From Auanema rhodensis (lineage: Eukaryota; Animalia; Nematoda): a DNA stretch of 64,000 nt. Where the stretch lies: assembly GCA_964057225.1 (NCBI GenBank), contig OZ059895.1, positions 7,936,001 to 8,000,000 of the forward strand, written 5' to 3'. The notes under the pieces were generated by a model. The model was given only the letters and a program-made list of their open reading frames with translations, had not been told where the DNA came from and ran no database searches. Position 1 is the first letter of the stretch, and every line of letters begins with the position of its first letter. Shown in pieces: positions 1-64,000 of the stretch. Made by a program: the position numbers and the translations under genes.

Positions 1-1657
1 CTTAGTGACAACGAGTTAATAAAGAGGAGATTTGTGTATAAAACGAATAATTCAGTATAGATGACCACAACGACATTGTCGACTTTGATAGATGTACTGA
101 CCCAGAAAACATACACGTTTTTCATCTTATCTGTAACTATCGTCGATTTTCATCTGTCGTTCCTCTTCATCAACGTCGTCTTCCTCGGCTTTGTCGTCTT
201 CATAGTTTTCACGGCAGTTGTTGTCATCTTCAGTCTTCTGATATGAGGCTTCTTCCTTCATTAAGCTACTTTTCAAACTTAAACATTCAATTTGACTAAC
301 ATTTTCAACAGTTTCTTGCCATTCACCACTTATATATTTCTTGTTTTTCCTTTTAAGTTTGAATTATTACGAATAGAATAAGCTGAAGTTGTATTAGGTA
401 CGAGTAGAAAATAAGAAAAATTTTACATGTAAATAGGCTAATCTAATTTGTATAATTTCATCAGTAGATCACATATTTAATATAATTAAATTAAAATTAT
501 AGAATCAAATGATTATTTATATTTTTATGTCTTTTTGACCTTTTGAACTTACTCATGATCTCAGCTCATATCAATTTCTGTCAAACAATATCAAATTTCA
601 TAATTATTCTCAAATACATCCAGATCACTTCAGAATTTATTTTCTGCTGAATTTTCTCTATCAAAATAAAATTCAAAAAAGGTTGAACATAACTGATGTT
701 CCCTTCAGAATTTTTGGTTCATCTATAATGAAAGCAGTTATTCGAATGATTTTTTTTTGTCCATCTAACCTTCAAATGATGTCCGGCCAACCTACTTTTC
801 AATAGTTCGGCATACAGATGGACACTTGTCAATAAAAAGAAAAAAAGCACAAGAACCTAAGCATAGATATCGATACAAAGTGAGAAAAAGGACGATGCGT
901 TTAGAGAGAGAGAGAGAGAGAGAAAGATAGAGAGAGGGGAAGGGAGGGAGAGAGAGAAATAGGGAACACTTGAAAGGCATACGTATCAGATTCAGATTTT
1001 TTGATAAAAAGGTTACTAAAAGATGTGCCGAATTCTTATACGTATGTCAGTTCTCACATACATAGAGATGTGGGTGGGCTGAAAAGTATTCAATGGCTAT
1101 GATAATAGCTAACCGTTTTTGCCGATGATTATGATGCTGCAAATACATTTCAAATCATTAAAATCAGGTTTTCTCAATTATATGAAGTATAATTATGCAA
1201 ATGATTCTCATGTTATAATCTTTTAGACATCTTCTTTCTTATTGAAAATTAAGCAAATGGGCGTAGGGTCATTCATTGTCATCATCACTATTTCATTTTA
1301 GATTATAATCCAATGAAAGAGCATATAATATTAATTTTCTGATATACAAACATACATATAAGAAAATATTTAATTATAATTATATAATATTTTAAATATA
1401 GTTATAGTTTAATATTCGTTTTCTCCTATTTTTTCTCCTTGAATACATAAATTAAACTCTTATATTCGATGTTCATCTCGTAAACACTTGACACAACAGG
1501 TGATGAGACCCCTTCAAGATGTACGCAAGGCCCATCGAGCCCTATCTCACCTTATAACTACATCTGCCTTACGTTCTCTCTCTTTCTCTCTTTTTCTATT
1601 TCAATATCATTCTTTCTTTATTACTTATTCTCTTCCTCTCCCTCTTTATCTCCTTCT

Positions 1658-1663
<6 letters not shown>

Positions 1664-1722
<59 letters not shown>
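1664..1722 (+). repeat. (TC)n microsatellite
   Basis: Perfect TC run about 100 nt upstream of the + strand gene start. Confidence 0.9.
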
Positions 1723-1727
<5 letters not shown>

Positions 1728-1819
1728 AATATTTCTATATGGCTGGTGTTCTTTCTTTCTGATACATCTAAGCCAGAGCATACGTACTATTTTACGTTTT
1801 CAGTTCATTCACTTGCCCT

Positions 1820-2842
1820 ATGAGGCTACCAGACATTCTTTCCGCTTTAACTCTGAACGTCGTGCTCGCTCTATTCTCCATGATAATGGCCATTTTTGCA
1901 TTAGGATTGCTAGCCTTTGTACTTGCCAAGGTAAATCACATTTGGAATAACTTTCATATGCTTAGCTAGCTTTAAAAAGTTCAGCAAGTTTTTACACTTT
2001 ACTTTCCTTTAATATTAATTTTTTATAGGAAAATCAAACAGCAAGAGCTGAAGCTTCTCGGTTTCATCCACGAGATAAAATTCGTCGACATGAAAGCACT
2101 ATTGTAGATTTCAGCAAGCCAAGTAGTAAGTTTTTTCTTTAAAATTTCAAAAACATAATGTTCTTCCACTTTAAGCTGTACCAGATCATTTCCTCCAATT
2201 GAACACTTTGATGTTTCAAAAAAAGAAAAATAATCAGGTATTATCATAATATATAATTAGTATAGTTAAACAGAAACTTTTTAAGATTAAACAAGTTGCT
2301 ACACCTATTCAAATAGAAGGCATGGATACTATGATGAGTTCTATCGATGAGGAACAGTTCAGCAACCGAGCTTTACCTCCACTTCCGGTAATATTTGAAT
2401 TCACAAAATTATAAATATGCTTATATAAAATTTAGGGAGAGATTTTGAGAAATCAAGTAGAGAATTCTGCAGATCGTCGACGTGCACGTAGATCAGATTC
2501 ATCATCTGATGATGAACCGATAACTATCACAACAACAATGTAAGATTTTTGGTTTTAACTGATTTACACTAAACGAAATTCAGGTCGTCATCCACGGATT
2601 CGAGTTCAGAAGGAGAAGTTGACAGCATCTCAACTCAATCAACTGAAGCAACATCAAGCATTGCTGATGTTTCACTAGAAACATCGTCAACATCAACAAC
2701 AACAACAACTTTTCATGAAAGCTTAACAGCAGAAAAACCAAAATCAACTGAAGAATGGATTGAAGAAAAATCAACTATTGAGCCACTTGCCAGGAAAGTC
2801 GTGTTAGAATTAGACTGTGGTTCTGAGTTTTCGCTCTGCTAA
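1820..2842 (+). CDS. Uncharacterised signal-anchor/secreted protein with Ser/Thr-rich (mucin-like) C-terminal half, ~244 aa, 6 exons
   Basis: Exons 1820-1930, 2029-2125, 2176-2237, 2286-2387, 2436-2539, 2584-2842. All introns are GT-AG (44-98 nt) and phases are consistent (735 nt). Starts MRLPDILSALTLNVVLALFSMIMAIFALGLLAFVLAK (hydrophobic), contains RRRARR and an S/T-rich tract, ends LELDCGSEFSLC*. A TTTTCAG acceptor at 1797-1803 precedes the ATG. Confidence 0.8.
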
Positions 2843-3068
2843 TAAGATTTAACCAGATATTCATACTAAGATATAAGACTTAGCTTAGGTTGCATCTATA
2901 TTTATATATATATATATTTATTTATTTATTTTTTCAATTTCAAAATTATTATTTTTCAAATTTTTATTTTAAAGACTCTGCCTCACACATTCTTTTGAGA
3001 ATTTGATAGAAAATTGGGTTTGTACAGTTTAATATTAATACTCTTCCTAAATCTTTAAAATGCACTCT

Positions 3069-3101
<33 letters not shown>

Positions 3102-3875
3102 TCTTTTCACTCTTTTATCCAAAGTTCTATATACAAAAATATACAAATCACTCTAGAAACAGGTTGCGTTATTCATATAATATTATATAATTTACATATT
3201 TTTGTTTAAAATTATATTTAATTATATAATTTTATATTATTATTATTATTATTTTTGTTTTAAAAAATAACAACTGAAAAGGATGTATTTTTCTTCATAT
3301 ATCCTATCTGAATCATTCTAATATACGCACACATTGCTCTCATTATAACACAACGAATAGTCATTACATTCCTTTTCATCTCAGTTGTTGTATTAATTTA
3401 TAAAAAATAAAATAATTATTTATAAAATAAAATTCTTTTTAAATCTTTTATTATTGAAATTTAATAATTTGTATAGCAGTTTAATAGAGAATATATCCCT
3501 GAATACATTAGCAAGATTGTCAGTAAAAACCCGTTAAATTCAGATGTTGAGAAACTAATATAGCTCATAGTAAGAGAATAATTAATGTTTCATCTTGAAA
3601 ATGATATAAAAGAAAAAAAAGATAAAATCAAAGATATTTTTCCTTTTTTTTTTAAATAAATTGAAGAAAATAAAAATCAAATAACTTATTTGTTTTTAAA
3701 TTAATAGAAAAAGAAGAAGAAGAAGATTATTGGATATTCAGAATACAATTTGTGGTATTAAAGAAGATTATAGATGAAAATCTCTTTCATTACTATATCC
3801 GGCATCGTTTTTGACCGTGTGAATATAGACCCGTATACATATAGGTTGATCATGTTTGAGTTATGACGTCAGATG

Positions 3876-5517
3876 TCAAGAGATGGATGGCCTCAAGACG
3901 ACTTCTGGAAGATGTTCGTCATTTAATTCCCGCTCTGTTGTCACTTCACTACAACAGGAATGTAGATCCTGAAACAATGCTAATGTATACATATAATATA
4001 GATAATTATATAAGAATATATATAATTTATTAATGAAGATAAACGATGAAATAAAATGTAAAATGGTAGAAAAAAGTTTTGTTGTTTAAGAAAAACTGTT
4101 GAACTCAAATGTTCTCGCATCGTTTTGTTTCAGAAAAGAAGAAGAAGAAGAAGAAGAAGAAGAAGAAGAAGAAAGAGCAATGATATGAATATATAATACA
4201 ACTAACCACTGAATCAATATCTGCTAAAGGAGCTAAACCCAGTTGAGGTTGATGTATTTCAACAAGTGTACTGCAAATATAGTTTTATAATACTAATAAT
4301 GATTAAAAAAAACTATTTTTTTCATTACTAATGAATTACCTGAAACGATTTGAAGATCGATTGGAATATGTAGGTATTGGAGAATTCTTATCAAATTCAT
4401 CTGATGTCACAGTTCGATCCTTCGGTTCTAATGTATCATTTGGTTCTTCAATAGACAAAAGACGTCGACGTTTTTGACAAAAAGCATCATCCGTTATAAT
4501 CTAAAATAAAATATTAATTATATATTATATTATATTGTTTATTTATTTATTTATTATATATTTTAAGAAATCAATACACAAATGAACAAATACTTGTGAA
4601 AGAGTTCTTACCTCTGTATGCCTATCACGACTTTCCAATGTGACTACACAAGCAATTATTAGAATAAATGATCCAATTCCCATTAAAACTGGTCCCAAAT
4701 ACTATGAATTATCAGTTATTATATCAATTATATAGTTTATTATATGATAATACCTGCATACTCTTTAACTGATATTGTATAAATTTATCATAATATAAGG
4801 ATTCAATACCTTCTATGACCGCAACTTTCTAAATAATCATAATTATACATATATTTATATGTTATAATCATATGTTATAGTCATATTTGAAAACTTGAAA
4901 GCATAAAGCATATCATGTTTATAATTTCTTTGTTTTATTCAAATTTTTGTTAGCTAAATCTCTTTATATACCTGTGAAAAATGTTTATCAAAATATCCTA
5001 TTACAGTCATTGCCAAACCAACTACTATAACAATACTACCAAACATAACTGCTCGACAAGCAGCCCATACTGTCTGAAAAAATACATTTTTTAGTAAAAA
5101 ATATTTAAAAAAGACAGAAAAAGAAAATTATTTTAAAGTTTTTTTTTATAATTTCTATTGCATTTGGTACACTTTGAAAGAAATATAACCATCTGTTCTG
5201 ATTCAAAATGTAATTTTTGTCAAAAAAAAAAAGACTTCTGGTACATTGCTTCGCTACGCTTTTAGACAAAATATTAGTATTATATACGAAAATCAACGTA
5301 TTCAATATTCTTTTTTAATTTTTTTAACTTTCTATACTATTGTAAGAATTGATTAATTATTTATAAAAATATGATTGCAATATGAGTAAACAAAGAAGTC
5401 ACGAAAGTATGGAGGAAATGTCATTCCATAACAATTCACCTTTGAACTTTTATTTTTTTCGATTTTAAGAATTTTGTTTTATTTTATATTGTAAACAAAC
5501 AGATTTTAATTTGTTTA

Positions 5518-5570
<53 letters not shown>

Positions 5571-6545
5571 ACATATGTTTCAAAGAAAATCAAGCTTATT
5601 CTCTTTGTTTCGACGTAAGCAGAACAGTTTTTCTGGACAACTTTTTCAAATAGTTATCGAATTACCGTAAAGTTAGAGCATTGATTTAAGGTTCAGAAAG
5701 AAAATATTAAGATTCTTATAAGAAACTTTTTCAAAAAAAGAAAAAAAAATTGTGAAGAAATCTGCTAAAAGATTTACAAGGAGATATACAATAGTATATA
5801 TAGTACTACAAGAAATGTTGCCAGAACGTTCGAGATTAGTTGCAACTACTCCTGAATGCTTCCGAAGCAACGGAACAAAATATTGGAAAAGCTTTGCTAA
5901 ATAGCAAACATACCCGATCATAGTCAGATAAGCTGACCATATACATGTGGAGAAATATGTAAAAATGATAATAATTGAGTTAAATTATTCAAATCAAACA
6001 ACAGGATGATGTTGTATCTGTGAGGTTCAGGTCAGGTCGCTAGCTAAAACTGGATAGGCTTTCCAAAAGAAGGCGGAGCACGTATAACCACGTCTATCTT
6101 TCTATCTCTCTTTCTCTCTTTCTTCAAGCATAAAGACCATTACTATTTCTTTTCTTGTTCTTATGTTAGTAGACTTAGTTCAGTTGATGAGAAAAGAAAA
6201 GAATGTATTTAAGTTGAAAGAAGGATCATGAATAGAGTAAGAAACAAGAGTTAGAAGAGAAAAAGTGAAAAGTTTAGAAAAATACACACATATTCAAAGA
6301 GAACTAGAGAAATAAAGAAAAAGAGAGAGATAAAAAACAAAAGCACTAAAGATGGAGAGAGTTCGTAGAAAGTATTAAGTACGAAACGAGCATGAAATAT
6401 TCTCCGGATATCTATAATAGAGCTTGAGAAAGTATAGATATGCAATAGATTGAGGAGAAGCAAGGACAAGCTTCATAAGGATCTGAGGTGAGAAAACGTT
6501 CAAGCGTAGTTGATAGTGTGAATGAAACAAAAAAATGAACTCGGG

Positions 6546-6606
<61 letters not shown>

Positions 6607-8046
6607 CAAAGAAGAGAATGGGGAAAGAAAAAACTTTTTTTACTCTGGATGAATATCTGAAATGTAAACGTGCAGTTTTTAACAAAAAAAATAAGAAAAA
6701 TTCCACAAAAAAGTGTGAAATATCTATAAGATTGATAGAGATAGAGAGAGAGAGAGTAAGGAAGAAAACTGAGTAATACATAAGTTTCAAAATAGTGTTT
6801 TCAATTCATGATCATTGAAATGATGAAGCATAACGCTTAAAGCATCTCAGGTTGTCATAGTAACAGAACTATTTGATATATATATATATATATCTTTGTA
6901 CATATAGTTATAACAAATATATTTTTTTATATTTTAACTATAATAAGAACATATATAACTCAAATTCAATTAACAAAGCTTTTTTTACAATATCTCAATA
7001 TTTTGCAAAAAGGAAGAAAGATAATTTTGTGAAATCTATTTTAATATAAACAACATGCCTAAAACGTTTGCCATGTTTTTTTTTCAGTTTGTTGTGTTGA
7101 ATGTTTCAATAAAGAATATAAAAATAAAAAAAAAGATATTTAGAGATGCATGGATATGCCTGTTGTATACATATGCAGCTTAGAGCTTAAAACTTAGAGA
7201 AAACAATTTCAAATACAAATATTTTCTGCGAAGCTGTGGATGATTTGACTTGTACATATCTTCTAAAAACTGGCTAAACTAAGAATAACTATATTTCTAT
7301 AGTAATATCGAAAAAACAATTTTTTTGAAAGAAACAACAGTAAGTTAGTTTGCAAGATTTAATGATATCCGAAAAGCTTATCATGGAAACATGATATCAT
7401 GTACTTGCTCAAAAAGAAAAAAGTTTGAAAATATAGACATGAAATCGTAAAAAATGTTTAAAAATAAAAATTTAATTATATAAAAATGATTTTCACCTTT
7501 CTATTTTGAGCATAATATGAGTTAGCAAATATAGATTTAGCATGAATTGATAGCTTGCCAGCCATCAAGCTTCGGTTTCTCAATTGAAATTTTTTTTTTC
7601 AATATTAACTAATTTCAGTTAAGATTGATTGTATTTCTTGAAAACTACTTTGATTAGTTTATTTCTTTCTTTTTCTCTCCCATTCTTATACTTTCTATCT
7701 TTCAATCCGTCTAATCTTCTCGTTTCGAAAGCCATATATTCGAGATATTTATATAAACTCCGCCTTTATTTAAAATATTATATTATCAGGATTTAGATAT
7801 ATATATATTTTATTTTTTAATCTATTATTACTATAATTACCTTGGCATCTGCTTTCTTTTTTATCCTAATACGTGGTTTTTTTGGTGGTTCTTCTTTTTT
7901 CTGTTCATATCTTCTGTATAAGGTTAAAACATATTTTAATATATAATAAGCATTTGAATATACCTGAGTCGATCTCCAGGAAGTTGATTGAGATCAGATA
8001 GATTGATCTTACCAAGACCTAATGAAACTCCTCGGGCAGCTAACAT
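3876..8046 (-). CDS. TMEM200: TMEM200/DUF2371-family two-pass membrane protein, ~246 aa, 8 exons
   Basis: Exons 8046-7964, 7913-7841, 5073-4972, 4828-4754, 4701-4612, 4500-4340, 4270-4207, 3968-3876 (741 nt, GT-AG, in phase). Basic N-terminus (KKPRIRIKKK), TM1 AVMFGSIVIVVGLAMTVIGY, TM2 YLGPVLMGIGSFILIIACVVTLESRD resembling the TMEM200 GPxxMGIGxFI...ExRD signature. Confidence 0.8.
4138..4172 (+). repeat. (GAA)n microsatellite
   Basis: About 11-12 GAA units in the last intron of the TMEM200-like gene. Confidence 0.9.
5526..5568. repeat. (TA)n microsatellite
   Basis: Perfect TA run; similar runs near 8508-8555, 23484-23513, 42276-42326, 52657-52683. Confidence 0.9.
6851..6864. promoter_or_regulatory. 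Candidate RFX/DAF-19 X-box (GTTGTCATAGTAAC) in intron 2 of the TMEM200-like gene
   Basis: Full match to the nematode X-box consensus RTHNYY-WT-RRNRAC. A one-mismatch copy lies at 7377-7390 (reverse complement GTTTCCATGATAAG). The intronic position is atypical. Confidence 0.4.
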
Positions 8047-8507
8047 GCTGATATTATCTCAGATATTACTGCCCTTTCTATACTTCCATTTCAAAAATTT
8101 CAAAAATATTTTCTGAAAAATGTAAAATTCACAAATGAAACAAAATTTTTCTTTTATTTTAAAAGTACATAACAAACAAAATATAAATAAACATCAATAT
8201 TATATTATATTTTAAATAAAAAATAAATAAAAATAATATTTTAATATAAAATAATAGAGGAAGAAACAAACATTTTGAATGAAAAATGTTCTAAGAAGAG
8301 GTATGTTTCAGAAAGTTCTTCTATTATTGAACAATTAAGAATTAATGAAGATTTTAAAGAACAAATGACTAATTTATATACTATGAATACTATATTTTAT
8401 AATTATTTACTTATTATTTTTTAAAAAGCAATATAATTTATATAAATAAACAATATGTAATCATTGAAAGAATTTCAAAAATGTAGTTCAAAGAAATAAT
8501 TAAATAC

Positions 8508-8559
<52 letters not shown>

Positions 8560-8772
8560 GGATATGTATAAATATAATTCAAATACACTTCTTTTTTTTT
8601 GTTTGGAAAAAATTGCTTTTGTCAAAAAAATTAGGAAAAAAAGTTATTTTCGCATACAATTCAGAAAAAAAGCTTGTTGAAAATTAAAGTTAGTTATCTA
8701 AAAGGCTAATACACAATCACCAAATACAGAGAAAAACGTTCGATTAAAATATAATAAGAATCATTGCGATGG

Positions 8773-8812
<40 letters not shown>

Positions 8813-8815
8813 GAA

Positions 8816-8852
<37 letters not shown>

Positions 8853-11756
8853 ATAAAAAATTGAAACTAAGAAATAAATTATACAACGACTATATATGAA
8901 GAGAAAACTAAAATAAAAGTTTAGAGCAGACAAGTTGAACAAAATAAATGAACATAATGTTCTTGAAGAAGATAAGACAAGATAAGAAAGTAAGAAATGA
9001 AAATGAACAGCTGTTAGATGTTGAATCAGCTAGTCTATCATGTCAAAATCCTATTGAGAAATATATATATATATATGAAAATAAAGAAATTTTTATTGAA
9101 AATGAAACAGAGAAAAACAAATTTAAATTTAAAGATTTTTGCTAGTTATTAGACTTTGCTTTCGTAAAATAGAAACAAAAATTGTATTTTCCTTTACATC
9201 TTTTCCTGAAAAATAATTTGAAAGGAATAAAAATTTGGAATTTGGATATTAAAATTCATGGACTCTTGATTAGAATGACGTCGTAATGAAAACTAATGTG
9301 TGTCCAACGGCTAAATGAAGAAAAGAAAAAAGAAGAAACTAAGAGAGAGGGAAAGAGAGAGAGAGAGGGAGAAAGAAAGAGAAGAGAGAAAGAAAGAGAG
9401 AGAGAGAAAAAGAGATTAACAATCTATAAAGAAAAAACATGATGAGCAGAAGTGAAAAAAAGAGAAAGAGAGAGAGAGGTTACAGGATGAAAGAAGAAGA
9501 AAATCTCATTGTCGAATATGTATGTGCATATATGTTCTATAAGACAATTGTATTCTAAAGTTTGGAAAAGGTGAAGGGGAAAAGGAAATAAGAAAGATCA
9601 TTCTGGTTGCAATGTTGACCACGAATGCTTTCTTGCTACTTGAAATCTTAAGCTAACTTGCCAACTTGAAGTGATTTTGATTGAAATCTAGTGGAAAAAC
9701 TAATGAACATAAGAGTTGTAGGTGGATGACAAAGAGAAAACATGGATTGACGGAGCTGAATAATTGAATTTTCTAGATAACGGAAAGATGGTTGCTGTCT
9801 CTTTGACAGCAACCATCTTGGTAGCAAGAAAAAAGCTGAATGGAATAATAGTCCGGAGAGAACGTTAGAATTCTCATGATTTGCCAAAATCTTTTGTCCA
9901 GATGTCTGATACGATTAGGACTGAAAGTGTGGATGGAAAAAGCTCCGAGTTCTTTAGAGAGGGTGGAGTTAGAATGAGGGAGGGGGAGATGATACAGAAT
10001 TTGGTTGTGAAGCACACATGCACACAGAACTTAAATTGAGAATCTATAGTCTGAGGACATGAAGGGAAAGAGAGAGAGAGAGGGAGAGAGAGAGAGAGAG
10101 ATAAAGGCAGTGATGGAGAGGTTTGAGTAATGGGGAAAAAGAGGAAGGTAGCGAAATATTTGGAAAACTAGAGAGAAAAAAGAGTTACGAAGATAAAAAG
10201 AGAAAAATAGAGAGAGCTTTAGGGCGAAGTATAAAAACAGAATATGGGATATAGGAGGGATATGATGAAAGAAAGAGAACGAAGGTTTGAACTAATTGAA
10301 ATTTTGGGAAACATGGAATACTATGGTCGCTAGTGACTTCACCGCTTCACAGAACAAGAGAAATATGGGAAAAAAGTAAAGGAGAGATCAAAAAATAAAA
10401 TGACAAACCGAGAGAAAACGAGAAAGTAAAGAATTTAGAGAGAGAGAGAGCAACATAAAGGTTCCTTGAAACGTAATGGAATAGTAAAACAGAATAACAG
10501 AGAAGGTAGAATGAAAAGAAAGACATAGAACCGGAAAATGAGAGTGTGACAGAGAGGGAGAGAAAGCGAGAAGGAGTGAGAAGAAAGGAAAGATAAAGAG
10601 AGAGTGAAACGAGAAGAAGGTTAAATTATAAAAAGATCACAGAAAAAAGGTTTAGAATGTTATATTTTTGGGTTTTTCGTCAATTTCAAAAACGAGTGAA
10701 TGTATGTATGTATACTATGTAGTTAAGTCTGAAATTGGCTTAAATACGACGAATAAGGAAGAGTGAAATGGGAAGAAAGTATAGGTGATAGATAAATTGA
10801 TTCTCTAAAGAGAAAATATATTCCATGAGAGAGAGAGAGAGAGAGATAGAGAGAAAGGGTAGTGGTGAGAGAGAAAGAGAGTTGGAAGTGGCTAACACAA
10901 CTCTTTTCAGCAAAAAAAAAAAGTTCGCATAGCCAATTATGCTATTTATTTTATTATTTACAAAATAAATAAAACAGAATTACGTATTTTTGCAAAAAAT
11001 ATCTGAAATAGTATCAACAAGCATGTCCATGAATGAAGGCTCCACAAGCTCATATCAGTAGCAACGATCAATTGGCCCATTTTTCTTTTTCGTTCTTTCA
11101 GCACAGACTCCAGAAGTACTTATTCTTTGTTTAGTCCATTTTTACATTATCTCTAGATAATGCTACATCAATAAAAAAAAATATTTGTTGTTTTGCTTTT
11201 TCACAACAAGAAAAAACAGAAAAATCTGCAAATTTTCTCTAAAACATTGGCTTTATAGCAGAACATTATCTTTTCAATTCTTATAATAAAAATTTCTAAT
11301 AAAATTGAAAAATGTTTCAACAGATATAGAAAAAGAGTGGAAAGAGAGAAAGAGATCTATAGAAAGAAATAGAGAGCTAGAGAGTGAAAAAGAGAAAGAG
11401 AGAGGTTGACAAACTAAAAGAGCTAAAGAGAGAAAGAGAGATCTAGAAAGAGAAAGAAAGTGAGAGAAAATGAGAGTGAATTTGCAAAAAAAAGTAAAGA
11501 AAAGGTTATGAATTTCTTTCTTGCAACCAATATGGACAACTGCTTCCGATATGTGGAACTACACGTTGAAATCTCTACTTTTCTTTCTCATTTCTTCTTG
11601 CAATCTGCCACCCTCAGCTTGGTCCATTCGGCTTATTTTACTATCTTCCTTTACTTCACGACACTCACCTTACCAACAACCAGCCGTCTCTTCTCTTCAT
11701 ATCTCTCTATTTCTCTCTATCCTATAGTTTCAGCTCTTGATCTTTCTCTCTCTCTC

Positions 11757-11788
<32 letters not shown>

Positions 11789-12839
11789 TTTTTTCTTTTT
11801 TTCTCTCTCTCCCTCTCTCTCTCATTATTCAACTCTCTCTTAGTTTTAAAGATTTAAGCATTGTTTAAAAGGTTTACATCTTTTTAAAATGTTTATACAA
11901 AGTGTCGAATTTGGTAAAAACACATGAAAGAAAGAGAAAAGATCATATACAAGTACTCAGATGACTTATTCACTATAGTATTTCTAACTTTCAACCGTTC
12001 AACAAACTTCAAATCATAACCTATGAAGTTCACATACACGTAAAGTGCTTTACATCAATATTATGCTAATTCTATAATAGTATAATTTGAAATATTGAAA
12101 GTAGTTTTTTAAGATAAAAAATGGAAAGAAAATTGTAAAAAGGAGAAATATGCCGAAAAGAACAAACGAAATAATGAATGACCTCAGGGGGCATATCTGC
12201 GTCTCTTTTGGTGCTTCGACTTCTTCATCTGTTCTCTAGACTTCAACCGATCACAATTTCTCTCCGTTTCCTCTACCTTCTCTTCATTTTTCGTCAATCC
12301 ACTCAGCCATTTCTCCATACCTGTCTAGTAAGAGTTATATGGGGTTCTCGTGATGTTAAGGACAAGTCATTTGAGGTTGTTGAACATAAGTTTAAGCGAC
12401 GCATTAGAACTATGAATAAGGAAATACGGAAAAAACGTCATTCATTGTCATTTTTTATTTCCTTTTTTTCTATAAATCTCTCAATTCATATTTCATTTAC
12501 CTTTCCATATATATTTCCCTTCCTGTCTCTCTCTATCTGTCTCTCTCTCTCTCTATCTCTCTCTCTATATCTTCTCATATAACCAAATAATTCTCATTCG
12601 TTTGTCATTTATATATTATTGAAAATCTAAATTATATAGAATTGTTAGCTTTTAAAAAAATAAATAAGAGAATAAAACTGTGAAATGAACTATATTTCAA
12701 CACACACACACACACAGAAATATGATATTCGATATATTACGTTTTTTATTGAAAAATAAAAGGTAAACGTAATATTAATGCCAAATGAAAGGTTCATAGC
12801 TGGATGAATATAAACATAAAACTCTTCTTTACTATTTAC

Positions 12840-13261
12840 CATTAGATGTTTACTAGAATGACTTGTTGAAGTAAAAAAAAATAAAAGATGAAGATGGAAT
12901 GATGTGAAGAAGAGAAGGAGGAGGAAACGTCAGTTGAATAATTTGGATGTTTGCATGAATAAATTGATTCTGAATCTATCTAGTCCACGAATTATTATTT
13001 AATGCTTATATGTATAGATAACATAAAATGCCAAACGAAGAGACTCGTGATGATGTTGGAGGTTGTGCTATTGCTACTGCTGCTGTTGCTACTGCTAGTT
13101 GCTAGTAGTTGCTACTGCTCTGCTGGACAACGATGATGATGATGATGGTGATGATGACGATGATGACGACGACCAATTGCTTGCGGCTACTAGTTCAGGT
13201 CTAGCCACTGCTGTTGGTGGTGTTGCTGTTACCGCTAGAACTGCTAGTCGAGAGCTTCAAA
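12840..13261 (-). other. Putative non-coding (5'UTR) exon, probably of the TMEM200-like gene
   Basis: Locally GC-richer TCA/GCA-repeat block bounded on - by a TTTTAG acceptor (13262-13263) and an ATG|GTAAAT donor (12838-12839). An otherwise unpaired TTTTTCAG acceptor at 8113-8114 sits 66 nt upstream of the TMEM200 ATG. Confidence 0.4.
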
Positions 13262-13568
13262 CTAAAATGCTTGAAAATAACTTTAAAATTCTATTGAAAA
13301 AAGTTTTTTTTCACATTCTAAGTGAGCAAAAAAACAGAATTTTTCATTAATTTTATCTAATTTTATTTATTTATTAGTAATTTAGATTTTACATTTTTAT
13401 TCTTTAAATTTTAAGTTTTAAAAATATTTTAGACGACAAATTGAATCACTATTTAACATTAATAAATACATTTATCAGCATATTAACAATGAAAAAAAAA
13501 ACAAAAATTAAGAGATATGCTGATTCGAAAAACAAGGAAAAATAAAGATTTTGATATAGAAAATCTGA

Positions 13569-14313
13569 TCAGATAGCAATTTGATGATTAACGACACTCC
13601 GTATCTTAGCCATAGCCGCAACACGAATCTGATTACGACGTAAGCGTTCGGACTTCTTCTTATATATCTGAAGATATGTATAAATAGATATGTATATATA
13701 TATGTATATAATATTATAATATAATAATTATGTTAATATATGTGTATATATAAACATATTATGAATGTATTAGTACCGTTTTTTCTTGACTTGACATGCT
13801 TTGCCATTCAGCAGCAATGATTTTTGAGAATTCACCAAAGTTCGCATGAGGATACAGCCGTTTAGCCGTTGGTTGCCGTTCACGGAAGAACAGTGCATAT
13901 GCTGATACAGCTCTTGAAGAAATATACAATTAATAAAGATAAAACACAAAATTTTCAATAAAATTAAAGAATTAAATGTTTTTTTCTTTTCTTTTATTTT
14001 CAAATTTGAATTATATATTTATATAATCATAATAATAATATTTAATAAATTAACTAATTAACCTATTTTCATGAAAAAGAGCATGTTTCGCATCTAGATA
14101 ATGATGAATAAATTGATTCTGAAAAATATAAATTAAGAAATTTTATCATTTATTATTATTCTTTATCTACTTTTTTTAATATTTAAAATTATAAAAATTA
14201 TTATTATAACTTACTTCTTCAATCATTTTACCGTAATCAAATCGAAAAGTTGGCTCAATTTCATGCCAATCCATCCATTGATCACATGGTTTATAAATAG
14301 CGAATTCGTCCAT
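13569..14313 (-). CDS. Small single HMG-box protein, TOX-like, ~129 aa, 4 exons
   Basis: Exons 14313-14215, 14118-14063, 13912-13777, 13667-13569 (390 nt). HMG box AVSAYALFFRERQPTAKRLYPHANFGEFSKIIAAEWQSMSSQEKTIYKKKSE resembles the TOX box (VSAYALFFR...FGEVSKIVA...W...YKKK). A TTTACAG acceptor at 14343-14344 lies upstream of the ATG. Confidence 0.85.
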
Positions 14314-15555
14314 AATTTTTGAATATTTTCTTTACAATCTTACTGTAAAAATGTATTATTTAATATTATAACTATGTGAAATAGTTAACAAATGATGAAA
14401 TAAATGGATAGATATAGTATGAGAATGATGATTCTATTTATTATATAGTTATATATTAATTATTATAAATATGTTAAGTGAAGTATGAAAGAGATAAGTC
14501 ATGAGAATAGAAAAGAATTTAAGCTGACCACTCGTCAGGTTGGTATCATATAATCTGTTTTGAGCATGCTCATCGAGATAAATAGATTAACTATATATGA
14601 GCAACAAGTAGGCGGAGCTATAAACATTAGATCATTGAGCTTAAAGATATAAGATTGAGAATAAATGCAAAAAATAATTCGAATTTAGATATGAATATGT
14701 GGTTTGGAAGCCTGTGTACCTTGTAATAGCTGGGCGGTCATCAGGTTGTCATTGCAATTATGGTGAGAACGAATAGAATAACCTCAGTCTTTAATTAGCT
14801 GATGACTTCTTATCCATAGTACCGTCTAGAGAATATGTACTCTCTTTCTCTCTCTTTATCTCTCTTTATCTCTCTCTCTCTTTTGCTCTCTCAAGCCTTA
14901 CACTCTCTAATTCTTATAATGATTATCTAATATGGTTACTAATCTAATGACTCTGTAATACAAAAGAATTACATAGAGCTTATTCATAGGCTACATATGT
15001 CATGTTGCTTCCTTAAATCTTAAGACTAAAGGAAATAACCGCTGGTATAAGGTGAAATAAAGAACATTACAGGCAATGATGACGTAATGCACGGATGAGC
15101 TCATAACCTATGTCTGTGTCAAGCCTATTTGGAATGCGCTAATGTGAGAGATGAGCATCTGGATTTATCTTTTATTTTCCTTTTCATTAAAATATGGTTA
15201 TTAGATAATTTATTTGTTATAATTAACTATAATCTATATTTAATATCATAATCTTTCATCTTTTAAATATCAATTCTCTGTTTCCCTTCGTAAAATCAAA
15301 ATATTGAAAAAACAACAACAACAACAAACAAACACACACATACACAAGATATAACAAGAGCAGGTATGAAGAAAATAAAAGTTTTCCATTGAAATATTAT
15401 AAAAAAGAAAAACATTGTAATTATAAAAGAAATAAGTTATGAAATACCTATTTCATCATTCAATCAGTTCTTTTTTTACATTTTCAATATTGATTTCAAG
15501 ATACTTTTCTTGATGGGTGATCATATGTCATACACTCACACACATGTATACTCAT

Positions 15556-15610
<55 letters not shown>

Positions 15611-17377
15611 AAGAGAGAGATCTATATATCTACATGTATATATATATATATATATATATGTATATAGTATAAACTTAGTAAAATTCTGACGTTTCTAAAT
15701 TTAATAAATATCAATTTCTTGTATATTTACAACCGACTGTAAATAAATCCTCAATATTCTTAGATTGTGGTATGTACAGTATCCTCCTCATGTACCCAAA
15801 AGACAGATCAGTATGCTCCAAATAGGTCAATTGAATTTCTTATTACTTAACTATATGTATAGATATAGTTATGATATATGTATATGTTATTTTTCTTATT
15901 ATTCATACATATGTATATAGTTTTTTAAAAAATATTTATTATTACATGATATAATCAATGAAACTTCAAAAATAAAGAAAATAAAAAATTTTACAAAATG
16001 ATGAAAATGAATAAAAACACTTTTTTTCACAAAATAAATTAGAATAAAGAAAGAGAAGTTGGATTTACACCCAGACAAAAGATATTAAAATGAACAATTT
16101 GCTCACAAAATTTGTAAAATTAAATGAATTCTAGAAGACGATTCTGAATGTTGTACTTCAGAATATGTAACCAACTTCAATACACGTGTCAATTTGATGG
16201 CTTTTCATTTCATTATTAAAATTATTAAAAAGATTTTGAAAATTTTTGTATTCAAAAAAGTATATAATTATAACTTGAAAAGGTTTTATTATTATTTTTA
16301 TTAAAAATCTTTTAAGTTTTAAGACCCTTCAAATGATTTTTTTAAAAAGATGATTACTAAGATGATGATGATGATGATGATGTTAGTGATGATGATAATA
16401 ATGATAATAATGGTTGATTGAATAGAACTTGTAAGATGGAATATGTATTTTTTTAGTAAAAAAAGGGAAAAAAAACAAACAATTACTAATTTATCAAATC
16501 AATTCCCATTGGAATTGATAAAGCTTTGGTTGATTTTTGATTATATAGATATAGACATCATCTTCATTATTCTTATTCTTATTTGCTTCACAACAAATAA
16601 TGTTTTTATAAACTAAATTTAAGAAAAAATATATTGAAAGAGAGAGCGAGAGATAGAGAGAGAGAGAGAGGGGGGGGGGGGGAGACATATGCAAAGAAGA
16701 CGCGTTAGTGAGTGAGAATGAGAATGTGGAGATGTATTCTTCTAGGCTCTTAAGTTAAATTTGATCGTTGCCTATATATGTATGTATGTGTTCAATCTAA
16801 TAAACTAATTATTATTATAAAATAATATATAAGAAGTTATAATATTGAATTTCATATAAAGTATGGAAGATGAAGCCAGAAGAGAAATAAAAAGAATCAC
16901 AGCTTATCATAATGGATCACAGAATGTTAGGAGAACAAATCCAATAAAGAGCCAATATTGAATGATTATCATAGAAAAACAGATCATATAATAAATATAA
17001 TATATTGAAAACAATCAAAATAAAATAATTTAAGGTTAAAGTTTAAGATAATATAAACCTTATTGGCTGTTTGACACATACTGCTTGTATAGTTTCTATA
17101 TTCAACGATAAATAGACAAAATATGATTTAATTAACTATATTAAAATAGTTAATAATATATAATTAAGTTTGTAAAATGTTTTTTTTTCACATTCTATTT
17201 TCAGGATAAATTTGCTCTGAGCATCTGGTCAATCTACTCGTTTGTCTTCTTGTTCAATTCTGTGTATTTGTGCTTAGTATGTATGAGTGAGTGCGATGTG
17301 TTTGATGATTATGATGATAGGATTAAAGCTTGTATCACGTTGATCACCAGCTTGAATATATGCTGTTACAGCTTAGT

Positions 17378-20300
17378 TTACGTGAAGTTTGTCATGTTAG
17401 GAGTACTTCGAGCTACGCTGCTGAAACGAAATGCTCGAACTACATTCCGTAATCGGCGTCGTGCAGCAGCAGCTCCTTGCCGAGCTGCTGATCTCAAAAA
17501 TTCTCTCTCACGTGATGGAGATCTGCCAGAAGATCCTGAAACATGATATGTAAGTCGGAATATTTTTTTGCATATAGACATACGTGAAAAAGTCTTGGTT
17601 ACTGAAGGAGTTCCTAAACTATCTTTCGTGGAAGCCGACGCGCTTGTTGTTGATGATGTTACAGCAGGTGCACTGACTTTGTCTGTTACTTGGCTAATAG
17701 AGCTATCTTCGGTTTCTAAATCATACAAAAATTGATGATTATTATATAAGTGAAATACTTACCAACAGAATCTTCATTAGGGAAGAATCGTTGAGATCGG
17801 GGAGATCGTAATGAAAATGGCCACGAACCACTACGTTGAGAACATGCTTTTGCTTAAAAGTTTGAATTTTAGGAGTAAAACAAGATTTTGTTGAATGAAA
17901 TTTTTTTGAATTCTCTTTCATCAAATTATAAAATAAATAATTATTTTAATTTTTAAAAACAAACTTTTTCCATTTATGTGACTTGAATTCTGCTCTACTG
18001 GTGCATCTTCTTCTACAGTTGCTGGGAATGGTGAAGATAGGGGAGGTTCTCCTCTAAAATATTCAATATAGTAAATAATTTTGAATTCAAAAAATTGAAA
18101 ATAAATGAAAGAAAAGCTTACCCTTCCGTTCGTGCAAGATTATCAAGAACACGATCTAAACGACTGGGTTCTGTTTCACGTAACTTATTATATATTTTAC
18201 ATTGAAGATCTTTTGGAATCTAAATAAATAAATTTATATTATTATATTAGTTAACTATATGTATATAATATACCTTGAATATTTCTTCAACATGAGTAAT
18301 CATTGTTTCCATTACCGTAACCTGAGACTCATTTTCTGCTAAGCTTAATTGAAGTTTATCATGATCTGCTCTAAGAATACATGGGGCAAAGATTGTTGCT
18401 AAATTCTTGGCATCCATTTTATTTCCTTGAATTGTCTATAATTATAAATTAAATTATTAAATTATGCTGTTTATATGAATTACTTCTTCATCAACTTCTG
18501 AATCACATGAATGTAATGCAACTTCATGAAGAAATTTCAACAGAACAAACAAGGTATCAACTGATGTTGCATCCATTAATGCAATAAGTAATCGAACACA
18601 TTCTATCCGTTCTTCTAATGTTAATCCTATAGTGTAAGTTTTAGTAATTCAAGAATACGCTGACAAAGCTTACGTGAACAGGCTAGATATGCTTGATAAT
18701 GCTCATTCGGAAGGAGGGATTGCGGTAAATCTCGAAAATATTCTTTTAACAGAGTTGCAACATCATGAGTAGTTGTATTTTCCACCATATCATCACTAAT
18801 TGCTTGTCCGCCACCAACCTGAAAATCCTTTTTGAATGTTAATTGACAAATAAAATACTATTTTCAATTTTTATATTCATATATTTAGCATAAATTAGTT
18901 TAACGTTTAATGAATTAAAATGTTTTCTTACTTTTTCTAATGCACTACGTAGTTGACGACATCGTTTCTGATTACCAGCAATCCGAAAAAGACCCACTGA
19001 GGTTAGTCCTTTAAATACATTATTTTGTTTAAAATTGTAAAAAAATTAAATATACCGTATGCCATTAGATATTGAGTACAATTTTCAACAATTCGAGGTA
19101 CACGTATGGAATGTGGATCTACATCATCTACATTACCATCTAGCGAATAGGACAATGAAGCTGATGATGGGCGATGTTTCTTCATGAAACGGCCATTTTG
19201 AATTGAATTGGATGTTTGATGATAAGTCGGAGAAGCCTACAAGCAAATGATTAAGTTTTCAATAATATAATCTTTGTATACTTCAGCTAGAAGATGTTGT
19301 GATGTAGATGCATATGGATTCTGAATTGATAACGTTGAAATTGGAGGTAGAGAGCATGTTGGAGGTGCTGATCCAACCAAAGGAGAAGGAGATGATGGAT
19401 TAGTTGATGGATACAAATCCTATAACACGAACGTATGTTTCAACATAAAGACAAGAACAGTGAGATCAAAAAGACTTATAATCTTTTTTCTAAATTGAAT
19501 ACTTATGATCTTGATCTGATAAATAGAAAAAAAAGATTATTTAGCGTATGTATTTCATCTTGTTGGTTTTTTGAATATTTATATTTGATTTTTGGTTGCA
19601 ATCAGGCTTTAAAGATTTCAGATTAAGATTATTCTATTTAAACTTTTTTTTTTGAATTATATTCAAAACGAAATAATAAAGATTACAAATTATTCTTTTA
19701 GATTAAACAATGATATGAACATGTGATATGTATGTATGCACCTGAGTTGATGGATAAAGCCAACGACGACTATGATCAATAACATTGATGAATTCAGGCT
19801 CCGAACGAACAACTGATTTTGGGCCAGCAGATGATGGTGTTCGAGGACTATAATATTATTCATATAATAATATAAAATATATATTAATTATATATATATA
19901 GTTATATGAAACGAATATACCTTCGTGGTACAGCTAGAGATACAGTTGAATCATCCAATGATCGACACCGGCTTTCTAAATCTAATCGTCGCTCATTTTG
20001 CATGCAATCAATCAATGAAACACCAAATAAACGTTTTTCTTCTGAAAATATAAAATATTTTTTTATTTTATTAAATTAAGAAAAACCTCCATCTGTGCTA
20101 GAGCCACTTGGTCGTCGACTTACATCACCAACAGTTAATGTTCGACTAGTTTTGATTAATTTTTGTCGTTTTTGTCGTAAAACAGATAATGGATCTGAAT
20201 AAAATAATAAAATACAGAATAGATTAACATATATATATATTATAAATTATATATATATATATATATATATAGTTAATGAATAATACCTTTTGATTTGCTT

Positions 20301-20988
20301 AACGAGACACCCGGAAGAAGTTTAGCAATTCGTTGTTGTGCAATGGATTGCAAAGCTGTTCGCTCAATATCTGATAATGTTTCAAGTTGAACTCCACGTA
20401 AAACAATTTCCTTATCATCCAAAGAATGTCTCCAAGTGCTACTGTCCTATAAGACAAATCATGAATTGATGGACATGAAATCCTATTTTTTGTTGTTTTT
20501 TTTTAAATTCAGAATTAACAGATTTTTATATTTTATTTTTAAATTTGAAGCAAAAACTATAAAAAACAATAAATTGTCTCGTTTTTGCTTTATTTTTTAT
20601 TTAATTTTGTAAAAAAAATTATTATATTAACTGGCTACAACAAAATTTTATTTTAATATGATTATCTATTCATGTAATTAAATTATTTTTTTAAAAAAAT
20701 TATATATTTAACTAGATGACATAAAGGAATATACATGTAAGTAATGTCATGTAGATGAGTATTTAGTCATTTTCATCGATGGGTTTTTAGAATATTTTGA
20801 AATAAAAAAGCACAATAGTGAACGGTTGTGTTGATTGTAATTATGAAAAAAAGATATTAAAAGAATATGAGTAAGGCATTTAACTCAAATTTATAGAATA
20901 AAGGAATAAATTTTTATTTAATTATCTTTTTCTTTCTTTTTTTTAATTAAGAGAACGAGGAGGAAAAAAGAGAGAAGAGAGAGAGAGA

Positions 20989-21053
<65 letters not shown>

Positions 21054-23478
21054 TATGATACTGAAAAACGATAAAATAAATGTACCAAAAGATAGATATG
21101 AAGATGTAATGAGAAAGAAAAGAAAAAAAACAATATAAATTATTATAATTTTTAGCTTTTAGAAAAATCTCGAATACCAATTGGCGGCGTCGTCGTCGTT
21201 TCGAAGACTGTAATGAAGTTCGTCGATATTTGATGACAAAGATAGCCCAATCCATTGATGATAACAGTATTACTGATAACAAAATTTCAACAACAAAAAA
21301 ATAAATAAAAAGAATTTTGTATTTGAAAACGAATAAAGAAGAAATAGAAAATGAAAAAGACGAAGAAGATGATGTAGACGATGAAGATGAAGAAGATGAG
21401 AAAGAAAGAAGAAGTAGGAAGAATAATCGAGGAATTGACAATAACTAGCAAATGAATATGAAAAGAAAAGAATATATATTAAAAATAAGAGAATTAGAGA
21501 ATAAAAAAACTGAATATTAACAAGAATTTTTGTTGTCAAATAAGGAGACATGAATATGCAATCGATGCAGTTTGAGATGATTTTTTTTTGGCTTCTTACA
21601 ATTTGGAAATAAGACGAGATTAGACGAGACAAAATTAAAAGTTTGGATATTAAAATCACTTCAATTAGAAATTATTTTTTTTTATTTTTTAGAATAGAAT
21701 ATAAGGTATATTACATATTGATTTTTAGCTTTTCTTTCTAATGAAAAGACAATTATACATATATCGTTGGAACACATACACAACCCTCCCAAACCAACAC
21801 TATTCCCTCTCTTTCCTTCTCCTCCTCCTCCTCCCCCTCCTCTTCACATTGTCCTCCTCTTATTCCTTTTCCCACCCCGAAGATAAATGACAACAGACAG
21901 GGAGGGAGACAGGCAGAGCAGAAGGCTGGGTTCGAAATAAAAAAGGATTTTTGCTCAATTTTAACGAAATCTGTCATGTTTCTCAATCAAATGAAATTGA
22001 GTTTTAATGGAAGAGGCAAAAAGCGAATATAAGAATGGATTTTGAATTGAAAAATCGGCCAAACCAAAGATTTCCAAGCTGAATCTGTTGATGATGAAGT
22101 GCTACTGTTATGACTGAAGCCACCAATATATCTGGGTCGAAGTTTCCATAGAATCTTCTGCGATGAGTATTTCCATCCATCCGACTGACTACTGTAACTG
22201 GAGCATTGTCAAGAAAGGTTGTACGAATGTATATTGAATTTCAGCTTTAGGTTATAAGGCACCATTCTGACTCACCTGCTAGCCGATAGCGGCACTGATG
22301 GCGACACGGGAGCCGTCATGGCCTGTGGCAACATGTCATCGAGCTGATCGTGTGACCCATCGAAACCAGACGAATCACGTGAGTCACGTAGATGACCCTA
22401 AAATTAGAAATAGTATATGGTTATAAAAAATAAAATTAATAATAAAAATACATTAATATTATATAAATTATTGTTTTCATTATATTTAAGTACTTCATTT
22501 TATTCCCCAGATAAAATATTTAATAAATGTTTTTTTTTAATATTTTAAATACAAAAAATATTAAAAAAAAAACTTTTTAAATATCAATAATAAAATTAAT
22601 TCATCACATGTATATTATACTCAAAAGATTAATTGATTATTAGAATTAAAACAAAATTTATTAACTGAGGGTAAGAGAGTTAGTAAAGATGATAGAAAGA
22701 TGATAGAAAAGGAGAAAAAAAATGAAAAAGAGAGAGATAGAGAGAGTTAGAGAAAATGAGTATGCATGTATGTATATGTGTATAGTCAAAGCAATTGAGA
22801 GAAACAACTATTATTCTATTGTTTTACATAAGGAAGTTGATTACAGGCTTCATGCCACAAGACCAGCTTTAAATATATTTTTTTACTCAAAAAATTGTGG
22901 CTCTGGGATTCAAGGTATATGAATTTATTTTTTTTAGTTTTTATGATTAATATTCAAGTTTATAAATCAAACTTTCGTCAATTAAAATGCAAAAATCAAC
23001 ATTTTTTGTTTAAATTTAATGAAAATTGACCACAAAAAACTATAATATGATTAGAGAAATGAATCAATTTGTAACATCTCAACAGTCCTGATTAGCTTTA
23101 ATGTAATTATCTTTGTTAATTTTTTTTAAAAGCACAATTTTCACATATTTAAACAACATTTGATTCAAATTCGAAATGAGAAAAGTAGATTTTGAAGGTT
23201 CTAGTGAGATGAGTTCAATGCTTTCAATCAAGCTTTGCAACCTAAAATTTGGAAGTGAATTACTATTTTCGAGAAAAAAAAATATTTGAAGTGAATCAAA
23301 TGTCAAGGAATAGCTTTTCAATATATTATCATGAATACAAACTCAATTCATACTTTCTATAAACTACTAAACAACTTCGGAATATTTTCAAACAACGTTA
23401 AATAGAATCAAAAAGATTATAATCATTTTTATTTTTGGTTAATAAAAAAGTTTAAAAAAAAAATTTATGATGATTATT

Positions 23479-23516
<38 letters not shown>

Positions 23517-26500
23517 CACATAGTTAAAACGTATATATATATATATATAAAGTTAATCCGAAAGATCAAGCAATGTATTGTCAGACATACAAACATGAAT
23601 GTTCATGCATTTATCTATTCATATTCACAAATTATTTAAAAGTTTCGATTAAAATATAAATATTTAGAAAATATAAATCAAATTGTTGTAAATGCAGATG
23701 ATAAGAAACAGTACTATGTCTAACATATAACAGAAAACTTTTCAGATATATTGCTGAAAACTTGTTTTTTTTTGTGCTAAAAGCGGGAGACAAAAAATTT
23801 TTTAATAAACCATTTTGAGATTCTCATTCAAAATAAGCTGCCAAAATCAGATTTTTGTTATTGGAAGCGATATAAGAGCCTTTAATCTTCAGTAATCCCA
23901 AAAAATGGTCCATATCTTATAAGAAAGAGAGAGGTTGACAGAAGTAGAGAGTATAAGAGAAGCAGAGGAGACAAACGATAGATTGAAAAAGAGAATGAAT
24001 AAGATTGAGGACAAACTAGGGCAAAAAGTCAAAAAAAATTGATGAAGAAAGAGAGGTTAGAGAGACAGAGACATATTAGAAAAGTAAAAAAAATGATCTT
24101 AGCACGAAAAGCTGAAGAGAGAGAGAGGGAAAGAGATAGAGAATGGGAGAATCAACTCAAGACATGAGTGAGGAGATGAAGATGAAGGGAAGAACATGAT
24201 ATAGTTCATTGAATTGAAGTAATTTGAAACATTATCAAATTTTAAAAAAATTCATAGAGAAACAAGATTTTTTCTGATAATTCAACTGTTGTTATAGTGA
24301 AATCATCAAAATATTCTTCTTCGAAGAGAAAAAAAAGCTGCTGATATATCATTTTTTTAAAAACAAAGTAACATATAGAAGTGATAGATGATGATGCTTC
24401 TAACGCTAATGACGATGATGGAACATGAGAAATATGTGAATTAACCAGGAACATTGTCAGTATATATGATGGAATGGTAGGCATAGACTCCGGAAAGATA
24501 GTCCGGACTGAATGAACGGAAGAACTTTTCCGTTTTTTCCCCTCCTACAGATCATTTTAGGCTTAAAAGCTGATGTCATGTGCCGTTCATTGAATTCACA
24601 TCAAAAAAAGGAAATATGGAATATTCAAAATTGGATCATACTTCCTCTGTTAGCTTTGTCTAATACTCAAGTTGACTCTTCTGTTTTTCAGATAAAAAAA
24701 AATATGATATATAGTATATAGTTAAGCAATTAGAATATATTATATATAATTGAAGAATAATTTAAAATGATGAAGAATGGAATGATGTCGAATGGTTAAC
24801 TTTCAAACTGATTGTCTTAGATAACCTTGCTAACTATGCTATTCACATGAAGTAGTGAGAAAAGCATTGAAAGAGAAGCTAAAAAGGATTTGAAAGTGGA
24901 AATTACACTACGAAAGGGCTGGTAAGCCTAATGGTTGAAGCTAGATGTAGAAAGACAAGTAAATCTAATTAAAAGAAACCCAAAGACTAGATAGATTCTC
25001 TAACTCATAATAGGGCGGAACGGAGCAGAAGCTGAAAAAAACAAAAAGCCTTTCGAGGTCTACATATCTCTATCCATTTCAAACTGTCAGAATTCACTGA
25101 TTTTCTATTGTTGTTTATCAGTAACTATACATGTTTGTATATAGTTAGTTGTAGTTAACTTACTATCTTATTATGCGTTTTCACACTCAAGCTCATCAAT
25201 AAAATTTTTGAAATAACATATAGCACGTGTAGATTGAAGCATAGCTCCTTTAATGATCAGTATCTTATTGAAAAAAAAGACTAAATTAATTCTGAGCAAT
25301 TGAACTATCATACATTCTGTATTATACCATTTATTTTAATTATTTTTATAATTTTATATTATAATATATTGTAAATATTATATTAATTAATAATTAGATT
25401 ATAATAAAAAAAAATAATGATCGTCATTTTCTTTTTTTGATAAATTTCATCTTTCAATTTATCATTTTATATTATTTCAATTAATATAATATTTTTAATA
25501 TAAAGATTATTAAATATTACTAGTAATAATAATAAAGTGAACTTAAATTAACTATATATGTATATATAGTTAATTTATAATTTCTTTATAGTATAGTACA
25601 AATATTTCAAAAATTATTTACATGTACTTAATAGCAAAACTTAAGAATTAAACTAGAAATGTTTGAAAAAACAAGAAATACCTCTATATTTGACGACATC
25701 TCACCATGTCTTATGTATGTTTCTAGTAGATAAAATAGTTTAAAAACCAATTTATACTTTCAGTTTTCAACTTAAATTGTGGTAAATTATGATGAATAAT
25801 GTGAAAGAGAAGAACATAGAGATGAAGTAAAAAAAGAGAAATTTAAAAAGATTAAGAGTGAGAAAAGGTCGCCATAACATACAAGAGAGAGAGAGAGAAC
25901 GGGAGGGAGAGGCGGGAGTTCAAGAAGAGTAAAAGAGAGAAAGAGAGAGAAGCTGTTGATCAAGGGACAGAGATAGAATGAATGTCGAATGTCTCTAAAT
26001 TTCTTTAATAACGAGTAACCTGATACATGTACGTTTTTGGAGATGACTGATTTCATACCCTGAAGTAATGATCTGAAGTGGTATGAGGGGTGAACGGAAG
26101 CGACTAGAGAAGGAAGAAATGGAAAATTTTACATTTTTTTGCAAAAAAAAAAATTCGTTTTGATCGAACATTTATCAACAACAATAAAAGTAAATTTTCA
26201 TCACAATGATCTGCATTATTGTTGAATTGAGACATCAGACAACATGATAGAATAGCAAAAACTGATGTGCGATTTGTTGTCGTCGTTATCTGACATCTGA
26301 AGTGCAAAGTTGAATGATTTTGAACAATTTAGTCACTTATAATCCATCTGTTGACATGAATTTAAAGAAATGATAAAATATTTGAATTTGATATGATGAA
26401 AAGCATATATAAGGATTGTGAAGAAGAAGAAAAATTTGGAAAAAAACACAAATTGTAGTAAATGATATGATGATATACATAGTTATACATAAAATATATG

Positions 26501-27470
26501 ATATATATATACCATATATAGTTTATTTAATTAAAGATAACAATGTTAAAAAGATGAAAAAAAATGATAAAATATTAATAATTTTAATACAAAAATGATT
26601 ATTTCTTTAACTAAATATACTATGTATAGCTGATAAACTGATGTTCTAATCATATTTTCTAATCAAAATGATAATGAATCTTTCTTTATCTTTTATAATA
26701 ATTAATTTAATTTTTATTATTTTTTCTATTACAAATGTAAAAGAAATTTAGAAAAAAAACAAGAGTTGAAGCTTAAAACTATACGTATGGATATATATAT
26801 ATATATATATATGGCTTCGATCAAATTCATGAGCTCATTTCCATATACAGCAATTGGAACTAAAGGCCAATCACATTTTATGAAATGAGTCTTTTTTACA
26901 ATTCAGGTAAAAGCAGCTCTTAGAGCCCAGTTATGACATGAGCATATGAAATAATAAAAGATATTTGTAACTAAGTTCACATATAAATATATAAAAAAAC
27001 CATTTTACTCATAATAAACTTCAGCAAGAAGTTAAAAATTAGAATTTTCACGCTTAAAAGAAATGAAATACATATGTATGGGAGATCTTATAAACTTACT
27101 CTAATTGAGTTTGAATAACTAGCTAAACAATACAGTTTAGGTGAACGACTCATGCAATTGCCGATTTTACCTTCTAGGATTATCTCTCACGCTTTCAAGT
27201 TGTCGGAAGTTTCAGAGGGAAGTAGGAGATAGGCTGAGCTAGAGAGCAGGAAAGTGAAAACGAACTAGACTAATGAGATGTGATGGAGTCAGGAAATTTT
27301 TTAGAAATATAAGAGAAACGACATAGAGATTGAGAAACTAAGTACCTAAATAAGGGATGAATACAGAGGGAAAAACATTGAGAGATTAAAAAATAAAGAG
27401 AAATACAATCATAAAGAGCGAGTAAAGGAGTCGAAAGACAGAGAGAGAGAGAAAAAGAGAGAGAGGGAGA

Positions 27471-27535
<65 letters not shown>

Positions 27536-29313
27536 CAACGGAGGAATCTAGAAATAGGTGAAAAGAGGTAAAGTTAAAGAGAGTAATGACTAGGATAGGC
27601 GGAGTCGATAGAATAAATGAAAGGATACTGAGAAATGAGAGGGAGATAGAGAAAACTTCAGTAGTTTCCCTCAAATCAACGTGTTCAAAAAACCTTCCAT
27701 CGTTCTCACTCCCCCCTTTACTCGATCCCCCCTATTATTCTCGGATTTCTTTTACCCTCTCTCTGACATTCATTTGCTTCTTTTGTTTTTTTTTCAATCA
27801 AAAAAAAAATCTTAAAGAACGTTGTTTTTTCTTAAATCTGAACTCAAAGGAAAAAAAGTGCAAAGATCTACTTGAAAATGAAAAAAAATTTAATAAGTAA
27901 TCATATTAATTGCTTTAATTGAAAAATCAAAAATATAAATTACATTTTTTCATTTATAATATATATTAATTGAAATATAAATATGATAATGCTATAAATT
28001 TCATATTTAAGATTCTTGAATAATCTTTTTTTGATTTTTTTTTCTTTAAAAATAACTTAAAACTTTAGTTTGTTAATCTTTTCTAAAACTTCTTTGTCGT
28101 ATTTGAACTCAACGTTTGAAGTATCTAAGAATGAAATATCAGATTGAATATCTCCATTTCTTTTAAAATATTCTCACGCTCAGAACCGTATATGACGTGT
28201 GTGATCTATTGAAAACTATGGCTGAAGCATACGTTCGGAAAAGGAGCAAAAGTGGTAGCAAGAAAGAAGGAATGGAAGGGAGGGCGCGAGGGAGGAAGAG
28301 AGAAAGAATTGCTGATGGTTTTGGACAGAGGCTAAGTTTTGAGAATTTTATATATATTATCTGAATCATCAGAAACATGACGTGATGATGTTTAGTTATC
28401 TGGAATATCCAAATAGCCTGATTCAAACTTCTATAACTTACGTTTGAGGAACAATAGAATTACTTAAATACGTAATCATAAATATATTATATTATATTAT
28501 TATATTTTGATAGAGATTAACGATATATCAACGTACGCTTTCAGTATCTGTCCATCGTCGTTGATTGCTTCTGATTGCTAGAAATTCCACGCTCACATCA
28601 TCTGATGCTGTTGTTGTTGGTCCTGTACCGGCAAGCCGTTCATTCATAACGATCTCATCACCGTCAATAGCCAATTGCATTGTAGTACCGTCGATAGATG
28701 GATGACGAACGGTAAGACGGGGTAGTTGTCTAGAAAATAAAGATTTCAGATTAAGAAACAATATAATATTATACTACTGTATAATAATAATAATAATAAT
28801 TATTATTATTATTATTATTATTATTCTAAAAATATAGTGAAAATAGTAAAAAGTGTCGGAAAAATATAATACTATAATATATATAAATATAATGAAATAT
28901 AAAGAAAATAACAACAAAAAATGATTGTTTTACAAAGACATTTTGAATTCGTATTTCTTCAAAACGATATGAAAATGCTAATTAAAAAATTAAATAGAAA
29001 TATCTGTTTATGAATATTTTAATATTTTAAATGGAATTTCACCACAACACGTGGGTTGATATACATACTACATTTATATATATTTTTTGGAGAAAAAAAG
29101 AGAAGAAAAACGAAGAAAGAGCGACGACCACATGAATAATAGAAGTTCAACATGCTGTTCATCTATGTTGAACAGAAGTAAACTCGTGTATGTATTTGCA
29201 TATATGTATGTTCATGTGGATGACGTGAAAAACGTGAACAATTTTAAAAAATAATTTAAATTTTCACACGAATCGGTTGCTTTTATATTTAAGAGAGAAA
29301 ATGAGAATAAGAT

Positions 29314-29344
<31 letters not shown>

Positions 29345-29452
29345 GAGAGATAAAATAAGGGAAATAATGATAGAGAGATACAGAATAGAGTGAAAGGTTG
29401 AGAGTAGGAAAGAGAGAAAGAGAGAGAGAGAGAAAGTCAAAGAGAGAGAGAT

Positions 29453-29515
<63 letters not shown>

Positions 29516-31872
29516 TAGAGAGAGAAAGAGAGAGAGAAACAATGAATGGAAAGAAACAGTAATTAATTACAAAACAAAACAAAAAACTAATACATATAAT
29601 TGATATTGTATACATAAATTTAGTATGTATATATGTATACTACACCATTTTTATTATATGTATAGTTATAACACATAGTATATGCATCTATCAATTTGAT
29701 TATATACATATAATATTATAAATAATAGTTTAAATAACTTATTTGTAATGAGATAGAAATAAGTTAAGAAGACGAATAGAGAGTAAAGCTTGCCAAATAT
29801 ATAAAATAAAAAAAATAATATATCTACCAGAAAGCTTATATTGATAAATAGAATATAAATATATTCAAATTGTACAGAATATAGTTAACATAAAGATTTA
29901 TTTTTTTTTTTTGAATTTAACTATATTTTCAAGCTCACACATACGAATGAGATAGATAGTCGGCGAACTAATTTTTTTTTGTTTACATTCCTGAAGATTA
30001 AACTCAAACATATATTGAATTTTGGTGACGAAAATGAATATAATTGGTTAAATGAAACATATTGAAATGCAGCATTTCTCTGCTAAATTAGCCTTTCGAC
30101 TTCTAAGTTTAAAGAATAAAATAGTATACAATACTTTTTATTTTTATTTTTTAACAGCTTCATATATAATCAAAAGATTTTTAAACAATTCCTTTGCCTT
30201 TTCATTCTTTTTTTAAACTTCTCTCTATCTCTTACTATCTTTCTATTCCTCTTCTTCTCTCTCTCTTTCTTTCTCTTCTTTTCCTCTTTCTCTTCCTTTC
30301 CCTTTCTCATTCTATCTAGATCTAGAAATTGTTCTCTCCTTTCTTCATGATAATTTTATAATAAAATAATATATGATACCATATGATAGAAAATTGAAAA
30401 TTAGTAATAAATTCAAATAAATTTTAATTTGAAAAATTTATGAAATAAAAATAAAACTAATGATGATGTGTAAAATAAAAATAAAATAAAAAAAAACGAG
30501 AAAAAAGCTAAGACATACAGACATATGAGAGATTTTATTTGAAAAAATTTGCTGCTCATGTATTTTTCATGGATAGTTTCAAAACAAACTTGAGTTTGGT
30601 AGAAACAAAATAGTTTTCAAAATATACAATATATGGAATTTTTGATTAAAAATTTACAAAACTTTGCAAGCTAAAGGATTTTCCAAGTCAAAGGATTTCA
30701 AAGCTAACGCATTATTCTATGCTACACCCTTATAACTCATACTGATTTCTTTAACAAACAAAAAATGTTTGGAAATGCTCATAAAGGGGTAAAGCTTCAT
30801 ATTTTCCAGTATTCAAAAAAAAACAAAAGAAAAATAATAATAATATACGAAAAAACCCAAATGAAATAGAAAATATAAACTAACTCAAAAATCATGACCG
30901 AAAAATTTCAGAAAAAAAAAAGTTGGCGATTAATGAGCTTGACGTCAAAATCATAATGTGTTACTGATCATAACGTGTAAATGAGATCAAAAAAACAAAT
31001 AAAATGAACAACAGGTATTGGTGCGAAGAGAACAAAGACATTTTAACAGAAAACTAAACACAACTTCAAAATTTGTGCACACGATTTTAAAATTTTAGAC
31101 TTGGCGAAGGATAGGCTGCGAAAAGTTTGAAATGAAATTTGAGCTGAAGCAGCAGGTACCCACGTAGACAGGAGGCATAACCTGAGCATACACGTTTTAA
31201 CCGAGTTCGTTAGCCCGATGTGTGGGCTCGTAAGGAAAAAAATGATAAATCTTTCATCTGGCTACATCACGCTCATAGCTCTGCATTCTCATCTTGCACT
31301 TGCCTCTTTCCCACCTACTCCATTCATCTCGGATTGCCTATCATAGCATGCTGTAGTTATAAGACTTGTGCAAAGCAAAATACATATATAAGAACTAAAG
31401 AAGAAGGAAAAAGAAAGATTTGTGATTGTTTTATTTATGAAAAATATATAATTCAATTGCATAAAATATGTTCTCTAGTAGTTTAGAGTTCTTTTTGAAA
31501 TACATGAATTTGATATATACTATCATGCACATGTAATTTGATTTGTGAAAGCTTGAGATGATGAATAACATCAGCAAGAATGAAGTTTTGAAAGATGAAT
31601 TACATTTTGGTACATAAGCATATACATACATATTTCGATGTTCTTATTTTGTGTTCTTACTTTGATGATATTTGGTTAAAAAAAACTTCCGTTTTTCGTA
31701 AGAAATTGTGGTATAAGAGCAGACAATATACATCATGGCAACAACATTAAATTTCAAATGTAATTGACACGACCTTTGAAGCTATTCCAGCTTATTATTG
31801 TCATGAAAATTTCATTTTTGATCACTTTAGACAGTTGAAATAAGATGAAAAGTAAGATAGATAGAGAGAGAG

Positions 31873-31941
<69 letters not shown>

Positions 31942-33052
31942 AGGAAAAGAAAAGCAAAGTAGATAGATAGACAGAAAGAAGAAAAATGCGTTATGGATAC
32001 TTAGTCATTGAGAGAAAGAGAAGAACATGAGAAGTCACAGATTCATTTTGATGGTTATGAAGATATAAAGAGATGCAAAAAGGAAGCAGATATAAGTGCT
32101 AGGAAAGCACAAAAAAGAAAATAGTGAGATAGAGAGGGAGAAACTGTGAGAGAGAGAGACTGAGAGAGAGAAAGAGATTGATTACAGTTAATGATTATTC
32201 AGTTTTTAAATTTTTTTAAAAATGAAAACAAAAAAAACTATGTTTGATCTAATGGATGAAACAAACAGAGTTTGCCTTCACTTCTTGTATTTAGTGAAAA
32301 AATTAAATTTTTCTTTCAAAGTGTTCTTAAAAAAGACTTTAAATGTAACATGTTGGGGAAATTGAATAGCGATGTTCGTAACCAAATTATTTTATTTTTC
32401 AATATAAAAAAAGTTCAATGCAGAACAAAGCATTGAAAGAATTCTTTTTCGTGAAAAATTTGAAAAGTAAATTCAAATTTTTTTTTTGATACAAACAGAG
32501 TTAGCAACTAGACATACATTCTTTTAATAGTTTTTGTCTTCAAATTAAATTTTTCTAAAACATGAAACATACATATATGGGTTTTAAGAATTGAGTTAAA
32601 GCATTAACTCTCGTATTCTTGTATTGTACCTGCTATAACGAGATTATTTCAAATTAGCATTGCGAATCATGCACGTGTAAAGTTCACGTGAAAATTCCAC
32701 GAGAATTATTCAATAATGCATGAGAGTACATATAGATCATTTTTTTTTAATAAAAATCAATTTATTTTATTTCTTTTATTTAATTTTTTTAATCTCCTTT
32801 TTACTTGAAAATTGGTTTTTTTTTTCGAAAAATGGGATAAAGATTATTTAATGTCTAGCTTTCATTTTCGATATCTTTATTAATGCAATTAATTATTTAT
32901 AAATGTGGCCAATAATTAATTTGGAAATAAGACTTTAAAAGCAAATGATTGGACATTCAGAAATTTGAAATAAAAAATGCAAATGTTATCCATACTCATT
33001 TTGTGAGCATTTATCCCTTCTCTCTCTTTCTCTCTTTCTCTATTTCGCTCCT

Positions 33053-33100
<48 letters not shown>

Positions 33101-36100
33101 ATTTCTCAGTATTCTTTCATTTATTCTATCGACTCCGCCTATCCTAGTCATTACTCTCTTTAACTTTACCTCTTTTCACCTATTTCTAGATTCCTCCGTT
33201 GCTCTATCTTTCACTTTCTCTCTCTCTCTCCCTCTCTCTCTATTCTTTATTTTATTTTTTTTCTCTCCAATTATTGAGATCAAGTTTGAGTAAAACCTAT
33301 TTGAAGGGCAAAAAATAGTTTTTTTTTATGAAAAAAAAAGAAATTAAAGAATAGGGTTTGATCGTTAGATGATGAATCTTAATTAGAAATTTAAAGGAAA
33401 AAGACTGAAAAAAAAAGATTTTTGAATCTCTAATGAATGTTATTGGTATGCATACATGTATTATATAGTATGACAGTTTGTTATTTATAGAAGAAATAAA
33501 TGAAAACATTTAGAAGAAAAATATCCGAAATAATACAGAAAATCATCGAAAAGCTTAATAGTCTCCAGTGAATAAAAAATTATCTGAAGTACGAAATTTA
33601 GGCAACAGAACTTTTATGTCGTTTCAAATTCTCTTTCCTTCTCTTTCTCTCTTTCTTCCTTTCTCTCTCTATATCTCTCTATCCTCCCTTCCTTCCCTCT
33701 GTATTTTTCTTCTGCTTGTCTGTTTCTCTCAATGTCTGATCGTTTATGTTCTCTTGTTCTTTTTTCATTTCTTGTCATTTCTTACTTTCAAACCTATTCT
33801 CTTTTCGTTTGAAAATTTTTATACTTTCCAATGTGGAAGTATGCATGTAGAGATGTGAAAAACAAAATTCTACTCACTACCAGACACTAGAACCTTCAGA
33901 ATATGGTCGTAAAACAACATTCATTTAAATCTTAATAAAGAAAATGAAACAAAAACATTTGTGATGATGGATGAAATATGTGAATGGATATTCAATAGAA
34001 AATATTATTATAACTGATTTTACTTAAAATTTTACTATATAGTTAATATAAAAAAGCATAATATATAAATATATATATACATAGTATATGTATGTCAATA
34101 TTCCATTTGAGTATACTTCTCTTTACTTTGAGCCTTTTTTTTTATGAAGAAGGAGGAAGCGAATTAAAAAACAAATGAATGTAAAAAAAATTATAAAAAT
34201 AATGCTATTAATGATTAAAATGAAGTCAGTCAAGTGTCGTATGTATGGATGTTGTTTGTCAGCTTTTCTATTGACTTTATATGGTTTTTATTGTGTTGAA
34301 AAGAGAAGACAAGAAATCAAAATCAAAATTTCATGATGAAGTAAAATAAATTTTCAAAAAAAAAAAAAAAACAGGGAAAGACGGATTGATGGATATACGA
34401 ATAGATGATAAAAGAGTTCAGAAGACGGTTACGAGACTAAAGAAGTAGATGACGACGAAAAAGAAGAAGAAGGAAAATATGCAAAACATCCTATGTGACT
34501 TCAGAAGAATACTGCAGAAGAATAAAGTTTAAATTTATCTTTGTGTGTGTGATAGAGAACAAAATTGGAAAGTGCAGTTATTTTGAGAGAAAATCGTATA
34601 AGTTAAAGATAACTGAAATATTTTATTTTTCTTGGGAAAAAAAGGAAACGCAGACTGTTTGAGTCGGCGAACAGTTAAGAGAGAGAGAGAGAGGGGGGGG
34701 GGCTGAAAATTACAAAAAAAAAGAGAAAAAATGAAAAAGACAGCAAGAAAGAGAAAAGGAGTAGATGAGGGAGTGTGGTTAGCCAAGCGAAGACTCATAG
34801 TCGTCTCAACTTGAATTCTCTTTACATGTAAAGCTTGAATGAACAGGAAACAATAAACTCAAAAGACAAGAGACAAGTCAACATTGAACGATTAGCTTAA
34901 AAGGCTATAGAGGGGCAAAAGTTAAAGTAGATGTTGATTGTATCATAAACTATATATGTTTTTAATATTACAAACTATATGTGTAGTTACTAAAGGTGAA
35001 TTAGAAATAAATTTACATTCTTGCTATGTCTCAGTCTTCTTTCTTCTACTTCAATCTCATCTCAACGTTTTATAATCATGTACATATATAGAAGTTATTG
35101 TTTGTGGTGGTTTAAGAAAAAAAAAAAGTTTTATCTCTAGATTATTCAATTTTCTTAGTTATTTTTATTAGAAAATTCTTAGAAAAAGAAGATATATTTG
35201 GATGGGAATGTATGTCTGTACCATCAAATAATCAGAGCAAATTAACTATTTTCTAAGAAATTAAAAGCATTTTCAGCAACAAATATGTCAATTTGTGTAC
35301 ATGTATCTTCTCCTTACTTTATGTGAAATATTTATGAACATATGTATGCATGTAAGCACATAGTTGTTTCTATCACAATCCTTCTCTCTGTCTGGCTTCG
35401 TATCCTGTGTGTCTGTGTGCGTATGTTTCAAAGTTTCTCTCATCATTTAGTTTTTTTTTTGTTTTTTTTTTAACTGTATCTTACTCTTCCTCTTTAGAAT
35501 TTAGTAATTTAGTTAATTTTATTTTTTTTTGGACCACCTAAGTTGTTAATAAAATCAATTTTTGTCATGAATTCAAGTGTATGAATTGTATGAAAATTAA
35601 GTAAAGTATGTGATTATGAGTCAATTAGTTAATATTAAAATATATATACATATATATATATACTATATACATATAATTTGATGTACAATTAGATGAAAAT
35701 AAAGGATAGATTGTTTTTTGATTTCAAATTAAGTATGTAGATGTTATAAAAGAATTAAAAGAACTAGAAATGATAATATAGTTAGTATAATGCTAGTAGT
35801 AATAGCTAGAGTAATAGCAGTATAGACGTACATGATAACATCGTCTATTGTGAGGTTGACATGGAGGAAAAAGTAATAGAATTCGTAGTCCAATACCAAT
35901 CCAGACATATAGAAAAATGGGAAAAACGTGAGGATGAAAAGAGAGGCAGAACCAGTGCTGAACGATAGATTTTGGAACAAATTAGCATAAGCATTATGTA
36001 AATCGTGAATTGGAGAAAACAGAAGTGAATACAATAGTGCCGATGGCAATAGATGATGACGACGATGTGAATGAAGTAGATGATTGGGGGAGTATGTAGC

Positions 36101-38358
36101 AACACATTGAAACAATGTATGTATAATAGATTTATAATTAAGTAAATATAGATTTGTATGGTATACATACATAATATGAAAATTTAAAAGTAATAGAAAT
36201 CGAAAATCGTTTAATCATTTTACAGATAAGTTACAAGAAGTTGACATCAACATCATCACAATTCTATATGAAAACTACAAAAATTTCAATAATATTGACG
36301 CATTGCAAGCAAATGTTGTTCCTACTATTCATATTCAAATTATTATCTTTAAATAATAATATATAATAAATATTATATTATATTATAATTAATAAATAGA
36401 AATTTAATTTTAATTATCATTATTATTATTATTATTATATTTTAACCTTATATAGTTAATATATGTACGTATTTACATATGAATAGTATATCAAGAATAG
36501 CTGGATATACATATATCAAGAAAATTCTAAGAAAAAAAAAAGATTCTGCTCATTTTTTGAGAAAAAAATGTTCTTTTCTTTTTTTGATTTACTTGAATTT
36601 CGTTTGAAACTTGCTCATCTCCAGCTGATCAAAGATCTATTAAATAGCCATTTTTTCTTTCTCTTTGTCTCTCAATAGAGACATACATGTACATATATGT
36701 AGATATAGTTTGATGACAACATAATATACATATACATATAGTTATAGAGTATATTTATATTTATTAAAATAAGAAAAATATATATCGAAAATATAATGAT
36801 TGAAATAATTATTTTTATGAAATAGATTTAGATATAATGGCTTTGTCGACATCAAATACCATTGTATTCACAGAAATTGGATGAAATATTAGAATGAAAG
36901 AGCAGAAGAAAAAAAAAGAAAAGAAAATTATTTTGATTACTGACATTGAAAATGCGATCTAAGACATGATTCTGACATGATAATTTGAATTTCTAATTAA
37001 AATATTATTATGTTTCAAAGTTATATGTATGTATTTCGATATTAAAATAATTTTAACATTGATTTATCTTTAAAAAATGAAAAATACGAGAGAAATACCT
37101 AATACATATCAACTTCTTTACGATATTTTCTTTAATTCAGAAGGTTAAACTTCAAAAGATATGAGAAAGTAATTGAGAATATTAGATAATTTATTTTAAA
37201 ATCAGCTGCATAATTATCAAAACTCAATAAATATATAGATAAAAATATTATATTGATTGAAATTAATTAATAACTATCAAAATTAATATTTCTATCTTTT
37301 TACTACTTCATTAAGAACTTTTAACTCATTTACCCTACTCCTCTCCCTCCCCCTCTCCCCTCTCTCTCTCTCTTATAAAACTTTTACTTACATACCATAT
37401 AATAGAGAAAATAGATCATAAAATAGAAAATTAATATTACACGATACTACGACCAAACGAATGAAATTAACATTTTACTGAAACTTTGGTTTAGATCGGA
37501 CAACTTGAAATTCCAAAACAATTTTTAACTTTTTTTCTGTTTTTTTCATAAACTATAATAATCAAATTATGATTATTTTAACTATTATTATATATTTTTC
37601 TTCATATTTATGTGAAAAAATCAAAGAACAAGACATAAGAAGAAGGAGATGAATATACATATCAACAGCATTATGTTAAGACATTAACACCGCTATCGTC
37701 AACACACAAAGTATTGAGTTTATCAGATAAACATATTGATAATATTAAAAGAATTAGTGCGAATTTCATAAAAATTCAACATTTCCTACCTTTTCTTCAT
37801 AAATTGAGCCAAATCAAGTGATTTTTTTTTATATTTATTGGAAAAAAAGTAAAGAAAGTTAATAGAGAATTGGTGGTGGATGTAGAACAAATGAAGTAGA
37901 AGCTTTAAGACAGTTGTTTTTTGAATATAAATAGATTCGTCTAAATCTACATATATAAAACAAAATTTTAATCAAATACACGAGGGAGAGGTTGTTATCC
38001 AAATTCATCCTTTTTTTTTCTCTAAAATATGAACGAATAAATATTCTTTCTTATTTTTATGGAAAATTGTGAAAAAAAAAGAAAAACTAGTAATTAAAGC
38101 ATAAATAAAAAATAAAATAATGTATATTTATTTGGAAAAAATTATAATAAATAGAAAACACATTATTGAGATGTGCACCGAACTGTACGAAGTGATGATA
38201 AAGAGAAGGTTTGAGCTTGTATGAATAGAGCTTAGTTCCTGATTAGCATTACCAGGAAAATAGAACAGAGTTGTTAAGAGAGATAGGTAGAGATCAAGAG
38301 AGAGAAAGAGAGCGAGAGAGTGAGAGAGAGAGAGAGAGAGCGAGAGAGCGAGAGAGAA

Positions 38359-38403
<45 letters not shown>

Positions 38404-39797
38404 GAAACAAGGTAATATACTCTATTTTAGAAAAAAGAAGGTAATGTTGCAAATGCAAACATGTTCATGAACATTTCGGAGTATTTTCATGCACATACAT
38501 GCACTAAGAATAACTATGAGAAAAAAAAAGAGGAAATTATAGTTTTGTACTATGTTTTTGAGATAATACCATTTATATACAAGTACAGCATAAAAACTTT
38601 TAAATATTCCTGATATATGTATATAATGGATTTTAAATAATATTATTTAAAAAATGAAATTAAGATAAAAAACAAGAAAACAAAATAAGAAAATGAACGT
38701 GAAAAATACCTTAAATGTACTTCAATATTTATATTTTATATAATATTTGATTTGTTTTTATTCATAATTCTTTTAAAAACTCTTTTTTTCTTTATTTTAG
38801 AATAAAAAAAAACTAAACGGAAACAAATGATTGTATCATCAAGGCGTAAATTCGAATGAAAAGAAGATGCAGTTTAAAGAAATGGATGAGAAAATTCAAA
38901 GAAAAACAGTTGAAATATTGAAATGAATATGTTCAATTTGTATTGAAATTGCTCAACACAAAGGTTTTGAACATTTGATTTTTACAAGAAAAATAGAATT
39001 TTAAATAAATACGAGAGAAAATATAATATATGAAATAGAGAAGAGATTGATCTTTTATACTTGAATGTATAGTTAATATTAAAAGTTAGAAAGATGGTTG
39101 AATAATATATAAATTAATATTTAAATGAATAAAATTAAGAAATTATAATATATTAAATTATATTAAAACTCACAACTGCTTTGAATTTTTTGATGTTGAT
39201 CCCATAAATTTATGATATTTAAAAATTCTAAATTGACTTCGTCGAAATGATCTGAAAAGTTCATTTATTATTTAAATCAAACAAACTTCGTTTTAAAGTT
39301 TACGTGACATGTCTCACGTAAGCTAACTGACATCATTTTTATTTTTATTTTATTTAGAAATCGGTTGCATTCCATATAGCATTCAATATATTCATATAAT
39401 CAAGTTAGAAGATCAAAAGATGATTTTCTAATTACCTTGTAGCAAAATTAGCTAAACGTTTAGTGGTTGATATTGGATTAGTGAAGGTTGAAGTACTGGG
39501 TTCATCGGCTGTACCATTGCTGGAACCTGGAGCCGGAGATGTTGATCTGCTATCTGATCTATGTGATTTGTCATCAGAATCTGTAAATTTAGTCAGTAAA
39601 ATAGACAAAAATAATGTTTTGTTTTTCTGCAAAATAATTTTAATATTATGTATTTTCAATATAATAAATAAATAGAAATTATAGAAACTTTTTCGTTTAA
39701 CTGATCGGCGATTAAATAAGAGACGAGATATGCCACTGGATGAACGATCAGATTCTATAGAGGACTGCCTAGACATTCGCCGCGGAGATACAGACAT
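17378..39797 (-). CDS. Rho GTPase-activating protein, ARHGAP6/ARHGAP36-like, ~869 aa, 20 exons
   Basis: Exons 39797-39689, 39580-39436, 28729-28537, 22397-22276, 22197-22065, 20446-20287, 20194-20087, 20041-19921, 19847-19742, 19419-19282, 19236-19056, 19008-18932, 18818-18674, 18626-18484, 18435-18274, 18219-18122, 18053-17965, 17852-17763, 17715-17584, 17535-17378 (2610 nt, all in phase). RhoGAP motifs VPRIVENCTQYL, GLFRIAG (arginine finger), HDVATLLKEYFRDLP, GNKMDAKNLATIFAP. The LSDIERTALQ segment is ARHGAP6-like. Linkage of the three most 5' exons rests on phase compatibility. Confidence 0.88.
21178..21255 (-). CDS. Candidate internal alternative first exon of the RhoGAP (MDWAIFVIKYRRTSLQSSKRRRRRQL)
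   Basis: TTATCAG acceptor at 21273-21274, ATG at 21255, 26 codons, phase-0 donor TTG|GTATTC matching the phase-0 exon at 20446. Confidence 0.5.
27532..27636 (+). repeat. 105-bp inverted repeat, copy A (RhoGAP intron 3)
   Basis: AGAGCAACGGAGGAATCTAG...GATACTGAGAAAT is the reverse complement of 33101-33205 with one mismatch. Embedded in (GA)n. Confidence 0.95.
29311..29536 (+). repeat. Compound (GA)n microsatellite tract, representative of many
   Basis: Long interrupted GA run. Other (GA)n runs at about 6549-6600, 8776-8850, 15561-15604, 20980-21050, 27440-27534, 31864-31937, 38300-38405, 44788-44854, 62260-62346, 63025-63083. Confidence 0.9.
33101..33205 (-). repeat. 105-bp inverted repeat, copy B (RhoGAP intron 2)
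   Basis: ATTTCTCAGTATTCTTTC...CCTCCGTTGCTCT, the reverse complement of 27532-27636 (104/105). Embedded in (TC)n. Confidence 0.95.
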
Positions 39798-41069
39798 CTG
39801 TAATTTTAAATATAAAATTTGAATATAACCTAATACGCTGATGGATGTGTTTGAAAATAAAAAATAAAAAAAATTTTATCAGAAAAATAACAAAGTAGGG
39901 AGTTTGAAGAACAATAGTGTAGAAGGAAAATGTTTCGAAAAAATCTGAAAATGAAACAAAAAGAAATAAAAATGTATTAATAGACGTCATAAAATATATA
40001 TTTGAGTACATCGTATTACCATCAAAAATCAGAATATTGTGGAAGAAACATTAAGACACAATGAGGGAAATGAGAATAAGAGGGAGAGAAAGAGATAGAG
40101 AGATACTGAGAGTAAGAGAGAGAGACAGAAAGAGAGTGGGAGTAAAAGAGGGAGAAAGAGAATTGAAGAGAGGGACAAAGATAAAAAATTATTGCACAGA
40201 TATATCAAGGTAGAGGTTAGATTGGATTGCAGAGTTGAGTAGGATACGAACAAGAAAGTCGAAAATGAGCTAAGTTTCAAGTATGAACAGCAATTGGACT
40301 TTAATGGATTCTCAAAAATTGTATTGGGTGGGCTGGTTTGGATGAAATAATAAATTTGTAAACTACTTCCTCTTTTCAAGGTTCAGTGTGATATGATATC
40401 GAGGGAAGATGCTCTAAAGGAAAGACGAAGGGTAGGAAAAGTTGTTAAAATTAGATTTCTGATGTGATGATAGCGGAAGTTTATCGAAGGAACTTGGGTA
40501 GGGGTAAAGGAAGGAGTAGAGAAGTGGCATCAGTGTTTGACTGAAATAGGATGGAATTTATGAGTGAGTAAGAAAATATTGACAATTTTTTCTTGATCTT
40601 TTCCTTCTGTTGCAGCATGATCAATAAAAGTTCGAAAAATAGTAATGCAAAAACATTTGATATAGAATTAGAAAAGCCATAGAGAGAAAGAGAGAGAGAA
40701 CGAGAGAAAGAAAGAGAGAGAATAGATGAAAAGGCACAAGAGAAAGAGAGAAAAAGAGATAAAGAGATATAGTTAGAGAGTAAGAGAAAAACAAGAAAAA
40801 ACAAGAGTAAAGAAGGGAGAATATAGAAGAGAAGGAGGAATATTATATATATACATATACATATATATGTATTAAAGTGAAATAAGTGAAATTAATAAAT
40901 ATATTATAAGCACTATGATGTAAGTAAATAAAAATTTAAAAACTAAATATCATAAATCATGTGAATAAATGAATAAATTGATTATTTCTTTATGAAAGAT
41001 ATGTAATGAATCAGTTAAAAGTTAAAAAGTTTCAAATATGAAAAGAAAAATAAAGAAACATATACACAT

Positions 41070-41104
<35 letters not shown>

Positions 41105-42272
41105 AAACATCGTCATCATCATCATCATAGTTTAATCTAATTTTGAGAGCAATCAGTATATTTTTGTGATCAATCCCTCAGGCTATGACAACTGAATGAT
41201 ATTTTTTACATCAAAAATGATGAAATTAATTATTTTTTCATTTAAGCAAAATGGAAAAATGCTGTTTAATACTGATTTTCTGAATATGAGCAGCCGTTGT
41301 CAGGTACGCTGACAGGCATCTCTCTGTCAATTCAACAAGACAGCGAGATAGAAAATATAAATTATGTATAATAGAAAATAGACTTTTGAGATTTAACATT
41401 TTAGAAATTATAATTAAGTTTTCAATGATTAATCCAAATTTCAAAATTTTAAAAAATATAAGAAAAAAGAAGAAGGAATATCATATATATGGAATGCTTT
41501 GAAAAAATGTGCAATAGTACATAAGATATGATTAAGGTCATGTTTAGTATATCATACTATATGCAAAACTTTTTTTTTCTTGTAGAGTAGGAAAATTAAA
41601 TTCTCCGACAAAAGTTGTTAAGAAAATATTCATAAAATCAAGAGTTAAAGCATAAAGATGTTATATTGATGAAGTACAACAAGTTTTGTATTTATTTGAG
41701 TAATAAAATATATTTGTTATTTCCGATTCTAAACTTTGAAATAATTGAAATAGTTTGTGATTGAAGGGAGAGAGAGAGAGAGAAAGGGAGTAGGAGAGAG
41801 AGAGGGAGAGAATGAGGGACAGAGGTGAAAGGGGGCGAGGGTCAGAAATCATTTCAATTTCTTGAATTAACGAAACGACCTCTGTTCATAGTTTTTTTTT
41901 TGTTAAAACCCAGATGTACATCTAAATGTGAATGATGTCATAATCTAATAAAATATGAATTCAAATATGAAAAGGTTTATTTCAGAAAGTTCTAAATAAA
42001 CATTGAAAAATTGTATTAAAGTTTTAAAAATTAAATTATTATTATTTGAAATATGAAAATTAATGTGAAAATATCTAAATGCTTTTTCAGTTATTTTGGA
42101 GCTTTTAGCCAGTTAAAGCAATTAAAGTAATTGTACCTTCTCTTATACACATATGGAATAAAATGAGATGATGATGATGATGATGATGATGATTGTTGAT
42201 GATGATGAGGATGGTTGATGAGGATGACAACGATGACTTGGTTCAATTTCAGAATTGTGATAAATATTATAA

Positions 42273-42331
<59 letters not shown>

Positions 42332-43377
42332 GGATTGAGAGAGATTGACAGAGAGAGAGAGAGGGAGATGTACATACATTCAGTAAATACGACAACGACA
42401 AGAGAAGAAAATTTAAAAGAAAAAAAAAGAAAATTGTCTTTCTAATTCATATTCAGAAGATTCTTAAATATATACTATATGAAGTGCGATAAAGAATGCA
42501 GAAAAAGAATTTTTGTTTTTTTTTCTTTCACGGTATCAACTTAATTATACAGTAATTCGATAACTCTTGGTCTGATTCTGAAAAATCGTCATATGCCATA
42601 TAAGCTTTACTGCTTTTCTCTAACTCTCCCTCTTTCTCTCTCTCTCTCTGTTACATACATCGTTATCATTTTCATTTGAAAATCGTATTTTATATTTTTC
42701 AAATAAACTATTATTTATGGTATGTATCTTCAATATGTATATCCATAATAGTTCTATAATGATATGACAAATCTATCAGTAGAGTGCTGTCTGGATGTCA
42801 TATATATAGCAACGAGATTCAGCTTTTCTTGCTATCGTCTCCTCGACGACGAGATAACGTCTGATGTCTAGAGTTCCTGATTCGATTAAAGATACAGCTC
42901 AAAGATGGCGATATGTGTATTATATTTCTACAAACATATGTATGTATGTAGTTATTGAAGAAAGAGAAAAGTAAAAGGAATAGGAGAGGGAGAAGGGCGG
43001 AAAGGGAGGAGGAGGGGGGGGGGGGAGTTGGTATAAAGGGGAATAAGGTGAATTAGATGATGATAGGCGGAGCAAGAAGCAAAAACGATAACAAGCATTC
43101 ATGAAATTAACAAAGTTAAGAAATAGAATGACGTCATATATAAGTAAATGTGTGTATTAGTTAGTACGTACTTAAGGAGAAATACTTATAAAAATGATTT
43201 AATATGAGGGAAAAGTATAGTATAAGAAAATTTGTTTATCATATTATATATATTTATATAACAATATATATACATAACATATAAATATACTAATTTTATT
43301 AATTTTATAATGAAATATAAAACAAATGAATAGATATGTACATGCAAATGAGCAGAATATTCAGTCCATCGGCTCAC

Positions 43378-43405
43378 CTCCGGGAATGATGAAGGTCTTC
43401 CACAT
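43378..43405 (-). CDS. Candidate distal alternative first micro-exon of the RhoGAP (MWKTFIIPG)
   Basis: ATG at 43405, strong donor GAG|GTGAGC, phase 1. In frame with the phase-1 exon at 39580, giving MWKTFIIPGDSDDKSHRS. Confidence 0.45.
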
Positions 43406-44784
43406 CAGCAGACTTTAACAGGTCAAAAGCTTATTTTGTTCTTTTTTTTCTCGTTCACCAAGCGAACACTCTCTTCCTTTCGCCAACGCTTTTAACATTT
43501 CTAATTTTATATTGGCTGTTTTAGTTGACTGTTGCGGAAGACAAATTAATCAAATAAGTTCATTGAGTGTGAATATAGACTATATCCATATTCACTTTCA
43601 TTCATTTTTACTCTCTCTATTTCTCTATTTCTCTCTCTCTCTCTCTCTCTCTCTTTTATACAATTCTTTATATTTAATGTTTTATTTCCTTAACTATCTA
43701 CATGTTTCTTATCTTAATCTTTCTATTAATTTCAATTCTTTTCTGTATACCTTTATAATAGTTTCTATACCTTACTCTCTCACTTACTTCATACTCTTTC
43801 TTCTCAGAATAACTAAAATTCAAACTAATTACTGAGCGCTCTTTTCTCTCTCTCTCTCTCTCTTTCCACAATTTTAAAATTATAAAATATATGAATAGCA
43901 TAATTCAATTATTATTATAATCAATATAGTTTAAAAAAATATTATTTATCTATATTTAGCCAATGCTCTTCTAGAAAATTGAGTACCTGCCATTGCTAAT
44001 AATTATATTAATAATAAGTTAAATAAATTGTTATGAACATCGAGGTTCCTCATCAATATTTTGTCAGCTTTTCTCATTATTCTTATCTTATTTATTTTAA
44101 TTATATGTGAAAAATTTTATTGATGAACTTGAGATAAATTAATAGAGGAAAAGGGAGAAAAGAAACAGTCGAAAAAGAAACAAAAAATAAACGAAAAGAG
44201 AGAGAGGGAAAAGAAAGAAAGAAAGAGAGAAAGAGTGAAAGAGTGAAAGAGAGAAAGAGAGAAAGAAAGAGAGAAAGCGTGAAAGAGAGAAACAGAGAGA
44301 GAAAGAGAAAGAGAGAAACATATAAATAGCTATCCTAGTTATGAGGTTATGACTGTGTCTGGAAATGAGAGAATAGAGTAAAAATAAGGTAAAGGAGGAT
44401 CAAGCTGGACTAGTGTACCTTCGTGAATGAAGTAAACTACTTTGTATTCTCTTTTTGCACTTATCATAACATTCATGATGTTAATCATGATCTAACATCC
44501 ATGACATCATATTCGATGAACAGAGAGAAGGAATAGGAAAATGGAATACAAGAAGGAAAGACGACAGAAGTCATTATTTACTGGATAAGAAGAGAAAAAA
44601 ATGAATATTTTATAATATTTTCCGGCTTTACACATGTTTTTTTGTGTTGATTCTTTTAGTAAAGATTGTAAAGCAGAATATTCAGTATATAATGAAGTAA
44701 AGATTGAAGAATAGGAGAGGAAAGTTATTTTATGATAGTCAGAAGAAAATGGAGATGCGTACGAGAAGTATAAAAGACAGACGG

Positions 44785-44858
<74 letters not shown>

Positions 44859-45385
44859 TGAGGGAGAGGGGGGAGGAGAGGGAGAGAGATAATTATTAAA
44901 AGAGAAATATAACAGTAGAGTGGAAGAATATATAGAGTAAGTAAATTTCATAAGTACAATAATTTTGGAGAGAGCCTACCTTATGTTTATTAAAATGGTT
45001 TTGATCTTAACAAGTCAAATAATACAGGAAAAACTTTTTAAATCTTTTTTTTTTCTGTATGAATACTTAATTTAATTAATATTTCATATTTCATGAAACG
45101 TAAAAACAGAAGGAGAGAAGAAAGAAAGAAAGCGAGAGAGAGAGAGAGAGAGAAAGAGAAAGAGAGAGAGGGGGGAGGGAGAGTGGGAGTAAAAGAGGGA
45201 GATGGACATACTTGACCAAAGGTTTTAACTCTGTGATCGGCAATGTCATTGACAGATTACTGGATTAATTTTTTTTTTGAAAATTAGAAAGAGTGAGCTA
45301 GCATAGTGAGAAATAAATTATAGAAATAAAAGGAAAAATGATGCAGAGGTGCATGAAAAGATAGAGAAAAGGGAAAAGAGGGAGG

Positions 45386-45439
<54 letters not shown>

Positions 45440-48400
45440 CAGAGAGACAGAGAGAGAAAGGCAATAAGAAAGAGATAGAGAGAGAATGTGAATTTAGTTG
45501 AACGAGATAGTCATGACAATTGTGACACATTGAGCATAAGAGCTTTTTTCAGAGATTAAGAGCAAGAAGATGAAGATATTTCTGAAAATTCAGGAGAAAA
45601 TCTTCCAATGATCATTGGAATTCAATGACTTCATTTCTTCCTTTCAGTTTTCTTTCTTCCTTCGTTCTATCTTTCTATCTCAATATCGCATCATTCGGGA
45701 TCTTCATGCTTGATAGTTCAAGCTGAATCATTTGCAGTTTTGAAACATCTGCCGACAATTTCAGATTTTCTTTTTCTGGAAAGCAGAAATCTGTTTTTCA
45801 GAAAAATAAAATGAAAATATAATTTAAGAAGATTTATCTATCTATCTATCTACATGTATGAATGTATATTATGAAAAATATTAATGAAATTAAAATATTA
45901 AGATTCAAGTTAAAAAGAAATTATATAAAATGAGTATTTTAATGAAAAAATGAAGAAAAAAACAGGCAAAATAGAAATTTTTCTCAGAAAATCTTCAGAG
46001 AATGATCAGAAATCTTCGATTACATTAGTACCTTCATTACTGGAAAGTTGCAAAGCTACCGTACAATCATCTGATTGATACAAGGTTATAGAGTAGAATA
46101 GACAGATCAACAGAGAATATTAAAAAAAAAAGAAAAGAAATATACTCTTCGTTCTGTTTTTTGATAAAAAAATTTAAAAAAGATGATGTGTCGCAAAAGA
46201 ATTGATACGATGTCTTCGAGTAAGAACAAGAAGTTGATCTCATCTCATGATGATGAGATGAAATGGAAGCAGTGTTATGAACAAGAAGAAGCAGTAGCAG
46301 CAGTAGCGGCATAAGAAGAAGTTGAAAAAGAAACAAGAAAAAGAAGAAAATACAACAAATTAGATTAAGCATATTCATATATATATAGTATAGTATAGTA
46401 TATATATATTTAAATATTAGAAAAAGAAAATATGATGATGTTAGAAACAGAAGAAATGGGAAAATTAGAATAGACATAAGATGTGAATGAAGATAAAGAA
46501 GATGAAGTTACAAAGTATATGTTATAATGACGAAAAAGTAAATAAATTAATATTAGATTAAGAAAAAGAAATATGAAAAAAAAAGAAGAAAACAACAAAA
46601 AAATGAAAAAAGAGTGAAATTGGTTGAAAAGGAAAAAAAACAAAAATGGAAGTAAAATGAACTTTGGAATTGAAGAATATTAATAAGTATTCGTACATGT
46701 ATTGAATCCAAATGACAGAAACTTGTGACCAGGAGGATACTTAATCTTTCTCTCTATCTCTCAACTCTCGTAGTAAACTGTACTCTTTTAGTTTCTTTTA
46801 ACTTTAGCTTTCTGGTCCTCTTGTTTCGACTCTTTCTGCCATTTTTCTTTCATTCTCTCTCGTCTCTGTCTTTCTATCTTTCTCTCTTACTCTCTATAAC
46901 ATATTTTTCCTCTTCTTACTTGTTCTTTCTCTCTCTCTTTCTCTTTCTTTTCCTTCTTTTTTCTTTCCACTCTCTTTTTCTTCAATTCAACGAGTTCAAT
47001 TCGTTTTACATGCATAGATGATTAAGCTATCTCATTCAGACGACAGCTTGTCAAATGCTTAAGACCGTTGTTGCCTTGACCGTTTGCCAAAAGCTCAGTC
47101 ATCGATATCGAAGTAGATGTCGATGTCTGCCTCAGTTCAAGCACTTGGAAACAATGATATCACCAATGATGATTTGAATGAAAATAGTATGATGTGAAGC
47201 GGGAGAAGAAAGCCTGAGGGCAATATAGTAATAAAGCTCTGAATGAAAGCGAAAGCTTTAAGAACATAGTCGGAAACAGTAACATTGGAAATTTTTTTGA
47301 TACATCAAGAGAATGCTTACATTCCCAACTAGATGTAGCAATAGCTCCCAAAGGAAATTTTATATTCTTCACAGTGTTTTATAGTAAATTATGATACTGA
47401 TGATACTTATATCTAAATATATCGCATTTTTTATATTGAAAGATCATTCAACAACTAATTAACATAAATGCTAACTATAAAGTAATTTTTCACATGTTCC
47501 CACGTGTATTTGACATTATATTCTTAATCAATGACGTGTCAATCGGTTGTATTCATTTCATTTTCTTTTACTTCTTTCTCTCTTTCAATTATTTCAGCTG
47601 ATTAAATCTTTTTTTTTTCGTTTCTGAATCGTTTCTTCTAAATGCTCTATTAGGGTTAGCTTTATCATTATTTATTTTTCTTCATAGTTTCTTCTCAATT
47701 TCTCTCATTTTGCCCTAAAAAACAGAACAACAGTATTAATACCGTTGGGAATATTGTGTTAGATGATGAACAAAATACGAAATTCAAAGAAAGACATCCT
47801 CATATTGTCAATTCAAAGACAAATTTTTAAATGAGAAATGAATTATACTGTTTTTCAAATAAATATATAAGTAGTGTTAGTAGCAATATTTCATATAAGT
47901 GTAAATGTATGTATGTATGTACATATCAGTAGATACAAGAAAAGACAAAAACTGAAATTTAGTGCTTATTCAGTCCCTTTCTAAAGCATTTGCCCTTCTA
48001 TATGAACCTCTACTTTCTTTCAGATTTTTCTTTTATTCTAATTGACTGAAAAATAAGAATCAATTTGCTCTATTCTTCTTAAACGTCATTGATATTCAAC
48101 GATAAGCTTGCCCCTGGAGGAGTACTCGCAAATAGTTTAGATGAGATATCAAGGTAATTAACTTCTTTTTTCCTTCGAAGAACTAAAAAAATGTTAAATT
48201 TACCCAGATATTGAAGTTTGATGTATCAGTCGTTATCCAAAATTAACATCTACTTCTTATGTGAAAATTAAAAAGAGTAAAGAAAACCAAAATTAAGAAG
48301 ATGAAAAAGGAGATGACAACGAAATCGATGTCAACGTCGAATGAACGGAATCAGACGAAGAAAGCAGAAGCTCAAAGAAGAAGATAACAACTTCAATCCG

Positions 48401-51400
48401 GAAAAGACAAAGAGTTACTGATTTGACTAACTTGTAACTATCGAAAAGATACAACATCAAATTCAATTCAGAAAAAAAGCTGAGAAAAAGTAAAAAAAAT
48501 TCATTTTCTATATAATCAAAATGGATTTTTCTCTATTTTCGTTTGTTTGCCTCTAAACGAACTCAAATGAAATGAAAAATTGAAATTCTTGGGAATATAG
48601 TTTATATTTATGCTGAAAATACTATCAATCTGTTTAACTGAAAAACAAATTGTAATCAGGTGGATATTCTGATGAAAATGCTGGACATGCTTGCTGTATG
48701 TTGTAAGATCTTTTCTTTTTCTTTTTTTTTCAAAAACTTTTAGAGCACAGTTTGCAGAAAACATTCCGAAATTCGGAAAAACAAGAAGAATAGGCTGGAA
48801 AGAAACATTTACGCAGAAAGTACTCTCACTGATCAGCGTCTTCTACATTTCGATGACTATGACGACGATCAGCTGAGCAAGGAACATGCAGGGGAATTAG
48901 AATATGAAAAGTAATTTTCAAGAAGGATAAAGATAAAACATTGAAAGCCGAACGATAATTCAAAGAATGAAGTTGAAACGGGATCAAATGATACAAATTA
49001 TTTAATTTATCTGTCATGTATCCAGTATAGTAACTACTGATCCAATAGTCTATTCCTTCAAAAATTTTCGAAGATCAAAAATGAGTCAGCAGGAGAAAAA
49101 AGAAAAAAAGAGCAGAACTAAGACAACAGAAGAGCAAAATGGAAACATCGAAACTCACGGGGGAATTAGAAACAATTAGGTCGATAGACCAGGCAGATAG
49201 CTCCTCAATATGTGTAAGAAAGGAGAGAGGAGTAGAAAGAGAAGGAAGAAAGAGGTAGACAGAGAGAGAGAGAGAAAGAGAAAGAGGAAAAACTAGTAAC
49301 TATGATATAGAAAGGAAGGGTATGTGAAAATGAAAAGTGAAGTAGAAATACTAAGAAATTTACTTGGAATGGATAGGCGTAAGAAATAGGAAAAACCATC
49401 TCTATACCCTTTACATGATACCGGATCTTCTCGAAGCAAGGAAAATTGAAAAGAAAATTTTTCCTAACTTCTGACTTCGTCTAAGTTACCCACAGAGGAA
49501 GCATCCCTTTCACACATTTAGCTTCTTCTGACTTCTTTCACTCTTCAGCTTACCCCCTACTTCCACTTCCTTACTCTACCCCTTCATCTCTCTCTACTCT
49601 TTCTCTAACACAGCCTATTAACGAAAGATCAAAAATGTATTTCTTGTTCTCTGATGACAAATTTGGTGTAGGGGTGGGGAGATAGAAAAAGCAAGAAAAG
49701 TGTGAAAATTAGTTCATTTTCTAATATATCTATATCCTTCATCTTCTTAGTCATACTGCTAATTCTTGCAATACTTTTAGCCGAAAAAAATAAAAAGGTT
49801 AAGAGCAAAAATGTACTAAATTAAGTTGTAAAGAGAGAAAAGATACACATGATCTTTGAACTAACTATATAAGCGATGTGGAAGTATGCTGATTATCCAA
49901 AACGAGTTAAGAAATACTCTGGTATTGGAGGGGGGGGGGGGTTTGACAGAAAAAGAATACGAAAAAGGGAGAGAGAGGGAGAGAGAGGGAGAGAGAAAGA
50001 GAGAGAGAAGGATGGGTGTGATACAACAGCAGCATAGTTTAATACTGAAGAAGAAGAAGACGAAGAAGTAATTAGTTGAATTCGAGAACAACATGCTGAC
50101 AATTCGTTGAAAAAGCCATAAAAGGAAATATGTAAGAGAAATAAGAGATACAGACATGCATAGAAAACATAGCGAGCAAGAGTTGAGAGAAAAAGAAAGA
50201 AAGAGAGAGAGAGAAACCTTTAGCGAATAGCTTCTTAGCATCATATACCATCTGTCTTAATAAGAAACCTACAAGTTGCTTTCGAACGCTCCTCAACTTT
50301 GAAGATCTAAGAATGACGTAGTTAATGAAGGCGACTTCTGATCGTGGATTCCATAATTCAGAAAACGCTATGGTTCGAAGAAGAATATTATTAAGAAGAC
50401 GAAGAAAAAGAATTTGATGAGAATTAGCTTACAAGTTGTTAGGAAGAAACATAATCATAACAGAACATGATATCAGTCAGAAGAGTAGTAGTAATATATT
50501 GTGAAAAATGATTTTTCTTTCTTTGATTAAATGTCACAAAGAGCTTTAACTTAAAATAAATTCTGTGTAAGCGGGAAAAAATAACCGAATAAGCTATTTC
50601 TTTTCATCTAATTACTATAAAAATCTATTAACACCTCAAGAGTTAATGCTTAGTCTTTTACATACATTTATAAATTTACAATAGAGAAATAGAAAATATG
50701 AGAGGTTTATAAAGAAAATGTATGTCTAGAAAAGAGAGAGAGAGAGGGAAAGAAATCGAGGGAGAGAGAAAGAGAGAGAGAGAGAAATCGAGAGAGAGAA
50801 AAAAAAAACTTTTTTTTACTGTTCATAGAACAAGCTTGTAAAATAAGGAAATAGGGAATAACCCGGAAGGAAAGCTGTCTCAAACAGATGATCAAAAATA
50901 GCAGTAGCAGATTCATCATGAAGACCACATCAAATGAAATCATCTTCAAATATTCAGTAGCACTCACCTTTCAATTAAACTTAGTTCTAAATTGCATGAC
51001 TCTCTTTCCAACCTATTTCTCTCTCTCTCTTTCTCCGTTTTCCATTTTGTAGTCTCGGCTTTTTACTTTCTTTATTGCTCACTGTTCTATATCGTCGTCA
51101 TATTCATCATAATCTTCATGTACTAAGCACAATAAAGCATCCAACATACTACAGATGAGTTGGTGCGTGAAAATGACGGCAAAATTTCTCGCAGAAAATT
51201 TTAAGAGCATAGAGAATGAAAAATAAGTTTGTGAATTGCTAACTTTAAATATTTGGTCATCATAAAGCATAAATGTTAAAGTAAAATCTTAATATATAGA
51301 GAGAAAGAGAGAGAGAGAGAGAAAGGGAGGGGAGAGAGAGAAAGAGAGAGAGAGAGAGAAAGGGAGAGAGAAAGGTATGTATATAGATATGTAAGAAACA

Positions 51401-52655
51401 GCATTTGCTTCTTCACATTAAAGTATTGAATAGAAAAAAATAAGAAAGCATAATTTATAATAATTATAATAATATTAAGTATTATTATAATTTAAATTAA
51501 TCGATTAATTATAAAAATAGCAATTTATTTAAAAAGTTAGAAATTTGATGTTAAACTTGATACAATTTGAAGGTTTTATATTGAGAATTGAACGCTTAAT
51601 AAGGTTTCCACGCACATTCATGTTTCAAAGCTACATTATCCATAACAGGTGTTAATATACATATATATATATATATAAATTCGTAATATAAGCTTTACAT
51701 ACTATGAAGAATCCAAAGATTTTTTTATAAAGAAAGGGAGGATGAATTAACTATTTTTCATACTAATACTATACAAATTTTAATTATATGAAATTATAAA
51801 TATGTTATCCTATTAAAAAAAAGTTTTAAATGTTGATTCTTATGAAATTACTTTTAAAAATTAAATTTTCTTTCTTCACAGTTGAATAATGGATACTCTT
51901 TGTTGCTATCGTGCATCTCATTCAATATTTTAAATGTTATCAAATCTTATAAAACTTACAAACTTCAATTTTTTTTTCAAAAAATTGTTTTAAAATTAAT
52001 TTTCATCTTAATTATAATATTATATGTATTAAGTATTTATTTTTAAATTTTAATATCGTATACTTTTGACTCCTTTGTAACGCTGCAACCTATTCTTGAA
52101 ATTATGAGAAGATATATAACAGTTTATTTAATATAATTATAATTATTTTATTATAATTATAAATATTCTTTAAAGAGAACAAAATAATTTTTGAAGTCTT
52201 AATATTAGAAGAAGAAGAAAAGGAAGAAGAAGAAAGATTCCTTATTGAAAAATTCTTTAAACTTCCTCATTTTGACATCATGCATTACATGAAACATTTC
52301 ATTTATTTTATAATTCTGTTGCACAATTTAAAAAAAATTGTAATTTAGAAGAATAGGATTAAAACAAATTTGAATGATTTGTATTTGAAATGGCTACTGC
52401 TATTCATTAAGAACACAAATTAATAGTTTTTTTTTTCTTTATACAAATTTCAGAGATTTCTTTTAAATTTTCTTTTGTTTCAAATTTTAAAAAATCTATT
52501 TTAATTTTTTTTTGTCTTTAAAGAACAAAATTAAATAATAATCTTTAATTAATCCATTTTTAAAATAAAATTATATGTTGCCACTTATGAAACCTGTATA
52601 TGGCTTCATGTTTCATGTACTACATACTCTAAAATTCTACAAATAACTATATCAT

Positions 52656-52686
<31 letters not shown>

Positions 52687-54575
52687 GTGTATATTTTAAT
52701 TTTAAATTATAACAAAATTTCAAAACAAAAATGTTTTTGAAAAGAAAAAAAAGTAAAGGAAGGAAGGAATAACAAACTGTTCAGTGTATATACATACGTA
52801 TGTGTCTTCTTATCTATTCAGAAAAATTCAAAAAATACACATCTGAATTGCCTTTCTTTTACAAAAGAAATTATTGAAAATAATTTAAATAAAAGTCTAA
52901 ACGTATATTCTCATCTCAGTTCATATGAATTCAGAATTCCTTTTTTTCTCAGTGATTATATACATCTTAGATCTCCATATGTATAAATGAACAAAAGAAT
53001 AGAAAAATCTAGCTCTGTGTGATATGATTAAGACTAAATTTCTATTTGTAGTTAAGATAAACGCTAAATTAAAAATAGTTTTTGTCTTTTAATTTAAAAA
53101 AAAAAGATTTTAACTATAAAAATCAGACATAACTTATATGTAATTCGAATAAATTGTAATTATAAATTTCTTAAATAACAAAGTTCAACCGTTCTAAATA
53201 TGTGACTAGAATTGAATAGATGATGTTCACGTAATATTTCACGTGAAATGTATTTGTCATCAATATAATATTCAAATATTAATGTAAAAATATAAATTTA
53301 TATTAATAATAAACATAAAATATAAATATAATATATATGTATATATATATATATATATATATTGTGTTATATGTATTTATGTATACATATACATAGATAT
53401 ACATATGTATAATGAATAATTAACTTATTCGTTGTGTTTATCACATTTTTTTTTGTTCCAACATATCTATCAGTTTCGGCTTCATGCACTTACAAGTGTA
53501 GGCGATTACATAGATTTTGTTTTTTTTTCTTTTAAATTTTTAACTATTTTGTTCCTGTTTTCAAAAATGAATCAAAGAGATGACAATTACATATAATCTT
53601 GCGTTTGTTTTCGTTGTAAAACAAATTTTTCATAAAAATGTTTAAATTCCGTACTTCTCATCTCTCTGCCTCAACGCCTATATGCAAATACATCTATATG
53701 TATTATATATGTTTTTTTTTAAATAAATATAAAATATATTTTATAATATTTATATTTTACATATTTAATATATATATATATATTTGTATATATAATTACT
53801 TATATATAGTTATATATATATATATATATATGTTAATTTACAATATAAATGAAATAAGGAAAAAAAAATATATTGTACGAATAAGAAAACCCGTAATTAT
53901 TACATAATATAAAGAGATAGTATATTAAAGTTTTCAAAGTATATTTGCAATATAATTGGGATGAAGATCTATCTGGATGTTTCGAATAACCAAAATCATA
54001 TTCTTTTTCAATTTTTGTAAATATTTCAAACATATAATAAGATGTATACGTGGAAAATATCGACAAAATGAACTATTAAGTAATATTAAACTAAATATTA
54101 ATTGTTACTGTAACTATTATGACGTTTAACGTGTTACGGTAGCGTATACCGTATCAGTAGTATGTACCGTATAAGCAGCGCAAAATGTGTACCATGATGT
54201 ACTATAGGTACTGTAAGAGCATGGCGAGTAGTACAATATAATGGATGAATTGGGTCAGAATCAGAAAGTAGTATAGTATTGAGATAAGAGAGGCAAGATT
54301 ACATGACGGGATAATGGAGACAACATGAAAGTATGTATGTACTATAGCTGAGATAGAATGAATATACTAAAGCATAATCATAATAGTTAAAGAAGTAATT
54401 AGAGAAAAGAAAACATTAATATTCTTCAAAACTATGAATATGTGTGTGTATGTGTGAAGTATATAGATATATATCTCCATATTAAACAAATAAATTCTCA
54501 AAAATGAGAATTATTTATAAATATAATAATAATAATAATAATAGAGATACATACTTATATACTATATGTAAATTA

Positions 54576-57500
54576 TTAGCAGATATTTAAGGGACATTTG
54601 AGACGATCAGTTTCTAATGCAACAGAGAACAGACAGAATAGTATATACGACACAATCATAATGATTCCAAATGCTTTGTTCATTCTAAAATATATGATAT
54701 AGTAAAAGCAAAAAAGATGTAATTGTCATCTTTTTTTGAAGAGAACAAATTGTTTATACTTACTTCCAATGTGATACAAAAATGCTGAAAACGAGAACGA
54801 CGAGCATTATGAACAGCATTCCAACAGAACATAATAGACCCTTACTACAATGAATAACATAATTTTTATAATAAATTTATTAAGTTATATATCATACCTA
54901 CTAACTGAAATAGAATCTGGTAAAATTCCACTACGCATTTGTTCAAAAACAAAGTATAAAAGCCATGGAACTGGCAGTCTGAAAACGATGTTTAAAATTA
55001 TTTATTTATTTAATAAAAATAATTTTTAATTACAAGATAAATATATGCTATACTATATGTATGTAGTAAATCATACCCGACACAAACATCAAAGATGTTA
55101 CTGCCAACCGAACTGCTTACAGCCATATCTCCAAGTCCCTTTCTTGCGACAATCACACTTGTTATCAAATCCGGAATACTGGTACCAGCAGCCAAGATTG
55201 TTAATCCAATAACCTAAGATAAGTTCAATTACTTTATCTTTCGTTTGTTAGATTTATGATTTACCTCTGTTGGAATAACAAGAGTTTCTCCAATTGTATT
55301 AGCCCACCAAACCATTAAATAAGAAAAGAAGGCAATCCAAAGGATTGAAGTAATGAAAGTGATAGGATACCATTTACGACATTCCTATGATATGTTATGA
55401 ATTTTTGAATTTTCTATTATTAAATGCTTACAGTCTTCCTGACATCAGGAATTGTTACCCACATTGGGATTAGAATGGGCGCAAGACACACATAGGTTAG
55501 ACGCTTCAGCCACTCATCTGGCCAAGACATATCCAATGGTTGTTCTTCTTCCTCTTCCAATAGTGATTTCTGATATATTAATATATGAATTGATAATAAT
55601 ATAAACTATAATCTTACAATTTCTTCAATTTGAGATGAACGACGATCACCGTGTCGAATTGGAATTGTTAGTTCCGTTTGTTTAACTGGATTTACAGGAG
55701 TAGCTTGATGATTCATAGAACCTTTTTCAGCAGAACGTCTTGAAGTATCATCTTCTTCACTTTCACCTAAACAAGCTTCATATTAGTCGTTTTCTAAGAA
55801 ATGATCTTTACCTTCTGGCAAGTTCTCCAATGTGTGATTCATGAGTTGCATGATACCAGTACGGAACATAGTACCAGAATGCAAAATTGGAATAGATTGA
55901 CGTCGTCCAAGAGATGAACTTCTGAATCAATTAATTTTGAAAATATGATCTCATGTATATCTAACTAACCTCCGAAGGGAATGACTTCTCTCATTCCGAT
56001 ACATCTCTTCAGGTTCTTTGTATTCCAAAGTATTCTAGACGATGTCATGATTAAAGTTATTTTTCTGTTTCAAACATACATTGTTGCCATTCAATCGAGC
56101 ATTAATTTGGGTTGTATTGTTCAATGAAGCATTCTCTTCAGCATCATCATCATCAATTGTTTGTCCGAGAATTTTAGTTTTTACAAAAATCTTTAAGAAA
56201 ATACAGAATTATATAAGATTATTATAAGATTAAACCTCCAATTTAACATTGTATTTCATGAGAATACAGTATAAGAGATAAACGATGAATAATGATAATG
56301 CTTCAGGCCAAGTGATCTAAATCAAAAGATATAACTTTGATATTTGAAGAACAATTTTTCAACAAATTCAAAAAGCTAGCATTGCAACTTTTATATAATT
56401 TTTTTAAAAATTGACTAGAAATTACTCTTTCATCCAGGAAAAATATAACAAGCATCATCAATGCAATCATGTAGATAGTCACGTCTCTGCAAAAATTCAA
56501 AATAACTTTGGAACTTTTCACAAATAAAAAATAATTTTCAAATTACCGGAATAATGGCCACCATGTTAACTGTAATACAGTTGTTGAGAAGAGAGTACAA
56601 CATGCTAAGACGCAAAGAATATTAAATGTTGCACTTCCTAGAATTAAATAACTTTTATTGATTTCAACAATTTTTTTTAAATTTGAAAAATTGAAAAAAA
56701 AAACTTCAACTCACCAACAATAGTTCCAATACCCACATTATTCTGAGCAATAAATACTCCAATGACGGATGTGAAGAATTCCGGAGCTGAGCCTAGAAAT
56801 CGAAATATGGCTTTCAAGCTTTTTCTGTTTTCACAATTTAACTATTCAAGTTGGATATTGGAATAGATGCTTTTCGAAAGGATTTCAATAAACTATATAT
56901 GTGTAATTATTATAGTTTTCATGGAAATAGCTAATTATGTGTAATCATCAAGTTTTAAGTTTTATGTTGTATACCAACCTATACATCGGTAGGTGTGCAT
57001 ACAACTGCATCTAATCGGCTCAAATGTATGAATGTATGAGAAAATTTTTGTTTATATACTTATAGATATATAGCTTTGTTGTAAGTACCTCCTGCTGCCA
57101 TAAATGTAGCTCCAGCTACATCATCAGAAATTGAAAGTTTTTCTGTTAAAACGGCTAGAGATGGCACGAAAAATTCATCACAGACAATAGCTAAGGCCAC
57201 AAACATGTAGATGAGGCCACACACATGAAGTAATACTGAAAAATGAAAATTTTTATGTTATAATATACTTTTCTTGTTCTGTTGTTTCATTCAATAAGTT
57301 TTTAAACGGTTGTATTTGCATCATATGTTTTTTCTATATTCAAACTTGCTCTCTAATCTCTTCTCTTCATCTCTAGCAATTCTCTGTACCTGCTCCCTTT
57401 TGTCGCTGTTCTATCGTGAAATAATCTGGTGGAAATTGTCCATCATCTTCTGGAGGAACTCCAACATCTGAGACCCTATGAGCTGATGAGCTGAAAGATA

Positions 57501-57806
57501 TAATGAAAAATGTTCATACAACCTAACTTCAAAAGCTATATCTTTAAATGTGATTTGAGGCTTATTTATATAGAAAATATATAAATAAAGTACAAACCTA
57601 TTTCCACATGTTGGAAGTAGAAACATATAAAAAGGACGGGATGGTATAAGTACTTCTTTAGCGGTTTTAACTGGCGTTGTATCTGATGTAACATTGTCAG
57701 TATTTCCGGAGTTGCCGTAGACGACAAGCCCAGTTACCGCAACTAATGAGATGATCAGACGAACCGTCCGTTTTGTTGCCAAAACAGAGCTGTTTGGCCG
57801 AACCAT
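54576..57806 (-). CDS. K+-dependent Na+/Ca2+ exchanger (NCKX, SLC24 family; nematode ncx-4/ncx-5 class), ~622 aa, 17 exons
   Basis: Exons 57806-57598, 57490-57390, 57235-57089, 56792-56715, 56637-56547, 56486-56426, 56316-56236, 56190-56080, 56034-55970, 55921-55812, 55766-55618, 55569-55432, 55384-55265, 55213-55077, 54978-54898, 54844-54764, 54684-54576 (1869 nt). Alpha-1 repeat [10 protein letters not shown]...[21 protein letters not shown]...[12 protein letters not shown]; alpha-2 repeat [40 protein letters not shown] with the Asp linked to K+ dependence; WWPLFRD and PLDMSWP motifs. Confidence 0.95.
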
Positions 57807-58604
57807 GTACAACTGAAAAAAGAATAACTAAGAAAAATTAGAAAAAAAAAGTATTTCTTTGTCAGAAGACAATTACGAAAAATTGAAAAGTAAAAAGGAA
57901 GAAAAAGCACAAAAAAAACACAAAAAACAGATATAACACTAGTAATATGCTGAGACAAAAGTAAAAAAATCAACATGGAACATCTTTTTTAGTTTAAAAG
58001 TATATGACGAAAGCTATGAAAGTTGAGCTTTGCATGTCTTAAGCTAAAAACGGCTTGGAAAAAATTAATAGCTGATGTGCTGAAAGCAGCTTCTGGCTAT
58101 TTCACTGCTATGGCACATAAAGCCGACCACCGTTTAGATAAGATAGGAGAGACAATTTAAAAAAGAACGGCAAAACAACAACATTTTGTTGAACAAAAAA
58201 AAAAGAAAAGAAAAGAGGAAATAAGTGTTTAAATTAAAAATATAAGTTTAGTTGAAGAATCCAAAAAAGGTGAAGTTTGATGCTAATAACCTTCAGAGAA
58301 AAAAAAACTAAAAGAAAACGATAGTAAAAACAGAAATGTTATGTTTAAATGCTTGAAATACATGAAGTGGAATGTAAAAAAATCAGGAAGAAAATAAGAT
58401 ATCCAAACAACTTTCCTCAAGGCGAAGAAATCAAAGCTGTGAGAAGAAGGAATGTTGTTGCCAATGAAGCACCTGAGTTTAAAAACCTGAAAAGCATAAT
58501 ATACACACAACATACACTTGTATGTATGTGTATAAAGGTATAGAGAGAGGGTGTGTGTGTGGGTGAAAGAGAGAGTGTATACAAGAAGGAGAGATAAAGA
58601 GGGG

Positions 58605-58654
<50 letters not shown>

Positions 58655-61600
58655 GAGGGAAATAGAAATCAGAGCTGAAAGAATGAATAATCTATTTCAA
58701 GAAAATAACATAGAAAGGTACAGATTTTTTTGCAATTTTTTGCATTTATATGATAGATATACATACATATATAGGTATATATGAATATGAATTTTTTTTC
58801 AAAAATTGCTACAACGACGACTCGATTTGCAGCTGATTTCCGGAAAGGGCACCATCCAGAGGGTAATTTGTTTGTTTAATCCTGGCAGCGAACTGAAGAA
58901 AATGAAAGAGAATAACGGAATAGAAAAGAGAAAGATGAAAGAAAGATCCCAAAAATGGTAAATGAAGCTGAATATCGGATTACGTGCTACATGAGGTGGC
59001 TGTGGATAAGACTTCTTCTACTCTCTTCGACTTGAGAAGATGATTGAAGATAATCTGAATGCTTACTTGGCCTTCTGAATATGATAGTTCATTGACCTCA
59101 CGGAATATGAGAATCTTTGATTAAGACAAAGAGGGCTAGTAAGATCAAAAGTAGTGTTGAAAATAAAGAAAAGAGCAAGTTATGTAAGATAAAAAAAAGA
59201 AAAATAACAAAAAGAGATCCAAAAAAGCATAAAAAAATCCTAATTATGTGTTTTATGTTTTTTTTTTTACCAAAAATTTATGAATTAAATATAAATTTTT
59301 TGTGATATTTGATTGCAAACGAAAAGTAAAATACCAAAAAACAAAAGATAAAAAACTGTTGAAATTTTCAATTTCGGCTTTCGTTTTGGTTGTTTAAATC
59401 TGAAAGAATTTTTCTCAAATGTGTATAGAATATTTTAAAAATGAATAGCCATGGAAATTTTTACTAAAAATTAACTGTAAATAAATATTTTTTTGGAATT
59501 CTTCATCCGGAAGTCAGGGTGAATGTGAGTGAAATGAAACAAGTGGAGAAGTAAAAGATGAAAAATGAAATCTCGTTTTTATTCAAATTTTTAGTAAAAA
59601 AATTAATTTTGTAAGAATAATTCAACGAGGAAGTAGGTGAATAAATATGGAGATTGAGACAAAGAGAACAAGAAGGAAGAAGATTAGAGAGCGAATGAAA
59701 ATGTTGTAAAGAGTGAACAAGAAAGGGGAGGGAACAGAGATAGAGAGCGAGAGGGGGGGAGTGATTGAACAAAAATGGAATTAGAAGAGAGGGAAAGAAA
59801 TAGGTAAAAAAAAGAAAATGGTAAAAAGTCATATAGTAGGACATAAAGAGAAGAAAGAGAGAGAGAGGGAGGGAGAAAGAGAGAGATAGAAGATTGACAC
59901 GACATGAAGTATCTGGGAAATTTTCTTTCCTGTTTAATTCGTCTACTCTATTTCATCATTCTCAAACTATTTTTAAATTTTTTCCTTTACTTCATCATCA
60001 GAATATGATGATTTAAGTGTCAAAAAGATAAATGAAAATTTTGAAATTTAAGTGTATTCAAGGCATAAATCTGTCCGAAAACTTAAAGTTTAATGAAATG
60101 CATGTAATTGCCTAAGGCAATTTCTTTAAAAAATATTCATTTGCAGTCATTTAAAATATTCTGAGAATGTTGATAGGAATAGTAGGATATAGATTAATAG
60201 AGAGTATTGAATATGAAGAGAAGCAGAAGACAAAAAGGTATGGATGTTGCAATAGATGGCAGGTTTACTGAGATATGATGAAAGATGACTAGTAAGTACC
60301 CAGTGCGAGAATTCTAAATGTTTTCTGTTGAAGAAAAAAAACTTTTTCTTACTAAATATGTCTTTAAAGGAAAATCTCGTACAATGTGCCAAATGCTTAA
60401 AGGAAGATATCTTCTATTCTACGACCACAGATCGGCCGCTTGCAGATGATCTTCCTGACAACTCGTCAGTAGTAGTAAATCCTTCAACTCATTCTCTCCG
60501 GCATCGTCCTCATCATCTGAATTGTCATCGTTTGAAAGCGTCTTCATCTACATGAGCAGCGTCGTTCTACATGCTCGTCGGCGTTCGTCGCTTGATTTGA
60601 CGTTTTGACGACAATCAAACGACGTCATCACCCAAAGCAATGTGGTGTCCAGACAATCCAATGTGTTATCTACCCATGTTTTCTTGCAGAGATTAAGCTT
60701 ATACGATTGCTAAGCTATTGGTAAAGCAAAAGACTAAACTATGTCTTTATAGTATATAAAAGATAAATATAGATATAGATAGATATACATATACATTGGT
60801 TAAAAGAGGTTTATTCCTCTAAATCAAACATTATTAAAACTAAAAGTTTGAAGAATTAGTCAAGACGAATGTTAAAAGAAAAACGTCAAAAACAGCGGAA
60901 AAAAATAATTTTAGATTTAATAAAATGACTTCAGAATGCTTATGTTATGTCAACCGAGTCCTTCTCTTAATAAGCTGATTCAATTAAATTTACAAAATTA
61001 AATGAAAAAAAAAATTGAATAACTTCATCTGTAGAGACAGACGTACACAAAAAAAATGTTTTTCAATGACTGGTTCTTTCTAAAGTTTTTTTTTTGTTTT
61101 TTTATCATTCTGTGATTGTTTTTTTTTTAAGAAATACGTAGATACCCACATGAATATACGCTGGAATAGCTGTTAAAGTTACTGTTTTAGGAAATAGATA
61201 AAAAGAAGTAAAAGAGATAAATAAAAAGAAAAAGAAAATAAGAAAACAAGTTGTGTGACTACTGTGCAAGCCTATTACATCCAAATTATCTTGTAACTGA
61301 TTGCAATGAATCCTGTGGCAGAGATTGTCAAATAAGGAAGAAGTTCAGCCTTAATACCTCGTATTCTCTCTTTATTTCTCTTTTCTCTCTCTCTCTTTCT
61401 TTGAACTTTTTTTTAGTTCTTTCTTTCTTTTTCGTCTTCATTTCGTTCAGAAGAAACATAAGACAACAAGACAATCACATTAGCTGTTGAATGATAGAGC
61501 CTCTATTCCCAAAGGAAAATTTTTAGTTTTATCTTGAATATAGAAGAGTAAAAGCAAAATATACCATTAAATTGGTTATTATATAAAGAAAAGCCTTTTT

Positions 61601-62290
61601 TAAATATATGAAAAGATATGCATAGATAACGTTTTTCATTCTCATCATATGTTTAGATTGACATAAGATTATACATATATAGTTTTTATAATTTTAAGTA
61701 CGATTACAACTCATATTATCTTATATTTTGATAATTTTCTTTCATCTTTTATAAAATCTTAAATAAAAAAAGAATATTGAAAATAAGATAAGAGTGTAAC
61801 TGAATGATTACTTGTCTCACTTATTCAAATTCAACACAAAAAAAATGTAAAGATTGAACAATGTTAAGCTCAACTTCTAGCACTATTTCGATTGAACTTG
61901 TGCAATACAAAACAAAGCTCGATGTTCTTAATCAAAACAATAAGATAAACAAGAACATGATTTTAAAAAAAAAGTTCATCAAATAGTAATATTAAAAAGA
62001 TCCTACAACGATATGCTCTTGGACACATCTATCTAACAAGCTGTTTCATCTATTTGAATGACTTGTCGTAGTCATTTTCGTTTTTTTTCCAGGAAACAAA
62101 ATTTAGGTAATAGATATATGTATATATTAGAATAGTTAAAATGAAATAAAATAAATTTTTTTAAATAGAAAAAAAGGAAGAAGTTGACGTATCTTACGCG
62201 AACAAATGTGAAATGTTATGCAGTAGACAAGGCTTCTAAGTAGTTTTAAGAACTCGACTAGAGAGAGAGAGAGAGAAAGAAAGAGAGAAT

Positions 62291-62353
<63 letters not shown>

Positions 62354-63021
62354 AAGAGAACAGGTAAACGGTTGCAAGTGAATAGAAAATATAAATAAGA
62401 AGATTTTTTCATCTAAAACGAAGAGAATAATAAAGAGTTTATATATATATCATGTATTATTTATGTATGTCTATACTACATGAATTCGGATTTTACTGGC
62501 TCAGATGGTCAGAACTCTGAACTATTAGGATTCATAGAATATATATTTTTATTGAAGCTTTACTATATTAAAGAATAGTAAAGCCTCCTTTTTTTTGAGG
62601 GAAAAAAAATGCGAAAAGTGAACTCTAATGCCTTTCTTCTTTCCTAAAATAATTCAGAGCATACATATATATACGACATGTTTATTAGAAAAAGCATTTA
62701 AATCCCAGAAAGTGAAATAAGAGAGTAAGAAGGAAGAATGAAGAGAATAAGAACAAGGAAGAAATAATGATTGAAGGAATGAAAGAAGGACCGAGTGAGT
62801 GGAAAGATTGACTAACAATCATATTAGCTAAAAGAAAAGATTTCTTTTAAAGACATTGTGTTTGTTTATGTTTATAAAATTATCAAAGAAATCAAGTTAG
62901 AGAGAAAAGAGAAAAGGGAGAGAATAAGAGGGAAATATAAAATAAAAATATTGAAAAGAAATGTACAGATGTAAAGATGAAGAGATGGAGAGGGTGGAAG
63001 AGATTAGGAAGAAAGATTGAT

Positions 63022-63087
<66 letters not shown>

Positions 63088-63608
63088 AACAAAAAAGAAA
63101 AAAGAGAGTTTTCTGAAATGAAAAAATATTAAATAGGAAACAGGAGGGGGTCTGGTAGGGAGAAAATGAGACGAAGAGTGAATAGAGATCAAGTTATCAA
63201 GAAAATTGAAGAAATTGAGAGGGAGAGGACTAGTAAAGTAGTGAGTGATATGGATACCGAATGACAAGCAAATTATTTAGAAAAACATTTGAAACATGCA
63301 CCAAAATGTTTACTACCTCATGAAAAGCCAAGTTCTCTTTTTGAAGTTGTCTTCTTTACGATTATTGGAAGATATTTATACATAACCACTATGAAAATGA
63401 AAAATGTAGTTTCTCAATTAGAGTATGAAAGAAGAAAAAATAAGAAAAGTAAATAAATGTTTGGATTGATGAATGAAAATATTGAATGTTTCAATGGATT
63501 AAGCATCATTCAACATCACGTTCACGTTGTCTTTTATTTTTCAGTAAAAAAAAACGTTAAAACAGAAAAATTACCGAGAAAAAAAAATAAATTTAGATTA
63601 GCAAATAC

Positions 63609-63836
63609 ATTTTCTTCTCTTCCCAATGGAATAAATTTTTTTTAAAGTATTCTAAGCTTGCTGTGTCGAAAACAGAAATAACCGTTTGTGGTTGGCATTC
63701 AGGATATTGCCAAGTTCTGGATGTGAGAAATTCTTTTTCAACATCATAGTTGGTGTGCCGTCGGAGTCCAATGAGTAGGAAGAGCACGAAGAAAGCTGCC
63801 GACGACGAAAAAAATAAAAATAAACTTGCTAATCAT
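63609..63836 (-). other. Candidate distal alternative first coding exon of the NCKX gene, interrupted by a 1-nt frameshift
   Basis: TTTTTCAG acceptor (63849-63850), ATG at 63836. One base fewer in the A7 run (63808-63814) gives MISKFIFIFSSSAAFFVLFLLIGLRRHTNY...EEKK, ending at a phase-2 donor (AT|GTATTT) that matches NCKX exon 2. Confidence 0.4.
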
Positions 63837-64000
63837 ATGCTTTTTCTTCTGAAAAACGAATAAGACAGTTGCTAAAAAATGTTTGAAAGGTAGTCTCAAA
63901 TGACAAAAAGTATTTACTATATTGCATATCGTTTAAGCTTGTTTATTTTTTTTATTTTTTGAAATGAAATCGAATTAATGTGTTGAAAAAAAGCACAAAA

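Follow-up and report, generated by a model that had tools for sequence, protein, structure and literature searches.

The window that we analyzed, 64 kb of Auanema rhodensis DNA (all coordinates below are positions within it), carries on its minus strand a conserved nematode RhoGAP gene with a nearly perfect inverted repeat in its introns. Exons were searched one at a time against Pfam PF00620, which gave a match over the cut-off for one exon (2.3e-9) and partial matches for two others; the domain is present in the full-length orthologues. One of these orthologues, P0009, served as the full-length query for the exon model, which is as follows.

39689 to 39797, minus strand: exon 1, with a putative start ATG at 39797; blastn to the gene start of Auanema sp. 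JU1783
39436 to 39580, minus strand: exon 2; reading of the sequence, tblastn, and blastn to the JU1783 locus
39174 to 39251, minus strand: exon 3, 78 nt, peptide SFRRSQFRIFKYHKFMGS..., with an AG acceptor and a GTGAGT donor; tblastn with P0009 residues 80-98
28537 to 28729, minus strand: exon 4, 193 nt, phase 2 to 0; the sole coding exon between the repeat arms
22276 to 22397, minus strand: exon 5, peptide GHLRDSRDSSGF...; tblastn with P0009
18247 to 18997, minus strand: exons of the RhoGAP domain; exon-by-exon PF00620 matches and tblastn with P0009

Exon 4 is bounded on the minus strand by AG at 28731-28730 and GT at 28536-28535, has 9 phmmer matches to nematode proteins, and aligns with residues 109-156 of P0009. 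Splice sites and orthologues thus bear out a claim made earlier by a sequence-only reading of this DNA, that a single 193-nt exon lies between the arms. The corresponding exon is also separate, with a length of 3n+1, in C. auriculariae, T. colubriformis, and Auanema sp. JU1783, all of which share their exon layout with the A. rhodensis gene. The segment encoded by exon 3 is found in all full-length orthologues. Because this 78-nt exon had been overlooked, the earlier reading placed the arms in introns 3 and 2 and expected exon skipping to join 39436 to 22397. Both statements need correction: one arm is in intron 3 (10.4 kb) and the other in intron 4 (6.1 kb), and the donor at 39174, at the end of exon 3, is the true upstream partner for skipping of exon 4, which would produce a junction of 39174 to 22397. 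No Rfam family was found in introns 3 and 4 at E <= 0.1 in a scan that ran on either side of 30125-30161, places that were entered as N in the computations.

Structure and copy number of the repeat

The plus-strand sequence at 27532-27636 and the reverse complement of 33101-33205 agree at 104 of 105 positions, the single mismatch being a G at 27624 against a T (plus strand) at 33113. The near-perfect 105-bp inverted repeat recognized in the sequence-only reading is therefore real, and so is the mismatch that it described, A opposite C in the minus-strand pre-mRNA. When the flanks are included, a repeat search returns an inverted pair of 157 nt with 95% identity (27496-27652 and 33085-33241). 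The arms are 5.4 kb apart, with exon 4 inside the loop, and have the following parts.

33101 to 33205, minus strand: upstream arm of the pre-mRNA, where it is purine-rich; intron 3, 4.4 kb 5' of the exon 4 acceptor
27532 to 27636, minus strand: downstream arm of the pre-mRNA, where it is pyrimidine-rich; intron 4, 0.9 kb 3' of the exon 4 donor
33206 to 33241, minus strand: flank on the outer side of the upstream arm, predicted to pair with 27496-27531 (157-nt repeat and MFE fold)
27496 to 27531, minus strand: outer microsatellite flank of the downstream arm, partner of 33206-33241; predicted to add about 33 bp to the cross-exon duplex (MFE fold)
33008 to 33100, minus strand: long inner tract of the upstream arm, (TC)n on the plus strand and (GA)n in the pre-mRNA; promiscuous

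Across the 181-Mb genome, a 109-mer of the repeat occurs exactly twice, which rules out chance as the source of the pair. When the 64-kb window is compared with itself by BLAST under the dust filter, the arm pair is the sole non-self match; it is also the only complex repeat there. A sensitive BLAST detected no diverged third copy of the 101-nt core in the window or the next 200 kb, and there is no other inverted pair in the adjacent 200 kb, the window and these 200 kb being the background against which rarity was judged. The earlier reading had called for a genome-wide count of the repeat; the count of two, together with the lack of a diverged third copy nearby, rules out a high-copy element.

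In silico, the core duplex has an energy of -185 kcal/mol, and when the entire 5.95-kb segment is folded, the MFE structure pairs the arms with each other at 104 of 105 positions. The suggestion that the flanking (GA)n and (TC)n runs lengthen this duplex is right for the outer side, where the duplex gains about 33 bp, and fails for the inner tract at 33008-33100, the predicted partner of which is a (UC)n run at about 31800-32000 within intron 3 rather than sequence across the exon. Duplexes of this inner (GA)n tract with three alternative tracts have energies of -129 to -142 kcal/mol. Modeled in this way, (GA)n/(UC)n pairing inside the introns may compete with the duplex between the arms.

The repeat core was not found by blastn at the orthologous locus of Auanema sp. 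JU1783, the closest available relative, and no complex complementary match surrounds the orthologous exon there. The flanking introns of C. auriculariae hold only low-complexity matches of 15-16 nt. In T. colubriformis, the pair at the repeat-rich locus is made up of a dispersed self-palindromic element, present twice and unrelated to the core. None of the three other nematodes keeps a comparable complementary pair in the orthologous introns.

Discussion

We conclude, with a probability of about 0.5, that the repeat is a young, lineage-specific inverted duplication that would allow some low-level back-splicing and skipping of exon 4 by the mechanism known for reverse-complementary matches (RCMs). 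The roughly 99% identity of the arms suggests a very recent origin, and neither copy is present in the outgroup examined, the JU1783 locus. The duplicated unit would be a purine-rich segment of about 105-160 bp. Homology between the arms ends inside GA-type repeats on both sides, which places both junctions in (GA)n/(TC)n microsatellites. It is from these junctions that we infer a template switch during repair or replication, or gene conversion, between oppositely oriented microsatellite tracts as the probable source. Strand polarity does not single out either arm as the copy, because further TC-rich patches are present besides the arms. An inversion of the segment between the arms was considered and rejected, as exon 4 is on the gene's strand and the polarity of the GA-rich blocks does not differ between the loop and the sequence around it.

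A predicted duplex of about 137 bp between the arms would, in the pre-mRNA, draw the acceptor and donor of the constitutive exon 4 together. Such a duplex should permit some back-splicing, yielding a 193-nt circle, and also some skipping of exon 4, yielding a frameshifted mRNA with a premature stop; both are expected because of the mechanism established for reverse-complementary matches. That skipping of the 193-nt exon shifts the frame, as the sequence-only reading had proposed, is borne out by the exon model: without exon 4, exon 5 is read in the +1 frame and a stop follows after 26 codons (at codon 27). All of the structural preconditions tested for repeat-driven back-splicing and skipping were found at this locus, and the pair, judged by its sequence, is a well-defined candidate for a known mechanism rather than for a new kind of system. 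On our analysis, the circle and the skipped mRNA would likely be low-level by-products of a young mutation rather than the output of an evolved switch.

The mechanism in question is established in C. elegans, where RCMs flank the circRNA-producing exons of glr-2, gpa-1, unc-75, arl-13, iglr-3, Y20F4.4, and zip-2, where deletions have shown that they promote the back-splicing as well as the skipping of the exon that they enclose, and where loss of one RCM abolishes the circle (PMC8330042). Deletion also reduces the skipped mRNA in zip-2, Y20F4.4, and arl-13 (PMC8330042). The A. rhodensis gene resembles these genes in having complementary sequences in both flanking introns, in having introns that are longer than average, and in the dual outcome, circle and skip, proposed for its exon (PMC8330042). 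It differs in that the match is much longer, nearly perfect, and strictly two-copy. The C. elegans cases rest on RNA and on CRISPR deletions, whereas the A. rhodensis pair is known from DNA sequence alone. Furthermore, the 13-nt RCM of zip-2 is conserved in five species (PMC8330042), in contrast to the A. rhodensis pair, which is missing from the closest relative. As summarized in that source, mammalian Alu pairs and the mouse Sry circle likewise depend on inverted repeats in flanking introns that draw the back-splice sites close to each other (PMC8330042). Unlike Alu elements, which are high copy and have many competing partners, the A. rhodensis core has a single partner genome-wide.

The strongest alternative, somewhat unlikely but to be taken seriously, is that the repeat is inert in RNA and that no circle, skipping, or editing results. 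Intron 3, with the upstream arm 4.4 kb from the acceptor, could be spliced out before the downstream arm is made, or proteins or competing microsatellites could keep the arms apart before a duplex forms. Consistent with such inertness, the pair is young and not conserved, distances of 4.4 kb and 0.9 kb separate the arms from the splice sites, and microsatellite partners with energies of -129 to -142 kcal/mol are close by. The position of the repeat also carries limited weight, as a pair with this spacing, put anywhere in the two introns that bracket exon 4, would, from geometry alone, have a chance of about 47% of enclosing the exon in this way. Nevertheless, the predicted 104-bp duplex, at -185 kcal/mol and with a core that has no competitor, is strong, and matches of as little as 13 nt work in vivo in C. 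elegans (PMC8330042).

It is improbable that the main outcome is instead a long intronic dsRNA that serves as a substrate for ADAR editing and/or RNAi, with little effect on the splicing of exon 4. The predicted perfect duplex exceeds 100 bp, and, according to published work on C. elegans, intronic inverted repeats are the chief source of edited cellular dsRNA in that species and ADARs shield such dsRNA from RNAi (PMC4408787, PMC5859968, PMC6239182). The A. rhodensis arms resemble the editing-enriched regions of C. elegans in being able to form intramolecular duplexes from inverted repeats in the introns of a protein-coding gene. The same papers define editing-enriched regions by clustered A-to-I editing in RNA-seq, whereas the arms described here have been identified only in the genome. 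They also trace such self-complementary sequence largely to repeats derived from transposons, in contrast to the arms, which are unique sequence 5.4 kb apart with an exon between them. The genome does contain one locus with an A_deamin domain (PF02137), on contig C7; however, A_deamin also occurs in the tRNA enzyme ADAT1, so this locus could encode ADAT1 rather than ADAR. In addition, the duplex would be confined to unspliced RNA because the 5.4-kb loop holds a spliced exon.

The proposal of the sequence-only reading, that looping out of exon 4 is a regulated, functional switch producing a circRNA and an NMD-targeted skipped mRNA while sparing an internally initiated isoform, is weakened to the point that we consider it very doubtful. 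The structural preconditions hold and the mechanism is established in C. elegans (PMC8330042), as noted above. Several orthologue gene models begin just before exon 5, which makes an internal start conceivable, and intron 4 contains a conserved non-coding block at a distance of 1.4 kb upstream from exon 5. However, the short orthologue models may be no more than truncated predictions across a long intron. With arms about 99% identical, the repeat is probably very recent; it has no counterpart in the orthologous introns of JU1783, and the three other nematodes keep no comparable match. Strong frameshifting in a gene that is conserved across nematodes would more probably be harmful.

There is very little chance that the second copy arose as an artefact of assembly or that the pair represents the terminal inverted repeats of some mobile element. 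Against an artefact, the arms are short, are distinguished by one base and by their flanks, and stand 5.4 kb apart, unlike the spacerless fold-back typical of read artefacts. A DNA transposon or MITE was rejected on the basis of only two genomic copies, ends that fade into microsatellite with no sharp termini, and an interior that is without a long ORF and contains a conserved host exon.

If the young duplication does lead to back-splicing or skipping, it would be an unusually clean natural case, a near-perfect and recent pair with a single partner around one exon and a close relative in which it is missing. As such, it could reveal the speed at which splicing responds to a new inverted duplication in an intron, and whether microsatellite-mediated duplications yield new circRNAs in nematodes. 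More tentatively, and with the odds against it, the locus may be a circRNA locus at its birth, in which a template-switch duplication with divergence of no more than about 1% already diverts a measurable share of RhoGAP pre-mRNA to a 193-nt circle and a frameshifted, NMD-targeted skipped product. Were this true, A. rhodensis and JU1783, which has no repeat, would make a natural before-and-after pair for the evolution of back-splicing.

Sequence and origin of the inverted repeat

The 105-bp inverted repeat is real and far beyond chance. As the sequence-only reading had claimed, 27532-27636 matches the reverse complement of 33101-33205 at 104 of 105 positions; with flanks included, the pair spans 27496-27652 and 33085-33241 (157 nt, 95%). 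The sole mismatch, G at 27624 versus T at 33113 on the plus strand, does place A against C in the minus-strand RNA, as proposed. The genome-wide count that the same reading had suggested as a check returned two copies in 181 Mb: a 109-mer of the repeat occurs at exactly two places in the organism's own genome, the two arms. The arm pair is also the only non-self match in a dust-filtered self-BLAST of the whole window. Permissive BLAST of the window and adjacent 200 kb found no diverged third copy of the 101-nt core, and no complex inverted pairs were found in that 200 kb. Our conclusion rests on these searches together.

A single difference in 105 positions indicates that the event was recent or that conversion is still under way. 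At a mutation rate like that of C. elegans, assumed to be about 2-3e-9 per site per generation, the age comes out at around a million generations as a point estimate; one substitution underlies it, so the error is very wide. Homology of both arms stops inside GA-type repeats on either side, from which we infer that the copy would have come from a template switch, or a conversion, between microsatellite tracts lying in opposite orientations. Neither arm is identifiable as the original.

The adjoining region also holds a perfect 242-bp direct repeat (L008, a stretch in those 200 kb, 3715-3956 and 7088-7329; contig coordinates G000:C3:8053715-8053956 and 8057088-8057329), its copies 3.1 kb apart and without microsatellite flanks, with a weaker 74-nt match adjoining. 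They may be the terminal repeats of some small element, or else a further young duplication of local origin.

Host gene and bracketed exon

The host gene lies on the minus strand, and its 3' exons encode the RhoGAP domain (Pfam PF00620, exon-by-exon search). Its model comes from tblastn of P0009, an 886-aa full-length RhoGAP from Caenorhabditis auriculariae, by which the orthologue was mapped exon by exon onto the window (30125-30161 masked).

Exons 1 to 5 of the RhoGAP gene
39797-39689, minus strand, exon 1, 109 nt
39580-39436, minus strand, exon 2, 145 nt
39251-39174, minus strand, exon 3, 78 nt
28729-28537, minus strand, exon 4, 193 nt
22397-22276, minus strand, exon 5, 122 nt

The tblastn with P0009 shows exon 3 (39174-39251; peptide SFRRSQFRIFKYHKFMGS...), which has a GTGAGT donor and a good acceptor site and is conserved in all full-length nematode orthologues. 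It was missing from the earlier model; with it in place, the arms lie not in introns 2 and 3, as first numbered, but in introns 3 (10.4 kb) and 4 (6.1 kb), and the skip junction becomes 39174-to-22397 rather than 39436-to-22397. The upstream arm is 4.4 kb 5' of the exon 4 acceptor and the downstream arm 0.9 kb 3' of the donor. The claim that they bracket a single exon held: no further P0009 segment maps between them (tblastn, 30125-30161 masked), and exon 4 is the only block there conserved at the DNA level with the locus of Auanema sp. JU1783. The predicted frameshift upon skipping likewise stands, exon 5 being read one base later.

No Pfam family was found in the exon 4 peptide; an exhaustive phmmer search with it gave nine matches, all nematode proteins, including P0009. 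The exon 4 orthologue is separate and 3n+1 in length in C. auriculariae (139 nt) and JU1783 (169 nt), and separate too in Trichostrongylus colubriformis, after a 13.5-kb intron. Exon 4 is 24 nt longer in the window than in JU1783 (193 versus 169 nt); the surplus residues sit in the poorly conserved middle of a peptide both of whose ends show strong conservation among nematodes.

When the N-terminal portion of P0009 was used in a word search, orthologues were identified in Caenorhabditis (NP_491465.2 and NP_491466.2 in C. elegans), strongylids, ascarids, Diploscapter, and Auanema sp. JU1783. Within that region the JU1783 orthologue is much closer than any other; since its exons share 74-88% DNA identity with those of the window, JU1783 is a related, not the same, species. 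Six orthologue gene models (P0021, P0022, P0024, P0025, P0027, and P0028, from Haemonchus, Ancylostoma, Dictyocaulus, Diploscapter, C. remanei, and C. japonica) start immediately ahead of the exon-5 peptide (G)RLRDSR..., with a handful of unrelated residues; they represent either a real isoform with internal initiation or gene predictions truncated over the long intron.

Related species

The repeat core is absent from the orthologous JU1783 locus, where no complex complementary match was found around exon 4, only a 19-nt borderline match and microsatellite tracts. The C. auriculariae exon 4 flanks contain only 15-16-nt T-rich or purine-rich matches. In T. colubriformis, exon 4 lies between two copies of a dispersed element that is self-palindromic; because this locus is repeat-rich, the same arrangement with unrelated sequence is probably chance. 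The copies are MITE-like (T. colubriformis locus L024, 21824-22173 and 27811-28262), one 2.7 kb upstream of the exon and the other 2.8 kb downstream. The C. auriculariae gene carries its own inverted repeat (locus L023, 18893-19067 and 19304-19478; 175 nt, 98.9%, 236-nt loop) within one intron, between exons ending at residue 446 and starting at 447, bracketing no exon.

Predicted RNA structure

The core arms are predicted to form a 104-bp duplex at -185 kcal/mol, and the single arms fold alone at merely -6 and -2 kcal/mol. In the MFE fold of the entire 5.95-kb pre-mRNA segment (30125-30161 entered as N), 104 of 105 arm-to-arm pairs are retained. The suggestion that microsatellites extend this duplex was borne out in this fold for the outer flanks, which lengthen the helix by about 33 bp, but not for the inner (GA)n tract (33008-33100), whose predicted partner is a (UC)n tract roughly 1.1 kb distant within intron 3. 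Rfam returned no known RNA families in introns 3 and 4. Purines make up 55% of the window's plus strand, which carries many (GA)n blocks of 85-90% purine; (UC)n tracts are therefore abundant in the RhoGAP pre-mRNA. A few blocks run the other way (27650-27800, 30200-30350, 33010-33250, and 33650-33800), and these yield many 80-90-nt imperfect complementary pairs within introns.

Possible effects on RNA

Exon 4 is the sole exon in the 16.8 kb separating exons 3 and 5. By coordinate arithmetic, an equally spaced pair placed at random in introns 3 and 4 brackets it about 47% of the time, and position alone is therefore weak evidence of function. In six C. elegans genes, the circRNA was lost when one intronic reverse-complementary match was deleted, and match deletion also reduced skipped mRNA for zip-2, Y20F4.4, and arl-13 (PMC8330042). 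These genes are a direct precedent for the mechanism, although the RNA effect was established there by deletion and is predicted here from sequence. We favor, at a probability of roughly 0.5, an inverted duplication, young and lineage-specific, that coincidentally satisfies all known requirements for repeat-driven back-splicing and skipping, with low levels of both as a probable by-product.

That the repeat has no RNA effect whatever is the strongest competitor, though we consider it unlikely. It is distinctly improbable that the repeat serves chiefly as a substrate for editing or RNAi. In C. elegans, ADAR-edited cellular dsRNA comes mainly from intronic inverted repeats (PMC4408787, PMC5859968, PMC6239182); this genome has a gene bearing an A_deamin domain, though the gene may be ADAT1. 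Slightly less credible still is the evolved isoform switch first proposed. In its favor, several orthologue models begin just ahead of exon 5 and intron 4 contains a conserved block (23800-23866), which make an internal start conceivable. The block (17759-17825 in the JU1783 locus, L025) is about 68 nt long, 87% identical to JU1783, and 1.4 kb upstream of exon 5; it looks non-coding and AT-rich, lies in introns that otherwise do not align between the two, and may act as a regulatory element or belong to an internal promoter. We give almost no weight to an artefact or mobile element. With two genomic places and no diverged third copy nearby, the arm pair is not a dispersed element.

Under the favored reading of a young duplication, the arm duplex would cause low-level back-splicing and exon 4 skipping as by-products, and transcripts joining 39174 to 22397 would be frameshifted, with a predicted stop after 26 exon-5 codons.
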